A stretch of DNA of 64,000 nt from the NCBI RefSeq assembly GCF_055900595.2, contig NZ_CM148325.1; one strand, written 5' to 3'. Positions 1 through 64,000 of the stretch are shown piece after piece. The notes under the pieces are model-generated. The model ran no database searches, had not been told where the DNA came from, and saw only the letters and a list, made by a program, of their open reading frames with translations. How positions within the stretch are numbered: the first letter of the stretch is position 1; the number at the start of each line of letters is the position of its first letter. Both the position numbers and the translations under genes were made by a program.

Positions 1-1
1 C

Positions 2-1291
2 GTACTGCTGCCGGACGAACTGCCGCTGGAAGAAAAAGCAGTGACACAACTGCTTGATTTTGCAGATGTGAAGCTACCAGACCACCCAGGTTATGTGCGC
101 CAGACGTGCGCGACGCCAGATTTTCATCCCGGCAATGGCGTCCCCGTTGGCGCGGTGGTGGCCTCAACGCCGGATTTAGTCATTCCCGCCGCCATCGGCA
201 CCGATATTTCTTGTGGCATGCGGCTGCTGACGACCGGATTAACACTTGAGCAAGCCGAAGCGCATAAAGACGTCATCGCTCAGCGGTTAACGCAAGTGCT
301 ACTGCAAAATGAGCGCGATGTTCCGTTATCCGCACAGGCGTTCACCGCGCTTTTTGATGGCGGACCGGCAGATTGCATGTCGGCCTTGCCATCAGCAGGT
401 CTCTGGACACGTACAAATATCCCCCGGATGACGCAAGAGATTGACCGCTGCATTGGGCTTAAAGAGCATAACAGTCATTCGCGTTATGCCCCACCCGCCC
501 TGCTGGCAACGGACCGCGCATTACTCCGCGATCCTTGTCTTGGTACGCCGGGTTCAGGTAATCATTTTATTGAACTTCAGGTCGTTGATAACGTGGTTGA
601 TCGCCATGTGGCCTGGCAACAAGGGCTGAAAACAGGCGATATTGTGGTGATGATCCACAGTGGATCACGAGATGTTGGCTTTTACGTCGGAAGACGCTGG
701 ATGGATCGCGCCCGTGCTGAATGGCCCACCGGACATAAACATCCACAAAGCGGGTTATATGGTCTGGCAGGCGGACTGGCGGAGGAATATCTACAAGCGA
801 TAGGAATGGCGGCGCGTTACGCGTGGTTAAATCGCGTGACAATTGCCGAAATGGTGCGCGTATGTCTTGCCAATCTCTTTCATCAGGACAATTCGCATCT
901 GGTGGTGGATGTGCCACATAACATCATCCTTCGCGAGCATGAAATGAATATTCATCGCAAAGGCGCAACACCGGCACGAGTGGGCAATCTGGCGTTAATC
1001 CCCGGTTCAATGGGCGATTATTCGTGGCTTGCGGTTGGTTGCGGCAACCCGGAGTGGCTGTGGTCATGCAGTCACGGAGCAGGACGCAGCCAGCGTCGGC
1101 AGGCCATGCGCTCACGCGCGACTGAAGAGTCAACGCTGCCGTGGCAATGCGTCACATTGCGCGAAGAACGACGTCTTGAAGAAGCGCCAGCGGCTTATAA
1201 AGATATTGGTCCGGTTATCGAAGCTCAACAAGAAGCCGGATTAATTCAGCCAGCGGTCAGATTTCGACCGTGGTTAACGTTTAAAGCATAA
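2..1291 (+). CDS. RtcB-family RNA ligase paralog, 5'-truncated by the window edge
   Basis: Reading frame is open from position 2; motifs GSGNHFIE, HSGSRD, PGSMGDYS and CSHGAGR match the RtcB catalytic core; alignment to E. coli RtcB begins around residue 40, so the N-terminus lies upstream of the window. Confidence 0.85.
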   Translation, partial: VLLPDELPLEEKAVTQLLDFADVKLPDHPGYVRQTCATPDFHPGNGVPVGAVVASTPDLVIPAAIGTDISCGMRLLTTGLTLEQAEAHKDVIAQRLTQVLLQNERDVPLSAQAFTALFDGGPADCMSALPSAGLWTRTNIPRMTQEIDRCIGLKEHNSHSRYAPPALLATDRALLRDPCLGTPGSGNHFIELQVVDNVVDRHVAWQQGLKTGDIVVMIHSGSRDVGFYVGRRWMDRARAEWPTGHKHPQSGLYGLAGGLAEEYLQAIGMAARYAWLNRVTIAEMVRVCLANLFHQDNSHLVVDVPHNIILREHEMNIHRKGATPARVGNLALIPGSMGDYSWLAVGCGNPEWLWSCSHGAGRSQRRQAMRSRATEESTLPWQCVTLREERRLEEAPAAYKDIGPVIEAQQEAGLIQPAVRFRPWLTFKA

Positions 1292-1313
1292 AAAAGGCCA
1301 TCATACGATGGCC
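1291..1313 (-). terminator. intrinsic terminator of sucD/SdhX
   Basis: Minus-strand hairpin GGCCATC-GUAU-GAUGGCC followed by a U-run (plus-strand A-run 1291-1295). Confidence 0.8.
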
Positions 1314-1388
1314 AACCATGTCGAAACCGACAGCCCTTCGCCATTCCTGTAGAGGGAAGCGGCGAGGGCTATTTCTTATTACAGATAT
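1292..1388 (-). ncRNA. sdhX: SdhX (RybD) sRNA from the sucD 3'UTR
   Basis: Lies between the sucD stop and the terminator, where this 3'UTR-derived sRNA is known to map; not verified by alignment. Confidence 0.5.
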
Positions 1389-2258
1389 TTATTTCAGAAC
1401 AGTTTTCAGTGCTTCACCGATATCCGCCAGGCTGCGAACGGTTTTCACGCCTGCGGCTTCCAGAGCAGCGAATTTCTCATCCGCAGTCCCTTTCCCACCG
1501 GCAATGATGGCACCCGCGTGGCCCATACGTTTGCCTTTCGGCGCAGTTACACCAGCGATGTAACCTACAACTGGCTTGGTAACGTGCTCTTTGATGTACG
1601 CAGCCGCTTCTTCTTCAGCGCTACCGCCGATCTCACCGATCATCACGATCGCTTCGGTCTGCGGATCTTTTTCGAACATTTCGAGGATGTCGATAAAGTT
1701 AGAGCCAGGGATCGGGTCGCCGCCGATACCAACACAGGTCGACTGACCGAAACCGTAATCCGTGGTCTGTTTAACCGCTTCATAGGTCAGTGTACCGGAA
1801 CGGGAAACGATACCCACTTTACCCGGTTTGTGAATGTGACCAGGCTGGATGCCGATTTTACATTCACCCGGAGTGATAACGCCCGGGCAGTTCGGGCCGA
1901 TCATACGAACGCCTGCTTCATCCAGTTTCACTTTCACGGTCAGCATATCCAGCGTCGGGATGCCTTCAGTGATGGTGATAATCAGTTTGATGCCTGCGTC
2001 GATGGCTTCCAGAATGGAGTCTTTGCAGAACGGTGCTGGTACGTAGATAACAGAAGCGGTAGCGCCGGTGGCAGCAACGGCTTCACGCACGGTGTTGAAC
2101 ACCGGCAGACCGAGGTGGGTAGTACCGCCTTTACCAGGGGTTACGCCGCCAACCATTTTAGTGCCGTATGCAATGGCCTGTTCAGAGTGGAAAGTCCCCT
2201 GGCTACCAGTAAAGCCCTGGCAGATAACCTTGGTGTTTTTATCAATTAAAATGGACAT
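1389..2258 (-). CDS. sucD: succinyl-CoA synthetase alpha subunit
   Basis: 289 aa, [27 protein letters not shown]..., CoA-binding and ATP-citrate lyase/succinyl-CoA ligase motifs. Confidence 0.97.
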
Positions 2259-3424
2259 TATTTCCCCTCCACTGCGGCAACAACCTGCTGAGCTGCATCC
2301 GTCAGACCTTTTGCTGCAATAATATTCAGGCCGCTGTCAGCCAGTTTCTTCGCGCCGAGTTCGGCGTTGTTACCTTCCAGACGTACCACGACCGGTACGT
2401 TAACACCCACTTCCGCTACCGCGCCGATAATACCGTCAGCGATCAGGTCGCAACGAACGATACCACCGAAGATGTTAACCAGAACGGCTTTCACTTTGTC
2501 GTCAGAGAGGATGATTTTGAACGCTTCGGTTACACGTTCTTTGGTTGCGCCACCGCCAACGTCCAGGAAGTTAGCTGGTTCGCCGCCGTGCAGTTTAACG
2601 ATGTCCATCGTACCCATCGCCAGACCTGCGCCGTTAACCATACAACCGATGTTACCATCCAGCGCAACGTAGTTCAGTTCCCACTGTGCAGCCTGTGCTT
2701 CACGTGGATCTTCCTGCGACTGGTCACGCATTTCGCGCAGATCAGGCTGGCGGAACAGTGCGTTGCCATCAGCGCCCAGTTTACCGTCGAGGCAGATCAG
2801 ATCGCCCTGTTTGGTAATAACCAACGGGTTAATTTCGATAAGAGCAAGGTCGCGCTCAAGGAAAATGGTCGCCAGACCCATGAAAATTTTGGTGAACTGT
2901 TGAACCAGTTTACCTTCCAGACCCAGTTTGAACGCCAGCTCACGACCCTGATACGGCATCGGGCCAGTCAGCGGATCAAGCGCAACTTTGTGGATCAGGT
3001 GCGGAGTTTCTTCCGCCACTTTTTCGATTTCCACGCCGCCTTCAGTGGAGGCCATAAAGACCACGCGACGGGAACTACGGTCTACAACGGCACCAAGATA
3101 CAGCTCTTTAGCGATATCGGTCGCTGCTTCAACCAGAATCTGGTTAACCGGTTGGCCATTAGCATCTGTTTGATACGTTACCAGACGCTTGCCCAGCCAG
3201 TTTTCTGCAAAAGCACGGATGTCTTCTTTGCTGTTTACAACTTTCACACCGCCCGCTTTACCGCGGCCACCAGCGTGAACCTGACATTTCACTACCCACG
3301 GACCGGCACCGATTTTTGAAGCGGCTTCTTCTGCTTCGCGCGGAGTAGTACAGGCATAACCCACCGGTGCTGGTAAGCCATAGCGGGCAAACAGTTGTTT
3401 TGCCTGATATTCATGTAAGTTCAT
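2258..3424 (-). CDS. sucC: succinyl-CoA synthetase beta subunit
   Basis: 388 aa, [18 protein letters not shown]..., ATP-grasp; stop overlaps sucD start (TAATG). Confidence 0.97.
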
Positions 3425-3510
3425 GTGTTCTGTCCATCCTTCAGTAATCGTTATCTTTTAAACCGTAGACCGAATATTTCGTATCGCTTCCGGGTATTGT
3501 CGGTCACCCG

Positions 3511-3678
3511 TAGGCCTGATAAGACGCGCAAGCGTCGCATCAGGCATCGCTTGTCGGATGCGGCGCGAGCGCCTTATCCGACCTACATTGATGGTCCCCG
3601 TAGGCCTGATAAGACGCGTCAGCGTCGCATCAGGCTTCAATTGCCGGAGAAAGCGATAATGCCTCATCCGGTCTACAG
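3511..3678. repeat. REP/BIME cluster, about four REP palindromes
   Basis: Repeated GTAGGCCTGATAAGACGCG...CGTCGCATCAGGC and GCCGGATGCGGCG...CGCCTTATCCGACCTAC units in the sucB-sucC intergenic region. Confidence 0.8.
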
Positions 3679-3698
3679 TGCAGGTGAAACTTAAACTA

Positions 3699-4916
3699 CT
3701 ACACGTCCAGCAGCAGACGCGTCGGATCTTCCAGCAACTCTTTGATCGTTACCAGGAAGCCCACGGACTCGCGACCATCGATCAGACGGTGATCGTAGGA
3801 CAGCGCCAGGTACATCATCGGCAGGATCTCAACCTGACCATTCACTGCCATCGGACGATCTTTGATAGCGTGCATACCCAGAATTGCGCTCTGCGGCGGG
3901 TTGATGATAGGCGTAGACATCAGGGAACCGAACACACCACCGTTGGTGATGGTAAAGTTACCACCGGTCAGATCTTCAACCGTCAGCTTGCCGTCACGGC
4001 CTTTAACTGCCAGCTCTTTAATTTTCTTCTCGATGTCTGCCATGCCGAGGGTATCGACATCACGCAGAACCGGCGTCACCAGGCCGCGCGGCGTAGATAC
4101 CGCCATGCTGACGTCGAAATAGTTGTGGTAAACCACATCATCGCCGTCGATAGAAGCATTCACTTCCGGGTAACGTTTCAGGGCTTCAACCACCGCTTTC
4201 ACGTAGAAGGACATAAAGCCCAGACGGATGCCGTGACGTTTTTCAAACGCTTCACCATACTGCTTACGCAGATCCATAATCGGCTTCATGTTGACTTCGT
4301 TGAACGTGGTCAGCATGGCGGTGGAGTTTTTCGCTTCCAGCAGACGCTCTGCCACACGCTTACGCAGGCGAGTCATCGGAACACGTTTTTCGCTACGTGC
4401 AGCCAGAGCCGGTTGCGCCGCCGTAGTAGCTGCTGCCGGTGCAGACTCTTTCGCCGGGGCTTTCGCCAGATGTTTTTCCACATCTTCACGGGTCAGACGA
4501 CCACCTACACCGGTGCCTTTAATGGCGCTGGCATCAAGATTGTGTTCAGCCAAAAGGCGACGGATCGCCGGGCTTAAGGCATCGTTGTTTTGCTCTTCCA
4601 GAGACGCCTGTTGGCGTTGTGCCGGAGTTGACGCTTTCTCTTCAGCTTTAGCGCTGGTTTCTTTACCGGCGCTGTTGCCTTCACGCAGGCGACCAAGGAT
4701 CTGACGAGACGTTACGGTTGTACCTTCATCTTCCAGAACCGCATCCAGAATGCCGTCTGCTGATGCCGGTACTTCCAGTACCACTTTGTCAGTTTCGATT
4801 TCTACCAGCACTTCATCACGTACGACTGCGTCGCCGGGTTTTTTATGCCAGGTTGCGACGGTGGCATCGGCTACGGATTCAGGCAGGTCAGGGACCAGAA
4901 TATCTACGCTACTCAT
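3699..4916 (-). CDS. sucB: dihydrolipoyllysine-residue succinyltransferase (2-oxoglutarate dehydrogenase E2)
   Basis: 405 aa, lipoyl domain with [11 protein letters not shown], Ala/Pro linker, catalytic C-terminal domain. Confidence 0.97.
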
Positions 4917-4930
4917 TGTGTATCCTTTAT

Positions 4931-7732
4931 TTATTCGACGTTCAGCGCGTCATTAACCAGATCTTGTTGCTGTTTCTGGTGAACGGACATATACCCTACC
5001 GCCGGAGAGGCGGAGGCCGGGCGGCCTGCATAACGCAGAGAAGCCCCAAACGGAATCACTTCACGGAAATGATGCTGGCTGCAGTACCATGCGCCCTGGT
5101 TGAGCGGCTCTTCCTGGCACCAGACAAAATCCTTGACGTGAGCAAACTGCTGCAACACTTCCTGCATCGCTTTATGCGGGAACGGGTAGAGTTGCTCGAT
5201 ACGCACAATGGCGACATCGTGTTGATTGTTCTTACGGCGTTGTTCCAGCAGGTCGTAATAAACCTTACCAGAACACATCACTACGCGCTTCACACCCTTA
5301 GGATCAAGCTCGTCGATTTCACCAATGGCAGGCAGGAAGGTGCCGTTCGCCAGTTCTTCGAGGCTGGAAACCGCCAGCGGATGACGCAGCAGGGATTTCG
5401 GCGACATCACCACCAGCGGACGACGCATCCCGCGCAGCGCCTGACGACGCAGCATGTGGTAAACCTGTGCCGGGGTAGACGGTACGCACACCTGCATGTT
5501 TTGTTCAGCACAAAGTTGCAGATAACGTTCCAGACGCGCGGAGGAGTGCTCCGGCCCCTGCCCTTCGTAACCGTGCGGCAGCAACATCACCAGGCCACAC
5601 ATCCGACCCCATTTCTGTTCGCCAGAGGAGATGAACTGGTCGATAACCACCTGCGCACCGTTAGCGAAGTCACCAAACTGCGCTTCCCAGATAGTCAGCG
5701 TGCGCGGCTCTGCGGTGGCATAACCGTATTCAAACGCCAGCACTGCTTCTTCAGACAGTACGGAGTCCCAGACGCGGAACGCGCCCTGACCATTATGGAT
5801 ATGTTGCAGCGGCGTGTAAGTAGAACCGTTGGACTGGTTGTGGATCACCGCATGACGATGGAAGAAGGTACCGCGACCGGAGTCTTCACCCGACAGGCGG
5901 ACCGGAATGCCTTCATCAACCAACGTGGCGTAAGCGAGGTTTTCCGCGCCGCCCCAGTCGAACAGTTTCTCACCGGCAGCCATTGCCTGGCGATCGCCAT
6001 AAATCTTGGCAACGCGAGACTGCATTTCAACCGCTTCCGGCACCGTACTGATACGTTTAGCCAGTTCCTGCAGGCGCTTCATCTCAACTTTGTTCGGGTA
6101 CTCTTCGTCCCATTCGTGGTTGAGGTACGGCGACCAGGTGAAAGAGTGCATGTTCATCGGACGCCACTCTGCTACCACGCAATCGCCAGCATCCAGCGCA
6201 TCGCGATACAGGTTAACCATCTCAGTGGCATCTTCCAGCGTCGCGACCTTTTCCTGCTCCAGCTTGTCAGCGTAGATTTTGCGCGGCGTCGGATGTTTTT
6301 TGATTTTCTGATACATCAGCGGCTGAGTTGCACTCGGCTCGTCGGCTTCGTTGTGGCCGTGACGGCGGTAGCACACCAGGTCGATGAAGACATCACGTTT
6401 AAAGGTGTTACGGAAATCGAGCGCCAGACGGGTCACAAAGGCAACGGCTTCCGGATCATCCGCATTAACGTGGAAAATCGGTGCCTGTACCATCTTGCCG
6501 ATATCAGTACAGTACGGCGTAGAACGGGCATCCAGCGGGTTAGAGGTGGTGAAGCCAACCTGGTTGTTGATAACGATACGTACCGTACCGCCAACTTCAT
6601 AACCACGCGCTTTCGACATGTTCAGAGTTTCCTGAACCACGCCCTGCCCGGTCACTGCGGCATCACCGTGGATGGTGATTGGCAGCACTTTGTTGCTGCT
6701 CGGCTCATCGAGTCTGTCCAGACGGGCGCGAACAGAACCGATAACTACCGGGCTTACAATCTCAAGGTGAGACGGGTTAAACGCCAGCGCCAGGTGAACC
6801 AGGCCGCCATCGGTCTGGAAGTCAGACGAGAAGCCCATGTGGTATTTCACGTCGCCCGTGCCGAGGTGTTCTTTATGTTTACCGGCAAATTCGTCGAACA
6901 AGTCTTGCGGTTTTTTACCCAGCACGTTAACCAGCACGTTCAGACGACCACGGTGCGCCATCCCGAGAACCACTTCACGGGTGCCGCTATTGCCAGCATG
7001 GCGGATCATCTCTTTAAGCATCGGGATTAACGCGTCACCGCCTTCCAGCGAGAAGCGTTTTGCGCCAGGGAATTTTGCGCCGAGGTAACGTTCGAGGCCT
7101 TCAGCGGCGGTCAGTTCGCTTAAGAAGCGTTTTTTCTCTTCGCTATTGAAAGTCGCGCGACCAGACTCGATACGCTGTTGGATCCAGCGTTTTTCTTCGG
7201 TGCTGGTAATGTGCATGTACTCGGCACCAATCGGGCCGCAGTAGGTTTGCTTGAGGGCTTCCAGCAGCTCGCCGAGTTTCATGGTTTCTTTGCCGCTGGC
7301 AAATGAACCGACGTTGAAGGTCTCCTGGAAGTCTGCTTCGGTCAGATCGTGGAAAGACGGATCCAGATCGGCCACTTTATCTTGCTGCCACAGTCCCAGC
7401 GGATCGAGATTCGCATGCTGGTGACCGCGGAAGCGGTATGCGTTAATGAGCTGCAGGACTTTAACCTGCTTCACATTGGTGTCAGGGTCGGAGATCGTTG
7501 AAGAGTAACGTGAAGCGTCTTTCGCCAGGCGGCGGAAATATTCACGCGTTTGAGAGTGGAATTGATCCGGTTTGACTCCCGTACCAGGTAACTGCTGGAA
7601 CGTCGAACGCCAGTTAGCGTCAACCGAGTCAGGATCGGTTAAGAAGTCTTCATAGAGCTGTTCTATCCAGCTCTGGTTTGCGCCAGAGAGGTAAGAAGAG
7701 TCCAACCAGGCTTTCAAAGCGCTGTTCTGCAT
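4931..7732 (-). CDS. sucA: 2-oxoglutarate dehydrogenase E1 component
   Basis: 933 aa, [30 protein letters not shown]... Confidence 0.97.
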
Positions 7733-7891
7733 CGTGATCCCTTAAGCATCTTTTTTATGCTTACTTCGCCGTGGATACTACCACGCACAGTGATGTGCGT
7801 GCCGGGGTTCACTTGCGAGCTCTTGTCTACGTAGTGGCTCGCGAAGGAACCTTTAAAAACTGTCTTAGTGTCAGGGGCAGTTTTTAAAGAT

Positions 7892-8077
7892 TTCCTGCAT
7901 TTCTTTTGTAGGCCGGATAACGCATTCACGCCGCATCCGGCGCTGTTTGCCTGATGCGACGCTTGCGCGTCTTATCAGGCCTACGATTCCTGCATTTCTT
8001 TTGTAGGCCGGATAACGCATTCACGCCGCATCCGGCACTGTTTGCCTGATGCGACGCTTGCGCGTCTTATCAGGCCT
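7892..8077. repeat. tandem direct duplication of a ~95 bp BIME/REP unit
   Basis: Unit TTCCTGCATTTCTTTTGTAGGCCGGATAACGCATTCACGCCGCATCCGGC(G/A)CTGTTTGCCTGATGCGACGCTTGCGCGTCTTATCAGGCCT occurs twice head to tail with one mismatch. Confidence 0.85.
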
Positions 8078-8081
8078 GGGT

Positions 8082-8798
8082 TTACGCATTACGCTGCAAC
8101 AACATCGACTTGATATGGCCGATGGCGCGCGTCGGGTTCAGCCCCTTCGGACATACACTGACGCAGTTCATGATGCTGTGACAGCGGAATACGCTGAATG
8201 CATCGCTCAAACCGTCGAGGCGGCTGTCAGTCTCGGTATCACGGCTATCGATCAGGAAACGATATGCCGCTAACAAGCCTGCCGGGCCGATAAACTTATC
8301 GGGATTCCACCAGAAAGACGGACAAGAGGTTGAACAACATGCGCAGAGAATACATTCATACAGCCCGTCGAGTTTTTCGCGCTGCTCTGGCATCTGTAAA
8401 TGCTCGCGAGCTGGCGGATTTTGTCCATTATTCAACAGGTAAGGCTTAATTTTCTCATATTGCGCATAGAATTGTCCCATGTCTACCACCAAATCGCGGA
8501 TCACCGGTAAACCTGGCAGCGGGCGAATCACAATCTTCTTGCCCGGCTGGTTGAGTGCCGAAATCGGGGTAATACAGGCCAGACCATTCTTACCGTTCAT
8601 GTTCAGACCGTCGGAACCGCACACACCTTCACGGCAGGAACGACGGAACGACAGGCTGGGATCTTTCTCTTTCAACTGGATAAGCGCATCCAGCAGCATC
8701 ATGTCGCGACCTTCTTCCGCTTCCAGGGTGTAATCCTGCATACGCGGAGCATCATCAACATCCGGGTTATAGCGATAAATTGAAAACTCGAGTCTCAT
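8082..8798 (-). CDS. sdhB: succinate dehydrogenase iron-sulfur subunit
   Basis: 238 aa, MRLEFSIYRYNPDVDD..., Cys clusters for 2Fe-2S, 4Fe-4S and 3Fe-4S. Confidence 0.97.
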   Translation of the reverse strand: MRLEFSIYRYNPDVDDAPRMQDYTLEAEEGRDMMLLDALIQLKEKDPSLSFRRSCREGVCGSDGLNMNGKNGLACITPISALNQPGKKIVIRPLPGLPVIRDLVVDMGQFYAQYEKIKPYLLNNGQNPPAREHLQMPEQREKLDGLYECILCACCSTSCPSFWWNPDKFIGPAGLLAAYRFLIDSRDTETDSRLDGLSDAFSVFRCHSIMNCVSVCPKGLNPTRAIGHIKSMLLQRNA

Positions 8799-8813
8799 TT
8801 TCCTGTCTCCGCA

Positions 8814-10580
8814 TTAGTAAGTACGAATCTTCGGCGGGAATGCCGGGCGCAGTTTCGGTTCCATGTTGACGCTTCGGCGCGTCATGGATTCCGACTCTGG
8901 CAGATACAGGGAGTGGCACAGCCAGTTTTCATCATCACGATCCGGGAAGTCGAAGCGGCTATGCGCGCCACGGCTTTCGGTACGGAAGTTGGCAGAAACA
9001 GCCGTTGCATACGCCGTTTCCATCAGGTTATCCAGTTCCAGGCATTCAACGCGCTGGGTGTTGAACTCGCTGGAAGTGTCATCCAGACGGGCATTTTTCA
9101 AACGCTCACGGATCACTTTCAACTGCTCAAGCCCTTTTGCCATCGCATCACCTTCACGGAAGACCGAGAAGTTATGCTGCATACATTCTTGCAGTGCTTT
9201 ACGAATCGCCACCGGATCTTCACCATTACGGTTGTTGTTCCAGCGATTCAGGCGATCCAGAGACGCTTCAACATCAGACTCGCTGGCATCGCGCAGTGCG
9301 CCCTGCTCGGCAATAGACTCTTGCAGATGCAGGCCCGCTGCGCGACCAAAGACCACCAGGTCCAGCAGCGAGTTACCGCCAAGACGGTTAGCGCCGTGTA
9401 CCGAAACACAAGCGATTTCACCTACCGCGAACAGCCCCGGAACAACCACATCTTCGCCTTTCTCGTTCACCGTCAGCGCCTGACCGGTCACTTTGGTCGG
9501 AATACCGCCCATCATGTAGTGACAGGTTGGGATAACCGGAATCGGCTCTTTCACCGGATCGACGTGTGCGAAGGTACGGGAGAGTTCAAGGATACCCGGC
9601 AGACGGGATTCGAGAACTTCTTTACCCAGGTGGTCGAGTTTCAGTTTTGCATGTGGCCCCCACGGACCATCACAGCCGCGACCTTCACGGATTTCGATCA
9701 TGATGGAACGCGCCACCACGTCACGGCCCGCCAGGTCTTTGGCGTTCGGCGCATAACGCTCCATAAAGCGTTCGCCATGTTTGTTCAGCAGGTAACCGCC
9801 TTCACCACGGCAACCTTCGGTGACCAGTACGCCCGCACCTGCTATACCGGTCGGGTGGAACTGCCACATTTCCATATCCTGCACAGGTACACCTGCACGG
9901 ATAGCCATACCGACGCCGTCGCCGGTGTTAATGTGCGCGTTGGTGGTGGACTGATAAATACGCCCTGCCCCGCCGGTTGCCAGCACAGTCGCACGGGCTT
10001 TGAAGTAAACCACTTCACCGGTTTCGATGCACAGTGCGGTACAACCAACTACCGCGCCATCCTGGTTCTTCACCAGATCCAGCGCATACCACTCGGAGAA
10101 AATGGTGGTGTGGTTTTTCAGGTTCTGCTGATAAAGCGTGTGCAACAGTGCGTGACCGGTACGGTCAGCTGCCGCCGCAGTACGTGCCGCTTGCTCGCCA
10201 CCGAAGTTTTTCGACTGGCCGCCAAACGGACGTTGATAGATACGACCATCATCAAGACGCGAGAACGGTAGCCCCATGTGTTCCAGTTCCAGAATCGCTT
10301 CCGGCCCGGTTTTACACATATATTCAATCGCGTCCTGGTCACCGATATAGTCCGACCCTTTTACGGTGTCGTACATATGCCATTCCCAGTTATCTTCATG
10401 GGTATTACCCAGCGCAACGGTAATGCCGCCTTGCGCAGAAACGGTATGGGAACGGGTCGGGAAGACTTTGGAGAGCAGCGCACAGGTTTGGCCGCTCTGG
10501 GAAATTTGCAGCGCCGCGCGCATACCTGCGCCACCGGCACCAATCACAACTGCATCAAATTCTCTGACTGGCAATTTCAT
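8814..10580 (-). CDS. sdhA: succinate dehydrogenase flavoprotein subunit
   Basis: Start placed at [19 protein letters not shown] (FAD-binding GxGxxG), four codons inside the longest ORF; 588 aa. Confidence 0.96.
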
Positions 10581-10927
10581 CACACACCCCACACCACAAC
10601 GAATCCATAAATCACGTAAACCACCAGTGCAACGACAATCACCAGTTGCAGCATCAGGCGCAAGGCCAGCGGTTTAACGTAGTCGGTCAACACCTGCCAC
10701 ATGCCGATCCAGGCATGGATCAAGATAGAAAACAGCGCCAGCAGGGTGAACACTTTGGTGAACGCAGAGGCGAAGAAACCAATCCAGACTTCATATGTCA
10801 GCTCGCCACTGGTAGCGAAAAAACCGACCATATAAATGATGTAAAGCGTCAGGACGATAGCGGTAGCGCGAACGAGGATGAAATCATGTACGCCATTGCG
10901 TCCTAATGCGGAGGCGTTGCTTACCAT
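10580..10927 (-). CDS. sdhD: succinate dehydrogenase membrane anchor subunit
   Basis: 115 aa hydrophobic protein; stop overlaps sdhA start (ATGA). Confidence 0.95.
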
Positions 10928-11310
10928 ACGAGGACTCCTGCGAGAAGTGAAAGCACGACAGTAATAACAAAGGAGATTTTGGCGGAGCGTTTACCCGCTT
11001 CGAATGTTTCTTCCAGATAGCCAAAATCCATCATCATGTGGCGAATACCTACGACGACGTGATACGCCAGAGCGGTAAGGATGCCCCACATGATAAATTT
11101 GACGAAGAAGCTGCCCATAATCGCGGAAGCTTGCTCGAAACCTTCAGGGGAAGAGAGGCTGGTACCCAGAAGCCACAGCAGGATGCCCACTGCAACAAAG
11201 GTGATCACACCGGAAACGCGATGGAGAATGGACGCTATCGCCGTGACGGGGAACCGGATGGTCTGTAGGTCCAGATTAACAGGTCTTTGTTTTTTCACAT
11301 TTCTTATCAT
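10921..11310 (-). CDS. sdhC: succinate dehydrogenase cytochrome b556 subunit
   Basis: Start placed at [15 protein letters not shown] (129 aa), five codons inside the longest ORF. Confidence 0.93.
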
Positions 11311-12018
11311 GAATAACGCCCACATGCTGTTCTTATTATTCCCTGGGGACTACGGGCACAGAGGTTAACTTTCTGTTACCTGGAGACGTCGGGATTTCCT
11401 TCCTCCGGTCTGCTTGCGGGTCAGACAGCGTCCTTTCTATAACTGCGCGTCATGCAAAACACTGCTTCCAGATGCGAAAACGACACGTTACAACGCTGGG
11501 TGGCTCGGGATTGCAGGGTGTTCCGGAGACCTGGCGGCAGTATAGGCCGTTCACAAAATCATTACAATTAACCTACATATAGTTTGTCGGGTTTTATCCC
11601 GAACAGTGATCTGGGTCACGATAACAACATTTATTTAATTTTTAATCATCTAATTTGACAATCATTCAACAAAGTTGTTACAAACATCACTAGGAAAAGC
11701 ATATAATGCGTAAAAGTTATGAAGTCAGTATTTCACCTAAGATTAACTTATGTAACAGTGTGGAAGTATTGACCAATTCATTCGGGACAGTTATTAGTGG
11801 TAGACAAGTTTAATAATTCGGATTGCTAAGTACTTGATTCGCCATTTATTCGTCATCAATGGATCCTTTACCTGCAAGCGCCCAGAGCTCTGTACCCAGG
11901 TTTTCCCCTCTTTCACAGAGCGGCGAGCCAAATAACAAACGGGTAAAGCCAGGTTGATGTGCGAAGGCAAATTTAAGTTCCGGCAGTCTTACGCAATAAG
12001 GCGCTAAGGAGACCTTAA
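11311..12018. promoter_or_regulatory. divergent gltA / sdhCDAB promoter and leader region
   Basis: 708 bp AT-rich interval between divergent sdhC and gltA; this is the known position of the gltA and sdhC promoters and the long sdhC leader; individual sites not mapped here. Confidence 0.6.
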
Positions 12019-13302
12019 ATGGCTGATACAAAAGCAAAACTCACCCTCAACGGGGATACAGCTGTTGAACTGGATGTGCTGAAAGGCACGCTGGGTCAAG
12101 ACGTTATTGATATCCGTACTCTCGGTTCAAAAGGTGTGTTCACCTTTGACCCAGGCTTCACTTCAACCGCATCCTGCGAATCTAAAATTACTTTTATTGA
12201 TGGTGATGAAGGTATTTTGCTGCACCGCGGTTTCCCGATCGATCAGCTGGCGACCGATTCTAACTACCTGGAAGTTTGTTACATCCTGCTGAATGGTGAA
12301 AAACCAACTCAGGAACAGTATGACGAATTTAAAACGACGGTGACCCGTCATACCATGATCCACGAGCAGATTACCCGTCTGTTCCATGCTTTCCGTCGCG
12401 ACTCGCATCCAATGGCAGTCATGTGTGGTATTACCGGCGCGCTGGCGGCGTTCTATCACGACTCGCTGGATGTTAACAATCCTCGTCATCGTGAAATTGC
12501 CGCGTTCCGCCTGCTGTCAAAAATGCCGACCATGGCCGCGATGTGTTACAAGTATTCCATTGGTCAGCCATTCGTTTACCCGCGCAACGATCTCTCCTAT
12601 GCCGGTAACTTCCTGAATATGATGTTCTCCACGCCGTGCGAACCGTATGAAGTTAATCCGATTCTGGAACGTGCTATGGACCGTATTCTGATCCTGCACG
12701 CTGACCATGAACAGAACGCCTCTACCTCCACCGTGCGTACCGCTGGCTCTTCGGGGGCGAACCCGTTTGCCTGTATCGCAGCAGGTATTGCTTCACTGTG
12801 GGGACCTGCGCACGGTGGTGCTAACGAAGCAGCGCTGAAAATGCTGGAAGAAATCAGCTCCGTTAAACACATTCCGGAATTTGTTCGTCGTGCGAAAGAC
12901 AAGAATGACTCTTTCCGCCTGATGGGCTTCGGTCACCGCGTGTACAAAAACTACGACCCGCGCGCCACCGTCATGCGTGAAACCTGCCACGAAGTCCTGA
13001 AAGAGCTGGGCACGAAGGATGACCTGCTGGAAGTAGCTATGGAGCTGGAAAATATCGCGCTGAACGACCCGTACTTTATTGAGAAAAAACTGTACCCTAA
13101 CGTCGATTTCTACTCTGGTATCATCCTGAAAGCGATGGGTATTCCGTCTTCCATGTTCACCGTCATATTCGCTATGGCACGTACAGTTGGCTGGATCGCC
13201 CACTGGAGCGAAATGCACAGTGATGGCATGAAGATTGCCCGTCCACGTCAGCTGTATACCGGCTATGAAAAACGCGATTTTAAAAGCGACATCAAACGTT
13301 AA
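12019..13302 (+). CDS. gltA: citrate synthase
   Basis: 427 aa, [36 protein letters not shown]... Confidence 0.98.
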
Positions 13303-13331
13303 CTGCTGATTCCTAAGCTGTAAATTCTGTT

Positions 13332-13362
13332 AACCCGCCTTTAAAAGGCGGGTTAATTTTTA
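13332..13362 (+). terminator. gltA intrinsic terminator
   Basis: Hairpin AACCCGCCT-TTAAA-AGGCGGGTT followed by a T-run. Confidence 0.85.
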
Positions 13363-13694
13363 TCTACCTGAACACAAAAAAATGTAAAAATAAAATTAAT
13401 TAACCGGCTGACATTAATATTGCAAAATAATAGAATTGTTCATTTTATCGGCAAAATAATAAATTTTAATTAAGGTATCTGCTTTTAGTTACATTTATAA
13501 CCTCATGAAAATGAGGTATATCTCTCTCATTCCCCCCGATAACATTCATTAAATTATTAATTCATCACATCAATTAGTTAACCTTGCATTTAATATAATT
13601 AATAATATTTTTAAGTAAAACTAAAAACATTCGACAATCAAATAAGATATTCTGATATCGCTATACTTTTTCTATTTCTGTAAAGGACTCAGTT

Positions 13695-14261
13695 ATGTTT
13701 AAAGGACAAAAAACATTGGCCGCATTGGCCGTATCTCTGTTATTCACTGCACCGGTTTATGCAGCTGATGAAGGTTCTGGTGAAATTCACTTTAAAGGTG
13801 AGGTTATAGAAGCACCATGTGAAATACATCATGATGATATTGATAAAGAAATTGAGCTAGGTCAGGTGACCACCAGCCACATTAATCAGTCTCATCACAG
13901 CGATGCGGTTGCTGTCGACCTGCGTTTAATCAACTGCGACCTGGAAAACTCTAATAACGGTTCCGGTGGCAAGATTTCCAAAGTTGCGGTCACCTTCGAT
14001 AGCTCAGCGAAAACCACTGGCGCAGATCCGATACTCAACAATACCAGCACTGGCGAAGCCACCGGTGTCGGCGTGCGTTTAATGAATAAGGATCAAAGCA
14101 ATATCATTTTAGGCACTGCTTCTCCGGATATCGACCTCGCACCAACGTCCAGTGAACAAACACTGAACTTCTTTGCCTGGATGGAACAAATTGATCAAGC
14201 GACACCAGTAACGGCAGGGGCTGTTACAGCGAATGCAACCTACGTACTGGATTATAAATAA
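13695..14261 (+). CDS. ybgD: fimbrial major subunit-like protein
   Basis: 188 aa, signal peptide MFKGQKTLAALAVSLLFTAPVYA, fimbrial subunit fold; RBS AAAGGA upstream. Confidence 0.9.
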   Translation: MFKGQKTLAALAVSLLFTAPVYAADEGSGEIHFKGEVIEAPCEIHHDDIDKEIELGQVTTSHINQSHHSDAVAVDLRLINCDLENSNNGSGGKISKVAVTFDSSAKTTGADPILNNTSTGEATGVGVRLMNKDQSNIILGTASPDIDLAPTSSEQTLNFFAWMEQIDQATPVTAGAVTANATYVLDYK

Positions 14262-14310
14262 GCGTTATTGGGCGGCATCACTGCCGCCTTTCTTAAAATA
14301 TTTATCTGGT

Positions 14311-16770
14311 ATGGACACCGTGAATATTTATCGACTCTCTTTTGTATCCTGCCTGGTCATGGCGATGCCTTCCGCCATGGCGGTTGAATTCAACCTGAAT
14401 GTCCTCGACAAATCGATGCGTGAGCGCATTGATATTTCATTATTAAAGGAAAAAGGTGTCATTGCTCCCGGTGAATATTTTGTCAGCATTGCGGTAAATA
14501 ATAACCAAATCAGTAATGGGCAAAAAATTAACTGGCAAAAAAAGGGTGACAATACCATTCCGTGCATCAATGATTTATTGGTCGATAAATTTGGCTTAAA
14601 ACCTGAAGTCCGTCAGTCGTTACCCCTGATTAATCAGTGCGTCAATTTTAGCACCCGACCAGAAATGCTCTTCAATTTTGATCAGGCCAGTCAGCAACTG
14701 AATATCACCATCCCACAGGCCTGGCTGGCGTGGCACTCAGATAACTGGACTCCACCCTCCACATGGAAAGAAGGTGTCCCCGGTGTCCTGATGGATTACA
14801 ACTTGTTTGCCAGCAGCTACCGCCCACAGGATGGCAGCAGCAGCACTAATCTTAACGCCTACGGAACAGCCGGAATTAACGCGGGGGCATGGCGCTTACG
14901 CAGTGACTATCAGTTGAATCAAAATGATGGCGATGATAACCATGAGCAGTCAGGCGAAATATCACGTACCTATCTTTTTCGCCCGCTACCGCAATTAGGT
15001 TCAAAATTAACCCTCGGCGAAACGGATTTTAGTTCCAATATTTTCGACGGTTTTTCTTATACCGGCGCGGCACTGGCGAGTGACGACCGGATGTTACCGT
15101 GGGAACTGCGCGGCTACGCTCCACAAATTAGCGGTATTGCACAAACCAATGCCACGGTGACGATCAGTCAATCAGGCCGCGTCATCTACCAGAAAAAAGT
15201 CCCGCCAGGCCCGTTTATCATTGATGATCTGAATCAGTCCGTCCAGGGGACGCTGGATGTCAAAGTGACGGAAGAAGATGGTCGGGTGAACAATTTCCAG
15301 GTTTCGGCAGCATCGACGCCTTTCCTTACGCGCCAGGGGCAGGTTCGTTATAAACTGGCCGCGGGTCAGCCACGGCCCTCCATGTCTCATCAAACTGAAA
15401 ATGAAACCTTTTTTAGCAATGAAGTTTCCTGGGGGATGCTGTCAAATACCTCGCTGTACGGCGGCCTGCTGATTTCGGGTGATGACTACCATTCTGCCGC
15501 AATGGGTATCGGGCAAAATATGCTGTGGCTTGGCGCGCTATCGTTTGATGTCACCTGGGCCAGTAGCCATTTTGATACCGAGCAGGACGAGCGGGGATTA
15601 AGCTACCGCTTTAATTACAGCAAACAAGTGGATGCCACTAACAGCACGATTTCGCTCGCCGCTTATCGCTTCTCAGATCGTCATTTTCACAGCTACGCCA
15701 ACTATCTGGATCACAAATACAACGACAACGATGCGCAGGACGAAAAACAGACGATCAGCTTATCCGTGGGGCAACCGATTACCCCACTGAACCTCAATCT
15801 GTACGCCAACCTGCTGCATCAAACCTGGTGGAATGCAGACGCCTCCACGACCGCCAACATTACGGCGGGTTTTAATGTTGATATTGGTAACTGGAGAGAT
15901 ATCTCGATCTCGACGTCATTCAATACAACCCATTACGAAGATAAAGATCGCGACAACCAGATTTACCTGTCGATTTCGCTTCCCTTCGGTAACGGTGGTC
16001 GGGTCGGTTATGACATGCAAAACAGTAGCCACAGCACCACACACCGCATGTCGTGGAACGATACGCTGGATGAACGAAATAGCTGGGGGATGTCTGCTGG
16101 ACTACAATCCGACCGTCCGGACAATGGAGTCCAGGTGAGCGGTAACTATCAGCACCTGAGTTCAGCGGGTGAGTGGGATCTTTCTGGTACTTATGCTGCC
16201 AATGACTACAGTTCTGTTAGCAGCAGCTGGAGTGGTTCTTTCACGGCGACGCAATATGGTGCAGCCGTCCATCGCCGCAGCTCCACCAATGAACCACGCC
16301 TGATGGTCAGCACCGATGGCGTGGCAGATATTCCGGTTCAGGGCAATCTCGACTACACCAACCATTTTGGCATTGCAGTGGTACCGCTGGTTTCCAGTTA
16401 TCAACCTTCCACCGTGGCCGTGAACATGAACGACTTACCCGACGGCGTGACGGTGACAGAAAACGTCATCAAAGAAACGTGGATTGAAGGCGCAATAGGT
16501 TACAAATCACTGGCATCCCGTTCCGGTAAAGACATTAACGTCATCATTCGCAACGCCAGCGGTCAGTTCCCTCCCCTCGGTGCAGATATCCGTCAGGATG
16601 GCAGCAGCATTAGCGTGGGGATGGTTGGCGAGGAAGGACACGCCTGGTTAAGCGGAGTCGCTGAGAATCAAAAGTTTACCGTGGTCTGGGGTGATAGTCA
16701 GCGTTGCTCGCTCCATCTTCCTGAACATATGGAAGACACCGCAAATCGCCTGATTTTACCTTGTCATTAA
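14311..16770 (+). CDS. ybgQ: fimbrial outer-membrane usher
   Basis: About 819 aa; start placed at MDTVNIYRLSFVSCLVMAMPSAMA signal peptide; exact start uncertain. Confidence 0.88.
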   Translation: MDTVNIYRLSFVSCLVMAMPSAMAVEFNLNVLDKSMRERIDISLLKEKGVIAPGEYFVSIAVNNNQISNGQKINWQKKGDNTIPCINDLLVDKFGLKPEVRQSLPLINQCVNFSTRPEMLFNFDQASQQLNITIPQAWLAWHSDNWTPPSTWKEGVPGVLMDYNLFASSYRPQDGSSSTNLNAYGTAGINAGAWRLRSDYQLNQNDGDDNHEQSGEISRTYLFRPLPQLGSKLTLGETDFSSNIFDGFSYTGAALASDDRMLPWELRGYAPQISGIAQTNATVTISQSGRVIYQKKVPPGPFIIDDLNQSVQGTLDVKVTEEDGRVNNFQVSAASTPFLTRQGQVRYKLAAGQPRPSMSHQTENETFFSNEVSWGMLSNTSLYGGLLISGDDYHSAAMGIGQNMLWLGALSFDVTWASSHFDTEQDERGLSYRFNYSKQVDATNSTISLAAYRFSDRHFHSYANYLDHKYNDNDAQDEKQTISLSVGQPITPLNLNLYANLLHQTWWNADASTTANITAGFNVDIGNWRDISISTSFNTTHYEDKDRDNQIYLSISLPFGNGGRVGYDMQNSSHSTTHRMSWNDTLDERNSWGMSAGLQSDRPDNGVQVSGNYQHLSSAGEWDLSGTYAANDYSSVSSSWSGSFTATQYGAAVHRRSSTNEPRLMVSTDGVADIPVQGNLDYTNHFGIAVVPLVSSYQPSTVAVNMNDLPDGVTVTENVIKETWIEGAIGYKSLASRSGKDINVIIRNASGQFPPLGADIRQDGSSISVGMVGEEGHAWLSGVAENQKFTVVWGDSQRCSLHLPEHMEDTANRLILPCH

Positions 16771-16784
16771 TTAAGGAAATGAAA

Positions 16785-17516
16785 ATGACATTTATGAAAG
16801 GACTTCCCCTTTTGTTGTTGGTTACCAGTCTGTGTAGCCACGCTGCACTACAACCCGACCGCACTCGCATTGTGTTTAACGCTAATGATAAAGCTACCAG
16901 TCTGCGAGTAGATAATCGTAGCGATAAACTCCCCTACCTCGCTTATTCCTGGCTCGAAAATGAAAAAGGGGAGAAAAGCGACGATCTTCTGGTCGCCCTG
17001 CCACCGATACAACGTCTGGAACCGAAAGCAACAACGCAGGTGCGGATAGTCAAGCAAGCCTCGACCGCGAAATTACCGGGCGATCGCGAAACGCTATTTT
17101 TCTACAATATGCGTGAAATTCCTCCCGCCCCGGAAAAAAACAGCGACCATGCCGTTCTGCAAGTCGCCATCCAGAGCCGTATCAAGGTGTTCTGGCGACC
17201 GTCTGCATTACGCAAGAAAGCAGGAGAAAAGGTCGAACTGCAGTTACAGGTCAGCCAGCAGGGCAATCAGCTTAGCTTAAAAAACCCTACTGGCTATTAT
17301 CTGACCATCGCGTATCTTGGGCGAAATGAGCAAAGCGTTCTCCCGGGCTTCAAAACTGTGATGATTGCGCCTTTTAGTACAGTAAGCACAACCACTGGAA
17401 ATTATAGTGGCAGCCAGTTTTATCTCGGTTATATGGATGATTATGGCGCATTACGCATGACAACGCTCAACTGTAACGGGCAATGCCGTTTACAGGCGGT
17501 GGAGGCGAAGAAATGA
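16785..17516 (+). CDS. ybgP: fimbrial periplasmic chaperone
   Basis: About 243 aa, signal peptide [20 protein letters not shown], PapD-like; start chosen for AAGGA spacing, uncertain by a few codons. Confidence 0.88.
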
Positions 17517-18574
17517 GTGCTGGCAAGGGATTGTTGCTCATCATCTATTTGTTATTTCTACCGTTAAAATCTGCGCTTGCCCTGAACTGTTACTTTGGTT
17601 CATCCGGTGGTTCGGTAGAAAAATCGGAATCTATTCAACCATTTGCTGTACCAGGGAATGCCAAACCCGGCGATAAGATCTGGGAGTCTGACGATATTAA
17701 AATTCCCGTCTATTGTGACAACAATACCAACGGCAACTTTGAGAGCGAGCATGTCTACGCCTGGGTAAACCCGTACCCGGGAATTCAGGATCGCTATTAT
17801 CAACTCGGCGTAACTTACAATGGTGTTGATTATGATGCTAACCAGGGAAAAAGCCGCATCGACACTAACCAGTGCATCGACAGCAAAAACATTAATATTT
17901 ATACCCCTGAGCAGATCATCGCGATGGGATGGCAGAACAAAATTTGCTCTGGTGATCCCAATAATATTCATATGTCGCGTACGTTTCTCGCTCGCATGCG
18001 GTTATACGTCAAGATACGAGAGATACCGCCGCATGATTATCAAAGCACGCTCAGCGATTACATTGTGGTGCAATTTGATGGCGAAGGAAGCGTTAATGAG
18101 GACCCTACCGCCCAAAACCTGAAATATCATATTACCGGTCTGGAAAACATTCGGGTATTGGATTGCAGCGTCAATTTTTCTATTACCCCAGCCAACCAGG
18201 TCATTGATTTTGGTAAATTTAATGTACTGGATATCCGGCGACACAACATGACAAAAACATTCGGTATTAAAACGACAAAATCACAAAACGATCAATGTAC
18301 CGACGGATTCAAAGTCAGCTCTTCGTTTTATACCGAAGAAACATTGATTGAAGAGGATAAAGCACTGCTGATTGGCAATGGTCTGAAGCTACGTTTACTG
18401 GATGAAAACGCCTCGCCCTATACCTTCAACAAATACAGCGAATATGCCGACTTCACCAGTGACATGCTGATCTACGAAAAAACCTATACGGCTGAACTTT
18501 CGTCTATTCCCGGCACTCCCATTGAGGCTGGCTCCTTCGATACCGTGGTGCTTTTTAAGATTAACTATAACTAA
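17513..18574 (+). CDS. ybgO: fimbrial adhesin-like protein
   Basis: 353 aa from [23 protein letters not shown]; overlaps ybgP stop. Confidence 0.85.
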
Positions 18575-18583
18575 TTTCCCATG

Positions 18584-18615
18584 ATGCCCTTTGCAACCGA
18601 AAGGGCATCTCTTTC
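18584..18615 (+). terminator. putative terminator of the ybgDQPO operon
   Basis: Hairpin ATGCCCTTT-GCAACCG-AAAGGGCAT followed by a T-rich stretch. Confidence 0.55.
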
Positions 18616-18724
18616 AGAAAATTGCTGATTTTCCCCTTTTCCTTGATTGCTGTTATTTTTTCCTGGCCCGGCTTTCTTTATGCTGTATCGATACACCAAA
18701 GAGAAAATAATGAGGAAGCGAAGG

Positions 18725-19771
18725 ATGCCAGTTTTGCAGTGGGGAATGTTATGTGTGCTCTCACTTCTCCTTTCTATTGGCTTCCTCGGATTACATCTCC
18801 CGGCGGCGCTATTACTTGGGCCGATGCTCGCCGGGATCATCTTCAGTATGCGCGGGGTTACCCTGCAACTCCCCCGCTCCGCTTTTCTCGCCGCGCAGGC
18901 CATTCTTGGCTGCATGATTGCGCAAAACCTGACCGGTTCGATCCTGACCACGCTAGCGGTGAACTGGCCGATTGTGTTAGCTATTTTACTGGTGACGTTA
19001 CTTTCCAGCGCCATCGTGGGTTGGTTATTGGTGCGCTATAGCTCACTGCCTGGAAATACCGGTGCCTGGGGTTCTTCGCCAGGCGGCGCGGCTGCGATGG
19101 TTGCTATGGCACAGGATTACGGCGCAGATATTCGTCTGGTGGCGTTTATGCAATACCTACGAGTGCTGTTCGTCGCGGGGGCGGCGGTACTGGTTACGCG
19201 GATGATGTTGGGTGATAACGCTGAAGCGGTTAACCAGCAGATCGTCTGGTTCCCGCCAGTGAGCATTAATCTCCTGCTTACGATTTTGCTCGCGGTCGTT
19301 GCCGGTACGGCGGGATGCTTGCTACGTCTTCCTTCCGGCACGATGCTCATCCCGATGCTGGCGGGCGCAGTGCTCCAGTCTGGTCAGCTCATCACCATCG
19401 AACTACCAGAATGGCTGCTGGCGATGGCGTATATGGCAATTGGCTGGCGGATTGGTCTTGGTTTCGATAAGCAAATCTTACTGCGGGCATTGCGCCCGCT
19501 GCCACAAATCTTGCTGTCGATTTTTACTCTGCTGGCTATTTGTGCAGGTATGGCGTGGGGACTGACCCGGTTTATGCATATTGATTTTATGACTGCCTAC
19601 CTCGCCACCAGTCCCGGCGGGCTTGATACCGTGGCGGTCATCGCCGCAGGGAGCAATGCCGATATGGCGCTTATTATGGCGATGCAAACCCTACGCCTGT
19701 TCAGTATTTTGCTGACGGGGCCAGCCATTGCGCGGTTTATTTCAACCTATGCGCCGAAGCGGTCGGCCTAG
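18725..19771 (+). CDS. abrB: AbrB-family membrane protein (putative regulator/transporter)
   Basis: 348 aa from [17 protein letters not shown], polytopic membrane protein; last 4 nt overlap the convergent nei stop. Confidence 0.85.
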
Positions 19772-20559
19772 TGCTGGCAGCCTGGACACCAGTAAAACGG
19801 GCGCGAGGACAACGTGGTTTTCTCAATGATGCTGCCACAACGTTCGCACGGTTCGCCATCACGATGAAAAACCTTAAAGCGAAACAGCGCCCCATGATGT
19901 TTATTCTCATCCACCTGCCCCCGCGTAGCGTAAGAAAGTCGAGGAATCTCCAGTAACGCGTGTGCGAGTGCATCCAGTTGCGCCGCATTGAGATCTTTCG
20001 CTTTATGATTGCCGGTTAACCCCACCTGCCAGAGGATCTCCACCCGCAAATAATTGCCAAGCCCAGCCAGAAACGCCTGATCGAGTAGTAATCCAGCAAA
20101 CTGACGGTTACGAAAGCGCGGCGACAATAACCGTTCTTTCGCCACCTCCGGCGTCAGATTCGGGTCGAGTACATCGGGGCCAACGCGTTGTAAAAACGGA
20201 TGCGTGGTCAGTTGTTTCGGGGTCAACATCTCAATATCCGAGGCGCTATAAAGCAGAATGGTTTTGTCAGCCGTTTGCAGTTTTACCCGCAATACTCGCG
20301 TGGTCTGCGGCTCTTCGCCGGTATCAACCACGCGCCAGACGCCGTAAAGCTGATTATGGCTGTAGAGCGTTAACCCGTTGGAAAAATGAGTTAACAACGC
20401 CTTACCTCGCGTTTCCACATGGGTAACGTGTTGACCGATAAGTTGTGATTGATAAGGTTTTAACTGCGGGAAGGCAAACCAGACATCAGTTAGAGGTTTA
20501 CCTTTGATCGCCGCCTCCAGGTTATCCGCTGCACGGCGGATCTCCGGGCCTTCAGGCAT
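19768..20559 (-). CDS. nei: endonuclease VIII (DNA glycosylase/AP lyase)
   Basis: 263 aa, N-terminal MPEGPEI catalytic Pro2 motif, C-terminal zinc finger [26 protein letters not shown]. Confidence 0.96.
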
Positions 20560-20594
20560 GGTGATATCCTTTTTTCATTCTTTATTAAGCGGGG

Positions 20595-21329
20595 CTATGC
20601 TGCGACAACAATCCCCTTTTCGGCAAATGTAGAGCGTAGTCGGCGGGCGAACGCCAGTGCGTGTTCTCCATCGCCATGCAGGCAGACCGTTTGCGCCGTG
20701 ACCGTTGCCCATTCGCCGTTGATACTTTTGACTCTGCCGTGTTGCACCATCTCCAGCGTCTGCGCCAGCGCCTGTTCTTCGTCTTCAATCAGCGCGCCTG
20801 GCTGGCTTCGCGGCACCAGCGAGCCGTCAGCCTTGTAACCGCGATCGGCAAACACTTCCTCGCGCGTTGTCAGGCCATATTGCTTGCCTGCACGAATCAG
20901 CTCGCTTCCCGCCAGCCCGACGAGAATCAATGCCGGATCGCAAGCGTATACCGCTCTGGCGATGGCGTCTGCCAGTTGTGCCTCTTTCGCCGCCTGGTTA
21001 TACAACATGCCGTGCGGTTTGACATGACGCATTACGCCGCCTTGAGCACGGGCAATCGTTGCCAGCGCGCCAATTTGATACAGCGTCTGGGCGTAAACGG
21101 TTTCTGGCGGCAGCTGCATGGCGCTGCGACCAAAATTTTCCCTGTCGGGAAAACTCGGGTGAGCGCCAATCGCAACACCATTTTTTATTGCTTCACGCAC
21201 GCAAGCCTGCATGGTTTGCGCATCGCCAGCATGAAATCCACAGGCAATATTGGCAGAGGAAACCAGCGTTAATAGCTCTGCGTCGCTGACACAGCCTTCG
21301 CCCAGATCGGCGTTCAGGTCAATTTTCAT
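20595..21329 (-). CDS. pxpA: 5-oxoprolinase subunit A (LamB/YcsF family)
   Basis: 244 aa, [12 protein letters not shown]... Confidence 0.93.
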
Positions 21330-22251
21330 TGTGCAGCCGCCACGCTAATTGTTCGAAATAACGTTGCTGATCTTGCCGTGCTTTCAGTGCCTCTTCCAGT
21401 GAACACTGGACAAAATGAATCGGCTGACCGAGCGGAATTTGCGCCAGATGGTACATATCAGCCTCAATGATACAGGCAATACGCGGATAACCACCGGTGG
21501 TCTGTGCGTCGTTCATCAATACAATCGGCTGGCCGTTATGCGGCACCTGCACCACGCCCGGCAACAAACCATGAGATAACAGTTCGCGATCGGTGGTGCG
21601 TTTTAAAATTTGCCCCTGTAAGCGATAACCCATACGGTTACTTTGCGGGCTAAGTTGCCACGGCGAACGCCAGAATGCATCCTGCGAGGCACGATCGAAC
21701 TCATGATATTCTGGCCCTGGCAAGGCGCGAATGCGGTTGCCCCACAGCAGCTGTTTAACGCCCTGCGCTTCCATAAAATCACGCTTCGCTTTGCCCATCG
21801 GGAGACGGTCACCATCCTTCAGTAAACGGCCTTCTAACCCGCCAATCCCCACTTTAAGATCGGTACTGCATGACCCCATAACCGACGGAACATCAAATCC
21901 GCCCGCAACCGCCAGATAACTGCGCATCCCATGCTGCGGGCGTTTAAGGGTTAAACGCTGGCCTGCTTTCATCGGCAAGCGCCAGCCGGTCCAGACAGCA
22001 TTATCATCCAGCCGCGCTTCGCAACCTGCACCGGTCAGGGCAAACCAACCATCAGTTTCGAACTCTACCGTTAACTGACCGAGCGTTATCTCCAGCGCGG
22101 GGGCATTGGCGTCATTACCCACCAGCAGGTTAGCAATGCGTAACGCAGGCATATCCAGTGCGCCGCAGTGGCTGATACCCGACTGGCGAAAACCGTGACG
22201 ACCGCCATCCTGCACAGTGGTATACATGCCCGCACGAATAATCTTCAGCAT
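21319..22251 (-). CDS. pxpC: 5-oxoprolinase subunit C (KipA-like)
   Basis: 310 aa; overlaps pxpA start and pxpB stop. Confidence 0.92.
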
Positions 22252-22901
22252 ACTCCCTCCTTCTGCGGTACAAAGCGCACGCTGTCTCCCGGACGTAATA
22301 AGATGGGTTCGTCACGCGCCGGATCAAACAGGCTGAGTGAGGTATGACCAATCAACTGCCAGCCGCCCGGCGTTGCCAGCGGATAAACACCGGTCTGCGG
22401 CCCGCCGATCCCGACAGAACCTGCCGGAACGAGCAAGCGCGGCTCAGCGCGCCGTGGCGTGTGTAGTTGTTCCGGCAAACTCCCGAGATACGGGAAGCCC
22501 GGTTGAAAACCTAAAAACCAGACCACGTATTCCACAGAGGAGTGCAATTCAACAACCTGTTTTTCGCTCAATCCACAATGCGCCGCGACCACCGCCAAAT
22601 CCGGTCCGCCTGCACCACCGTAAACCACCGGAATTTCAATAAAACGAGACTCCGGCTCCAGCGCCTCACTCTCCTCCCACCAGCGTTGCAAACGCTCTAT
22701 GGCATCCAGCGCCAGCGACTCAGGATTACGTAAAATCACCGTGATATTGTTCATGCCGGGAATGGCTTCAACCACATTCGGCATATCCACCAGACGCTGC
22801 GCCAGTCGCCAGATCCGTTTCTGGCTAGCCAGCGTCACCGGCGGTTCCAGCTCCAGCACTACCGCCGTTTCACCTATCAGATAACAACGCGCTCGTTGCA
22901 C
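22245..22901 (-). CDS. pxpB: 5-oxoprolinase subunit B (KipI-like)
   Basis: 218 aa. Confidence 0.92.
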
Positions 22902-22923
22902 TTTCGATCCCTCTGATTATTCG

Positions 22924-23667
22924 TTATGCAGGATTAGGAATATCAATAAAGGTCACATCAAGATCGGTATTTTCATTCAGCCACTCACTCAATGCGCGAA
23001 TACCACCGCGTTCGGTGGCATGGTGACCCGCAGCATAAAAATGCAATCCCTGCTCGCGGGCTGAATGAATGGTCTGTTCAGAAACTTCGCCAGTAATAAA
23101 AGCATCCACGCCAAAACGCGCGGCGCTATCGATAAAACTTTGCCCGCCGCCCGTGCACCAGGCAACGCGCTGAATCACCTCAGGTCCGGTATCGCCACAC
23201 CATAACGGCTTACGTCCCAGACGCGCTTCAATCCAGGAAGCCAATTCCAGTCCCGGCACAGGCATAGTCAGTTCGCCCCACGGCACTAACGGCTCAATTT
23301 CACCCAAGACCGTAATCCCAAGTAACGCCGCCAGCTGTGCGTTATTGCCCAGCTCCGGATGCGCGTCCAACGGCAGATGCCAGCCATACAGGTTGATATC
23401 ATTCGCCAACAATGTTTTTAAGCGGTTACGCTTCATACCGCGAATTACTGGCGATTCCCCTTTCCAGAAATAACCATGATGCACAATGACCGCATCCGCG
23501 CCCAGACGCACCGCTTCATCGAGCAAAGCCTGGCTGGCGGTGACACCGGTAACAATTTTTTGCACCGTCTCTTTGCCTTCCACCTGCAAACCATTCGGCG
23601 CGTAATCACTAATCGCCGCGCTGTTCAGTTTTTCGTTAATCAGTTGTTCCAGTTCGGTGTTTTTCAT
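22924..23667 (-). CDS. ybgI: Nif3-family metal-binding protein
   Basis: 247 aa, MKNTELEQLINEKLNSAAISDYAPNGLQVEG... Confidence 0.93.
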   Translation of the reverse strand: MKNTELEQLINEKLNSAAISDYAPNGLQVEGKETVQKIVTGVTASQALLDEAVRLGADAVIVHHGYFWKGESPVIRGMKRNRLKTLLANDINLYGWHLPLDAHPELGNNAQLAALLGITVLGEIEPLVPWGELTMPVPGLELASWIEARLGRKPLWCGDTGPEVIQRVAWCTGGGQSFIDSAARFGVDAFITGEVSEQTIHSAREQGLHFYAAGHHATERGGIRALSEWLNENTDLDVTFIDIPNPA

Positions 23668-23754
23668 CTTCGCGCCTTCCGTATTCTGATAGCTACACCG
23701 TTAACATAGCGTTACCTCGCCTGTTCGTCGATAGCCAATCTTTTGACATATTAA

Positions 23755-25419
<1,665 letters not shown>

Positions 25420-25431
25420 CAGGCCAGCACC

Positions 25432-25567
25432 GATGCCTGATAAGACGCTTAATGCGTCTTATCAGGCCTGGATGTCCCTGCAATATATTGAATTTGCACT
25501 ATTTGCCAGGCCGGAGAAGGCGTTCACGCAGTATCCGGCATCCGGGCAAGATTGCCTGACGCGTCTG
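25432..25567. repeat. REP/BIME cluster
   Basis: GCCTGATAAGACGC...GCGTCTTATCAGGCC and GGCCGGAGAAGGCGTTCACGC...CCGGCATCCGG palindromes between dtpD and phr. Confidence 0.75.
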
Positions 25568-26986
25568 TTATTTCCCCTTCCTCGCCGCCTCATACGCTGC
25601 CAACGTTCGTACTCTCGCTTCTTTGTGATCGACTATCGGTTGCGGATAATCCAGCGTCACACCTGATTTATCTGCCCACTTCCACGGTTCATGCACCGCT
25701 TTCCCTGGTACATCGCGCAACTCTGGTAGCCACCGGCGGATAAACTCACCTTCGTGGTCAAATTTCTCGCCCTGAGTTGTCGGATTGAAAATACGGAAAT
25801 ACGGTGCAGCATCGGTTCCAGTAGAAGCCGCCCATTGCCAGCCACCGTTATTGGCTGCCAAATCACCATCAATCAGTTGCGACATGAAATATCGCTCGCC
25901 TTCCCGCCAGTCGATCAGCAAATCTTTCACCAGAAAACTGGCAGTAATCATCCGCAGGCGATTATGCATCCAGCCAGTGCTGTTAAGCTGACGCATGGCC
26001 GCATCAACAATCGGGTATCCCGTTTTGCCTTCCTGCCAGGCCTTTAAATGCGCGGGATTACTTTGCCACTGTACGCGATCGGTCCAGGCAATAAAGGGGC
26101 GATGCTTACACAGTGACGGGTGATACGTCATCAAATGACGGTAGAACTCGCGCCAGATCAGCTCATTAAGCCAGACGCTACCAGCCCCGCCATCCAGCGC
26201 TTGCGGCTGTTCCGCCAACAGGCGATGCAGACACTGGCGAGGCGATAACCTACCCGTTGCAAGGCTTGCAGACAAACGGCTGGTGCCTTCCACTGCCGGA
26301 AAATCACGCTGCTGATCGTACTGACTCGCACCGTTCTGGCAAAACTGGCGTAATTGCGCAATCGCCGCTTTTTCTTCCACCGGGAAATGCGCGGTATCGA
26401 AAGACTGACGAGGGTAATTCAGCGTAATAGATGGCGCGGGATCTAATGATCCGCTACTCCGAACTTTTGGCGCAGCGACGCACTCCGGCATCCCTTCCCG
26501 CAGCCGTTTCAGCCAGGCATTCTTAAAAGGCGTAAAGACTTTGTACATCTCATGATTGCCAGTCATCACCGCCCCCGGCGGCAGGATCACGCTGTCATCG
26601 AACCCTTCACACACCACGTTACTCAGCGCTCTTTCAACTTCCACATCCCGCGCCCGCTCATTCACCTCATACTGATAGTTATAAAACAGATGGGTAACAC
26701 GATTTTCCGCGCACACCTGTTTAACTATTTCGACGCTGGCGGCAAAGTCATCCACTTCATGAAACAGCAAAGGAATACCTTTTTCCGCCAGCGCGTTTTG
26801 CAGCGCATTAAGTTGTGTATTGATAAGTTCAGCCTGACGCGGCGACACATTATGCGCCGCCCACTGGCGTGGTGTAGCGATATACAACGCCAGCACGCGT
26901 GCAGACGAATTGCGGCAGGCGGCAGCAAGCGCGAGATTGTCGTGCAGACGTAAATCCTGGCGAAACCAGACCAGATGGGTAGTCAT
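25568..26986 (-). CDS. phr: deoxyribodipyrimidine photolyase
   Basis: 472 aa, MTTHLVWFRQDLRLHDN..., FAD-binding C-terminal domain. Confidence 0.97.
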   Translation of the reverse strand: MTTHLVWFRQDLRLHDNLALAAACRNSSARVLALYIATPRQWAAHNVSPRQAELINTQLNALQNALAEKGIPLLFHEVDDFAASVEIVKQVCAENRVTHLFYNYQYEVNERARDVEVERALSNVVCEGFDDSVILPPGAVMTGNHEMYKVFTPFKNAWLKRLREGMPECVAAPKVRSSGSLDPAPSITLNYPRQSFDTAHFPVEEKAAIAQLRQFCQNGASQYDQQRDFPAVEGTSRLSASLATGRLSPRQCLHRLLAEQPQALDGGAGSVWLNELIWREFYRHLMTYHPSLCKHRPFIAWTDRVQWQSNPAHLKAWQEGKTGYPIVDAAMRQLNSTGWMHNRLRMITASFLVKDLLIDWREGERYFMSQLIDGDLAANNGGWQWAASTGTDAAPYFRIFNPTTQGEKFDHEGEFIRRWLPELRDVPGKAVHEPWKWADKSGVTLDYPQPIVDHKEARVRTLAAYEAARKGK

Positions 26987-27492
26987 AAAACTCCTGCATG
27001 GCGCAAGTTAATCACCCGCGGCCAAAGTTCGAAATAACGCTGCCCTGAAAGCCAGGCGTCAGGATAAAGCGCCATATAGTGTTTGATACGCATCAGCGGC
27101 GCAAGAAGCGGTTGCTCGCCACGGCGATAACTGTCGATAAGCGACGCCAGCTGCTGGCGTTCTGTGGAATCAATATGTGGGCGAAAATATCCCTGAACGT
27201 GCATCAAAACGTTAGTATGATCACGCCGGTTGGCAGGGTGAGAAAGCAAAACAATTACGCGTTGACGGTACTGGTTGTAATAGTCATCCAGATTTTGCCA
27301 CTGGTGAATATCAGCCACAAACGGGCCAAGTTTGCGGTATTCCGGCTGGGAATGAGCCAGAAAGACGAGTTTATAGCGGCTGTGATAATCGTTGAGCGCC
27401 CCGCGCGTTAGCCCATGTTCTTTCAGTCGATGTAACTCATGAAGGGCGAAGATACGGATTAGGGTGCTTTCATCAAATCGTTGCTGATTCAT
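26983..27492 (-). CDS. ybgA: DUF1722-family protein
   Basis: 169 aa; overlaps phr start; SD AGGAG lies inside an inverted repeat. Confidence 0.9.
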   Translation of the reverse strand: MNQQRFDESTLIRIFALHELHRLKEHGLTRGALNDYHSRYKLVFLAHSQPEYRKLGPFVADIHQWQNLDDYYNQYRQRVIVLLSHPANRRDHTNVLMHVQGYFRPHIDSTERQQLASLIDSYRRGEQPLLAPLMRIKHYMALYPDAWLSGQRYFELWPRVINLRHAGVL

Positions 27493-27576
27493 TACTGCTC
27501 CTGAACGGTTTACAGGAGTAAGTGTAGACGGCAGTATTGAAAAAACGAAACGAATAAATGAATTCGGTAAAGAAAT

Positions 27577-27984
27577 TCAATTATTCATAATAAAGTTCAT
27601 AGTAGCGATAAATAGTTTCTTTTCTTCATCACTCATGGCAGCAACGTTTAACATGTTGTCATCAAAATTATTGATGTTATTTTTTAATTTCAGTAACTGC
27701 AAAGGAGAAAAATAGTCACTCCCGATGAGATTACTCAATACCAGCAATAGCTCCCCATCATATAAATAGCCCACCATAAGATTAATCTCTATCATCTCAA
27801 TTGCTTTTTGTACAGCAAGCGCCGGTAAGATATTCTGACGAAGCATTTTGGCAATATCATTTTCATCCAGTTCATCGGGTGTTTTATCTAATAAAGAATT
27901 ATACCAGTTTATTAAACCACTTTTGAAAGCGAACGAATCATATTGCAGGTGATAAATCTGTTTTAGGGTTTCTTTATTTTTCAA
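27577..27984 (-). CDS. hypothetical protein, AT-rich accessory ORF (possible immunity protein)
   Basis: 135 aa ORF with no TM segments, very AT-rich codon usage unlike neighbouring core genes; function not recognised. Confidence 0.5.
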   Translation of the reverse strand: MKNKETLKQIYHLQYDSFAFKSGLINWYNSLLDKTPDELDENDIAKMLRQNILPALAVQKAIEMIEINLMVGYLYDGELLLVLSNLIGSDYFSPLQLLKLKNNINNFDDNMLNVAAMSDEEKKLFIATMNFIMNN

Positions 27985-28026
27985 TTTATAGTGCCTTTAT
28001 TTGCTATAATTTTTTCTGAAATAACA

Positions 28027-28494
28027 TCAGCGAGTTTGCTCAGGTGCAGGGATGACCGAAATTGTCATGTATTTTTTCAGTCTGGCTTCTCGTTTCACAC
28101 CTTTCGGATCTGAACCAAAAGGAAGCGTCAAGCATGGTGAGTCAACGGTTTGGATTGTCCAGAGAGAATCACCAATGAATCTGAAATTGATGCTATCCGC
28201 TGTAACGGATAATCCCTCAAAACTTCCCGTCGCATACTCATTACCCAAACGTACGGTCTCTTTAACTCCATCGTTAACATCGATAAGGACAATTGTCAGT
28301 GATTCCTCAAAAATAACGTCATCCGTCAGAAAAAGGATATAACGCTGGTCATTAACCTGAATTGCCGCTTCCAGTATTTGCCCTGGTACAATAATACCTG
28401 TGTTATTGCCATTGAGCACAACGTCAGACTGAGCCTGAGATAAATCAGTCGCTTTGTGAACCTTGACCAACGATATCGAATTAACCTGTTGCAT
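28027..28494 (-). CDS. hypothetical protein, accessory ORF
   Basis: 155 aa from MQQVNSISLVKV; the 31 extra N-terminal codons in the longest ORF are the shadow of an upstream glycine-rich frame; start lies 2 nt after the stop of that small ORF (TGAttATG). Confidence 0.5.
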   Translation of the reverse strand: MQQVNSISLVKVHKATDLSQAQSDVVLNGNNTGIIVPGQILEAAIQVNDQRYILFLTDDVIFEESLTIVLIDVNDGVKETVRLGNEYATGSFEGLSVTADSINFRFIGDSLWTIQTVDSPCLTLPFGSDPKGVKREARLKKYMTISVIPAPEQTR

Positions 28495-28496
28495 AA

Positions 28497-28637
28497 TCAA
28501 TTCCACAAGCGCCCCATTTCCCATGCGGCAAGTGCACCGCCGACAAAGCCGCCAATAAGTACGCAAACAGGTGCTCCTGGACCACACATCAATCCGGTCA
28601 ACGCACCGCCTGCGACAGCACCGGCAATAATATTCAT
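28497..28637 (-). CDS. small glycine-zipper hydrophobic peptide (46 aa); possible C-terminal remnant of a disrupted gene
   Basis: MNIIAGAVAGGALTGLMCGPGAPVCVLIGGFVGGALAAWEMGRLWN with GGN-rich codons; no clear SD; in frame with the upstream 85-aa ORF across two stop codons. Confidence 0.3.
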   Translation of the reverse strand: MNIIAGAVAGGALTGLMCGPGAPVCVLIGGFVGGALAAWEMGRLWN

Positions 28638-28820
28638 CCGGGTACGACTGCCAGTGGTTTTAACAGATTTACGCTCACCGTTACGTATCCTGCCACCACT
28701 CAGGTTGCAGACGCGGCAGTCACAGCCTTGACGGTGTTGAAACTAAAGTTCAGGTGATAGTCTGATGTTCATAGTTTGAGCATTATCCCCTGACAGAATA
28801 AAATCAAGCAGTGTCAATGA

Positions 28821-29078
28821 TCACGTGTATATATCATTTAAAGCATTATCAAGCCAATCTTCCATGTTTTTAATTTTAGCCCGCGCATATAAATCATTCA
28901 TAACATCCTCATAACTCTGCCCATCATTGACCATACAATTAGCTGTATGAGGCAGAACATGTATAAAATCAGACAATATAAAACAAGCCTTTGAATTTCC
29001 AGAGTTAGCTGCAATTCTGATATCAATCAATCCTCTGGCAATCAATTTAAGAATAACATCTTGCATTTTAATTTCCAT
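28821..29078 (-). CDS. hypothetical protein, AT-rich accessory ORF
   Basis: 85 aa ORF (MEIKMQDVILKLIARGLIDIRIAANSG...); weak SD; same reading frame as the glycine-zipper segment downstream. Confidence 0.4.
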   Translation of the reverse strand: MEIKMQDVILKLIARGLIDIRIAANSGNSKACFILSDFIHVLPHTANCMVNDGQSYEDVMNDLYARAKIKNMEDWLDNALNDIYT

Positions 29079-29160
29079 ATCATCCAGTTAAATTTCAGTA
29101 GTAAATCGTCTATCAAAAAAAGATGAAATTAACATTCATAAATTTATTACAATATGAAAA

Positions 29161-29514
29161 TCAAAAATATACATCATCAGCTTCTTCCGAAAACTCCATG
29201 GCTCCTAAGGCACCTAAATCAATACTAAATATAGTATCACTTTCCTTAGCACTCCCAACATAGATAAAATAGCCTAAATCTCCGTCTTGACCTATCAAAA
29301 AATAGTCAGGTTCCACTTGTTGAATATCATATGTTTCATTTCTTTCAATAAGATCAGAATAGTTATATAAATATAATGTTTCGTGCTTCTTATTAGTTAT
29401 TTCATAGGTCTCACTATCTTTAATTTCTTCTATCAAAAAATGTTTATACACTGGAGGAAACTTGATTGACATGTCAAATTCAATTTTATTTATATATTCT
29501 ATAATTTTATTCAT
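29161..29514 (-). CDS. SUKH (SMI1/KNR4)-like immunity-type protein
   Basis: 117 aa with FPPVYKHFL near the N-terminus and YFLIGQDGDLGYFIY near the C-terminus, resembling SUKH family signatures; AT-rich; no HMM run. Confidence 0.55.
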   Translation of the reverse strand: MNKIIEYINKIEFDMSIKFPPVYKHFLIEEIKDSETYEITNKKHETLYLYNYSDLIERNETYDIQQVEPDYFLIGQDGDLGYFIYVGSAKESDTIFSIDLGALGAMEFSEEADDVYF

Positions 29515-29798
29515 GTTAAGAATACATGAAAGATTATTTATTGATTATCTTGATGAATATATCTTCACTTTTTATTTTCATTTACTCATCGCGGAAATAC
29601 ACATTGCCTTGTAGACAAGCGCTAATAATACGTTATGAACCTGACTTCCGCCAGACAATCAATCTATGAATTCATTACGCCGTAGTGTTTTAGAAAGACA
29701 CTTTCTGACCAGATGGTGAACCATATACTACATCGCGCATTATAAAAAAACCGCCAGCGTTTCCACTAGCGGTTTTCAATGTTTTCAAAACTCAGCAA

Positions 29799-30005
29799 TC
29801 AGTAAAAATCACCGGTTGCCTTTTCGGCCTGATCCATCCACACCGGTTTATCGCTGGTTTTCGACCAGACGCGATGCAGATAGCTGTAAAAGCGGGCGCG
29901 GTCTTTCCAGAAAAGCATGAAAGGCAGCGCCAGAACGCCCGCTGCAACCGCATAAGTACGGCGTAAAAAGATAAGCCATGCAGGATATTCTCTGTAGAGT
30001 TCCAT
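29799..30005 (-). CDS. ybfA: DUF2517 small protein
   Basis: 68 aa, [49 protein letters not shown]... Confidence 0.88.
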
Positions 30006-30214
30006 ACTTTTCTCCCCCTTTTGTATCTACCCGGTGAATGGCACCGGAAAAATGAATTTGTTTATCTGATGAAAATAGTACCGCCTTTTGTGTAATTTTA
30101 CTACTCATCCGACCACTTATTTTTGCTTATTGATGGTTTATTTACATTCACACTGTAATTAAGTTACACAAAAGTTAAATTAATACTAACCATCAGTTAA
30201 ATCATGGCTTTTGC

Positions 30215-30244
30215 CATTTTTATACTTTTTTTACATCCCGCCCG
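30215..30244 (+). promoter_or_regulatory. KdpE operator upstream of kdpFABC
   Basis: CATTTTTATACTTTTTTTACATCCCGCCCG, the T-rich direct-repeat element, about 75-100 bp upstream of the kdpF start, where the KdpE site is known to lie. Confidence 0.55.
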
Positions 30245-30317
30245 AAGATTTTTGCGAAATCTTTGCAGCCAGAATTCTACCCTTCCGGTATCACTTTTAG
30301 GCCACTGGAGGTGCACT

Positions 30318-30407
30318 GTGAGTGCAGGCGTGATAGCCGGCGTGTTGCTGGTGTTTTTATTACTGGGTTATCTGGTTTATGCCCTGATCAATGCGGAGGC
30401 GTTCTGA
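30318..30407 (+). CDS. kdpF: K+-transporting ATPase small subunit
   Basis: 29 aa (M)[31 protein letters not shown] start with GGAGG RBS. Confidence 0.85.
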
Positions 30408-32080
30408 TGGCTGCGCAAGGGTTCTTACTGATTGCCACGTTTTTACTGGTGTTAATGGTGCTGGCGCGCCCTTTGGGCAGTGGGCTGGCGCGGCTGATTA
30501 ATGACATACCTCTTCCCGGTACAGCGGGCGTTGAACGTATACTCTTTCGTTTACCTGGCGTCTCTGACAGTGAGATGAACTGGAAGCAGTATCTCTGTGC
30601 CATTCTCGGCCTGAACATGCTGGGGCTGGCGGTGCTGTTTTTTATGTTGCTCGGTCAGCACTATCTGCCGCTTAATCCACAGCAGTTGCCAGGGCTGTCG
30701 TGGGATCTGGCGCTGAATACCGCCGTCAGCTTTGTCACGAATACCAACTGGCAATCTTACAGCGGTGAAACCACGTTGAGCTATTTCAGCCAGATGGCGG
30801 GCTTAACGGTGCAAAACTTTCTTTCTGCCGCCAGCGGGATTGCGGTGATTTTTGCCCTCATTCGTGCATTTACCCGCCAGAGCATGAGCACACTCGGGAA
30901 TGCCTGGATCGATCTGCTACGCATCACGTTATGGGTGCTAGTCCCTGTGGCGTTGTTGATCGCACTGTTTTTTATTCAACAAGGTGCGCTGCAAAACTTT
31001 CTGCCCTATCAGGCGGTGAATACCGTTGAAGGAGCGCAACAGCTGTTACCCATGGGGCCTGTAGCTTCTCAGGAAGCGATCAAGATGCTCGGTACTAACG
31101 GCGGTGGCTTCTTTAATGCCAACTCGTCGCATCCGTTTGAAAACCCAACCGCACTGACCAACTTCGTGCAGATGCTGGCGATCTTCTTGATCCCAACAGC
31201 GCTGTGCTTTGCCTTTGGTGAAGTGGCAGGCGATCGCCGCCAGGGGCGCATGTTGCTGTGGGCGATGTCAGTGATTTTTGTCATCTGCGTAGGCGTGGTG
31301 ATGTGGGCAGAAGTTCAGGGTAATCCTCATCTGCTGGCGCTGGGTGCGGACAGCAGCATCAATATGGAAGGTAAAGAGAGTCGTTTCGGCGTGCTGGTCA
31401 GTAGCCTGTTTGCGGTCGTGACTACGGCGGCTTCCTGTGGCGCGGTGATTGCGATGCATGATTCGTTTACCGCTCTCGGTGGCATGGTGCCGATGTGGCT
31501 GATGCAAATTGGTGAAGTGGTATTCGGCGGTGTCGGTTCTGGTCTTTACGGCATGATGCTGTTTGTTCTGCTGGCGGTGTTTATTGCCGGGCTGATGATT
31601 GGTCGTACACCGGAATATCTGGGTAAAAAAATCGACGTACGTGAGATGAAACTGACTGCACTGGCGATTCTGGTCACCCCGACGCTGGTGCTGATGGGCG
31701 CGGCGCTGGCAATGATGACCGATGCCGGACGTAGCGCCATGCTCAACCCTGGCCCGCATGGTTTTAGCGAAGTGCTGTACGCCGTGTCATCCGCCGCTAA
31801 CAACAACGGCAGCGCCTTTGCCGGATTAAGCGCCAACTCCCCGTTCTGGAACTGTTTACTTGCGTTCTGCATGTTTGTCGGTCGCTTCGGGGTGATTATC
31901 CCGGTGATGGCAATTGCCGGTTCGCTGGTGAGTAAAAAGAGCCAACCCGCCAGCTCCGGCACGCTGCCAACGCACGGCCCGCTGTTTGTTGGCCTGTTAA
32001 TCGGCACCGTGTTGCTGGTTGGCGCACTGACCTTTATCCCTGCCCTGGCGCTTGGTCCGGTGGCGGAATATCTCTCCTGA
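30407..32080 (+). CDS. kdpA: K+-transporting ATPase subunit A
   Basis: 557 aa from [28 protein letters not shown]; ATG overlaps the kdpF stop. Confidence 0.96.
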
Positions 32081-32102
32081 TGATATTGAGTGAGCACTGA
32101 AT

Positions 32103-34151
32103 ATGAGTCGTAAACAACTGGCGCTATTCGAACCAACACTTGTCGTTCAGGCGCTGAAAGAAGCGGTGAAAAAATTAAACCCGCAGGCGCAATGGCGCAA
32201 TCCGGTGATGTTTATCGTCTGGATCGGCAGTCTGTTAACCACCTTTATTAGCATTGCAATGGCAAGCGGCGCGATGCCTGGCAATGCGCTGTTTAGCGCG
32301 GCAATTAGCGCATGGCTGTGGGTCACCGTACTGTTCGCTAATTTCGCCGAGGCGCTGGCTGAAGGCCGCAGTAAAGCGCAGGCCAACAGTCTGAAAGGTG
32401 TAAAAAAAACCGCCTTTGCCCGCAAACTGCGTGAGCCGAAATATGGCGCTGCGACAGACAAAGTTCCTGCCGATCAACTGCGTAAAGGCGATATTGTGCT
32501 GGTTGAAGCGGGCGATATTATCCCCTGCGATGGCGAAGTTATTGAAGGTGGTGCATCGGTCGATGAAAGCGCCATCACTGGGGAATCGGCACCGGTGATC
32601 CGTGAATCCGGCGGCGATTTTGCCTCCGTCACCGGCGGCACGCGTATTCTTTCTGACTGGCTGGTGATTGAGTGCAGCGTTAACCCCGGTGAGACATTTC
32701 TGGATCGGATGATCGCGATGGTGGAAGGCGCACAGCGACGCAAAACGCCGAACGAGATTGCCCTGACCATCCTGCTGATTGCCCTGACTATCGTCTTTTT
32801 ACTGGCAACCGCCACGCTGTGGCCGTTTTCCGCGTGGGGCGGTAATGCAGTCAGTGTAACGGTACTGGTGGCGCTGCTGGTCTGTCTGATTCCAACCACC
32901 ATCGGCGGCCTGTTGTCAGCGATCGGCGTCGCCGGAATGAGTCGGATGCTGGGCGCGAATGTGATTGCCACCAGCGGACGCGCCGTTGAAGCGGCGGGTG
33001 ACGTTGACGTTCTGTTGCTGGATAAAACTGGCACCATCACCCTCGGTAACCGTCAGGCATCAGAGTTTATCCCCGCGCAGGGCGTAGAGGAAAAAACGCT
33101 GGCCGACGCAGCACAACTGGCTTCGCTGGCCGACGAAACGCCGGAAGGCCGCAGTATTGTGATCCTCGCCAAGCAGCGTTTTAACCTGCGCGAGCGCGAT
33201 GTGCAGTCGCTTCACGCCACTTTTGTACCGTTTACTGCGCAAAGTCGAATGAGCGGGATCAATATCGACAACCGTATGATCCGTAAAGGTTCTGTCGATG
33301 CCATTCGCCGCCATATTGAAGCTAACGGTGGTCACTTCCCTGCCGATGTCGATCAAAAAGTCGATCAGGTTGCGCGTCAGGGGGCCACGCCTCTGGTAGT
33401 GGTGGAAGGTTCCCGCGTGCTGGGCGTTATTGCGCTGAAAGATATCGTCAAAGGCGGCATTAAAGAGCGCTTCGCCCAGCTGCGCCAAATGGGCATAAAA
33501 ACGGTGATGATTACTGGCGATAACCGTCTGACTGCCGCCGCCATTGCCGCGGAAGCGGGCGTCGATGATTTTCTCGCTGAAGCGACACCGGAGGCCAAGC
33601 TGGCGTTAATTCGTCAGTATCAGGCGGAAGGCCGTTTGGTGGCGATGACCGGCGACGGCACCAACGATGCTCCGGCGCTGGCGCAGGCCGATGTCGCGGT
33701 GGCGATGAACTCCGGCACTCAGGCGGCGAAAGAAGCGGGCAATATGGTGGATCTCGACTCTAACCCGACCAAGTTGATCGAGGTGGTGCATATTGGCAAA
33801 CAGATGCTGATGACCCGTGGCTCGCTGACCACCTTCAGCATTGCCAACGATGTGGCGAAATACTTCGCCATTATTCCGGCGGCGTTCGCGGCAACGTATC
33901 CGCAGTTAAATGCGCTGAACATCATGCGCCTGCATTCGCCCGACTCCGCCATTCTCAGTGCGGTCATTTTCAACGCCTTGATTATCGTCTTTTTGATTCC
34001 CCTGGCGTTAAAAGGCGTGAGTTATAAACCGCTTACCGCTTCTGCCATGTTGCGCCGTAACTTATGGATTTACGGTCTGGGTGGGCTGCTGGTGCCGTTT
34101 ATTGGTATCAAAGTCATTGATTTACTGCTGACCGTTTGCGGTCTGGTGTGA
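32103..34151 (+). CDS. kdpB: K+-transporting ATPase subunit B (P-type ATPase)
   Basis: 682 aa, DKTGTIT phosphorylation motif, [12 protein letters not shown]. Confidence 0.97.
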
Positions 34152-34159
34152 GGTTTACC

Positions 34160-34732
34160 ATGCGTGGATTACGTCCGGCATTATCAACATTTCTCTTTTT
34201 GTTACTGATTACTGGCGGTGTTTACCCGCTGCTGACCACCGCGCTGGGGCAATGGTGGTTTCCCTGGCAGGCCAATGGTTCGTTGATTCGCGAAGGTGAT
34301 ACGGTGCGCGGCTCGGCATTAATCGGGCAGAATTTTACCGGCAACGGCTATTTTCATGGTCGCCCGTCGGCAACGGCAGAAATGCCCTATAATCCACAGG
34401 CTTCTGGCGGGAGCAATCTGGCGGTCAGTAACCCTGAGCTGGATAAACAAATCGCTGCACGCGTTGCCGTATTACGGGCTGCTAACCCGGATGCCAGCAC
34501 GAACGTTCCGGTTGAACTGGTGACGGCGTCGGCAAGCGGGCTGGACAATAATATTACCCCGCAAGCGGCGGTCTGGCAGATTCCTCGCGTGGCGAAAGCG
34601 CGTAATCTCAGCGTTGAACAGCTCACGCAGCTGATCGCAAAATACAGCCAACAACCGCTGGTGAAATATATCGGCCAGCCGGTCGTCAACATTGTCGAAC
34701 TCAATCTGGCGCTGGATAAGCTTGATGAATAA
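34160..34732 (+). CDS. kdpC: K+-transporting ATPase subunit C
   Basis: 190 aa from [27 protein letters not shown]. Confidence 0.93.
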
Positions 34733-37409
34733 CGAACCCTTACGTCCCGACCCCGATCGTCTGCTGGAACAAACTGCCGCGCCGCATCGGGGGAAGCTGA
34801 AAGTTTTTTTCGGTGCCTGTGCAGGCGTCGGGAAGACCTGGGCGATGCTGGCAGAAGCCCAACGACTGCGGGCGCAAGGGCTGGATATTGTGGTTGGCGT
34901 GGTTGAAACTCACGGACGGAAAGATACCGCCGCAATGCTGGAAGGGCTGGCTGTTCTGCCGCTAAAACGCCAGGCGTACCGTGGGCGGCATATCAGCGAG
35001 TTTGATCTCGATGCCGCCCTCGCCCGCCGTCCGGCGCTGATCTTAATGGACGAACTGGCGCACAGTAATGCGCCAGGTTCTCGTCATCCTAAACGCTGGC
35101 AGGACATTGAAGAGCTGCTGGAAGCAGGCATTGATGTTTTCACTACCGTCAACGTTCAGCATCTGGAAAGTCTGAATGATGTGGTCAGTGGCGTCACCGG
35201 AATTCAGGTGCGGGAAACCGTGCCCGATCCCTTTTTTGATGCTGCCGACGACGTAGTGCTGGTGGACTTGCCCCCGGACGATCTGCGTCAACGGCTGAAA
35301 GAAGGCAAAGTCTATATTGCCGGGCAGGCGGAGCGCGCCATTGAACATTTTTTCCGCAAAGGCAATCTGATCGCCCTGCGCGAACTGGCACTGCGCCGTA
35401 CTGCCGATCGCGTAGATGAGCAAATGCGCGCCTGGCGGGGGCATCCTGGCGAAGAGAAAGTCTGGCACACGCGCGACGCGATCCTTTTATGCATCGGGCA
35501 TAACATCGGTAGTGAGAAACTGGTCCGCGCGGCGGCGCGGCTGGCGTCACGGCTGGGTAGCGTCTGGCACGCGGTGTATGTTGAAACCCCTGCCCTGCAT
35601 CGCTTACCGGAGAAAAAACGTCGGGCAATTCTCAGCGCCTTACGTCTGGCGCAGGAGCTGGGCGCGGAGACAGCAACACTTTCTGATCCGGCGGAAGAAA
35701 AAGCCGTAGTGCGTTATGCCCGTGAACATAATCTCGGCAAGATTATTCTCGGTCGCCCGGCCTCACGCCGCTGGTGGCGTCGGGAAACTTTTGCTGACCG
35801 ACTGGCGCGCATCGCCCCCGATCTCGATCAGGTGCTGGTCGCGCTTGATGAACCACCCGCCCGCACGATTAACAACGCGCCGGATAGCCGCTCTTTTAAA
35901 GACAAGTGGCGGGTACAAATTCAGGGATGCGTGGTTGCCGCCGCGTTATGCGCCGTTATCACCTTAATTGCCATGCAATGGCTGATGGCGTTTGATGCCG
36001 CCAACCTGGTGATGCTGTATCTGCTTGGCGTGGTGGTAGTGGCACTGTTTTATGGACGCTGGCCTTCGGTGCTTGCTACCGTCATTAATGTGGTGAGTTT
36101 CGATCTCTTTTTTATCGCCCCACGCGGCACGCTCGCCGTCTCTGATGTGCAGTATCTGCTGACTTTCGCGGTGATGTTAACCGTCGGGCTGGTGATCGGG
36201 AATCTTACTGCTGGCGTACGTTATCAGGCGCGGGTAGCCCGTTACCGCGAGCAACGCACACGACACTTATATGAAATGTCGAAAGCTCTGGCTGTGGGCC
36301 GCAGTCCGCAGGACATCGCCGCCACCAGCGAACAATTTATTGCTTCTACATTTCATGCCCGCAGCCAGGTGTTGTTGCCCGATGACAAAGGTAAATTACA
36401 GCCGTTAACACATCCGCAAGGAATGACGCCGTGGGAAGATGCCATCGCGCAGTGGAGTTTTGATAAAGGCCTGCCTGCGGGCGCGGGCACCGACACGTTA
36501 CCCGGTGTGCCATACCAGATTTTGCCGTTAAAAAGCGGCGAGAAAACCTACGGACTGGTGGTGGTGGAACCGGGGAATCTGCGCCAGTTGATGATCCCGG
36601 AACAGCAACGCCTGCTGGAGACGTTTACGTTGTTAGTCGCCAATGCCCTGGAACGCCTGACGCTGACCGCCAGCGAAGAACAGGCGCGGATGGCAAGCGA
36701 ACGTGAACAGATCCGCAACGCCCTGCTGGCGGCGCTTTCGCACGATTTACGCACGCCGCTTACGGTGCTGTTCGGTCAGGCAGAAATCTTAACGCTCGAT
36801 CTGGCAAGCGAAGGATCGCCCCACGCCCACCAGGCCAGCGAGATTCGTCAGCATGTGCTGAACACGACCCGACTGGTGAATAATCTACTGGATATGGCGC
36901 GAATTCAGTCCGGCGGCTTTAATTTGAAGAAAGAGTGGTTAACGCTGGAAGAAGTGGTCGGCAGCGCGCTGCAAATGCTGGAACCGGGTTTATCGTCGCC
37001 CATCAATCTTTCTCTGCCAGAACCGCTGACCTTAATCCACGTTGACGGGCCACTCTTTGAACGGGTGCTGATTAATCTGCTGGAGAACGCGGTGAAATAC
37101 GCGGGTGCACAGGCCGAAATTGGTATCGATGCCCACGTTGAGGGCGAAAATCTACAACTGGATGTCTGGGATAACGGCCCCGGTCTTCCGCCAGGCCAGG
37201 AGCAGACGATATTCGATAAGTTTGCCCGCGGGAATAAAGAGTCGGCGGTGCCGGGCGTCGGGCTTGGGCTGGCAATTTGTCGGGCGATTGTGGATGTACA
37301 CGGCGGCACCATTACCGCGTTCAACCGACCGGAAGGTGGTGCCTGTTTTCGTGTTACACTTCCCCAGCAAACTGCCCCTGAACTTGAAGAATTTCATGAG
37401 GATATGTGA
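34725..37409 (+). CDS. kdpD: sensor histidine kinase KdpD
   Basis: 894 aa from [14 protein letters not shown]; KdpD N-terminal domain, four TM helices, HisKA (SHDLRTPL) and HATPase domains; overlaps kdpC by 8 nt. Confidence 0.96.
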
Positions 37410-38083
37410 CAAACGTTCTGATTGTTGAAGATGAACAGGCTATTCGTCGCTTTCTGCGCACGGCGCTGGAGGGTGACGGTATGCGCGTTTTTGAAGCCGA
37501 AACGCTGCAACGGGGGCTGCTGGAAGCGGCAACTCGTAAGCCAGATTTGATTATTCTCGATCTCGGCCTGCCAGACGGTGATGGGATTGAGTTTATCCGC
37601 GACCTGCGCCAGTGGAGCGCGGTGCCGGTGATTGTGCTTTCCGCACGTAGCGAAGAGAGCGACAAAATCGCCGCGCTGGATGCTGGAGCGGATGATTACC
37701 TGAGTAAGCCGTTTGGCATTGGTGAATTGCAGGCCCGTCTGCGCGTTGCTTTACGCCGCCACTCTGCTACCACCGCGCCCGATCCGCGGGTGAAATTTTC
37801 TGATGTTACCGTCGATTTAGCCGCCCGCGTGATTCACCGCAGTGAGGAAGAGGTGCATCTCACCCCGATTGAATTCCGCCTGCTGGCGGTGCTGCTCAAC
37901 AATGCCGGAAAAGTGCTCACCCAGCGCCAGTTACTCATTCAGGTGTGGGGACCAAACGCGGTCGAACACAGCCATTATTTGCGTATTTATATGGGGCATC
38001 TGCGACAAAAACTGGAGCAAGATCCCGCCCGCCCTCGCCATTTTATTACTGAAACCGGTATTGGGTATCGGTTTATGCCATGA
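37406..38083 (+). CDS. kdpE: response regulator KdpE (OmpR family)
   Basis: 225 aa, receiver domain with IILDLGLPDGDG and winged-helix C-terminus; GTG start overlaps the kdpD stop. Confidence 0.95.
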   Translation: MTNVLIVEDEQAIRRFLRTALEGDGMRVFEAETLQRGLLEAATRKPDLIILDLGLPDGDGIEFIRDLRQWSAVPVIVLSARSEESDKIAALDAGADDYLSKPFGIGELQARLRVALRRHSATTAPDPRVKFSDVTVDLAARVIHRSEEEVHLTPIEFRLLAVLLNNAGKVLTQRQLLIQVWGPNAVEHSHYLRIYMGHLRQKLEQDPARPRHFITETGIGYRFMP

Positions 38084-38357
38084 ATTATTATTCAATAAAT
38101 ACGCTTAACTAATTATTAATTTATTATTAAACCTGCCCCGAAAATTATTATTTGGCAGGTTTAATTTCTTAATGAAAATATAACCTACGAAATTGCAACA
38201 TTTAAACAACAAAACAGCATCTAATATGGCGCTATTCATAATTAACGATTTATTATTTGGGGTGTGATCGTTTTTTGTTGATCTTCTTCACAGTTTATAG
38301 CCTTTTCATGGATAGAATAACTCTACCTTCAACTGACACAGCAAAAGGTAAAGGTAA

Positions 38358-38462
38358 ATGGAAAATAATAACCGCTTAATGCCTCATATAAGGCGGACAA
38401 CCCATATCATGAAGTTTGCCCATCGTAATAGTTTTGACTTTCATTTCTTTAATGCCCGTTAG
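38358..38462 (+). CDS. speFL: speF leader arrest peptide (ornithine sensor)
   Basis: 34-codon ORF MENNNRLMPHIRRTTHIMKFAHRNSFDFHFFNAR about 310 bp upstream of speF, closely matching the known SpeFL peptide. Confidence 0.8.
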   Translation: MENNNRLMPHIRRTTHIMKFAHRNSFDFHFFNAR

Positions 38463-38772
38463 TCTTCTGACTAAAGGGCACCCCAGCGTACAGGTCTCCC
38501 TGACTTTAAGCATTACAGGTTAATACCTGTATCCCTCGGTGCTCATATACTGCTAACCCTTTTAAACTCTAAATAATTCAAGTCGCAGCACTAGCAACTT
38601 GAAGTATGACGAGTATAGCCAGTTACCGGGCTGGTCTGGGTTATTGCATCTGCAAAAAGCAAACTACTGATTTATTTATCAGCGGTGGAGTTTTGCTTTT
38701 TTTCCGGCGTGATCGATTTCTCCTCTGAGAAATTGAGGACCTGCTATTACCTGAAATAAAGAGATGAACAAA

Positions 38773-40971
38773 ATGTCAGAATTAAAAATTGCCGTTAGTC
38801 GTTCTTGCCCGGATTGTTTTTCCACTCATCGTGCATGCGTGAATATTGACGAAAGTAATTATATTGACGTTGCCGCCATTATTTTATCAGTCAATGATGT
38901 TGAACGTGGAAAACTCGATGAAATAGACGCTACTGGCTATGGCATTCCTGTTTTTATTGCAACGGAAAATGAAGAACGTGTACCAGCAGAATATCTGCCA
39001 CGTATTACTGGTGTCTTCGAGCATTGTGAATCACGGAAAGAATTTTACGGACGTCAGTTAGAAACCGCTGCCAGCCATTATGAAACGCAGTTGCGCCCGC
39101 CCTTCTTCCGCGCACTGGTCGATTATGTCAATCAGGGCAATAGCGCTTTTGACTGCCCGGGTCATCAGGGGGGTGAGTTTTTCCGTCGCCATCCGGCAGG
39201 CAATCAGTTCGTGGAATATTTTGGTGAAATGCTCTTCCGCTCCGACTTGTGTAATGCCGACGTAGCAATGGGCGATCTACTGATTCATGAAGGTGCGCCA
39301 TGCATTGCACAGCAACATGCGGCTAAAGTGTTTAATGCCGATAAAACGTACTTTGTTTTAAACGGCACCTCCTCTTCCAACAAAGTGGTTTTAAACGCCC
39401 TGCTAACACCGGGTGATCTGGTGCTGTTTGACCGCAATAACCATAAGTCTAACCACCACGGGGCCTTGCTACAGGCTGGTGCAACACCGGTTTATCTGGA
39501 AACAGCACGTAACCCGTATGGTTTTATCGGTGGTATTGATGCGCACTGCTTCGAAGAAAGTTATCTGCGTGAACTGATTAGAGAAGTTGCACCGCAACGG
39601 GCAAAAGAGGCGCGTCCGTTCCGCCTCGCTGTGATTCAGTTAGGCACCTACGACGGTACTATTTATAACGCCCGCCAGGTGGTGGATAAAATCGGTCATC
39701 TGTGTGACTACATCCTGTTTGACTCAGCATGGGTCGGCTATGAACAGTTTATTCCGATGATGGCGGACTGTTCGCCGCTGCTACTGGAGCTTAATGAGAA
39801 CGATCCGGGTATTCTGGTTACGCAATCTGTACATAAGCAGCAGGCTGGTTTTTCTCAGACTTCACAAATTCATAAAAAAGACAGCCATATCAAAGGGCAA
39901 CAGCGTTATGTCCCGCACAAACGCATGAACAACGCCTTTATGATGCACGCCTCCACCAGCCCGTTCTATCCGCTGTTTGCCGCACTGGATATTAACGCCA
40001 AAATGCATGAAGGTGTCAGCGGTCGTAATATGTGGATGGATTGTGTGGTTAACGGTATTAATGCCCGCAAATTGATCCTCGATAACTGTCAGCACATTCG
40101 TCCGTTCGTTCCTGAACTGGTGGATGGTAAACCCTGGCAATCGTATGAAACAGCGCAAATTGCGGTTGATCTGCGCTTCTTTAAATTTGTACCCGGTGAG
40201 CACTGGCATTCTTTTGAAGGTTACGCAGAGAACCAATACTTTGTCGATCCGTGCAAACTGTTGCTGACAACTCCTGGCATTGATGCACGTAACGGCGAAT
40301 ATGAAGCATTCGGTGTACCCGCGACGATTCTTGCTAACTTCCTGCGCGAAAATGGCGTAGTGCCGGAAAAATGCGATCTTAACTCCATCCTCTTCCTGCT
40401 GACTCCGGCAGAAGATATGGCCAAACTGCAGCAACTTGTTGCCCTGCTGGTACGCTTCGAAAAACTACTGGAAGCTGATGCGCCTCTGGCGGAAGTATTG
40501 CCTTCCATCTACAAACAGCATGAAGAGCGCTACGCCGGTTATACCCTGCGTCAGTTGTGCCAGGAAATGCATGATTTGTATGCCCGTCACAACGTGAAAC
40601 AACTGCAAAAAGAGATGTTCCGTAAGGAACACTTCCCACGCGTCAGCATGAATCCACAGGAAGCCAACTATGCCTACTTACGCGGTGAAGTGGAATTGGT
40701 TCGTCTGCCGGATGCAGAAGGCCGTATCGCAGCCGAAGGTGCGCTTCCTTATCCTCCGGGTGTGCTGTGTGTTGTTCCGGGTGAAATCTGGGGTGGTGCT
40801 GTTCTGCATTACTTCAGCGCTCTGGAAGAAGGGATCAACCTGCTGCCAGGTTTTGCACCGGAGCTGCAGGGTGTCTATATCGAAGAACATGATGGTCGTA
40901 AGCAAGTTTGGTGCTATGTCATCAAGCCTCGTGATGCGCAAAGCACCCTGTTGAAAGGGGAAAAATTATGA
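38773..40971 (+). CDS. speF: inducible ornithine decarboxylase
   Basis: 732 aa from MSELKIAVS; Orn/Lys/Arg decarboxylase major domain. Confidence 0.96.
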   Translation: MSELKIAVSRSCPDCFSTHRACVNIDESNYIDVAAIILSVNDVERGKLDEIDATGYGIPVFIATENEERVPAEYLPRITGVFEHCESRKEFYGRQLETAASHYETQLRPPFFRALVDYVNQGNSAFDCPGHQGGEFFRRHPAGNQFVEYFGEMLFRSDLCNADVAMGDLLIHEGAPCIAQQHAAKVFNADKTYFVLNGTSSSNKVVLNALLTPGDLVLFDRNNHKSNHHGALLQAGATPVYLETARNPYGFIGGIDAHCFEESYLRELIREVAPQRAKEARPFRLAVIQLGTYDGTIYNARQVVDKIGHLCDYILFDSAWVGYEQFIPMMADCSPLLLELNENDPGILVTQSVHKQQAGFSQTSQIHKKDSHIKGQQRYVPHKRMNNAFMMHASTSPFYPLFAALDINAKMHEGVSGRNMWMDCVVNGINARKLILDNCQHIRPFVPELVDGKPWQSYETAQIAVDLRFFKFVPGEHWHSFEGYAENQYFVDPCKLLLTTPGIDARNGEYEAFGVPATILANFLRENGVVPEKCDLNSILFLLTPAEDMAKLQQLVALLVRFEKLLEADAPLAEVLPSIYKQHEERYAGYTLRQLCQEMHDLYARHNVKQLQKEMFRKEHFPRVSMNPQEANYAYLRGEVELVRLPDAEGRIAAEGALPYPPGVLCVVPGEIWGGAVLHYFSALEEGINLLPGFAPELQGVYIEEHDGRKQVWCYVIKPRDAQSTLLKGEKL

Positions 40972-42287
40972 GTCAGGCTAAATCGAACAAAATGGGCGTC
41001 GTTCAGTTAACCATACTGACGATGGTCAACATGATGGGCTCCGGCATCATCATGCTGCCGACAAAGCTTGCCGAAGTTGGGACAATCTCAATAATCTCCT
41101 GGTTGGTGACAGCCGTAGGCTCAATGGCGCTGGCATGGGCATTCGCAAAATGCGGTATGTTCAGCCGTAAATCAGGCGGTATGGGCGGTTATGCCGAGTA
41201 TGCTTTCGGTAAATCCGGTAACTTTATGGCGAACTATACCTACGGCGTCTCGCTGCTGATTGCTAACGTGGCGATTGCTATTTCGGCAGTTGGTTACGGC
41301 ACCGAACTGCTCGGCGCGAGTTTGTCACCAGTGCAGATTGGTCTGGCAACCATCGGAGTGCTGTGGATTTGTACCGTGGCTAACTTTGGTGGTGCGCGCA
41401 TTACCGGGCAAATCAGTAGCATTACCGTGTGGGGGGTCATTATTCCGGTGGTAGGCCTGTGCGTTATCGGCTGGTTCTGGTTTAGCCCGACACTTTACGT
41501 TGATTCCTGGAATCCGCATCATGCACCGTTCTTCAGTGCGGTAGGTTCTTCCATCGCCATGACGCTGTGGGCTTTTCTTGGTCTGGAGTCTGCGTGTGCG
41601 AATACTGATGTAGTGGAAAACCCGGAACGTAATGTGCCAATCGCGGTACTCGGCGGTACGTTAGGTGCGGCGGTGATTTATATCGTCTCCACCAACGTGA
41701 TTGCCGGGATTGTGCCCAATATGGAGCTGGCAAATTCAACGGCACCATTTGGTCTGGCCTTCGCGCAAATGTTCACACCGGAAGTGGGTAAAGTCATTAT
41801 GGCGCTGATGGTGATGTCCTGCTGCGGTTCACTGCTTGGCTGGCAGTTCACCATTGCCCAGGTGTTTAAATCTTCATCTGATGAAGGCTACTTCCCTAAA
41901 ATTTTCTCCCGTGTAACCAAAGTGGATGCACCGGTTCAGGGGATGTTGACCATTGTGATTATTCAGAGTGGATTGGCACTGATGACCATTAGCCCGTCAC
42001 TGAACAGCCAGTTCAACGTGCTGGTTAACCTGGCCGTGGTGACCAATATCATCCCATATATTCTGTCGATGGCGGCATTAGTCATTATTCAGAAGGTCGC
42101 CAATGTGCCACCATCAAAAGCGAAAGTAGCAAACTTTGTTGCCTTTGTTGGTGCGATGTACAGTTTCTATGCGCTGTACTCATCCGGGGAAGAAGCCATG
42201 CTGTACGGTTCCATCGTGACTTTCCTTGGTTGGACACTGTATGGTCTGGTATCACCACGCTTTGAACTGAAAAACAAACACGGTTAA
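40968..42287 (+). CDS. potE: putrescine:ornithine antiporter (APC family)
   Basis: 439 aa, 12 TM; overlaps the speF stop. Confidence 0.96.
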   Translation: MSQAKSNKMGVVQLTILTMVNMMGSGIIMLPTKLAEVGTISIISWLVTAVGSMALAWAFAKCGMFSRKSGGMGGYAEYAFGKSGNFMANYTYGVSLLIANVAIAISAVGYGTELLGASLSPVQIGLATIGVLWICTVANFGGARITGQISSITVWGVIIPVVGLCVIGWFWFSPTLYVDSWNPHHAPFFSAVGSSIAMTLWAFLGLESACANTDVVENPERNVPIAVLGGTLGAAVIYIVSTNVIAGIVPNMELANSTAPFGLAFAQMFTPEVGKVIMALMVMSCCGSLLGWQFTIAQVFKSSSDEGYFPKIFSRVTKVDAPVQGMLTIVIIQSGLALMTISPSLNSQFNVLVNLAVVTNIIPYILSMAALVIIQKVANVPPSKAKVANFVAFVGAMYSFYALYSSGEEAMLYGSIVTFLGWTLYGLVSPRFELKNKHG

Positions 42288-42306
42288 AAAAAGCGAAATA
42301 AATATC

Positions 42307-42330
42307 CTCCGGCATAGCCGGAGGTTTTTC
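42307..42330 (+). terminator. potE intrinsic terminator
   Basis: Hairpin CCTCCGGC-ATA-GCCGGAGG followed by TTTTT. Confidence 0.85.
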
Positions 42331-42332
42331 AA

Positions 42333-43040
42333 ATGCGCCTGTAAGGCTCTGTTACCAGCCGCGCCCTAACAGGCGCATACGATCTGACATTTGCATTCAA
42401 CTTCGTTACTTACGGCCCGTAAACGGGCTGCCCGGATATGGAATCGATAACTGCTCCCCCATTTTATCCTCTTCAAGCTGGTGCTTTATGTAGTCCTGTA
42501 TCTTCGCCGTGTTCTTACCCACCGTATCGACATAGTACCCTCGGCACCAGAACTCCCTGTTTCTGTATTTGAATTTCAAATCCCCAAACTGCTCGTAAAG
42601 CATCAGACTGCTTTTCCCTTTCAGATATCCCATAAAGCCGGATACGCTCATTTTGGGTGGGATTTCCACAAGCATATGGATATGATCTGCGCAGCACTCT
42701 GCTTCCAGAATCCGTACGCTTTTCCACTCACACAGCTTTCTCAAAATACTGCCTATCGCCCTACGCTTCTCTCCGTAAAACGCCAGTCTTCGGTATTTCG
42801 GCGCAAAAACTATGTGATATTTACAGTTCCAGCGGGTGTGCGCTAAGCTCTTTTCGTCCCCCATTGGGACCCCCTTTTGATTTCTTGTTTGACACTTGCA
42901 GTTGCCAGACCGCAAGGTGTTTTAACAAATCAAAAGGGGTTTTAATAACTGGCTCAAAGCTGAAAGCTTTCCGGAACCCCCAGCCTAGCTGGGGGTTTTC
43001 TGTGCACAAAAAAAGGGCGATTGAATGATCGCCCTTTCTG
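42333..43040 (-). mobile_element. IS200-like insertion sequence (IS200/IS605 family); boundaries approximate
   Basis: Contains a 152-aa Y1 HUH transposase gene; structured ends without long terminal inverted repeats (GC hairpin AGGGCGAT...ATCGCCCT with a U-run near one end, perfect 10-bp inverted repeat ATGCGCCTGT/ACAGGCGCAT near the other); inferred length about 708 bp. Confidence 0.65.
42406..42864 (-). CDS. tnpA: IS200-type transposase TnpA (Y1 HUH)
   Basis: 152 aa from MGDEKSLAHTRWNCKYHIVFAPKYRR...ADHIHMLVEIPPKMSVS; HUH motif HIHMLV and a conserved Tyr region. Confidence 0.88.
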   Translation of the reverse strand: MGDEKSLAHTRWNCKYHIVFAPKYRRLAFYGEKRRAIGSILRKLCEWKSVRILEAECCADHIHMLVEIPPKMSVSGFMGYLKGKSSLMLYEQFGDLKFKYRNREFWCRGYYVDTVGKNTAKIQDYIKHQLEEDKMGEQLSIPYPGSPFTGRK

Positions 43041-43078
43041 TTTGTTGACAAAGAGTTCGTTATTTATGCCGCATCCGG

Positions 43079-43221
43079 CAGGTGTAGGATCCAAACGCGG
43101 TCGAACACAGCAACTATTTGCGTAATTATATGAGGCATTTGCGACAAAAACTGGAACAGGATCACGTCCGCCCCGCCATTTCATTACTGAAACCGGTATT
43201 GGGTATCGGTTTATGCTTTGA
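43079..43221 (+). pseudogene. degenerate duplicate of the kdpE 3' end
   Basis: About 140 bp at roughly 85-90% identity to kdpE 37950-38083, with several substitutions and a 1-nt indel that breaks the frame. Confidence 0.7.
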
Positions 43222-43344
43222 AAAAAGTGGCAATGTATGGATAAAGTCATTTTTTATTCAAATATAAGGAACTTAATATTTAAAAAATGTCCCATACAAT
43301 GCCTCATCATAAATGACACCGTAGCACACAAGGAGCAAGTAGCG

Positions 43345-43995
43345 ATGCGTGAAGTGAGTCAGTTAGTAAATACTGAAGATTCAGCCTGGACAATAATCCA
43401 GAATTGGTTAAAAGAAGCCACAAACCATGCCGAACTCTTACCGGTTAATAAAGATTTAGCCGAAACCGCACTTTATCAATTACAGGTTACAACAAAATCA
43501 CCGATGGGTGCGCTTGTCTATGGCTCCGGAGGTCTGCTGATTGATAACGGTTGGTTACGCATATCAGGCTCTGGTCACCCCCGGTTACCACGAGATCCAG
43601 CAAGTTGGACACAACGCCCTGAATTCGCAAGCGTGCGGGCTTTACCCATCGCCGATGATGTCGCAGGGGGAATTTTTGCTCTTAATGGTGGCGATCTTGG
43701 GGAAGATACTGGCTGCGTTTATTATTTTGCGCCAGATACGCTGAATTGGGAAAGTCTGGAGGTTGGATATTCTGAGTTTCTTCAGTGGGCATTATCCGGT
43801 GATTTAGATACCTTCTATGAAAATGTACGCTGGCCGCAATGGCAAGAAGACGTAATAAAATTATCGGCAACGGAAGCCTTCACTTTCTACCCTTTCTTAT
43901 GGGTACAAAGTGAAGAAGCAAGAACAAGAAAAGTTATTTCGCTTACTGAACTCTGGGAAATGCAGTATCAAATGAAAGAAACAATCACGCAATAA
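43345..43995 (+). CDS. conserved hypothetical protein (positionally the ybfG locus)
   Basis: 216 aa from MREVSQLVNTEDSAWTIIQNWLKEATNH, with a strong AAGGAG SD 9 nt upstream; the longer ORF from 43237 lacks an RBS; family not verified. Confidence 0.6.
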   Translation: MREVSQLVNTEDSAWTIIQNWLKEATNHAELLPVNKDLAETALYQLQVTTKSPMGALVYGSGGLLIDNGWLRISGSGHPRLPRDPASWTQRPEFASVRALPIADDVAGGIFALNGGDLGEDTGCVYYFAPDTLNWESLEVGYSEFLQWALSGDLDTFYENVRWPQWQEDVIKLSATEAFTFYPFLWVQSEEARTRKVISLTELWEMQYQMKETITQ

Positions 43996-44035
43996 GACAT
44001 GTTCAGGTCCGGGTTTCATTCCCGGACTCGCTATT

Positions 44036-44530
44036 TTAATGTGTGTTTATCGCTTTCAATTCTTGCTGGCAATTTTCTGACTGACAGCGTCGCAACTCAA
44101 TAATCCCGACATGCATCATCGAGCCAAAAAATCCGCTTTCGCTGACATAATCCTCATTAACTATCGGTCGAGTGCCGGGCTTACCCTGGCAAATCCCCAT
44201 AAAAAATGAGGTGTAGCATTGCCATTCAGGATTTAAACCGGTCTTTTCTTGTGCTGACATATCATGAAGATAAGTAAGTTCTTTTTCGTTCCCGCCTGAC
44301 AACTGCCAGCGGCGGGTATTATCAGGTAAGTTATCGCCACGGCAATTTGTCTTACACCGGGAAGGCGCAATATTTACCGCAATGCTACCCGTTAATCCTC
44401 TGGTTTTATCTTTAGGGGTCAGTAACCAGTCACCAGCTAATGATGATTGTTCAGGTTGGGCGCATGCTGTCAGCAGTAGTGTGGCGGTAATTAATGCCAC
44501 TCTGACGACCAGACTCCTTTTGGTCTTCAT
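44036..44530 (-). CDS. ybfP: lipoprotein YbfP
   Basis: 164 aa from MKTKRSLVVRVALITATLLLTAC, with lipobox LLTAC. Confidence 0.8.
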   Translation of the reverse strand: MKTKRSLVVRVALITATLLLTACAQPEQSSLAGDWLLTPKDKTRGLTGSIAVNIAPSRCKTNCRGDNLPDNTRRWQLSGGNEKELTYLHDMSAQEKTGLNPEWQCYTSFFMGICQGKPGTRPIVNEDYVSESGFFGSMMHVGIIELRRCQSENCQQELKAINTH

Positions 44531-44581
44531 TTTGAATTCCCTTGAGCTATTCAGTTTGTTGGCAAAGTACTCGTTGTTCAT

Positions 44582-44679
44582 GCCGGATGCGGCGTGAACG
44601 CCTTATCCGTCCTACAAAATAGTGCAAATTCAATATATTGCACCATCCTCGTAGGCCTGATGAACGTAGCGTATCAGGC
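44582..44679. repeat. REP/BIME pair
   Basis: GCCGGATGCGGCGTGAACGCCTTATCCGTCCTAC and GTAGGCCTGATGAACGTAGCGTATCAGGC. Confidence 0.75.
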
Positions 44680-44689
44680 TATCATAAGT

Positions 44690-44719
44690 AAAAAGGGCGA
44701 TCTTCCGACCGCCCTTTTT
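44690..44719. terminator. bidirectional intrinsic terminator downstream of pgm
   Basis: Hairpin GGGCG-ATCTTCCGAC-CGCCC flanked by an A-run and a T-run. Confidence 0.7.
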
Positions 44720-44733
44720 CTTATTTAATGTGT

Positions 44734-46374
44734 TTACGCGTTTTTCAGAACTTCGCTAACAATCTCAACCGCTTCTTTCTCGATCTGCTTGCGATGTTCT
44801 TCACCGAGGAAGCTTTCGCAGTAGATTTTGTATGCGTCTTCCGTGCCTGACGGACGCGCGGCGAACCAGCCGTTGTCAGTCATCACTTTCAGACCGCCAA
44901 TAGAAGCACCGTTGCCCGGTGCCGCCGTCAGGCGCGCGGTGATCGGGTCACCTGCCAGGGTGCTGGCGCTCACCATTTCCGGAGACAGCTTAGACAGCGC
45001 CGCTTTTTGTGCGGAAGTCGCAGCTGCCTGCAAACGGTTGTAGCTCGGCGCACCAAAGCGTTTTGCCAGTTCGTTGTAGTGTTCCTGCGGGTTCTTACCG
45101 GTAACAGCAGTGATTTCCGCCGCCAGCAGACACATAATGATACCGTCTTTATCGGTGGACCACGGCGTGCCGTCGAAACGCAGAAAGGAAGCCCCTGCGC
45201 TCTCTTCGCCGCCAAAGCCGAAGCTGCCGTCGAACAGACCATCCACAAACCATTTGAAACCTACCGGTACTTCTACCAGCTTACGGCCCAAATCGTTGAC
45301 CACGCGGTCGATCATCGCAGAAGAAACCAGCGTTTTACCGACAGCAACATCTTTGCCCCACTGCGGACGATGCTGGAACAGGTAGTTGATCGCCACTGCC
45401 AGGTAATGGTTAGGATTCATCAAACCTGCCGGAGTGACGATACCGTGACGGTCATAATCCGGGTCGTTAGCAAATGCCAGATCGAACTTATCACGCAGTG
45501 CCAGCAGGCCCGCCATTGCACACTCGGAGGAACAGTCCATACGGATCGCGCCGTCTTTATCGAGGTGCATAAAGCGGAAGGTTTGATCGACCTGATCGTT
45601 AACGATGGTCAGGTTAAGGTTGTAATACTCGCCAATACGCTTCCAGTATTCGATACCGGAACCGCCCAGCGGATCAACGCCCAGCGTCAGGCCCGCTTTC
45701 TGAATCGCCGCCATATCAACGATATCGGCCAGACCTTCCACAAACGGCTGCACCAGATCCTGCTCTTTCACATGACCGGATGCCATCGCTTCGTCGAGGG
45801 AGATACGCTTCACACCTTTCAGGCCATCGGCCATCAGTGCGTTGGCCCTGTCTTCCACCACTTTGGTGACGTTGGTATCAGCCGGGCCACCATTTGGCGG
45901 ATTGTACTTGATACCACCATCTTCTGGCGGGTTATGGGACGGTGTAATCACGATACCGTCTGCCAGCGGGCCACCTTTTTTATTGTGAACCAGGATGGCA
46001 TTGGAAACGGCAGGCGTCGGAGTGAAGCCATTGTTTTCCTGCACAATAACATCTACGCCGTTCGCTGCCAGCACTTCCAGTACGGAAATGAACGCAGGCT
46101 CGGACAGGGCGTGAGTATCTTTACCCACATAGCAAGGGCCAGTGATGCCGTTTTTCGCACGTTCTTCAGCAATTGCCTGAGCGATCGCCAGAATATGCGG
46201 CTCGTTAAAGCTATGGCGCGCTGCACTGCCACGGTGACCGGAAGTACCGAATTTCACCGCGTGCTCCGCATTCCCTGCTTCTGGTTTCAGTACATAGTAT
46301 TGCGCCGTCAGTTGGGCGACGTTAATCAAATCACTCTGTTGTGCAGGTTGGCCTGCACGATTGTGGATTGCCAT
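44734..46374 (-). CDS. pgm: phosphoglucomutase
   Basis: 546 aa from [22 protein letters not shown]; active-site TPSHNP. Confidence 0.96.
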
Positions 46375-46399
46375 TGCTTTGTCCTTTGTCTGCAACGTT

Positions 46400-46945
46400 T
46401 TAGATAGTTCCGCAAACCTTCTCAATCAATTCCGCCGGGAATTGCATCGACTGCATGATGTGTTCGATCATGCTGCATTTACGGCCGGTGTTGGTGTTGG
46501 TGATCACCCAATACGGCGTGCCTGGCACATGTTTCGGCTTGGTCTGATTACCATTTTTCAGCAGCGTTTGTTCATCTGCCGCAAAGTAAACGCGTGTACG
46601 ACCGTGCAACGATTCCGTGGCCTCGGCAAACGCCTGGGCGTCAAGAGAATATAGTGTAGACAACAGCAGCATGAAGCGATTGACCGCTCGCTTTTGCTCT
46701 GCGTATTCATCCGAAAGCAAAAGTTCACGCATTGCGCGAACCTTGTCTTTAATCGTTTTGACCGGCTTCGCTTCGACGATAGCAGGTGACGCAACGCGAA
46801 CCTCTTTCGTCACCGGAGCAGCAGGCTGTGATGCGGCGGAAAATTTCAACATACGCCGTAAAATGTCGGATGCGCTCTCGCCGATATGCTTAGTGTGGCT
46901 GGCAATATAGCTGTAGAGTTCATCATCAACTTCAATCGTTTTCAT
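46400..46945 (-). CDS. seqA: replication-initiation negative regulator SeqA
   Basis: 181 aa from [35 protein letters not shown]. Confidence 0.95.
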
Positions 46946-47129
46946 CTTAATCCAGTGCAGTGTCTTAGCTGAATACAAGTCGCCAGGAGTATATGAATAA
47001 ATCCCGGCAGCGGATAGCGTCAAGCCTGGCTTGCAGAAAAACTCGGATTAAACCTTATTTGTTGCAGCCCTGTGGCACAATGGTCAACATAATACCCTAA
47101 CCCGACAACGCGAAAAAAAGAACTTTGCC

Positions 47130-47894
47130 ATGAAATTGAATATCCGCGCGCAAACTGCACAAAACCAGCACAATAATTCTCCCATCGTTCTTGTCCATGG
47201 TCTGTTTGGCAGCCTCGACAACCTTGGCGTACTGGCTCGCGATCTGGTAAACGATCACAATATCATCCAGGTTGATATGCGTAACCACGGTCTTTCCCCG
47301 AGAGATCCGGTGATGAGTTACCCGGAGATGGCCCAGGATCTTGTTGACACTCTGGATGCACAGCAGATCGATAAGGCAACATTTATTGGACACTCAATGG
47401 GCGGTAAAGCGGTGATGGCACTGACTGCACTGGCCCCCGATCGCATCGATAAACTGGTGGCGATTGATATTGCGCCGGTCGACTATCACGTACGCCGTCA
47501 TGATGAGATTTTCGCGGCCATCAACGCAGTCAGTGAATCAGACGCACAAACACGCCAGCAAGCAGCGGCAATAATGCGCCAGCATCTTAATGAAGAAGGG
47601 GTGATTCAGTTTCTGTTGAAATCTTTTGTTGACGGGGAGTGGCGCTTTAACGTGCCGGTATTGTGGGATCAGTATCCGCATATTGTGGGTTGGGAGAAAA
47701 TCCCGGCATGGGATCACCCTGCCCTGTTTATCCCTGGTGGCAATTCTCCGTATGTTAGCGAGCAGTATCGTGATGATTTACTGACACAATTTCCACAGGC
47801 ACGAGCGCATGTGATTGCTGGCGCGGGTCACTGGGTCCATGCTGAAAAACCGGATGCGGTATTACGCGCTATCCGTCGCTATCTCAATGATTAA
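47130..47894 (+). CDS. ybfF: alpha/beta-hydrolase esterase YbfF
   Basis: 254 aa with GHSMGG nucleophile elbow. Confidence 0.93.
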   Translation: MKLNIRAQTAQNQHNNSPIVLVHGLFGSLDNLGVLARDLVNDHNIIQVDMRNHGLSPRDPVMSYPEMAQDLVDTLDAQQIDKATFIGHSMGGKAVMALTALAPDRIDKLVAIDIAPVDYHVRRHDEIFAAINAVSESDAQTRQQAAAIMRQHLNEEGVIQFLLKSFVDGEWRFNVPVLWDQYPHIVGWEKIPAWDHPALFIPGGNSPYVSEQYRDDLLTQFPQARAHVIAGAGHWVHAEKPDAVLRAIRRYLND

Positions 47895-48033
47895 CGTAAC
47901 TGATTAAAAACCCAGCGTCCGCGTCGCTTTCCGCGCGTGGGCGTTGGCGTGACTCATCGCGCTGATGTATTATGGCGCGCTATCCATCCGGGCAGGCGCC
48001 TGGCTGATTGTTTCCCCCGAAGTCACCAAGATC

Positions 48034-48327
48034 ATGGCCAAAGAACAAACGGACCGTACGACATTAGATCTGTTCGCGCACGAGCGTCGACCGGGACGAC
48101 CGAAAACTAATCCGCTTTCGCGCGATGAACAGCTGCGTATTAATAAACGCAACCAGCTAAAACGCGACAAAGTACGTGGCCTTAAGCGTGTCGAACTGAA
48201 GCTGAACGCGGAAGCTGTCGAGGCACTGAACGAGCTGGCAGAATCGCGCAATATGAGCCGTAGCGAACTGATCGAAGAGATGTTAATGCAGCAACTGGCG
48301 GCGCTGCGTAGTCAGGGCATCGTTTAA
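48034..48327 (+). CDS. ybfE: small protein YbfE
   Basis: 97 aa from [38 protein letters not shown]. Confidence 0.85.
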
Positions 48328-48466
48328 ATTTCCACTTTCATGTAGCACAGTGTGCAGTCCTGCTCGTTTGCTGATTCCGCAAGACTGCCTGTTCTGCTAT
48401 GATTGCCTTTATCCGTGGGCAATTTTCCACCCCCATTTCAATAAGTTTCAAGAGGTTATTTCACTC

Positions 48467-48997
48467 ATGGCTATCACTGGCATCTTTTTCGGCAGCGACA
48501 CCGGTAATACCGAAAATATCGCAAAAATGATTCAAAAACAGCTTGGTAAAGACGTTGCCGATGTCCATGACATTGCAAAAAGCAGCAAAGAAGATCTGGA
48601 AGCATATGACATTCTGCTGCTGGGCATCCCAACCTGGTATTACGGCGAAGCGCAGTGTGACTGGGATGACTTCTTCCCGACTCTCGAAGAGATTGATTTC
48701 AATGGCAAACTGGTTGCGCTGTTTGGTTGTGGCGACCAGGAAGATTACGCTGAATACTTCTGTGACGCATTGGGCACCATCCGCGACATCATTGAACCGC
48801 GCGGTGCAACCATCGTTGGTCACTGGCCAACTGCGGGCTACCATTTCGAAGCATCAAAAGGTCTGGCAGATGACGACCACTTTGTCGGTCTGGCTATCGA
48901 CGAAGACCGTCAGCCGGAACTGACCGCTGAACGTGTAGAAAAATGGGTTAAACAGATTTCTGAAGAATTGCATCTCGACGAAATTCTCAATGCCTGA
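48467..48997 (+). CDS. fldA: flavodoxin 1
   Basis: 176 aa from [23 protein letters not shown]; FMN-binding flavodoxin signature. Confidence 0.96.
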
Positions 48998-49202
48998 TGT
49001 GATGCGGCGTAGACTCATGTCTACGCCGTATTAATAGATAATGCCAATCAAAATAATTGCTACAAATTTGTAACTTTTGCTGTTGTACCTGTACAATGTC
49101 CCGGTGTTCAAGTGGCCTTGCCGTTGTAAATGTAAGCTGTGCCACGTTTTTATTAACAATATTTGCCAGGGACTTGTGGTTTTCATTTAGGCGTGGCAAT
49201 TC

Positions 49203-49221
49203 TATAATGATACGCATTATC
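49203..49221. promoter_or_regulatory. Fur box (fur autoregulation)
   Basis: TATAATGATACGCATTATC matches 16 of 19 positions of the GATAATGATAATCATTATC consensus; overlaps the uof start codon. Confidence 0.65.
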
Positions 49222-49293
49222 TCAAGAGCAAATTCTGTCACTTCTCCTAATGAAGTGAACCGCTTAGTAACAGGACAGATTCCGCATGACTGA
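49207..49293 (+). CDS. uof: upstream ORF of fur (translationally coupled leader peptide)
   Basis: 28 codons MIRIISRANSVTSPNEVNRLVTGQIPHD; stop overlaps the fur ATG region. Confidence 0.75.
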   Translation: MIRIISRANSVTSPNEVNRLVTGQIPHD

Positions 49294-49732
49294 TAACAAT
49301 ACCGCCCTAAAGAAAGCTGGCCTGAAAGTAACGCTTCCTCGTTTAAAAATCCTGGAAGTTCTTCAGGAGCCGGACAACCATCACGTCAGTGCGGAAGATT
49401 TATACAAACGTCTGATCGATATGGGTGAAGAAATTGGTCTGGCTACGGTATATCGCGTACTGAACCAGTTTGACGACGCTGGTATCGTCACCCGCCACAA
49501 TTTTGAAGGCGGTAAATCCGTATTTGAACTGACACAGCAACATCACCACGATCACCTGATCTGCCTCGACTGCGGCAAGGTTATCGAATTTAGTGATGAT
49601 TCCATCGAAGCGCGTCAGCGTGAAATTGCCGCAAAACATGGCATTCGCCTGACTAACCACAGTCTCTATCTTTACGGTCACTGTGCCGAAGGCGATTGCC
49701 GCGAAGATGAGCACGCGCACGAAGGCAAATAA
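49286..49732 (+). CDS. fur: ferric uptake regulator
   Basis: 148 aa, MTDNNTALKKAGLKVTLPRLKILEVLQEP..., metal-binding HHHDH and CxxC motifs. Confidence 0.98.
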   Translation: MTDNNTALKKAGLKVTLPRLKILEVLQEPDNHHVSAEDLYKRLIDMGEEIGLATVYRVLNQFDDAGIVTRHNFEGGKSVFELTQQHHHDHLICLDCGKVIEFSDDSIEARQREIAAKHGIRLTNHSLYLYGHCAEGDCREDEHAHEGK

Positions 49733-49750
49733 GCCAGTCTGAACGAGAAA

Positions 49751-49778
49751 AGCCAACCTGCGGGTTGGCTTTTTTATG
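49751..49778 (+). terminator. fur intrinsic terminator
   Basis: Hairpin AGCCAACC-TGCG-GGTTGGCT followed by TTTTTT. Confidence 0.9.
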
Positions 49779-49815
49779 CAAGGGAAATAAGAAAAGCGAG
49801 AGTTACAGCTCTCAC

Positions 49816-50142
49816 TTATTTGTTATTACTGCGAATTTCCTGCCAGACTTTATCACAATCGGCTTTCACTGCCTGATCATTACCGGTTTGCGTTGCCTGA
49901 ATGCACTGCTGATAATCCAGCACACGGACACTTTCCTGCTCGGCAAACTGCTGATGTTGTTTCTCTTTCTTCAGCACGTTTAACACGCTCTGGCAGGCTT
50001 CAATTTTTTCTGGCGAACCTTGCGCGGTGTTGATACAGGCGCTGTAAGCTTCTTTCAGACGGCTGTCTTCCTGTGGCGCGGTGGATTGTGCACAAGCCAC
50101 CAGCCCCGATGCCATCATGGCGATGAGAATCAGTTTTTTCAT
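49816..50142 (-). CDS. chiQ: lipoprotein ChiQ (YbfN)
   Basis: 108 aa with lipobox LVAC (MKKLILIAMMASGLVACAQ). Confidence 0.88.
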   Translation of the reverse strand: MKKLILIAMMASGLVACAQSTAPQEDSRLKEAYSACINTAQGSPEKIEACQSVLNVLKKEKQHQQFAEQESVRVLDYQQCIQATQTGNDQAVKADCDKVWQEIRSNNK

Positions 50143-50191
50143 TGCAAATTCCTCAAACGTGCGGCAGGCACAAAACCTGCCGCGTCGGGCA

Positions 50192-51598
50192 TCAGAAGAT
50201 GGTGAATGGTGCGATTACCATAAATTTCACGTCACGCTCATCCTGGAAGATGTTGCCGTAACCACCGCCCCAGCTTGGGATGTCGGAGTGGTTGTCGTAT
50301 TCGGTAAAGTGCAGTTTGAACATCGTGCCTTTGGCGCGACCGTCCTGAATGGTGTAGACCGCATCCAGGCTGTATGCAGACTCTTCAATAGTCCGGTTCT
50401 TGTCGTAGTACGCATCCGGATTGCTCTGCCAGGTAGCGGGTTTAGCATCCCATGCGTAAACGTAGGAAGCGCCGATGGCGAAGCCTGGAAGATTCCAGTT
50501 TTTCAGGTCATACATCGCACCGAAGAAGACCGCTTTTTCGCCGTTGGCGTTGAAGTCAGAACGGTTATCCCACCAGATATCCAGGCGACCGTTCGAGGAA
50601 GCATAGGTTGGAGTCATACGTTGCAGGAAGTATCCCTGCTGACCGTCGGCTTTAACCCAGGTGCCTTCCAGACGCAAATCCACTACGTCAGCCGCCCGGT
50701 AACCAAAGGTCAACGCTTGCAGCCAGGCAGTGCCGTCGTAAAGGTCGTTGACGCTGCGATCGTCAACTTTATCGCGCGTACCGTAGAACTGGTAGCTGGT
50801 GGTTAACGGGCTACCGGCGATATCAAATTTATAGCTGGCTTTGGCAAAATACTGATCAATATACCCTTCTGCCTGACCAAATGCCGCTTCCAGTACGAAG
50901 TTATTTTTGAAGTCGTACTTCGCCCCAAGGGAGTGTAGATAATCAACTTTGGTGGTTTTATCGTTCTGATAAAACTCATCCATTTCCAGATGCCACGGCG
51001 CTTTATATTCGTTGGTCCACATGTAGGAGAAACTCAACGCACCAGCATCGCCGTAATCAAAATTCGCCCCCGCTTCCGCCCCCTGATAAGTACCCGGCAT
51101 AAAACTCCAGTGCGGCGCTAACAGCGTCTGACCGGTTGGCTGAATATAACCTGCCCGCGCCCACACCGGACCGTATTTAAATTTGGCCGCTGCTTTATAC
51201 AGGCTTATACCGCTTTTATCGCCGGACCAGTCTTCGTCATAGGCTTTATTGCTTTTTGAAAACGCGATTTCGTTCGGGTGAGAACTGTCGCCGTTTTCCG
51301 CCATTTCAATCGCCGTAAACGCCGCAATATCAAGGCCGAACATATCAGCAGCATAACCAGACTGAAAATCGAGGTTGGCATTCCAGGTGGAGTGAGAAAG
51401 GTTGGTTTTGTATTTGTCGCCGTCGGTAACGTCTTTACGGTCGCGTTCACGCTGCCAGTAATAGATACCGCCGGTTAAGGTTGAATCGTCGATGAATCCT
51501 TCGGCGCGAGCCTCCGGCATTGCCATAAAGCTCGACATTGCTGTAACACCGGCGATAGCCAGCGCCAGCGTACTACGTTTGCCACTAAACGTACGCAT
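50192..51598 (-). CDS. chiP: chitoporin (OprD-family outer-membrane porin)
   Basis: 468 aa with signal peptide and C-terminal aromatic residue. Confidence 0.94.
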
Positions 51599-51953
51599 GG
51601 GTTAATCCTCTTTGACGTATAAATTGCTGCACCAAAGGTGAACAGCGAAAAAAAATAAAAATTAAAAAAGTAGCGTTGAGAAAAGTCTCGCTGACTACAG
51701 GAACAGACTATTTTTCGCGACGCGAATTATCAATCTCTTTCTGTAACCAGAATGTAAGAACATGAGCAACCGCACATATTTTGATGATTTTTGTTACAAG
51801 GCTTAAGTTTGCAGTTGAAAGGCTTGCAGAAGAATAAAAGCGTGAATTTCCAGCAAGATGAAAGCGGTTACATTTTATTTAATTATGATTTGTAATTTTA
51901 AATTTGCTTTATGAATAAATTATGAAGCGGAATTAATTCGCGAAGAAAAGCAG

Positions 51954-51980
51954 AAAAAAAACGCCGCGGAGCGCGGCGTT
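51954..51980 (-). terminator. intrinsic terminator downstream of glnS
   Basis: Hairpin ACGCCGCG-GAG-CGCGGCGT with a U-run on the minus strand (plus-strand A-run 51954-51960). Confidence 0.7.
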
Positions 51981-52001
51981 TGGGTTTGTTTGCTATTTCT
52001 T

Positions 52002-52168
52002 GCCGGATGCGGCGTGAACGCCTTATCCGGCCTACAAAAGCACGCAAATTCAATATATGGCAGAGATCATGTAGGCCTGATAAGCGTAGCGCATCAGGCA
52101 ATTTAGCGTTTGAAACTGTTTCTATGTTTCTTGCCGGATGTGGCGTAAATGCCTCACCCGGCCTGGTA
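52002..52168. repeat. REP/BIME cluster, about three REPs
   Basis: GCCGGATGCGGCGTGAACGCCTTATCCGGCCTAC, GTAGGCCTGATAAGCGTAGCGCATCAGGC and GCCGGATGTGGCGTAAATGCCTCACCCGGCC. Confidence 0.8.
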
Positions 52169-52178
52169 GAACTTAAAA

Positions 52179-53843
52179 CTACTCGCCTACTTTCGCCCAG
52201 GTATCACGCAGCCCAACGGTGCGGTTAAATACCGGTTTTTCCGCCGTAGAATGGCGGCTGTCGAGGCAGAAGTAACCCTCACGCTCAAACTGGAATGCTT
52301 TGCCCGCTACCGCGCCTTTCAGCGACGGTTCAGCAAAGCCCTGTTTGATCACCAACGATTCCGGGTTAATCACCGACAGGAAATCATCCGCAGCACCTGG
52401 GTTCGGCACGCTGAACAGACGATCGTACAGGCGGATTTCAACCGGCAGCGCATGTGCCGCGCTCACCCAGTGAATAACGCCTTTCACTTTACGACCATCT
52501 GCCGGATCTTTGCTTAAGGTGTCGGCGTCATAAGTACAGAAGATGGTGGTGATATTGCCTTCGGCATCTTTCTCCACGCGTTCCGCTTTAATCACGTAAG
52601 CATTACGCAGACGCACTTCTTTACCCAGCACCAGACGTTTGTACTGCTTGTTAGCTTCTTCGCGGAAATCGGCGCGATCGATCCAAATCTCACCGCTGAA
52701 TGGCACCTGACGGCTGCCCATTTCAGGTTTGTTCGGATGGTTCGGCATAGTGACCATTTCGCCTTCGCCCTGATAGTTTTCGATAACCAGTTTCACCGGA
52801 TCGATAACCGCCATTGCGCGCGGAGCATTTTCATTGAGATCTTCACGGATGCAGGATTCCAGCGACGCCATCTCAATGGTGTTGTCCTGCTTGGTCACGC
52901 CAATGCGTTTGCAGAACTCACGAATAGAAGCCGCCGTGTAACCACGACGACGCAGACCGGAAATGGTCGGCATACGTGGATCATCCCAGCCTTCAACGTG
53001 CTTGTCGGTCACCAGCAGGTTCAGCTTACGCTTGGACATCACGGTGTATTCCAGATTCAGGCGCGAGAATTCGTACTGGCGCGGATGAACAGGAATGGTG
53101 ATGTTGTCCAGTACCCAGTCATACAGACGACGGTTATCCTGGAACTCCAGCGTACACAGAGAGTGTGTAATACCTTCCAGCGCATCGCTGATGCAGTGGG
53201 TGAAGTCGTACATCGGGTAGATGCACCACTTGTTACCGGTCTGGTGGTGTTCAGCAAACTTAATGCGGTACAGCACCGGATCGCGCATCACGATAAACGG
53301 CGAAGCCATGTCGATTTTCGCGCGCAGGCAGGCTTTACCTTCTTCAAAACCGCCGGTACGCATTTTCTCGAACAGCGCCAGGTTCTCTTCAACGCTGCGG
53401 TCGCGGTACGGGCTGTTTTTACCCGGCTGCGTCAGGGTGCCGCGGTATTCGCGGATCTGTTCCGGTGTCAGTTCATCAACGTACGCCAGGCCTTTATTGA
53501 TCAGTTCGATCGCATAGGCGTGGAGCTGATCAAAATAATCGGAGGAGTAACGGACGTTACCAGACCAGTGAAAACCTAACCACTCAACGTCGTTTTTGAT
53601 CGACTCAACGTACTCGATATCTTCTTTTACCGGGTTAGTGTCGTCGAAACGCAGGTTGCACTGGCCTTTATAGTCCTGGGCGATCCCGAAGTTCAGGCAG
53701 ATAGATTTCGCATGGCCAATATGCAGATAGCCATTCGGCTCCGGCGGGAAACGGGTGTGTACTGTGGTGTGCTTACCACTGGCCAGATCTTCATCGATGA
53801 TCTGACGGATAAAGTTAGTCGGGCGGGCTTCTGCCTCACTCAT
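52179..53843 (-). CDS. glnS: glutaminyl-tRNA synthetase
   Basis: 554 aa, class I HIGH motif (HIGHAKS) and KMSKS-like VMSKR. Confidence 0.98.
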
Positions 53844-54045
53844 CGTGGATTCCTCAAAGCGTAAACAACGTATAACGGCGTATGATCTTATAAGCGGGAC
53901 AGGCTGACAACTGTTAGTTAGTGAAAATCGAAAATCTCACTGAGATTATGGGGATGATTGATGAAAAAAAAAGCGGCAGAGAAGATCTCCACCGCTTGTC
54001 ATTGTTGGATGCGACGCTCATGCGTCGCATCAGGCATAAAGAAGA

Positions 54046-55992
54046 TTACTTTTTGATTTCATACAGCGGCGTTTGACCCGCCACAACATGACCCTGAGCT
54101 TTAATGATAAGGCCGCTGAAATCGTCGATATTGCTGCAAACCACCGGGCTAATCATCGAACGGGCGTTAGCGTTCAGGTAATCCAGATCCATTTCCAGAA
54201 TCGGTTGCCCTGCGCTTACTTGCGCCCCCTCTTCCACCAGACGTTTAAAGCCTTTGCCTTCCAGCGCTACGGTGTCGATACCCATATGGACGACAATCTC
54301 AGCGCCTTTTTCGGTTTCCAGGCAGAACGCGTGATTGGTGTTGAAGATTTTCACGATTGTCCCTGCGGCTGGCGATACGACGATTTTATCCGTCGGTTTC
54401 ACCGCCACACCGTCACCCACCGCTTTGCTGGCAAATGCTTCGTCAGGAACCTGATCCAGCGCCACAACATCACCGGTAATCGGCGATACCAGCTCCGCGA
54501 CAGACACCGCGTTTGGTACGGCCTGCGGTTTTGCTACAGGCACGGTAGTTGCAGGCGCAGTTTCAGCAGAGGCGGCTGCTACCGGACCACGGGCAACGAC
54601 TTTCTTCATTGCATCGCCAATGGATTCCGCTTTCGCGCCAACAATCACCTGAATAGTCTGTTTGTTCAGTTTTACCACCCCAGAAGCACCCAGACGTTTA
54701 CACATCGCATCGTTGACGCGAGCTGAGTCAGCCACCGTCAGGCGCAGACGAGTAATACAGGCGTCAATGGCTTTCAGGTTGTCAGTGCCGCCAACCGCAG
54801 CAATATAGTTGGTCGCCAGTTGATTGAGACCTTCTTCAGTGTTGCTGTTGGCTTCTTCAGTAACGATCTCGTCTTCTTTATCTTCGCGACCCGGCGTTTT
54901 CAGATTGAACATGCGGATAACCACACTGAACACCACGAAGTAGATAGCGAAGAACACAACCCCCATCACCAGCAGCATCCAGACGTTCTGGCTGGCGGCC
55001 GGCAGGTTATACATCAACGCGTAGTCGATAGCCCCCGCAGAGAAGGAGAAGCCAGCATGGATACCCAGCAGCGTTGCCACAAACAGGCTGATACCCGTCA
55101 GCAGTGCGTGCAGGAGGTACAGCAGCGGTGCAAGGAACATGAACAGGAATTCCAGCGGCTCAGTCACACCGGTCAGGAACGCAGTAACAGCAACAGAAAG
55201 CAGCATACCGCCAACCATCGGACGACGCTCTTTCGGTGCTGCGAAGTACATCGCCAGCGCCGCGCCCGGCAGACCGAACATCATAATCGGGAAGAAGCCG
55301 GACATGAACATCCCCGCGGTGCCGTCACCGGCATAGAAGCGGTTAATGTCGCCGTGGAAAACCGTACCCGCCGCGTTGGTGAATTCACCAATCTGGAACC
55401 AGGCGATGGTGTTCAGCACCTGATGCAGACCGGTTGGGATCAGCAGACGGTTGATGAAACCAAAGATACCGGAACCCAGCGCGCCCGCAGAAACGATCCA
55501 TTCGCCGCCTGCATGGATAGCGTGCTGTACCGGTGGCCAGACGTAACCAAAAATGGCCGCCAGCACCAGGCAGAAGAAGCCGGTGGCGATCGGCACAAAA
55601 CGTTTGCCGCCGAAGAAGCTCAGGAAGTCCGGCAGTTTAATATCGGACCAACGGTTATAGGCAGCACCACCGACCAGACCGGTAATGATACCCGCCAGTA
55701 CACCCATGTTAATTTCTGGGTTGATGGTCACCATCGCTTTGGTTAACACAAAGTAACCGACCGCACCCGCCAGCGCCGCCGCACCTGCGCTGTCTTTCGA
55801 CCAGCTGGATGCCACACCGATGGCGAAGATTAATGCGAGGTTATCAAAAATCGCACCGCCCGCTTGGGCAATAAACGCAACGTTAAGTAAATCTGGCTGA
55901 CCGAATCGCAGCAACAGCGCCGCCACCGGCAGCACCGCGATAGGGAGCTGTAACGCCCTACCGAGTCGCTGGAAAAAACCTAAAATATTCAT
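54046..55992 (-). CDS. nagE: PTS N-acetylglucosamine-specific EIICBA component
   Basis: 648 aa with EIIC membrane domain, EIIB Cys motif and EIIA domain. Confidence 0.97.
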   Translation of the reverse strand: MNILGFFQRLGRALQLPIAVLPVAALLLRFGQPDLLNVAFIAQAGGAIFDNLALIFAIGVASSWSKDSAGAAALAGAVGYFVLTKAMVTINPEINMGVLAGIITGLVGGAAYNRWSDIKLPDFLSFFGGKRFVPIATGFFCLVLAAIFGYVWPPVQHAIHAGGEWIVSAGALGSGIFGFINRLLIPTGLHQVLNTIAWFQIGEFTNAAGTVFHGDINRFYAGDGTAGMFMSGFFPIMMFGLPGAALAMYFAAPKERRPMVGGMLLSVAVTAFLTGVTEPLEFLFMFLAPLLYLLHALLTGISLFVATLLGIHAGFSFSAGAIDYALMYNLPAASQNVWMLLVMGVVFFAIYFVVFSVVIRMFNLKTPGREDKEDEIVTEEANSNTEEGLNQLATNYIAAVGGTDNLKAIDACITRLRLTVADSARVNDAMCKRLGASGVVKLNKQTIQVIVGAKAESIGDAMKKVVARGPVAAASAETAPATTVPVAKPQAVPNAVSVAELVSPITGDVVALDQVPDEAFASKAVGDGVAVKPTDKIVVSPAAGTIVKIFNTNHAFCLETEKGAEIVVHMGIDTVALEGKGFKRLVEEGAQVSAGQPILEMDLDYLNANARSMISPVVCSNIDDFSGLIIKAQGHVVAGQTPLYEIKK

Positions 55993-56324
55993 CTTATTCC
56001 CCCTACGAGAACCCTATTTGGCTCGTTTAAAGCCGTATTTTTATTTTGCTGCAAATTGTACTGCCGATGTTCTGTAATCAGATTGTTAGATCATCTGCTA
56101 CAGAGTGTGTGAAAATTTAATTCGTATCGCAAATTAAACGCGTGTCTTTTGTGAGTTTTGTCACCAAATATCGTTATCATCACTCCCTTTTACTGGCTAA
56201 ACCAGAAAACTTATTTTATCATTCAAAAAATCAGGTCGGATTGACGCCTGTCTGCGCAAATCCAGGTTACGCTTAAAGATGCCTAATCCGCCAACGGCTT
56301 ACATTTTACTTACTGAGGTGAATA
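55993..56324. promoter_or_regulatory. divergent nagE / nagBACD control region
   Basis: 332 bp between divergent nagE and nagB, the known position of the NagC operators and CRP site; individual sites not mapped here. Confidence 0.55.
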
Positions 56325-57125
56325 ATGAGACTGATCCCCCTGACTACCGCTGAACAGGTCGGCAAATGGGCTGCTCGCCATATCGTCAATCGTATCAATG
56401 CGTTCAAACCGACTGCCGATCGTCCGTTTGTTCTGGGCCTGCCGACTGGCGGCACGCCGATGACCACCTATAAAGCGTTAGTCGAAATGCATAAAGCAGG
56501 CCAGGTCAGCTTTAAGCACGTTGTCACCTTCAACATGGACGAATATGTCGGTCTGCCGAAAGAGCATCCGGAAAGCTACTACAGCTTTATGCACCGTAAC
56601 TTCTTCGATCACGTTGATATTCCAGCAGAAAACATCAACCTTCTCAACGGCAACGCCCCGGATATCGACGCCGAGTGCCGCCAGTATGAAGAAAAAATCC
56701 GTTCTTACGGAAAAATTCATCTGTTTATGGGCGGTGTAGGTAACGACGGTCATATTGCATTTAACGAACCGGCGTCTTCTCTGGCTTCTCGTACTCGTAT
56801 CAAAACCCTGACTCATGACACTCGCGTCGCGAACTCTCGTTTCTTTGATAACGATGTCAATCAGGTGCCAAAATATGCCCTGACTGTCGGTGTTGGTACA
56901 TTGTTGGATGCCGAAGAAGTGATGATTCTGGTGCTGGGCAGCCAGAAAGCACTGGCGCTGCAAGCCGCAGTTGAAGGTTGCGTGAACCACATGTGGACCA
57001 TCAGCTGTCTGCAACTGCATCCGAAAGCCATCATGGTGTGCGATGAACCTTCCACCATGGAGCTGAAAGTTAAGACTTTAAGATATTTCAATGAATTAGA
57101 AGCAGAAAATATCAAAGGTCTGTAA
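56325..57125 (+). CDS. nagB: glucosamine-6-phosphate deaminase
   Basis: 266 aa, [27 protein letters not shown]... Confidence 0.97.
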
Positions 57126-57143
57126 TTATTATCCCTGCCCTGA

Positions 57144-58334
<1,191 letters not shown>

Positions 58335-58342
58335 GAGAAAGT

Positions 58343-59563
58343 ATGACACCAGGCGGACAAGCTCAGATAGGTAATGTTGATCTCGTAAAACAGCTTAACA
58401 GCGCGGCGGTTTATCGCCTGATTGACCAGTACGGGCCAATCTCGCGGATTCAGATTGCCGAGCAAAGCCAGCTTGCCCCCGCCAGCGTAACAAAAATTAC
58501 GCGTCAGCTTATCGAACGCGGGCTGATTAAAGAAGTTGATCAGCAGGCCTCCACCGGGGGCCGCCGCGCTATCTCTATCGTCACCGAAACCCGCAATTTC
58601 CACGCAATCGGCGTACGGCTTGGTCGTCACGACGCCACCATCACCCTGTTTGATCTCAGCAGCAAAGTGCTGGCAGAAGAACATTACCCGCTGCCAGAAC
58701 GTACCCAGCAGACGCTGGAACATGCCCTGCTGAATGCCATTGCTCAGTTTATTGATAGCTACCAGCGCAAACTGCGCGAGCTGATCGCCATTTCCGTGAT
58801 CCTGCCAGGGCTTGTTGACCCGGACAGCGGCAAAATTCATTACATGCCGCATATTCAGGTGGAAAACTGGGGACTGGTAGAAGCACTGGAAGAACGTTTT
58901 AAAGTGACCTGTTTTGTCGGCCACGATATCCGCAGTCTGGCACTGGCAGAGCACTACTTCGGTGCAAGCCAGGATTGCGAAGACTCCATTCTGGTGCGTG
59001 TGCATCGCGGAACCGGGGCAGGGATTATCTCTAACGGGCGCATTTTTATCGGGCGCAACGGCAACGTCGGTGAAATTGGTCATATTCAGGTCGAACCGTT
59101 GGGTGAACGCTGCCACTGCGGCAACTTTGGCTGCCTGGAAACTATCGCCGCCAACGCTGCCATTGAACAACGGGTGTTGAATCTGTTAAAGCAGGGCTAC
59201 CAGAGCCGTGTGCCACTGGACGACTGCACCATCAAAACTATCTGCAAAGCCGCGAATAAAGGCGACGGTCTGGCGTCGGAAGTGATTGAATATGTTGGTC
59301 GTCATCTGGGTAAAACCATCGCCATTGCTATCAACTTATTTAATCCGCAAAAAATTGTTATTGCCGGTGAAATCACCGAAGCCGATAAAGTGCTGCTCCC
59401 TGCTATTGAAAGCTGCATTAATACCCAGGCATTGAAGGCATTTCGCACCAATCTGCCCGTGGTACGTTCTGAGCTGGATCACCGCTCGGCAATCGGCGCT
59501 TTTGCGCTGGTAAAACGCGCCATGCTCAACGGTATTTTGCTCCAGCATTTGCTGGAAAATTAA
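58343..59563 (+). CDS. nagC: ROK-family transcriptional regulator NagC
   Basis: 406 aa, N-terminal HTH and ROK domain with CxCGxxGC zinc motif (CHCGNFGC). Confidence 0.97.
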   Translation: MTPGGQAQIGNVDLVKQLNSAAVYRLIDQYGPISRIQIAEQSQLAPASVTKITRQLIERGLIKEVDQQASTGGRRAISIVTETRNFHAIGVRLGRHDATITLFDLSSKVLAEEHYPLPERTQQTLEHALLNAIAQFIDSYQRKLRELIAISVILPGLVDPDSGKIHYMPHIQVENWGLVEALEERFKVTCFVGHDIRSLALAEHYFGASQDCEDSILVRVHRGTGAGIISNGRIFIGRNGNVGEIGHIQVEPLGERCHCGNFGCLETIAANAAIEQRVLNLLKQGYQSRVPLDDCTIKTICKAANKGDGLASEVIEYVGRHLGKTIAIAINLFNPQKIVIAGEITEADKVLLPAIESCINTQALKAFRTNLPVVRSELDHRSAIGAFALVKRAMLNGILLQHLLEN

Positions 59564-59610
59564 TGTGCTTTTATAGTGGCGCTTATTGTTGTCAATATTC
59601 TGGGTAGTCC

Positions 59611-60363
59611 ATGACCATTAAAAATGTAATTTGCGATATCGACGGCGTGCTAATGCACGATAACGTCGCCGTACCGGGTGCAGCGGAATTTTTGCACGGG
59701 ATTATGGATAAAGGCCTGCCGCTGGTGTTGCTGACCAACTATCCTTCGCAGACCGGGCAAGATCTGGCGAACCGCTTTGCCACTGCGGGTGTCGATGTGC
59801 CGGACAGCGTGTTTTATACCTCCGCGATGGCGACCGCCGATTTCCTGCGTCGCCAGGAAGGCAAGAAAGCGTATGTGGTGGGCGAAGGCGCACTGATTCA
59901 TGAACTGTACAAAGCCGGTTTCACTATTACCGATGTGAACCCTGATTTTGTGATTGTTGGCGAAACGCGTTCCTACAACTGGGACATGATGCATAAAGCA
60001 GCCTATTTCGTCGCTAACGGTGCACGCTTTATCGCCACCAACCCGGACACCCACGGGCGCGGTTTTTATCCGGCCTGTGGCGCGCTATGCGCGGGGATCG
60101 AAAAAATCTCCGGACGTAAACCGTTCTATGTTGGTAAGCCGAGTCCGTGGATCATCCGCGCAGCATTAAACAAAATGCAGGCGCATTCGGAAGAAACGGT
60201 GATTGTCGGCGATAACTTGCGCACCGACATTCTGGCGGGCTTCCAGGCCGGTCTGGAGACGATTCTGGTGCTTTCTGGTGTTTCATCGCTCGACGATATC
60301 GACAGTATGCCGTTCCGCCCAAGCTGGATTTACCCGTCAGTCGCTGAAATCGACGTTATCTGA
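59611..60363 (+). CDS. nagD: HAD-family UMP phosphatase
   Basis: 250 aa with DxDG motif (ICDIDGVL). Confidence 0.96.
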   Translation: MTIKNVICDIDGVLMHDNVAVPGAAEFLHGIMDKGLPLVLLTNYPSQTGQDLANRFATAGVDVPDSVFYTSAMATADFLRRQEGKKAYVVGEGALIHELYKAGFTITDVNPDFVIVGETRSYNWDMMHKAAYFVANGARFIATNPDTHGRGFYPACGALCAGIEKISGRKPFYVGKPSPWIIRAALNKMQAHSEETVIVGDNLRTDILAGFQAGLETILVLSGVSSLDDIDSMPFRPSWIYPSVAEIDVI

Positions 60364-60414
60364 ATACCACCCACGTCTGCGGACGTGGTTGGCTCTGATG
60401 ACAAACGCCAAACT

Positions 60415-60513
60415 GCCTGATGCGCTACGCTTATCAGGCCTACGCAGCTCCTGCAATATATTGAATTTTCATGCTTTTGTAGGCAGGATAAGGCGTTCAC
60501 GCCGCATCCGGCA
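60415..60513. repeat. REP/BIME pair
   Basis: GCCTGATGCGCTACGCTTATCAGGCCTAC and GTAGGCAGGATAAGGCGTTCACGCCGCATCCGGCA. Confidence 0.75.
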
Positions 60514-60759
60514 TGAACAAATCGCACTTTGTCAGCAATTTGGCCCCCGTAAAATATAACCATTTAATAAAACCCGCTAAAAATTATCGATTCATCAATA
60601 AATACATCCTCACACCAGACCTTTTTTCACCAATCGACAATCACCATTACGTTTTTTATTTTCCCCCTGCCAAATCGCTTGCGCATAGTGCTGCTTTGCG
60701 GCATTTTTTTAAACAAGCAAACACAACAAGCAACAAATACCAGGTTAACGGAGAAGGTT

Positions 60760-62424
60760 ATGTGTTCAATTTTTGGCGTATTCGATATCAAAACAGACGC
60801 AGTTGAGCTGCGTAAGAAAGCACTCGAGCTGTCACGCTTGATGCGTCATCGTGGCCCGGACTGGTCCGGTATTTATGCCAGCGATAACGCCATTCTCGCC
60901 CACGAACGTCTGTCCATTGTTGACGTTAACGCGGGGGCGCAACCTCTCTACAACCAACAAAAAACTCATGTGCTGGCAGTAAACGGTGAAATCTACAACC
61001 ACCAGGCATTGCGCGCTGAATATGGCGATCGTTACCAGTTCCAGACCGGGTCTGACTGTGAAGTGATCCTCGCGCTGTATCAGGAAAAAGGGCCGGAATT
61101 TCTCGACGATTTGCAGGGCATGTTCGCTTTTGCCCTGTACGACAGCGAAAAAGATGCGTATCTGATTGGTCGCGACCATCTGGGGATCATCCCGCTATAT
61201 ATGGGCTATGACGAACACGGTCAGCTGTATGTGGCCTCAGAAATGAAAGCTCTCGTGCCAGTATGCCGCACGATTAAAGAGTTCCCGGCGGGGAGCTATT
61301 TATGGAGTCAGGACGGCGAAATCCGTTCTTATTATCACCGCGACTGGTTCGACTACGATGCGGTGAAAGATAACGTGACCGACAAAAACGAGCTGCGTCA
61401 GGCACTGGAAGATTCCGTTAAAAGCCATCTGATGTCTGATGTGCCTTACGGTGTGCTGCTTTCTGGTGGTCTGGATTCCTCAATTATTTCCGCGATCACC
61501 AAGAAATACGCCGCCCGTCGCGTGGAAGATCAGGAACGCTCTGAAGCCTGGTGGCCGCAGCTGCACTCCTTTGCTGTAGGTCTGCCGGGTTCACCGGATC
61601 TGAAGGCAGCCCAGGAAGTGGCAAACCATTTGGGCACTGTGCATCATGAAATTCACTTCACTGTACAGGAAGGTCTGGACGCCATCCGCGACGTGATTTA
61701 CCACATTGAAACCTATGATGTGACGACTATCCGCGCTTCAACACCGATGTATTTAATGTCGCGTAAGATCAAAGCGATGGGCATTAAAATGGTGCTGTCC
61801 GGTGAAGGTTCTGATGAAGTGTTTGGCGGTTATCTCTACTTCCACAAAGCGCCGAACGCTAAAGAACTGCATGAAGAGACGGTGCGCAAACTGCTGGCCC
61901 TGCATATGTATGACTGCGCGCGCGCCAACAAAGCGATGTCCGCCTGGGGCGTGGAAGCGCGCGTTCCGTTCCTCGACAAGAAATTCCTCGACGTGGCAAT
62001 GCGTATTAACCCCCAGGATAAAATGTGCGGTAACGGCAAGATGGAAAAACACATCCTGCGTGAATGTTTTGAGTCGTACCTGCCTGCAAGTGTGGCCTGG
62101 CGGCAGAAAGAGCAGTTTTCCGATGGCGTCGGTTACAGTTGGATAGACACTCTGAAAGAAGTGGCGGCGCAGCAGGTTTCTGATCAACAACTGGAAACTG
62201 CCCGTTTCCGCTTCCCGTACAACACGCCGACCTCAAAAGAAGCGTATCTGTACCGGGAGATCTTTGAAGAACTGTTCCCGCTACCGAGCGCCGCTGAGTG
62301 TGTACCGGGCGGCCCGTCCGTCGCGTGTTCTTCCGCTAAAGCGATTGAATGGGATGAGGCGTTCAAGAAAATGGACGATCCGTCTGGTCGTGCGGTTGGC
62401 GTTCACCAGTCGGCCTATAAGTAA
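60760..62424 (+). CDS. asnB: asparagine synthetase B (glutamine-hydrolysing)
   Basis: 554 aa from MCSIFGVFDI (N-terminal Cys nucleophile) with SGGLDSS PP-loop. Confidence 0.97.
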   Translation: MCSIFGVFDIKTDAVELRKKALELSRLMRHRGPDWSGIYASDNAILAHERLSIVDVNAGAQPLYNQQKTHVLAVNGEIYNHQALRAEYGDRYQFQTGSDCEVILALYQEKGPEFLDDLQGMFAFALYDSEKDAYLIGRDHLGIIPLYMGYDEHGQLYVASEMKALVPVCRTIKEFPAGSYLWSQDGEIRSYYHRDWFDYDAVKDNVTDKNELRQALEDSVKSHLMSDVPYGVLLSGGLDSSIISAITKKYAARRVEDQERSEAWWPQLHSFAVGLPGSPDLKAAQEVANHLGTVHHEIHFTVQEGLDAIRDVIYHIETYDVTTIRASTPMYLMSRKIKAMGIKMVLSGEGSDEVFGGYLYFHKAPNAKELHEETVRKLLALHMYDCARANKAMSAWGVEARVPFLDKKFLDVAMRINPQDKMCGNGKMEKHILRECFESYLPASVAWRQKEQFSDGVGYSWIDTLKEVAAQQVSDQQLETARFRFPYNTPTSKEAYLYREIFEELFPLPSAAECVPGGPSVACSSAKAIEWDEAFKKMDDPSGRAVGVHQSAYK

Positions 62425-62437
62425 GAAAGGCGGTACT

Positions 62438-62462
62438 GCCCCGGAGAAATCCGGGGCTGTTT
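62438..62462 (+). terminator. putative terminator downstream of asnB
   Basis: Hairpin GCCCCGGA-GAAA-TCCGGGGC with a weak T-run. Confidence 0.6.
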
Positions 62463-62465
62463 CAG

Positions 62466-62903
62466 TTATTGAGCTGCTTGTTGATTCTGATATGCAGTAA
62501 GGAAATGTTCCGGGTTTGCCACATCACTGTTTGACAACTCATCACTGTAGGCCACCGACCAGGTCGCCTGCTCATCCGGAATATGCAGGCTGCCATTCCC
62601 CTCTTTCAGGCGTAATAACTCAAAAGATTTGCCCTTAATTACGGCGGTATAGGATTTTTCACCTTCCTGTAATGCTTTCACTTTACAGCGAAAAATCTGG
62701 CCATCGATGTCATTATCAACATGCGATACCTGAATGAGGGCTTCATTAGAGGCTTTCGGCCCTATCCGCATCATCCACACCACAGCGCCTTCCTGCCCAC
62801 GATAGCCAAAAACATATTTACCGATTTCCGGTTTGACCGTATCGGCAAACGCAGATTGCATAAGTAATAACGCACCCATCAGCGCCGTCATAAAACGCAG
62901 CAT
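62466..62903 (-). CDS. hypothetical secreted protein
   Basis: 145 aa; Sec signal peptide MLRFMTALMGALLLMQSAFA cleaved before DTV; SD GAGGG 6 nt upstream of the ATG. Confidence 0.65.
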   Translation of the reverse strand: MLRFMTALMGALLLMQSAFADTVKPEIGKYVFGYRGQEGAVVWMMRIGPKASNEALIQVSHVDNDIDGQIFRCKVKALQEGEKSYTAVIKGKSFELLRLKEGNGSLHIPDEQATWSVAYSDELSNSDVANPEHFLTAYQNQQAAQ

Positions 62904-63166
62904 AGTATTCCCTCAATAAATCGCCTGAAGTGGTAGCAGAGATGCAGGCGTAGCGATCCCTGCCCTGTCCTGTTGCAACGGGTCAGTATTTCATAGATTA
63001 ATTTCCTACCACTATTGTTGAATTCCGAATTTCATCCTGTATGACAAAAGAATGGCTGTAGGGTGGGGAAAAAACACAAAGTAAACAATAATTGACGAAT
63101 ATAGCGCCACGCTGTTCGCAACCTAACCAAACAGTCACTTTCGAGCAATTTTCCTTGAAAAAGAGG

Positions 63167-63195
63167 TTGACGCTGCAAGGCTCTATACGCATAAT
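63167..63195 (+). promoter_or_regulatory. putative sigma70 promoter of the metT tRNA operon with GC-rich discriminator
   Basis: TTGACG, 17 nt spacer, CATAAT, then GCGCCCCGC (stringent-type discriminator), about 40 bp upstream of the first tRNA. Confidence 0.55.
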
Positions 63196-63235
63196 GCGCC
63201 CCGCAACGCCGATAAGGTATCGCGAAAAAAAAGAT

Positions 63236-63312
63236 GGCTACGTAGCTCAGTTGGTTAGAGCACATCACTCATAATGATGGGGTCACAGGTTCGAATCCCG
63301 TCGTAGCCACCA
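63236..63312 (+). tRNA. metT: tRNA-Met (elongator, CAU)
   Basis: 77 nt GGCTACGTAGCTCAG...GTAGCCACCA with anticodon CAT. Confidence 0.95.
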
Positions 63313-63322
63313 TCTTTTTTTT

Positions 63323-63407
63323 GCGGGAGTGGCGAAATTGGTAGACGCACCAGATTTAGGTTCTGGCGCCGCAAGGTGTGCGAGTTCAAGTCTCGCCTCC
63401 CGCACCA
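63323..63407 (+). tRNA. leuW: tRNA-Leu (UAG)
   Basis: 85 nt GCGGGAGTGGCGAAATTGGTAGACGC...CCCGCACCA with long variable arm. Confidence 0.95.
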
Positions 63408-63430
63408 TTCACCAGAAAGCGTTGTACGGA

Positions 63431-63505
63431 TGGGGTATCGCCAAGCGGTAAGGCACCGGTTTTTGATACCGGCATTCCCTGGTTCGAATCCAGGTACCCC
63501 AGCCA
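63431..63505 (+). tRNA. glnU: tRNA-Gln (UUG)
   Basis: 75 nt TGGGGTATCGCCAAGCGGTAAGGCACCGGTTTTTGATACCGG...CCCCAGCCA. Confidence 0.95.
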
Positions 63506-63539
63506 TCTTCTTCGAGTAAGCGGTTCACCGCCCGGTTAT

Positions 63540-63614
63540 TGGGGTATCGCCAAGCGGTAAGGCACCGGTTTTTGATACCGGCATTCCCTGGTTCGAATCC
63601 AGGTACCCCAGCCA
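63540..63614 (+). tRNA. glnW: tRNA-Gln (UUG)
   Basis: Identical copy of the preceding tRNA-Gln (UUG). Confidence 0.95.
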
Positions 63615-63629
63615 TCGAAGAAACAATCT

Positions 63630-63706
63630 GGCTACGTAGCTCAGTTGGTTAGAGCACATCACTCATAATGATGGGGTCACAGGTTCGAATCCCGTCGTAG
63701 CCACCA
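63630..63706 (+). tRNA. metU: tRNA-Met (elongator, CAU)
   Basis: Second copy of the elongator tRNA-Met. Confidence 0.95.
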
Positions 63707-63754
63707 AATTCTGAATGTGTCGAATACGTTCGGCAAATTCACAAACCAATTTGT

Positions 63755-63829
63755 TGGGGTATCGCCAAGCGGTAAGGCACCGGATTCTGATTCCGGCATT
63801 CCGAGGTTCGAATCCTCGTACCCCAGCCA
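63755..63829 (+). tRNA. glnV: tRNA-Gln (CUG)
   Basis: 75 nt with anticodon loop GGATTCTGATTCC. Confidence 0.95.
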
Positions 63830-63866
63830 ATTTATTCAAGACGCTTACCTTGTAAGTGCACCCAGT

Positions 63867-63941
63867 TGGGGTATCGCCAAGCGGTAAGGCACCGGATTCT
63901 GATTCCGGCATTCCGAGGTTCGAATCCTCGTACCCCAGCCA
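63867..63941 (+). tRNA. glnX: tRNA-Gln (CUG)
   Basis: Second copy of tRNA-Gln (CUG). Confidence 0.95.
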
Positions 63942-63950
63942 CATTAAAAA

Positions 63951-63973
63951 AGCTCGCTTCGGCGAGCTTTTTG
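63951..63973 (+). terminator. intrinsic terminator of the tRNA operon
   Basis: Hairpin AGCTCGC-TTCG-GCGAGCT followed by TTTTT. Confidence 0.9.
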
Positions 63974-64000
63974 CTTTTCTGCGTATATTCAATGTCGAAT

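Follow-up and report, generated by a model that had tools for sequence, protein, structure and literature searches.

Does the short open reading frame (ORF) that precedes speF in the 64,000-nt stretch of DNA analysed here (the window) encode the ornithine-sensing leader peptide SpeFL, and does the RNA around it carry the elements through which that peptide is published to control the speF-potE operon? A sequence-only reading of the window had proposed a 34-codon ORF upstream of speF, missed by an ORF track with a 60-aa cut-off and essentially identical to the known SpeFL. The reading frame was found as proposed. Positions 38358–38462 (+) open with ATG, run on for another 33 sense codons and close with TAG, and the translation, MENNNRLMPHIRRTTHIMKFAHRNSFDFHFFNAR, agreed with the proposed one letter for letter; with 34 amino acids the product does fall below the cut-off of the track. 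Functional leader peptides, this being the practical lesson, stay hidden in ORF tracks of that kind. The reverse strand of the same interval contains an internal stop codon. As many as 147 ORFs with a product of 20 aa or longer overlap the 10 kb around speFL, and the case for the gene consequently rests on sequence identity and not on the openness of the frame.

This identity is close. Aligned with the SpeFL chain of PDB entries 6TBV and 6TC3, the peptide was identical in 32 of 34 residues (E = 1.7e-18), the substitutions S5N and T7L being the sole differences, and it matched Pfam family PF10940 (SpeFL, formerly DUF2618) over residues 7–33 with 27.9 bits (E = 2.1e-6), the curated cut-off of this family being 25 bits. 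RefSeq has the identical protein as WP_001312672.1, ‘leader peptide SpeFL’, and annotates it as speFL in Escherichia coli EC42405 and EC01307. With EC42405 the whole kdpE-speF intergenic region shares 99.9% identity, and the 105-nt speFL gene annotated there has the same translation as in the window. An NCBIfam scan of the peptide returned no family at E ≤ 0.01; since SpeFL is still the RefSeq name of the identical protein, this name must derive from other evidence, and the missing match is a library gap that carries no weight against membership in SpeFL.

The order of genes at the locus agrees with this assignment. On the + strand kdpB-kdpC-kdpD-kdpE are followed by speFL, speF and potE, with no gene between speFL and speF, and the order kdpE-speFL-speF-potE is the same in K-12. 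The inducible ornithine decarboxylase gene speF (38773–40971, +) was recognised by NCBIfam TIGR04301 (1436 bits; cut-off 1310), its start being taken from RefSeq for an identical locus, and the putrescine-ornithine antiporter gene potE (40968–42287, +) by NF007938 (856 bits) and TIGR04299 (850 bits). An additional ATG at 38764, created by a 2-nt difference from K-12, lies in frame with speF, three codons upstream of the RefSeq start at 38773, and could give a product beginning with MNKMSELK. We consider it very likely that the 34-codon ORF represents speFL, which encodes the leader peptide of the E. coli speF-potE operon, and that it works as published for K-12 and Salmonella; nothing contradictory to this reading was encountered. 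What the analysis establishes directly is which peptide this is and where its gene lies, and also, as described below, that it contains rare codons, that a conserved hairpin spans the stop codon, that the pause consensus is matched and that distant parts of the leader are predicted to pair.

In K-12 SpeFL, residues 1–13 form the sensor and residues 14–34 the effector part; ornithine is accommodated in a pocket with Pro9, Arg12 and Arg13, the recognition loop being HIRRXXH at residues 10–16 (10.1101/604074). Stalling of the K-12 peptide is abolished by mutation of H10, I11, R12, R13 or H16 and by deletion of residues 1–7, and it is lost or impaired by alanine at F26, F28, F30 or F31, which together with F20 make up the phenylalanine core of the effector; N32 displaces U2585, and RF1 is thereby blocked at the UAG stop codon (10.1101/604074). 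In the window, P9 stands directly before HIRRTTH (codons 10–16, 38385–38405, +), and in the effector, or arrest, part (codons 20–34, 38415–38459, +) F20, R23, N24, F26, F28, F30, F31, N32, A33 and R34 are identical to 6TBV/6TC3. The arrest motif, the conservation of which the sequence-only reading had proposed to check, is thus retained from Pro9 and the HIRRTTH loop through the phenylalanine core to the N32-A33-R34-stop end. An earlier stop codon and substitutions in arrest-critical residues, either of which that reading had named as evidence against itself, are absent, S5N and T7L being located outside the residues shown to be critical by mutagenesis or structure. These two substitutions may have a quantitative effect on stalling, because they lie within the segment (residues 1–7) that K-12 stalling depends on; the published experiments were done with the K-12 peptide (S5, T7) and a 257-nt spacer (10.1101/604074).

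To place the two substitutions among relatives, one genome per species was scanned with a degenerate motif pattern, which gave 77 loci, 67 of them with a 34-codon speFL. The pattern required H10, I11, R12, R13, H16, F26, F28, F30 and F31, and invariance at these positions is therefore by construction and not independent evidence. Among the 28 distinct peptides encoded at the 67 loci, position 5 is occupied by Asn in 20 and by Ser in eight, and position 7 by ten different residues (Leu in four); the N-terminus found most often in Citrobacter, Lelliottia, Atlantibacter and Kluyvera is MENNNRL. Two enterobacterial speFL loci were found under unexpected names, on a 2.2-kb contig of a Collinsella MAG (L048) and in Chryseobacterium sp. 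18061 (L079). The former matches K-12 in its SpeFL peptide, stop-codon hairpin region and 257-nt spacer, and both look like contamination or mislabelling of public assemblies.

A run of rare codons, also noticed in the first reading, was confirmed with 27 long ORFs of the same window as the codon-usage reference. Codons 11–14 (38388–38399) read ATA AGG CGG ACA, with frequencies of 3.0 per 1000 for ATA at I11 (5% of Ile codons), 1.0 per 1000 for AGG at R12 (2% of Arg), 8.3 per 1000 for CGG at R13 (14% of Arg) and 5.3 per 1000 for ACA at T14 (10% of Thr); L7 TTA and P9 CCT are also uncommon by this reference. The four codons are identical in K-12, and AGG is the commonest codon 12 among other genera. 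The explanation offered for K-12 is that they space out ribosomes so that Rho can bind (10.1101/604074).

The last codons of speFL and its TAG are part of a hairpin (38453–38480, +; UGCCC.UUAGUC-UUCU-GACUAA.GGGCA) that corresponds to the published polymerase-pause hairpin. The fold of the 81 nt from 38420 to 38500 has −19.4 kcal/mol (z = −2.9), and none of 200 shuffled sequences folded as well. A hairpin at the same position was predicted in most Enterobacteriaceae loci, but not in Serratia, Cedecea or Ewingella. In the RNAalifold consensus of a 43-sequence alignment (43 species), compensatory changes were seen in three of eight consensus pairs; the wobble base of codon 32 and its non-coding downstream partner, for example, form U-A in 16, C-G in 16 and U-G in nine of the 43 sequences. 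Covariation of the inner stem is limited by bulges that shift the register between species, and only the eight-pair consensus was used. Directly after the hairpin, GGCACCCCAGCG (38477–38488, +) matches the pause consensus G-11 G-10 ... Y-1 G+1 (GGN8YG), which is given with its predicted role in the legend to Supplementary Fig. 4 of the K-12 study (10.1101/604074). From this match, a premature 3′ end would be expected at 38487; the short transcript of Salmonella ends approximately 21 nt after the stop codon (PMC6386406).

A mildly C-rich, G-poor stretch (38380–38600, +) overlaps speFL in its 3′ part and continues into the sequence downstream. In 60-nt windows starting between 38360 and 38540 the C/G ratio ranges from 1.2 to 3.2, compared with 0.6–0.9 in most of those starting between 38580 and 38740; on base composition, the stretch of about 38360–38600 is consistent with a putative Rho utilisation (rut) region. 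A simple scan of the leader for intrinsic terminators detected none on its + strand, which fits Rho-dependent control.

Further downstream, the stop-codon hairpin is followed by two local hairpins (38488–38504 and 38509–38543, +; fold of 38481–38548, −17.2 kcal/mol, z = −2.5), the first of which has the same position as the ‘DS’ hairpin of Salmonella. In the fold of the full leader, 38491–38497 pairs instead with 38737–38743, just upstream of the speF start, as in the alternative structures described in PMC6386406. Another hairpin, UCGAUUUCUC-CUCU-GAGAAAUUGA (38713–38736, +), precedes the speF ribosome-binding site, and its sequence hardly varies between species. The ribosome-binding site itself (AAGAG, 38759–38763) and the start codon at 38773 fall within a segment (38757–38784, +) predicted to pair with speFL codons 24–32 (38429–38451). 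In the minimum-energy fold of the full leader, 38440–38451 pairs with 38757–38768 and 38429–38438 with 38775–38784, and the duplex has −20.1 kcal/mol (z = −4.6), a value that none of 200 shuffled sequences reached. The equivalent pairing in K-12 is weaker (−12.6 kcal/mol, z = −1.2), and over 59 loci the median z is −1.5, long-range pairing being weak or absent in many species. For the window the duplex is thus a prediction from folding, and its inhibitory equivalent in Salmonella was verified by compensatory mutations (Ben-Zvi et al., PMC6386406). A stem of an A-run and a T-run (AAAAAGCAAA ... UUUGCUUUUUUU) around a small hairpin, CUGAU...AUCAG, at 38654–38701 has a terminator-like look; in the leader alignment it hardly changes from genus to genus, and its local fold is no better than that of shuffled sequences (z = −1.1).

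Upstream of speFL, blocks of sequence conserved in 16 Enterobacterales leaders, and between the window and K-12, delimit a probable promoter region (38265–38326, +). They include TGATC...TTGATC repeats (38265–38283, +), TTCACAG (38287–38293, +) and a −10-like TAGAAT (38313–38318, +), which is TAAAAT in other species; a simple promoter scan gave no convincing sigma-70 site at this conserved block. Because transcription in Salmonella has been mapped to start 31 nt upstream of the orf34 AUG (PMC6386406), we infer a start near 38325, about 33 nt before speFL. Between this point and the start codon, a Shine-Dalgarno-like AAAGG can be read twice (AAAGGTAAAGG, 38344–38354, +), and AAAGG/AGGA is conserved at the Shine-Dalgarno position in other species.

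These elements can be assembled into the following course of events, in which stalling, ornithine binding, Rho dependence and the transcription start are expected for the window leader by homology. The ornithine-dependent, puromycin-resistant stall at codons 33–34 has been shown for the K-12 allele only (10.1101/604074), and bicyclomycin-sensitive, i.e. Rho-dependent, control of speF has been shown in K-12 (10.1101/604074) and Salmonella (PMC6386406). The operon mRNA would start about 33 nt before speFL and a ribosome would translate the 34 codons, with the rare codons 11–14 slowing the ribosomes that follow, while RNA polymerase would pause just past the hairpin that contains the speFL stop codon. 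With ornithine scarce, the ribosome would terminate at UAG and depart, Rho would load on the exposed C-rich RNA, and transcription would end approximately 25 nt past the stop codon; the 3′ part of speFL could also pair with the speF ribosome-binding site. With ornithine abundant, 23S rRNA and the HIRRTTH loop of the growing peptide would together capture one molecule of it, and the C-terminal part, rich in Phe, would compact and block release factor 1. Rho would then find its site covered by the stalled ribosome and those queued behind it, which would also prevent the anti-RBS helix from closing, and speF and potE would be expressed.

Three other explanations of the locus have to be weighed against this one, and two of them concern the question whether the speFL frame is a gene at all. 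It might be a chance frame in a leader that acts as RNA only, through its structure or in a riboswitch-like manner, with the peptide being irrelevant. Short frames are indeed abundant, as the count of 147 in the surrounding 10 kb illustrates, and the entire leader is strongly structured (z = −5.3). However, codon differences from the window across the 67 loci comprise 779 synonymous and 234 non-synonymous ones, an excess that indicates selection on the SpeFL peptide; M1, E2, N3, N4, M8, M18, R23 and N32 are invariant without being demanded by the scan pattern, and the length of 34 codons is kept across genera. Experiments point the same way, since a double-frameshifted K-12 template loses stalling (10.1101/604074) and start-codon and premature-stop mutations in Salmonella abolish speF expression (PMC6386406). 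Nor did an Rfam scan of 37000–44500 with a permissive threshold yield any family in the leader beyond a chance-level isrH fragment (18 bits, E = 0.09) that falls on the 51-nt insert discussed below. We give this explanation practically no credence. Scarcely more probable, and still very improbable, is that the real gene is an overlapping ORF of 40–44 codons at about 38248–38379 (+), which covers the promoter and the first speFL codons and which many E. coli genomes in RefSeq list as a ‘hypothetical protein’ of 43–44 aa, one of them as a ‘TonB-dependent receptor’. This ORF has no Pfam match, is unannotated in K-12 and overlies the conserved promoter region. A related string, DRFLLIFFTV..., occurs in the speFL frame itself in Citrobacter braakii and in a Raoultella MAG and in another frame in the window, a shift between genera that fits conserved non-coding DNA; the annotation is probably a spurious gene call.

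The third explanation accepts the leader ORF and differs in what it senses. Its main signal would be the supply of arginine and not ornithine: at low arginine, ribosomes would pause at AGG CGG, which would favour the local downstream hairpin and a stable, translatable speF mRNA. We regard this as possible but doubtful for the window, and the same tentative standing applies to its high-arginine counterpart, in which uninterrupted translation would lead to a structure degraded by RNase G. The model and the experiments behind it, including the RNase G layer, were published for Salmonella (PMC6386406), and some of what it calls for is present here, namely AGG CGG at codons 12–13, the hairpin in the DS position (38488–38504) and the alternative pairing of 38491–38497 with 38737–38743. 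Against its transfer stand several differences. The spacer of Salmonella is longer (378–379 nt at two loci, against 310 nt), and its ‘ring-like’ part differs in sequence from that of the window, which makes transfer of the RNase G step uncertain. The hairpin in the DS position is weak when folded alone (−5.1 kcal/mol, 32 of 200 shuffles as good), and the rare codons have been ascribed in the K-12 study to ribosome spacing for Rho (10.1101/604074). The arginine layer complements the ornithine model rather than excluding it, and it may apply to the window leader as well. The ornithine-sensing speFL remains the reading that we prefer.

Among described systems, K-12 SpeFL (b4803; 6TBV, 6TC3; Herrero del Valle et al., 10.1101/604074) is the closest, with the same locus, the same length of 34 aa and the same UAG stop codon, and with 32 of 34 residues, HIRRTTH, the Phe core, the N-A-R end, ATA AGG CGG ACA and the stop-codon hairpin in common; the window differs in S5N and T7L, a 310-nt spacer, a 51-nt insert and the extra in-frame speF ATG. 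The orthologous 34-codon leader of Salmonella Typhimurium, orf34 (Ben-Zvi et al. 2019, PMC6386406), likewise contains AGG CGG, is subject to Rho-dependent termination just past the stop-codon hairpin, and pairs through its 3′ part with the speF ribosome-binding site; elements corresponding to this termination and pairing are predicted in the window. It ends in UGA (PMC6386406), whereas speFL of the window ends in TAG, its spacer of approximately 380 nt has a different middle part, and the loci of two Salmonella subspecies encode F7 and M19 in place of L7 and K19. TnaC of tnaCAB follows the same logic, in that a ribosome made to stall by a ligand, on reaching the stop codon of the leader ORF, hides a loading site for Rho (10.1101/604074), but it is an unrelated peptide with tryptophan as ligand, a UGA stop codon read by RF2 and another site in the tunnel, and is not a member of the family. 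MdtU, encoded by the ORF upstream of mdtJI, is polyamine-responsive and linked to premature Rho termination, and its authors propose an action like that of speFL (Adams et al. 2021, PMC7815308); with another peptide, spermidine as ligand and a mechanism that is not established, it offers an analogy only.

The structure, mechanism and genetics of speFL have already been described, and public genomes already carry its annotation. The one mildly new result of this analysis is a side observation, the natural occurrence of two leader alleles and the putatively repeat-derived insert in one of them. The E. coli kdpE-speF intergenic region exists in two deeply diverged versions, represented by 38084–38790 of the window and by K-12 (L003). 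Between the two, the flanking genes are about 94–96% identical, compared with a divergence of about 12% in the leader after speFL, and the speFL-speF spacer measures 310 nt in the window and 257 nt in K-12, owing to a 51-nt insert and small indels. Of 5426 complete E. coli genomes, 3317 (approximately 61%) carry a leader of the window type and 1700 one of the K-12 type, with about 400 having neither at full length; identity of at least 99% to 38084–38790 was found in only 14 genomes. The SpeFL mechanism has thus been worked out on a minority leader, and most E. coli, including the source of the window, carry the diverged type with its putatively repeat-derived hairpin. The two types appear not to have been compared before. 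We also considered, given the shared S5 and T7, that the K-12-type allele was imported from Citrobacter, and rejected this, as the K-12 flanks are about 80–82% identical to Citrobacter and 94–96% to the window.

The 51-nt insert, defined by alignment with K-12 (38562–38612, +), is palindromic, with a stem formed by 38577–38583 and 38597–38603, and folds with −14.3 kcal/mol (z = −3.6). Both its ends resemble ERIC termini, with about 19–20 of 25 bases matching copies in Kluyvera loci, and no second copy of its right end was found in the window. ERICs are imperfect palindromes, about 127 bp long, whose conserved core is matched by the primers ERIC1R and ERIC2. A full ERIC was rejected for the insert, which has 51 nt and lacks the core, the best matches to the two primers having 7 and 9 mismatches; it is at most a core-less ERIC derivative, as judged from the similarity of its ends. 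Full ERIC copies (approximately 125 nt) are present in other leaders, in Kluyvera (L008, L075, L080), Citrobacter (L047, L064) and Pluralibacter (L034), where they are placed differently, within the loop of the second hairpin that follows speFL. E. albertii (L004) and the divergent ‘E. coli E69’ (L029) also have an insert, at the site used in the window. A literature search that paired ERIC with speF returned nothing relevant. With its insert, the stronger predicted pairing to the ribosome-binding site and N5/L7, the window leader might set a different induction threshold for speF-potE, or a different mRNA stability, from that of K-12. We hold this to be rather unlikely; if true, the ornithine switch would exist in E. 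coli as two regulatory alleles.

The DNA downstream of potE also differs from K-12. An IS200 element at 42303–43008, right after potE and absent from K-12 and EC42405, contains tnpA (42406–42915, −) and a match to Rfam STnc490 (42874–42997, −). With a 1-kb query spanning this insertion, 11 complete E. coli genomes aligned over at least 80% of its length, and in eight of the 11, each with 15–17 matching places, the junction was 100% identical. Beyond the element, the kdpE 3′ end (37940–38084) recurs as a 145-nt copy at 43079–43222; this copy is about 90% identical to the original and is the counterpart of ybfI in K-12, a pseudogene that RefSeq describes as a frameshifted winged-helix fragment. 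It is followed by a DUF2625 gene at 43237–43995, ybfG, which is a pseudogene in K-12 and intact in the window.

Follow-up and report, generated by a model that had tools for sequence, protein, structure and literature searches.

An intact IS200 copy lies between potE and its native terminator in an Escherichia coli genome

Judged from its sequence, the segment 42297/42300-43008 of the window (the whole stretch of 64,000 nucleotides that was analysed, from contig NZ_CM148325.1) is one intact IS200 copy, whose only product is a Y1 HUH transposase encoded on the minus strand. This copy begins 12 nt past the stop codon of potE and has the native terminator of that gene on its other side. Among the autonomous insertion sequences of the IS200/IS605 family, IS200 is the smallest. 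The element itself is already known and finding it is routine; the only point of wider interest is its regular placement behind terminator hairpins, which should make insertions mostly neutral. We consider the whole account, that is the IS200 identity, the boundaries, the insertion into an A-run and the targeting of hairpins with T-runs, very probably correct.

The transposase gene tnpA is located at 42406-42864 on the minus strand and encodes a protein of 152 aa, annotated as WP_000502112.1 at the identical locus of other genomes. The product matches the Pfam profile Y1_Tnp ('Transposase IS200 like') over its whole length (E 7.9e-37, 126.5 bits with a cut-off of 23), and motif inspection revealed the HUH motif as H61-I-H63 as well as Tyr125, the residue that was mutated to obtain a catalytically dead IS200 TnpA (PMC4513863). 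Relatives in the PDB are the archaeal IS200-type protein 2ec2, IS608 TnpA (E 3e-19) and ISDra2 TnpA (E 5e-16). The mechanical ORF call begins at an upstream TTG, and the further ORFs listed inside the element, which is about 0.7 kb long, all overlap tnpA, leaving tnpA as the sole gene, without tnpB. The window contains a single IS200 copy, and the same locus in identical RefSeq genomes has already been annotated as IS200/IS605 family. An earlier note on this DNA had recognised a 152-aa Y1 HUH transposase of the IS200/IS605 family, which is borne out by the ORF, the Pfam profile and the HUH and Tyr125 residues; it had also considered a truncated gene, and tnpA was found to be intact. From the homology we infer that TnpA would catalyse single-stranded 'peel and paste' transposition. 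Two other E. coli copies, located between gyrB and yidB in SC418 and near hypT in cM8a, have a frameshifted tnpA, caused in the former by a 1-nt insertion within a T-run (TTTGAATTTTCAAATC), showing that some copies are not intact.

The boundaries of the element (42297-43008; in tnpA orientation the left end is the high coordinate) were determined by a comparison of copies, by empty sites and by a repeat search. Homology between copies runs from AATAAATATCC (42297) to CTGTGCAC(A) (43007/8 or 43009) and covers 711-712 bp when it ends at 43007/8. Beyond 42297 and 43007/8 the copies are unrelated in sequence, as seen in an alignment with copies from six further E. coli loci that was afterwards extended by another eight, giving a flank table of 15 copies from E. 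coli loci. The closest empty sites were found in RMDEC465, EC42405 and IAI39, with a flank identity of 98-98.8%. They read GGTTAAAAAAAGCGAAAT-AAAAAA-GGGCGATTGAATGATCGCCC, and the occupied site in the window reads ...GCGAAAT-AAA-TATCC...GTGCAC-AAAAAAA-GGGCG. Compared with these empty sites the net insert is 709 bp (42300-43008, slidable by 0-3 A). The comparison of the occupied with the empty site shows no target duplication, the six target A being divided between both flanks. No terminal inverted repeats were found by the end-to-end repeat search, and subterminal hairpins are present at both ends, in agreement with the hairpin-rich ends lacking inverted repeats that had been described earlier. 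The coordinates given in that description, 42333-43040, have the right length; measured against the 15 copies and the empty sites their low end is off by about 33-36 bp and their high end by 32 bp. The empty sites place the insertion point in the A-run that follows the potE stop codon and precedes the native terminator, about 33 bp away from where it had been put. For annotation, IS200 should be drawn at about 42297-43008.

The two approaches differ slightly at the right end. The trinucleotide AAT at 42297-42299 lies beside the right end of the element in all copies tabulated. At eight other loci AAT (or its A) is missing from the empty sites, which makes the inserted DNA there 710-712 bp long. 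At the window locus AAT is already present in the closest empty sites and aligns without an indel to AGT of K-12 and E2865. The right-end boundary is inconsistent by 2-3 bp, which may be due to a loss or overlap of 2-3 target bases, to slippage in the T/A-run or to an alternative cleavage at the right end. Three descriptions were rejected. A conserved AAT as target preference, considered on the tnpA strand and then on the opposite strand, does not serve as a general rule since A(TT) is missing from the K-12/E2865 empty sites, namely those at gyrB, uhpT, gnd, gadC, cof, galU and carB and the short-form potE-pgm site. An element of fixed length (711-712 bp) does not fit the window site, where it is 2-3 bp out. 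Finally, AAT in the empty relatives is not an excision footprint, since it aligns to AGT of K-12/E2865 without an indel.

Four hairpins are of importance for the region downstream of potE, which encodes the putrescine-ornithine antiporter and is intact according to the ORF list and the RefSeq annotation of the identical locus (40968-42287, plus strand, stop codon at 42285-42287). The hairpin closest to the gene is CCTCCGGC-ATA-GCCGGAGG followed by TTTTT, located at 42306-42329 on the plus strand (stem-loop 42306-42324) and spanning 19-42 nt past the potE stop. With its 8-bp GC-rich stem and T5 it scores as terminator-like on the plus strand (-19.1 kcal/mol, z -3.8). It is present in all 15 copies, the sequence CCTCCGGCATAGCCGGAGG plus TTTTT adjoining tnpA at each of the 14 loci compared with the window, and it is absent from every one of the empty potE sites (K-12, IAI39, EC42405, RMDEC465 and E2865). 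Because it is next to tnpA at these other loci and absent from the empty potE sites, the hairpin is the subterminal hairpin at the right end of IS200. A second hairpin in the right-end region, with 14-nt arms that are 93% complementary, was found by the inverted-repeat search at 42333-42378 and is conserved in other copies. The position 42333, at which the element had been proposed to start, is the first base of this internal hairpin (42333-42346/42365-42378) and not an element end.

At the left end a perfect palindrome, AACCCCCAGC-nnn-GCTGGGGGTT, is located at 42975-42997, corresponding to IS200 nt 12-34 (PMC4513863, PMC5435999). Its 10-bp arms are 100% complementary and it folds with -22.1 and -19.6 kcal/mol. 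This palindrome has been published as a bidirectional terminator that shields tnpA from outside transcription (PMC4513863, PMC5435999), with a reported efficiency of about 85%. The fourth hairpin, at 43012-43037 on the plus strand, has the stem GGGCGAT/ATCGCCC (43015-43033) with an A-run before and a T-rich sequence after it, and folds with -18.3 kcal/mol (z -4.5), again terminator-like on the plus strand. In K-12 this hairpin (GGGCGATTGAATGATCGCCC) comes 17 nt past the potE stop, and in the window the same hairpin is found on the far side of IS200. Since it follows potE directly in K-12 and lies beyond the element here, IS200 has separated potE from its terminator, which is now 709 bp further away from the stop codon. 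The right-end hairpin would be a look-alike replacement, at which termination is predicted, and speF-potE transcripts would probably stop there. The bidirectional terminator at the left end and the native potE terminator would together shield ybfI/ybfG. The earlier note had suggested that a terminator-like hairpin upstream of the transposase could insulate or modulate the downstream gene; hairpins are indeed present there, and they are two separate things, the left-end terminator at 42975-42997 and the displaced native potE terminator at 43015-43033. In an annotation, the host terminator of potE belongs at 43015-43033 and not at the hairpin that directly follows the gene.

The region upstream of tnpA resembles the regulatory RNA region known from Salmonella. 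Rfam RF01405 (STnc490) matches the left-end RNA region of IS200 at 42874-42997 on the minus strand with 146.4 bits (gathering score 56, E 2.5e-31), over model positions 1-124 of 124, which represent the 5´ UTR on the sense strand. A long stem-loop that buries the Shine-Dalgarno sequence (IS200 nt 69-138) is located at 42871-42940 on the same strand and was identified by its fold (-32.1 kcal/mol, z -4.6), as an inverted repeat, by the Rfam structure and from the published description (PMC4513863). Taking 43008 as nt 1, the left-end hairpin and the Shine-Dalgarno stem-loop map exactly to the published nt 12-34 and nt 69-138 (PMC4513863). An antisense-strand region is placed at 42856-42945 on the plus strand, with coordinates transferred from the Salmonella description (PMC4513863). 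Matches to the Rfam families Ysr202, MicX and RUF2 were far under the gathering scores and reflected only terminator-like hairpins. By homology to Salmonella IS200, tnpA would be nearly silent, owing to the left-end terminator, a weak promoter, the stem-loop sequestering the Shine-Dalgarno sequence and the antisense RNA art200.

IS200 is common in E. coli, and its presence at potE is rare. Of 5426 complete E. coli genomes, 2641 matched a 712-bp query, at 10260 places in total (814 on plasmids); the median is 2 and the maximum 35 per genome. The published mean for E. coli is 2.9 copies per genome (PMC4513863). K-12 had been noted as not known to carry IS200, and the search agrees: a chimeric query of K-12 flank and IS yields two places per K-12 record, the second of which is accounted for by the homology between kdpE and ybfI. 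The element had further been taken to mark the strain as non-K-12. Its absence from the K-12 records supports this, but with IS200 in about half of the complete E. coli genomes the element says only 'not K-12'. The potE junction, which is occupied in 11 of the 5426 genomes, points to a small lineage with about 15-17 copies. Eight of the 11 carriers have the same sequence as the window, and the query matches each of them at 15-17 places. PRO_A-1370 carries a 95.7% variant (labelled 'IS200C' by PGAP) at the same point with a K-12-like flank, and 19KM1831 and 200164 have the order potE-IS-pgm without ybfI-ybfG-ybfP (short form). Altogether there are four forms of junction and background, always in the same orientation, and the flanks next to the element differ across them (GCGAAAT, ACAAAAT, AAAGTAAT and AAAGCAAT). 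This distribution points to potE as a recurrent target rather than the site of a single event, though some forms may share ancestry.

Three other readings have to be weighed against this account. The layout put forward at first placed IS200 at 42333-43040, immediately downstream of a potE terminator at 42306-42324 and with a terminator-like hairpin at the transposase-upstream end. In its favour, its 708 bp fit IS200, 42306-42324 together with T5 resembles a terminator right after potE and a hairpin does begin at 42333. Nevertheless it is refuted and almost certainly wrong. The hairpin at 42306-42324, together with the sequence that precedes it from 42297 on, adjoins tnpA at 14 unrelated loci and occurs in no empty potE site, and the 43015-43033 hairpin, which that layout had assigned to the element, is present in the empty sites and differs at other IS copies, identifying it as the native potE terminator. 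The element thus lies before this terminator and not after it, and what had been taken for the terminator is its own right end.

It might also be that the copy is effectively immobile and that any reason for its retention lies in the regulatory RNAs it provides (the sRNA derived from 5´ tnpA and art200), its position being old history. The literature describes IS200 as nearly dormant and the tnpA 5´ RNA as trans-acting in Salmonella (PMC4513863), and all repressive elements are intact here; yet so are the ORF, the HUH motif and Tyr125. Copies of 712 bp that are 100% identical are found at other loci in other genomes (H31 and H32), the genomes sharing the insertion have 15-17 places against the species median of 2, and the exact insertion is confined to eight near-identical genomes. 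Identical copies, raised copy number and confined insertion suggest fairly recent movement, and immobility is distinctly improbable. The third reading concerns the potE insertions as a group, which could go back to one or two old events that were spread by homologous recombination and followed by gene conversion between IS variants, without any hot spot. Consistent with this, the window type and PRO_A-1370 have the same unusual junction of the 709-bp type (AAT|AAATATCC) while their IS sequences are 4.3% apart, and both short-form genomes share a junction of the 712-bp type. On the other hand, the immediate flanks differ, as do the backgrounds, some having the ybfI-ybfG-ybfP cassette and others lacking it. 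The IS variants do not follow this division of backgrounds, and a strong general preference for a hairpin with a T-run predicts repeated insertions. We regard a descent of the potE insertions from one or two events as unlikely and favour potE as a target that was hit repeatedly.

The interval downstream of the element is variable in its own right. It contains ybfI, a frameshifted fragment copied from the 3´ end of kdpE (43091-43221, plus strand, from the RefSeq annotation of the identical locus and K-12 ybfI), and a homologue of ybfG with a DUF2625 domain (43345-43995, plus strand, in an ORF of 43237-43995; Pfam E 2.2e-86 and annotation). The gene order given in the earlier note, with potE upstream and a kdpE-like fragment followed by ybfG downstream, is correct according to the annotation and Pfam. 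The ybfG ORF is intact; it is uninterrupted and annotated as a protein in identical genomes and is a pseudogene in K-12. The stretch 43079-43150 (ybfI) is 88.9% identical over 72 bp to 37940-38011, upstream of speF, where kdpE sits in K-12, which suggests an old local duplication. In 3197 of the 5426 E. coli genomes potE lies directly beside pgm, with neither cassette nor IS, and 1841 have the ybfI-ybfG-ybfP cassette. A deletion by recombination between two IS copies is thus unnecessary to explain potE-IS-pgm in 19KM1831 and 200164. The stretch from potE to ybfP had been flagged as a variable spot, and the potE-to-pgm interval is indeed variable, mainly through the presence or absence of ybfI-ybfG-ybfP, which is independent of IS200. 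The cassette is bracketed by two related terminator hairpins, at 43012-43037 (GGGCGATTGAATGATCGCCC) and 44691-44716 (GGGCGATCTTCCGACCGCCC); in genomes that lack it, a single hairpin lies between the convergent genes potE and pgm. In addition, a REP-like palindromic sequence (gccggatgcggcgtgaacgccttatccg...) is located between ybfP and the pgm terminator, at about 44590-44680. In NZ_CP010440.1 (K-12 MG1655) the ybfG-ybfI-potE stretch contains an IS1A, which independently indicates that insertions are tolerated in this interval.

The sites chosen by IS200 have a feature in common. For 14 of the 15 E. coli copies (13 of 14 sites) a strong GC hairpin (-14 to -23 kcal/mol within 35 nt) with a T-run adjoins the left end on its 5´ side, as read on the tnpA strand, and the 3´ flanks are mostly without structure. 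In the majority of sites it terminates an upstream gene of the same orientation, namely gyrB, gadC, galU, cof, pgm, fdnI, gnd, uhpT or carB. The co-orientation with upstream genes and that with replication are confounded. A cross-taxon scan with the exact 23-nt left-end hairpin of IS200 against one genome per species returned at least 120 stretches. Among the matches listed from other taxa, 110 of 116 distinct non-tandem left flanks are terminator-like; for positions drawn at random from these loci the figure is 86 of 2000. These matches come from Yersinia, Vibrio, Brenneria, Dickeya, Edwardsiella, Oxalobacter, Mailhella/Desulfovibrio and several MAGs (Bacillota, Peptococcaceae, Elusimicrobia and Saccharibacteria), and among them the first ~10 nt of the element vary by lineage. 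Some of the MAG matches are located at contig ends and could be binning contamination. Past the hairpin the left flanks are always T-rich; many end in TTATT, others in TTTTT. These endings suggest a target of about TTWTT, which would be identical to the terminus at the right end.

Elements of this family transpose as single strands, recognise their target by base pairing, insert 3´ of it and prefer the lagging-strand template, as described in the literature. Since the GC skew of the plus strand of the window is mostly negative and potE is located on the minus strand of K-12 (at 0.72 Mb), the tnpA strand would be the lagging-strand template. The element interrupts six consecutive A, which are T on the tnpA strand, between the potE stop and the stem of the native terminator. 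The terminator of potE looks bidirectional, and the transposase would have used its minus-strand T-run, which in potE direction is the A-run 5´ of the stem, as target. Unlike at most sites, the element is found upstream of the potE hairpin; we propose that this is because potE points against replication and the usable T-run is on the opposite strand. Both active strand and target we infer by analogy with IS608 and ISDra2. A more speculative extension, for which we see only a small chance of being right, is that IS200-group elements are structure-guided 'terminator seekers' across phyla whose own right end re-creates a terminator-like target. If true, this would account for tandem dimers of the related IS1541 and for the replacement of a cut-off terminator, as at potE, as well as for the harmlessness and wide spread of IS200, and potE would be a natural test case that has been hit several times. 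Odaert et al. reportedly noted in 1998 that IS1541 inserts next to terminator-like palindromes. A published statement on terminator targeting by IS200/IS1541 was not found in the literature searched, outside of which key older papers lie.

The closest known system is IS200 of Salmonella enterica (Lam & Roth 1983; Ellis et al. 2015, PMC4513863), which shares with the window copy the length of about 707-709 bp, the 152-aa TnpA with Tyr125 and the lack of inverted repeats and of a target duplication. The left-end hairpin at nt 12-34, the Shine-Dalgarno stem-loop at nt 69-138 and the full-length STnc490/art200 region are also the same at the sequence level. The window copy differs in being an E. 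coli variant with a net insert of 709 bp, or 711-712 bp by copy comparison, and was likened to the Salmonella element via the published anatomy. IS200 copies annotated by PGAP in E. coli are of the same element type, with the identical tnpA product WP_000502112.1 at other loci, but those labelled 'IS200C' are only 95-96% identical to the window copy, whose variant carries just the label 'IS200/IS605 family'.

IS1541 of Yersinia pestis has an identical left-end 23-mer hairpin and the right end GGATATTTATT, and its copies are likewise located behind a hairpin with a T-run. It differs in the first 10 nt of the left end (GTGCCCAGAA in IS1541, GTGCACAGAA here), in its very high copy number and in the occurrence of tandem dimers. 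Such head-to-tail dimers were observed at four loci of Y. pestis NCTC5923 (L094, L095, L097 and L141), where a right end ...CCGGAGGATATTTATT(T) or ...GGATATTTATT is joined directly to the left end GTGCCCAGAA; here IS1541 appears to have used its own right end as a target. IS608 of Helicobacter pylori and ISDra2 of Deinococcus have a homologous Y1 TnpA and subterminal hairpins, lack inverted repeats and target duplications, and insert 3´ of a short target, as the window copy may also have done. In contrast to the IS200 copy in the window they carry tnpB and use the targets TTAC or TTGAT, whereas the apparent target of IS200 is a T-run (about TTWTT) with a hairpin. A preference of this kind is also seen in group IIC introns, which typically lie just downstream of intrinsic-terminator motifs (PMC1702495). 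These introns rely on a ribozyme and a reverse transcriptase and thus on an unrelated mechanism, making the resemblance to IS200 an analogy in target choice.

Follow-up and report, generated by a model that had tools for sequence, protein, structure and literature searches.

The kdpE 3′-end fragment ybfI of Escherichia coli as a probable junction fossil in the kdpE-pgm interval

Within the stretch of DNA analysed here (the window; 64,000 nt of E. coli sequence, 99.9% identical to NZ_CP098223), the final 144 nt of kdpE (37940-38084) occur a second time, as a direct repeat, at 43079-43222. The second copy is the E. coli pseudogene ybfI (b4636 in K-12), which has already been catalogued, and it is a component of a polymorphic ybfI-ybfG-ybfP block, not of the speF-potE module. 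We consider it probable that ybfI is the decaying end of a kdpE gene that once stood immediately upstream of ybfG, that is, a junction fossil from one illegitimate join between haplotypes.

A second copy of the kdpE 3′ end

The repeat pair consists of the following features:

37406..38083, plus strand: kdpE, intact response-regulator gene, 225 aa (open reading frame list; PGAP annotation in the 99.9%-identical genome, L001, 1707-2384)
37940..38084, plus strand: repeat copy 1, the last 144 nt of kdpE, codons 179-225 and stop (repeat families D1/D2; translation)
43079..43222, plus strand: repeat copy 2, pseudogene ybfI, the kdpE 3′ remnant (alignment, blastn, translation and repeat search; K-12 and PGAP annotation)

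The repeat search in the 64-kb window returned the similarity as two families, 37940-38034 versus 43079-43173 (95 nt, 87%) and 38033-38084 versus 43171-43222 (52 nt, 92%). From one start to the other, the distance is 5139 in the former and 5138 in the latter, indicating one 1-bp deletion in the downstream copy. A blastn comparison of the two copies gave 88.97% identity over 145 nt (E=1.45e-48), and their alignment by MAFFT was concordant with both searches. This similarity is far beyond chance. The copies are collinear from CAGGTG (37940 and 43079) through TGAA (38084 and 43222). The first-pass annotation had described about 140 bp at 43079-43221 that resemble the kdpE 3′ end, stop region included, and that carry substitutions and a frameshifting indel; the two repeat families, the shift in spacing and the pairwise alignment, which confirmed the similarity to kdpE coding sequence, bear this out. 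The upstream copy translates as QVWGPNAVEH...GYRFMP and a stop. The downstream copy translates as QV, a stop and DPNAVEHSNYLRNYMRHLRQKLEQDHVRP, after which the frame changes to PRHFITETGIGYRFML and a stop; it has an in-frame TAG at the third codon besides the 1-bp deletion, no start codon, and none of the 178 N-terminal codons.

The REP core GCCGGATGCGGCG matches 43067-43079 on the minus strand with 1 mismatch, in the 13 nt immediately before the copy, and the REP-like motif reported there earlier is thus real. A REP head directly 5′ of the copy is also what speaks for a generic REP/BIME or chance match as the source of the repeat, a reading to which we give practically no weight: the 144 aligned nucleotides are kdpE codons 179-225 (E=1e-48), and the REP similarity is confined to just those 13 nt outside the repeat.

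PGAP annotates the segment in NZ_CP098223 and in IAI39 as a wHTH pseudogene, "frameshifted; incomplete; missing N-terminus". In K-12 MG1655, the annotated pseudogene ybfI lies at the same position, between potE and ybfG on the potE strand, so that locus, position, orientation relative to both neighbours and homologous sequence all agree with the window copy. By blastn, the window copy is 93.4% identical to the K-12 ybfI region (180 nt) and 98.9% identical to that of IAI39. Among ybfI alleles, that of the window groups with the IAI39-like class; it differs from K-12 ybfI at ∼7% of positions and by the 1-bp frameshift deletion, which K-12 lacks, and, unlike in K-12, an IS200 lies just upstream. 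EcoGene and EcoCyc reportedly describe ybfI as a fragment homologous to KdpE. Our literature search on ybfI, ybfG, ybfP and b4636 returned no paper on the E. coli fragment; the matches were Bacillus genes of the same name or unrelated.

The two classes of ybfI alleles are ∼7.6% apart, and each class is similar in its 3′ part to a different kdpE allele, a sign that gene conversion may have acted on ybfI later and blurred its history. Four to five substitutions, the TAG included, are common to all three ybfI alleles examined. These shared substitutions, together with the ∼7.6% divergence between classes, indicate that the joining event is old relative to present E. coli diversity at an unusually polymorphic locus.

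The fragment is probably without function, which we infer from the stop, the frameshift, the missing start codon, its polymorphic presence and the lack of an Rfam match. A functional response regulator of the OmpR/KdpE family requires a receiver and a complete winged helix, whereas ybfI holds only residues 179-225, broken by a stop and a frameshift. It could instead have been kept because it contributes to the promoter or 5′ region of ybfG, acts as a small RNA or encodes a peptide derived from KdpE, and its location 122 nt upstream of ybfG, the weak promoter-like matches starting at 43218 and 43273 and the good conservation of its last 52 nt between alleles would fit such a role. We regard this as very improbable, because there is an in-frame stop at codon 3, the window allele is frameshifted and no start codon is present, because the alleles diverge by ∼7.6% and about two-thirds of E. 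coli genomes lack the fragment, and because the promoter-like matches lie at or beyond the fragment end and are no commoner than in shuffled sequence (6 versus 4.0 ± 2.4). Rfam gave no match inside the fragment; the nearby matches are STnc490 (IS200) and the REP-derived ES036 and naRNA4. The sole terminator-like match in a scan of the fragment is weak and on the minus strand.

The kdpE-pgm interval in other species and within E. coli

To the right of kdpE, the interval contains, besides ybfI itself:

38358..38462, plus strand: speFL leader peptide gene, 34 aa, allele with N5 and L7 (open reading frame list; PGAP; mapping)
38773..40971, plus strand: speF, inducible ornithine decarboxylase (PGAP in L001, 3074-5272, offset 35699; tblastn)
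40968..42287, plus strand: potE, putrescine-ornithine antiporter (open reading frame list; PGAP)
42304..43008, minus strand: IS200 copy with tnpA at 42406-42864, between the potE stop and the terminator (PGAP; Rfam STnc490, 146 bits, 42874-42997)
43010..43042, plus strand: terminator T1 after potE, 76% similar to T2 (terminator scan, 43012-43037; repeat D5)
43036..43079, plus strand: DR_L, ending in a REP head (GCCGCATCCGGCA) and abutting ybfI (repeat D3, 80%; pattern count; REP match)
43223..43344, plus strand: ybfI-ybfG spacer, probably a former kdpE-ybfG intergenic region (alignment; the same spacer follows intact kdpE in GF4-3 and CUWW10)
43345..43995, plus strand: ybfG, intact gene for a DUF2625 protein, 216 aa (PGAP; PF10946 homologues)
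44036..44530, minus strand: ybfP, small lipoprotein gene (PGAP; K-12 annotation)
44550..44593, plus strand: DR_R, running into a full REP/BIME (repeat search; pattern count)
44582..44689, strand not assigned: REP/BIME element (REP core match at 44582; Rfam ES036 and naRNA4 at 44576-44658)
44690..44722, plus strand: terminator T2, shared with pgm (repeat D5; sequence reading)
44734..46374, minus strand: pgm, conserved right anchor of the variable interval (PGAP; mapping)

As first described, the two kdpE 3′ copies bracket speFL-speF-potE and an IS200-like element, the tnpA gene of which is annotated in the 99.9%-identical genome. The IS200 copy, inserted at GAAATAAA^AAAGGGCG between the potE stop and T1, is present at this site in 9 of the 5426 complete E. 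coli genomes; it is a late, strain-level insertion and not part of the scar. It may uncouple potE from T1.

Two deeply divergent alleles segregate in E. coli across 37900-39300, which spans the kdpE 3′ end, the kdpE-speFL intergenic region, speFL and the 5′ third of speF. The allele in our DNA is 49-86% identical, per 200-nt window, to that of K-12, IAI39 and SCU-172 and is nearer to those of E69 and E. albertii. The idea that this strain had imported a rare kdpE-3′/speFL/speF-5′ segment proved partly wrong: the allele is divergent from that of K-12 but is the majority one (3317 genomes, O157:H7 included). Residues 5 and 7 of SpeFL, in the N-terminal part of this ornithine-sensing leader, are N and L here and S and T in K-12. 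Genomes with the window allele also carry a 132-nt open reading frame (38248-38379) that overlaps the speFL start and is called a 'TonB-dependent receptor' by PGAP (WP_103253904.1); this call is almost certainly spurious.

We mapped KdpE, SpeFL, SpeF, PotE, YbfG, YbfP and Pgm by tblastn onto 80 kdpE loci from other species, taken with 10-kb flanks. kdpE lies next to pgm, in convergent orientation, in Serratia, Pantoea, Erwinia, Dickeya, Yersinia and Buttiauxella. speFL-speF-potE lies between them in Salmonella arizonae, Citrobacter sedlakii, several Enterobacter, Kluyvera, Cedecea, Yokenella and Trabulsiella, and also in E. albertii and the divergent Escherichia representative E69. A second kdpE 3′ copy was found within 10 kb at none of the 80 loci (word-7 blastn), among them about 30 that have speFL-speF-potE between kdpE and pgm, and neither ybfG nor ybfP was present at the 80 loci. 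In these searches, the second copy occurred only in E. coli proper. Its identity to kdpE is 91-92% for the K-12/IAI39 allele, ∼89% for the gene of its own strain, 87-88% for E. albertii and the divergent Escherichia E69 and SCPM-O-B-8794, and at most 81% for Citrobacter and Salmonella.

Other cargo occupies the same interval elsewhere (L030, L038, L044, L062, L028, L020 and L045). It amounts to ∼9.8 kb in Klebsiella oxytoca and K. spallanzanii and to ∼7.5 kb in Entomohabitans and Klebsiella sp. BIGb0407; Phytobacter massiliensis has an extra 2 kb before speFL, and Pseudocitrobacter faecalis and UBA7338 have a speF-like gene without speFL or potE. Across genera, the kdpE-pgm interval looks like a general integration hotspot.

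Within E. coli, the haplotypes were counted over the 5426 complete genomes, and each of them was observed directly:

potE directly beside pgm, no fragment: 3167 of 5426 genomes
complete ybfI-ybfG-ybfP block: 1847 of 5426 genomes
kdpE-BIME-ybfP-...-pgm, without speF-potE: 254 of 5426 genomes
kdpE-BIME-T2-pgm: ∼54 of 5426 genomes (estimate)
intact kdpE followed directly by ybfG-ybfP: 2 of 5426 genomes (GF4-3 and CUWW10)
IS1-mediated deletion of speF-potE-ybfI: 1 of 5426 genomes (KL53)

The estimate of ∼54 derives from a kdpE-BIME-T2-pgm probe that reached at least 80% coverage in 308 genomes, which are assumed to include the 254 with kdpE-BIME-ybfP. In the 1847 genomes the fragment occurs as one block with ybfG and ybfP, and speF-potE has occupied the kdpE-pgm site for far longer than the fragment, as a rule without a scar. 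The proposal that speF-potE had been inserted at the kdpE boundary, with the repeat as its scar, therefore survives only in part: kdpE-speF-potE-pgm without a second kdpE copy is widespread and the fragment goes with ybfG-ybfP, so these comparative data contradict its use as a marker of a speF-potE insertion. What stands is the recombination scar itself, a non-functional kdpE remnant with an illegitimate left junction at a REP.

In GF4-3 and CUWW10, an intact kdpE is followed by the same spacer as lies downstream of ybfI and then by ybfG-ybfP-DR-BIME-T2-pgm. From their sequence, these two genomes may be either relics of a parental kdpE-ybfG arrangement or products of deletion between the repeats. 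Their kdpE 3′ ends are without ybfI-specific variants and their flanks are of the K-12 class, which is compatible with both; a deletion could have crossed over within the last 19-40 identical nucleotides of the repeats.

Roughly 6% of complete E. coli genomes are without speFL-speF-potE altogether. In such genomes (T-HYM1, L093; E. coli 042, H96; H108-H115), kdpE ends in TAG and runs straight into the BIME, which is followed by ybfP (254 genomes) or directly by T2-pgm (∼54); the divergent Escherichia SCPM-O-B-8794 (L005) has the kdpE-BIME-T2-pgm form. In E. coli KL53 (L092, 4444-5271), an IS1 lies ∼80 nt after the kdpE stop and abuts a 5′-truncated ybfG. This is an IS1-mediated removal of speFL-speF-potE-ybfI and thus an independent route to loss of the module.

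ybfG is intact in the window and a pseudogene in K-12. A search for a donor through YbfG homologues found, as the closest DUF2625 proteins from outside E. coli, sequences at most 57% identical and in unrelated contexts (Kosakonia, Citrobacter), and identified no donor lineage. In one Citrobacter genome (L085), the homologue has small DUF genes (DUF596, DUF6016, DUF7661) around it, which recalls clusters of orphan immunity genes. Two apparently intermediate homologues, P0005 (86%) and P0008 (74%), were rejected as artefact-like: each is a Logan contig of ∼1 kb from the E. coli locus, riddled with stops and with changes of the C-to-T type. Three such ∼1-kb contigs (L087, L088 and L089) are densely strewn with C-to-T and G-to-A type changes, contain many stops and pose as YbfG 'homologues' of 74-86%; the changes look like bisulfite conversion or DNA damage and not like a sister lineage.

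Junction anatomy and the origin of the fragment

The order of elements is best read in IAI39, which has no IS200: the potE stop, T1, DR_L (CTGTTTGTTGACAAAGAGTTCGTTATTTATGCCGCATCCGGCAG), directly joined to GTGTAGGGTCC... (ybfI), the 122-nt spacer, ybfG, ybfP, DR_R (CAGTTTGTTGGCAAAGCGCTCGTTGTTCATGCCGGATGCGGCG...), the BIME, T2 and pgm. DR_L and DR_R form a 44-nt direct repeat (80%; 43036-43079 and 44550-44593) that flanks the ybfI-ybfG-ybfP block, and the DR pattern has just these two occurrences in 64 kb, versus 0 expected by chance. Only one DR is present in E69 and E. coli R32_14_1F, where it lies between T1 and the BIME. Compared over the 5′ part (GTTTGTTGRCAAAG), DR_L and DR_R are more alike than either is to the single-copy DR of E69 and R32 (GATTATTAACAAAG). 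The terminators T1 and T2 are likewise a direct repeat (33 nt, 76%). The commonest potE-pgm junction of E. coli (SCU-172; L094, 6800-6860) is a hybrid of the sequence upstream of T1 and the stem of T2, which suggests that the short potE-pgm arrangement arose by deletion between T1 and T2 rather than being primitive.

At the left junction, ...GCCGCATCCGGCAG is followed by GTGTAG, versus ...CAGGTGTGG in kdpE. The REP head ...CCGGCAG is joined to kdpE ...CAGGTG with an overlap of CAG (microhomology), and the junction REP head is inverted relative to DR_R, which makes the exact breakpoint ambiguous. On the right, alignment with 70 nt of downstream sequence showed that homology to every kdpE allele ends at TGA+1; the sequence past ybfI is the ybfG upstream spacer, which is unrelated to any kdpE-speFL intergenic region. 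That the kdpE homology stops at the stop codon and is followed by the ybfG spacer indicates that a kdpE once lay directly upstream of ybfG.

On the reading that we consider probable, two alternative cargo haplotypes, kdpE-speFL-speF-potE-T1-DR-REP...pgm and kdpE-ybfG-ybfP-DR-REP-T2-pgm, would have been the parents. The REP after the DR of the former would have been joined illegitimately, through the CAG microhomology, to position -144 of kdpE in the latter, and the other side of the exchange would have been ordinary homologous recombination in kdpE or pgm. The product would be kdpE-speFL-speF-potE-T1-DR_L joined to kdpE′(ybfI)-ybfG-ybfP-DR_R-BIME-T2-pgm. A single event, as we infer it, would thus account for the duplicated kdpE 3′ end, for the second 44-nt repeat and for the end of kdpE homology at the stop codon; the identical product would also result if a circle closed at REP/kdpE(-144) integrated at the DR in Campbell fashion. 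The displaced fragment, having lost selection after the join, would then have gained the TAG and, in this allele, the frameshift. Which parent was the recipient would not be readable from the product: speF-potE may have come to a ybfG chromosome, or ybfI-ybfG-ybfP to a speF-potE chromosome. As a side effect, the two 144-nt repeats could recombine and delete speF-potE. Since the kdpE alleles of E. coli are those most similar to the remnant, both parents would have been E. coli or very close relatives; our searches identified no donor or parental genome directly. In favour of a fusion we count the parental-type arrangement kdpE-ybfG, extant in GF4-3 and CUWW10 (possibly by secondary deletion), and the extant haplotypes without speF-potE, kdpE-BIME-ybfP-...-pgm and kdpE-BIME-T2-pgm.

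Other histories can be set against this one. The repeat could be the scar of the original insertion of speFL-speF-potE into the kdpE 3′ boundary, the downstream copy being the displaced native end of kdpE; the copies do bracket exactly the segment from the kdpE 3′ end to potE, and speF-potE is patchy among genera and strains (∼6% of E. coli are without it), so that gain and loss occur. We judge this unlikely. speF-potE without a remnant is found in Salmonella, Citrobacter, Enterobacter, Kluyvera, Cedecea, E. albertii and 3167 E. coli, the remnant is, at ∼91% identity to E. coli kdpE, far too similar for an acquisition that predates the genera, and it is found together with ybfG-ybfP and the repeat that flanks them. 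The original-acquisition version is largely refuted by these observations. A lineage-restricted version, in which a kdpE-ybfG-ybfP chromosome regained speF-potE by a crossover in kdpE and an illegitimate join, yields the same product as the fusion and survives; the two are equivalent accounts of one recombinant. Alternatively, the duplication could be intrachromosomal: REPs are known join-points of tandem duplications, and a REP-joined duplication from kdpE(-144) to the REP in a speF-potE chromosome, in which ybfG-ybfP later replaced the second speF-potE, would agree with the 5′ variants that DR_L and DR_R share and that the single-copy DRs of E69 and R32 lack, and with T1 and T2 being a repeat pair as well. 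However, this history is improbable, as at least two further precise events would be needed to replace the stretch from the kdpE stop to the DR with ybfG-ybfP, searches of E. coli genomes found no two-copy speF-potE intermediate, and kdpE directly upstream of ybfG or ybfP exists independently.

To return to the fusion of haplotypes, REPs were, reportedly by Shyamala, Schneider and Ames in 1990, described as join-points of illegitimate rearrangements. We tentatively suggest, at somewhat less than even confidence, that the kdpE/ybfI repeat is a fossil, formed in nature, of an illegitimate fusion that a REP mediated between two cargo haplotypes segregating at kdpE-pgm, with all presumed intermediates still segregating. 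These would presumably be kdpE-BIME-pgm, kdpE-BIME-ybfP-pgm, kdpE-ybfG-ybfP-pgm, the fused speF-potE form and the terminator-to-terminator deletion derivatives. Given the 5′ variants shared by DR_L and DR_R, a duplication within one lineage fits at least as well as a fusion of diverged haplotypes.

Comparison with known systems and meaning for the locus

Islands flanked by attL and attR in gene 3′ ends likewise show a partial 3′-end direct repeat around a multi-gene block, with the upstream gene intact and the displaced end decaying. Unlike in such islands, the bracketed block (speFL, speF, potE) has no integrase, excisionase or mobility gene, the kdpE/ybfI repeat is 144 nt long and ∼90% identical instead of a short exact att core, and the speF-potE block is ancient at the same site in other genera, where there is no repeat. 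A search of the block for a tyrosine or serine recombinase found none, its genes being only speFL, speF, potE and the late IS200 tnpA. Empty kdpE-pgm sites exist, and sites filled with speF-potE but without the repeat are widespread, which is not island behaviour. A target-site duplication by a transposon or IS was also rejected: the repeats are 144 nt and 44 nt long and degenerate, and IS200 lies inside, without having them at its borders, and most of the repeat-bearing genomes lack it.

Homology-facilitated illegitimate recombination has been described in Acinetobacter and Streptococcus pneumoniae. The mechanism proposed here would be the same, with a conserved anchor (kdpE or pgm), a join at 3-4 nt of microhomology (here CAG) and a partial gene duplication left behind. 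What the anatomy shows of it is the CAG junction at the REP, together with kdpE and pgm as conserved anchors. As with the REP/BIME join-points of Shyamala et al. (1990), a REP head stands where the remnant is joined on its left. Unlike laboratory duplications between REPs, one join partner here is coding sequence. The cases in that work were reportedly laboratory tandem duplications between two REPs.

ybfI is an annotated piece of a dead gene and has little functional import, and ybfI itself was already known; our analysis adds the series of haplotypes and the way in which repeats are nested in the kdpE-pgm interval. These correct the tempting inference of a recent speF-potE insertion at the kdpE boundary. 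The fragment probably records the fusion of two kdpE-pgm arrangements and as such is of modest value for the study of genome evolution. In E. coli, the kdpE-pgm interval is a small hypervariable hotspot in which no fewer than six arrangements segregate between three nested direct-repeat pairs (kdpE-3′/ybfI, DR_L/DR_R and T1/T2). If the repeat is indeed the product of a REP-mediated fusion, its two 144-nt copies would still be a substrate for recombination, and the speF-potE acid/polyamine module would be a deletable cassette.

Follow-up and report, generated by a model that had tools for sequence, protein, structure and literature searches.

Within the window, by which we mean the whole 64,000-nt stretch of DNA that was analyzed, the 148-amino-acid fur coding sequence (49286-49732, + strand, ATG at 49286-49288) is preceded by uof, a 28-codon fur leader ORF on the same strand (49207-49293) that runs from ATG 49207-49209 to TGA 49291-49293 and translates as MIRIISRANSVTSPNEVNRLVTGQIPHD. 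Over the first codons of uof lies a 19-bp Fur box, TATAATGATACGCATTATC (49203-49221, no strand given), at positions -13 to +6 of the fur-proximal promoter Pfur. The leader ORF is placed as expected of uof, between fldA and fur with its stop overlapping the first fur codons, and residues 1-28 of its product aligned with positions 1-28 of the NCBIfam equivalog profile NF011344 ('fur leader peptide'), scoring 81.3 bits against a cut-off of 71. The two ORFs share 8 nt, ATGACTGA. An earlier account of this DNA, which we call the sequence-only reading, had the uof stop overlapping the fur start; the 8-nt overlap is indeed present, but the stop sits over fur codons 2-3 and not over the ATG itself. 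The fur Shine-Dalgarno sequence, AGGA (49272-49275, +), is contained in a conserved block, AACAGGACA(G/A)ATTCCGCATGACTGA. No Rfam family was found in 48950-49400.

Mechanical ORF calling returns a 78-aa ORF at 49057-49293, which the sequence-only reading had dismissed as spurious. We agree: it is the uof frame extended to the first TTG after a stop, an artifact of the first-start rule, and its match to NF011344 is limited to residues 51-78. The upstream extension (49057-49206, +), which begins at TTG 49057, is not a gene, and the mapped transcription starts proximal to uof and fur (49073, 49104, and 49216) all lie downstream of that TTG.

The 311-nt fldA-fur intergenic stretch occurs, over at least 80% of its length, in 5423-5424 of 5426 complete E. 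coli genomes, and in E. coli the matching region is labeled 'uof: fur leader peptide' in RefSeq. The 60-nt context of the box is exact in 5268 of 5424 E. coli genomes, and the box sequence is the same in K-12. Comparison with K-12 gave 310 of 311 identical positions, with uof (b4637) and fur (b0683) at homologous positions, so that the locus is, as previously supposed, expected biology: the operator and uof are known, and all is identical to K-12 except one codon. This single difference from K-12 MG1655 lies at 49246 and turns uof codon 14 from TCT (Ser) into CCT (Pro). Of 5424 complete E. coli genomes, 393 have the exact 60-nt context of Pro14, and elsewhere codon 14 encodes Phe (in another E. 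coli) or Val (in Citrobacter). The change to Pro14 removes one of the UCN serine codons of uof, the codons proposed for iron-responsive decoding.

Promoter geometry and transcripts across uof

Published K-12 coordinates were transferred to the window using an offset of +777 between NC_000913.2 and NC_000913.3 in this region (Kim 2012 has fur at 709423-709869 and uof at 709862-709948; in NC_000913.3 they occupy 710200-710646 and 710639-710725), the window position being 759932 minus the NC_000913.3 coordinate. A promoter scan located the Pfur -35 hexamer TTTTCA at 49180-49185 (+), within the conserved block GTTTTCATTTAG, and a perfect -10 hexamer TATAAT at 49203-49208 (+); the combination TTTTCA-17-TATAAT scored 10/12. 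The main fur-proximal transcription start, A49216 (+; NC_000913.2 709939(-), 46 reads, 70-nt 5'UTR), lies 7 nt past the -10 hexamer, so that both the spacing (16-18 bp) and the distance to the start (6-8 nt) are those of a sigma-70 promoter. The string printed upstream of the 709939 start in Table S1 of Kim et al. 2012 ends in ...TATAATGATACGCA (PMC3415461).

The sequence-only reading had stated that the box covers the uof ATG at 49207, and the ATG (49207-49209) does fall within 49203-49221. What that reading lacked was the promoter geometry. The box overlaps the uof ATG because this ATG is part of TATAATG, that is, of the Pfur -10 hexamer, which ends in the A and T of the start codon. The ATG thus occupies -9 to -7 of Pfur, and A49216, 9 nt downstream of it, lies inside uof at codon 4; Pfur transcripts therefore lack the uof start codon. 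Databases and papers already place the uof ATG within the -10 and the start of Pfur within uof: in one paper, Pfur is 'located within the uof ORF' and a distinct promoter, Puof, lies upstream (PMC6191717), and in another, the Fur box overlaps the -10 of Pfur-a and both fur starts fall inside uof (PMC7867234). As A49207 and T49208 (-9 and -8 from A49216) are shared by the -10 and the start codon, start-codon mutants at these bases would alter promoter strength too, and G49209 is the sole base of the uof start codon that can be changed without touching TATAAT.

Because the Pfur start lies inside uof, mRNAs that contain uof can come from Puof, from a start at 49073, or from fldA read-through only. 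Puof was recovered in the promoter scan as TTGTAA-18-TACAAT (49068-49097, +), and its mapped start, G49104 (+; NC_000913.2 710051(-), 8 reads, 103-nt leader to uof; Kim 2012, PMC3415461), lies six bases past TACAAT; the promoter is named in both PMC6191717 and PMC7867234. The start at 49073 (+; NC_000913.2 710082, 5 reads, 134 nt to uof; Kim 2012, PMC3415461) is minor. Further upstream, the fldA terminator hairpin GGCGTAGAC-TCAT-GTCTACGCC (49006-49027, +) is followed by an RNA 3' end at 49035, which is the Term-seq 3' end 710897(-) with an intrinsic-terminator score of 19.7 (PMC7815308 supplement). Because this terminator is leaky, uof-fur is present on fldA read-through transcripts as well, and PMC4161252 reports a ybfE-fldA-uof-fur operon.

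Two further RNA ends lie near the uof-fur junction. A 5' end at 49279 (+; NC_000913.2 709876, 28 reads; Kim 2012, PMC3415461) leaves 7 nt to fur and no Shine-Dalgarno sequence, and Term-seq recorded a very abundant 3' end, 710645(-), at 49287, the T of the fur ATG (137k and 181k reads), that was scored neither as Rho-dependent nor as intrinsic (PMC7815308 supplement). Taken together, the two ends point to cleavage, or to a stable leader RNA that extends as far as the junction. Upstream of Puof, the stretch ATAGATAATGCCAATCAAAATAATTGCTACAAATTTG (49034-49070) matches the OxyR consensus at 14 of 20 positions; it spans -70 to -34 of G49104, a placement that fits the reported OxyR activation of fur. 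A search for CRP sites yielded no convincing candidate (best match: 3 mismatches in 10 core positions).

Fur binding at the box

The sequence-only reading had reported a Fur-box-like 19-mer at 49203 with 16 of 19 matches, and the count is exact: TATAATGATACGCATTATC differs from the consensus GATAATGATAATCATTATC at positions 1, 11, and 12. Upon searching both strands of the 64-kb window for sites with at most 3 mismatches, we obtained 49203-49221 only, where dinucleotide shuffles led us to expect 0.02 such sites per window (1 of 100 shuffles had any). Fur operators are described either by the 19-bp palindromic consensus or by at least three GATAAT-like hexamers in the arrangement F-F-x-R, and the box conforms to this description, its hexamers being TATAAT (5/6), GATACG (4/6), and, after x = C, ATTATC (6/6 as reverse hexamer). 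It also overlaps the core promoter of the gene to be regulated, as read from the A49216 start.

For a weight-matrix test, we trained on 12 other MG1655 operators, footprinted or confirmed by gel shift (fepA-fes, fepD-entS, fepB, entC, tonB, cirA, sodA, fecA, fecI, fhuF1, fhuF2, and ryhB), and left the fur site out. The best 19-mers of these operators carry 2-7 mismatches to the consensus, and the 3 mismatches at fur are therefore typical. The sequence-only reading had proposed such a scan as a check, with a score below threshold counting against the site. In the classical 19-bp register, the leave-one-out matrix placed 49203 first of 63,982 positions at 18.8 bits, in the middle of the range of the training sites (11.7-23.5 bits), with 0.03 sites as good expected per shuffled window. 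The proposed check thus did not refute the site.

Models of a single Fur dimer gave lower scores. De novo expectation maximization (EM) on the footprints settled on a register shifted by 3 nt, AATGATAATCATTATCATT (7-1-7 / M9 type), in which the classical register scores negative at 49203; this is an effect of the register and not counter-evidence. Under leave-one-out single-dimer matrices of the 7-1-7 / M9 type, 49200 reached 7.7-12.3 bits and 49206 reached 0.7-7.7 bits. Every training operator scored higher (at least 17 bits), and the fur site ranked 5-12 in the window, with ~3 equally good sites expected by chance. The information-theory model of Chen et al. 2007, built on 24 sites that include the fur site and with an 11-bit floor, gave it 12.3 bits and two walkers that cover 83% of the footprint (PMC2189734). 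Hence, the box is strong as a 19-bp two-dimer array and just moderate as a single-dimer site, and the latter fits the modest to moderate autoregulation of the literature.

The same matrices picked out two other places in the window. Within the AT-rich OxyR-like stretch, 49037-49058 reached 12.9 bits in the 19-bp Fur matrix and, at 16.0 bits, was the window top in the multi-site single-dimer matrix. The de novo single-dimer matrix had its window-best score, 15.0 bits, at TTTAATTATGATTTGTAAT (51878-51896), which places it ~240 bp upstream of the start of chiP (707515(+) in Kim 2012, ~51640 of the window); this match may be due to chance, the DNA being AT-rich.

A strong -10 hexamer in AT-rich promoter DNA might by itself resemble a Fur box, in which case there would be little Fur binding in vivo and conservation of the promoter only. 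TATAAT does supply 5 of the 16 matching positions, the single-dimer scores are no better than those of the few chance sites, and conservation across species tracks -35, -10, and +1 while the right arm decays. The perfect right arm ATTATC, however, is unnecessary for a -10, and the leave-one-out 19-bp matrix ranked the site first. Moreover, the published Fur DNase I footprint of the fur promoter maps exactly over the box: it spans 49195-49224 (no strand given; -21 to +9 of Pfur) and encloses 49203-49221. The footprint is listed as NC_000913.2 709931-709960 in Table 3 of Chen et al. 2007, which cites de Lorenzo 1988 for it, and the fur promoter is one of the 11 footprinted regions behind their model (PMC2189734). 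The site is thus consistent with the known autoregulation of fur, as the sequence-only reading had held.

Expression data point both ways. An EcPfur::lacZ fusion showed no effect of iron in the wild type (PMC7867234), which would suit a mere look-alike, whereas RNA from the uof region was ~3.8-fold lower in Fur+ than in Fur- cells with iron (log2FC -1.92, q = 2.3e-8; Table S2 of PMC10219339, where uof stands alongside ent genes), although the deletion construct may confound this comparison. A search of the supplement of this 2023 study, limited to the label 'uof', returned a single entry, in the differential-expression table, and no ChIP-seq peak so labeled. Fur autoregulation is not mentioned in the main text of the Fur regulon papers PMC4676285 and PMC10219339; where the literature describes it, it is moderate and not absent. 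Overall, we consider it highly improbable that the 19-mer is a -10 region in the guise of a Fur box, and we keep to its reading as a Fur operator.

Conservation of the promoter and of the uof frame

We compared 81 upstream sequences, namely those of 80 Enterobacterales species genomes, collected by a Fur protein scan with the fur ATG at a fixed position, and that of the window. Fur is 90-100% identical across the 80 loci. Of the 81 sequences, 73 carry the promoter motif TATAATGA in the 140 nt that precede fur, a count that does not represent independent events as the species are related. Anchoring the alignment on TATAATGA revealed a conserved block, GTTTTCATTTAG...GCAGTTCTATAATGAGACGCATT, that corresponds to the -35, -10, and +1 region. 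Conservation falls off after CATT, and beyond the genera Escherichia, Citrobacter, and Enterobacter the right arm, CATTATC, erodes. As the left arm of the box is the -10 hexamer as well, its conservation need not reflect Fur binding.

The distance from the conserved block to the fur ATG varies among species from -66 to -105, and the ORF that starts at the embedded ATG therefore ends differently among them. In 37 of the 73 sequences it is of the uof type, with its stop at ATGACTGA; in 24 of 73 the stop lies upstream of the fur ATG, in 7 of 73 it lies in ATGA, in 4 of 73 the ORF runs in frame into fur, and in 1 of 73 it reads past. The 37 uof-type ORFs have 28, 29, or 30 codons, that is, three in-frame length classes, and come from Escherichia, most Citrobacter, Enterobacter, Kosakonia, Kluyvera, Phytobacter, Leclercia, Pluralibacter, Pseudescherichia, and Siccibacter. 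Early stops among the 24 include those of Salmonella arizonae (16 aa), Klebsiella and Raoultella (14 aa), and Pantoea (4 aa).

These outcomes bear on the possibility that uof is not a translated gene at all, its ATG being merely part of TATAATG and the frame open to fur by accident. The ATG lies upstream of the dominant proximal start, and 36 of the 73 carriers of TATAATGA (e.g., Salmonella arizonae, Klebsiella, Raoultella, and Pantoea) lack uof or have it truncated or frame-shifted, with in-frame stops in the last 12 codons in many of the uof-lacking sequences. Codon-position entropy in the 28-codon class is flat (0.42/0.33/0.45), as compared to 0.075/0.038/0.81 for fur, and codons 14-15 are hypervariable, the most variable of the ORF. 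Against this, the frame survives 3-nt indels across many genera, and the ratio of synonymous to nonsynonymous changes is highest, if mildly so, in the uof frame (614:874, versus 421:1175 and 166:1349 in the other frames), in a comparison biased by a sequence set that was chosen for its open frame. The upstream starts and fldA read-through supply mRNAs that contain the uof ATG. Furthermore, experiments attributed to Vecerek et al. 2007 have uof translated, fur translation dependent on uof, and uof initiation blocked by RyhB. An untranslated, incidental uof hence appears very unlikely to us.

The near-invariance of AACAGGACA(G/A)ATTCCGCATGACTGA, the fur ribosome-binding region, extends to uof-intact and uof-lacking species alike. 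We conclude from the alignment that the promoter and the fur initiation region are strongly constrained and the uof peptide sequence barely so, while the uof frame is kept open in one large clade through in-frame indels. Such a pattern would be expected if what counts is that uof is translated, and not which peptide results.

Some neighboring reading frames deserve a remark. The idea that, where full uof is missing, a GTG at -31 (49255) opens a conserved relay ORF of 12 codons was rejected, as many of the species concerned have in-frame stops there and no 3-nt periodicity is seen (0.68/0.81/0.71). A mini-ORF, ATG AAG TGA (49250-49258), lies inside uof in another frame and overlaps the in-frame GTG 49255; its TGA is where frame-shifted upstream ORFs of 16 codons terminate in Salmonella arizonae, Citrobacter sedlakii, and others. 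In Enterobacter sp. R1, Buttiauxella izardii, B. agrestis, and Dryocola (positions ~1132-1200), the ATG in TATAATGA is in frame with fur with no stop between, and mechanical ORF calling in these four genomes would give the Fur N-terminus 22-23 additional residues. This extension is probably not real, because the ATG would precede the start of the conserved promoter.

Control of fur and comparison with known systems

We conclude, with a probability of about 0.9, that the feature is the Fur operator of the sigma-70 promoter Pfur and that it overlies the opening codons of uof, a leader ORF already known. What carries this conclusion, within the present analysis, is the sequence of the box with its statistics, the promoter geometry relative to the mapped starts, the mapped footprint, and the conservation; Fur protection and autoregulation are taken from the literature, as are the coupling to uof and the effect of RyhB. 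Iron-bound Fur over 49195-49224 (-21 to +9) would occlude both the -10 and the start of Pfur, an occlusion that we infer from the geometry, and would thereby cause a modest autorepression of fur. The transcripts under this control have the 70-nt leader and no uof start codon, while an intact uof is found only on the longer transcripts from Puof (G49104), from the minor start at 49073, and from fldA read-through. On these, ribosomes that finish uof at TGA 49291-49293 stop 3 nt past the fur AUG (ATGACTGA); according to the literature, this couples the translation of fur to that of uof, with RyhB as the repressor.

The autoregulation through the box, on Pfur transcripts, and the coupling to uof, on upstream transcripts, are accordingly two layers of control and not one device. 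The sequence-only reading had named both autoregulation and coupling; each element of that reading holds, with the refinement that the box acts on Pfur transcripts that are unable to encode uof. RNA folding of the 70-nt and 182-nt leaders gave z = 0.37 and 0.09, with no robust sequestration of the fur Shine-Dalgarno sequence; the fold therefore argues neither for nor against the coupling mechanism.

Where RyhB might pair was examined with ViennaRNA duplexfold by scanning the leader, in windows, with the core of MG1655 RyhB (nt 30-72); unconstrained RyhB-leader runs returned meaningless 80-nt duplexes with huge loops. The scans predicted a seed-pairing site at 49225-49240 (+), in which GAGCAA (49227-49232) would pair with UUGCUC of RyhB (nt 42-47, G44 and C45 included); the predicted duplex has -11.9 kcal/mol, and -7.3 with RyhB G44C/C45G. 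An extended, discontinuous pairing was predicted over 49189-49240 (-17.3 kcal/mol, and -10.9 with G44C/C45G), in which GUAUUAC of RyhB would lie over the uof AUG. The G44C/C45G change is reported to abolish regulation (PMC6191717). Since the predicted seed site is downstream of the Pfur +1, it would be present in both isoforms, in keeping with the 'same site' comment made in PMC6191717. We give the pairing prediction little weight, because joint-structure predictors from the literature likewise do not recover the experimental model.

Besides occluding Pfur, Fur at 49195-49224 might act as a roadblock to RNA polymerases arriving from Puof or fldA and thus lower the level of uof-containing transcripts. 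The operator lies at ~+91 to +120 of G49104 and inside every read-through transcript, and uof-region RNA is indeed lower in Fur+ cells. Yet RNA-seq over uof cannot split the Pfur reads, which begin at 49216, from the upstream ones, and the fur operator is weak to moderate, a kind of site that makes a poor roadblock. We regard this additional role as improbable. Also unlikely is a shift in emphasis: the Fur-controlled promoter would be deeply conserved and uof restricted to certain lineages (Escherichia, most Citrobacter, Enterobacter, Kosakonia, Kluyvera, and similar genera), owing its ATG to TATAATG. The dominant A49216 transcript would then bypass uof, and the uof/RyhB coupling would govern a minority of fur mRNAs. 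The published effects of start-codon mutants could in that case be partly transcriptional, because A49207 and T49208 end the -10 hexamer. If true, this would be a refinement of the known circuit.

The operator at the Pfur promoter is already known and is nothing new in kind: the Fur operator was footprinted in 1988, uof was described in 2007, and both are annotated in RefSeq. For annotation, the locus illustrates that mechanical ORF calling yields a spurious 78-aa ORF in place of the 28-codon uof. For those who model fur or mutate the uof ATG, it calls for a separation of the transcript isoforms and of transcriptional from translational effects.

Compared to the fur operator of E. coli K-12 (de Lorenzo et al. 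1988), the window has the same -35, -10, box, and whole footprint, at the same place relative to fldA, uof, and fur. There is no difference in the operator, and the sole change in the 311 nt, that in uof codon 14, lies 25 nt downstream of the box. Likewise, uof agrees with its K-12 counterpart (b4637; Vecerek et al. 2007; NF011344) in its 28 codons, its start, its ATGACTGA overlap, and 27 of 28 residues, and differs by having Pro14 where K-12 has Ser14. With Fur-repressed fepA-fes, entC, fhuF, cirA, sodA, and ryhB, it has in common a 19-bp-type box over the core promoter, and the quality of its match lies within their range. In the published information-theory model, however, the fur site has 12.3 bits as opposed to 16.7-23.3 for most other operators, tonB (11.5 bits) and fhuF2 (14.6 bits) being comparably weak (PMC2189734), and the repression of fur is reported as modest when set against that of classical Fur-repressed promoters. 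Unlike the classical operators, finally, the fur box also includes the ATG of a leader ORF, one that is read from transcripts other than those of Pfur.
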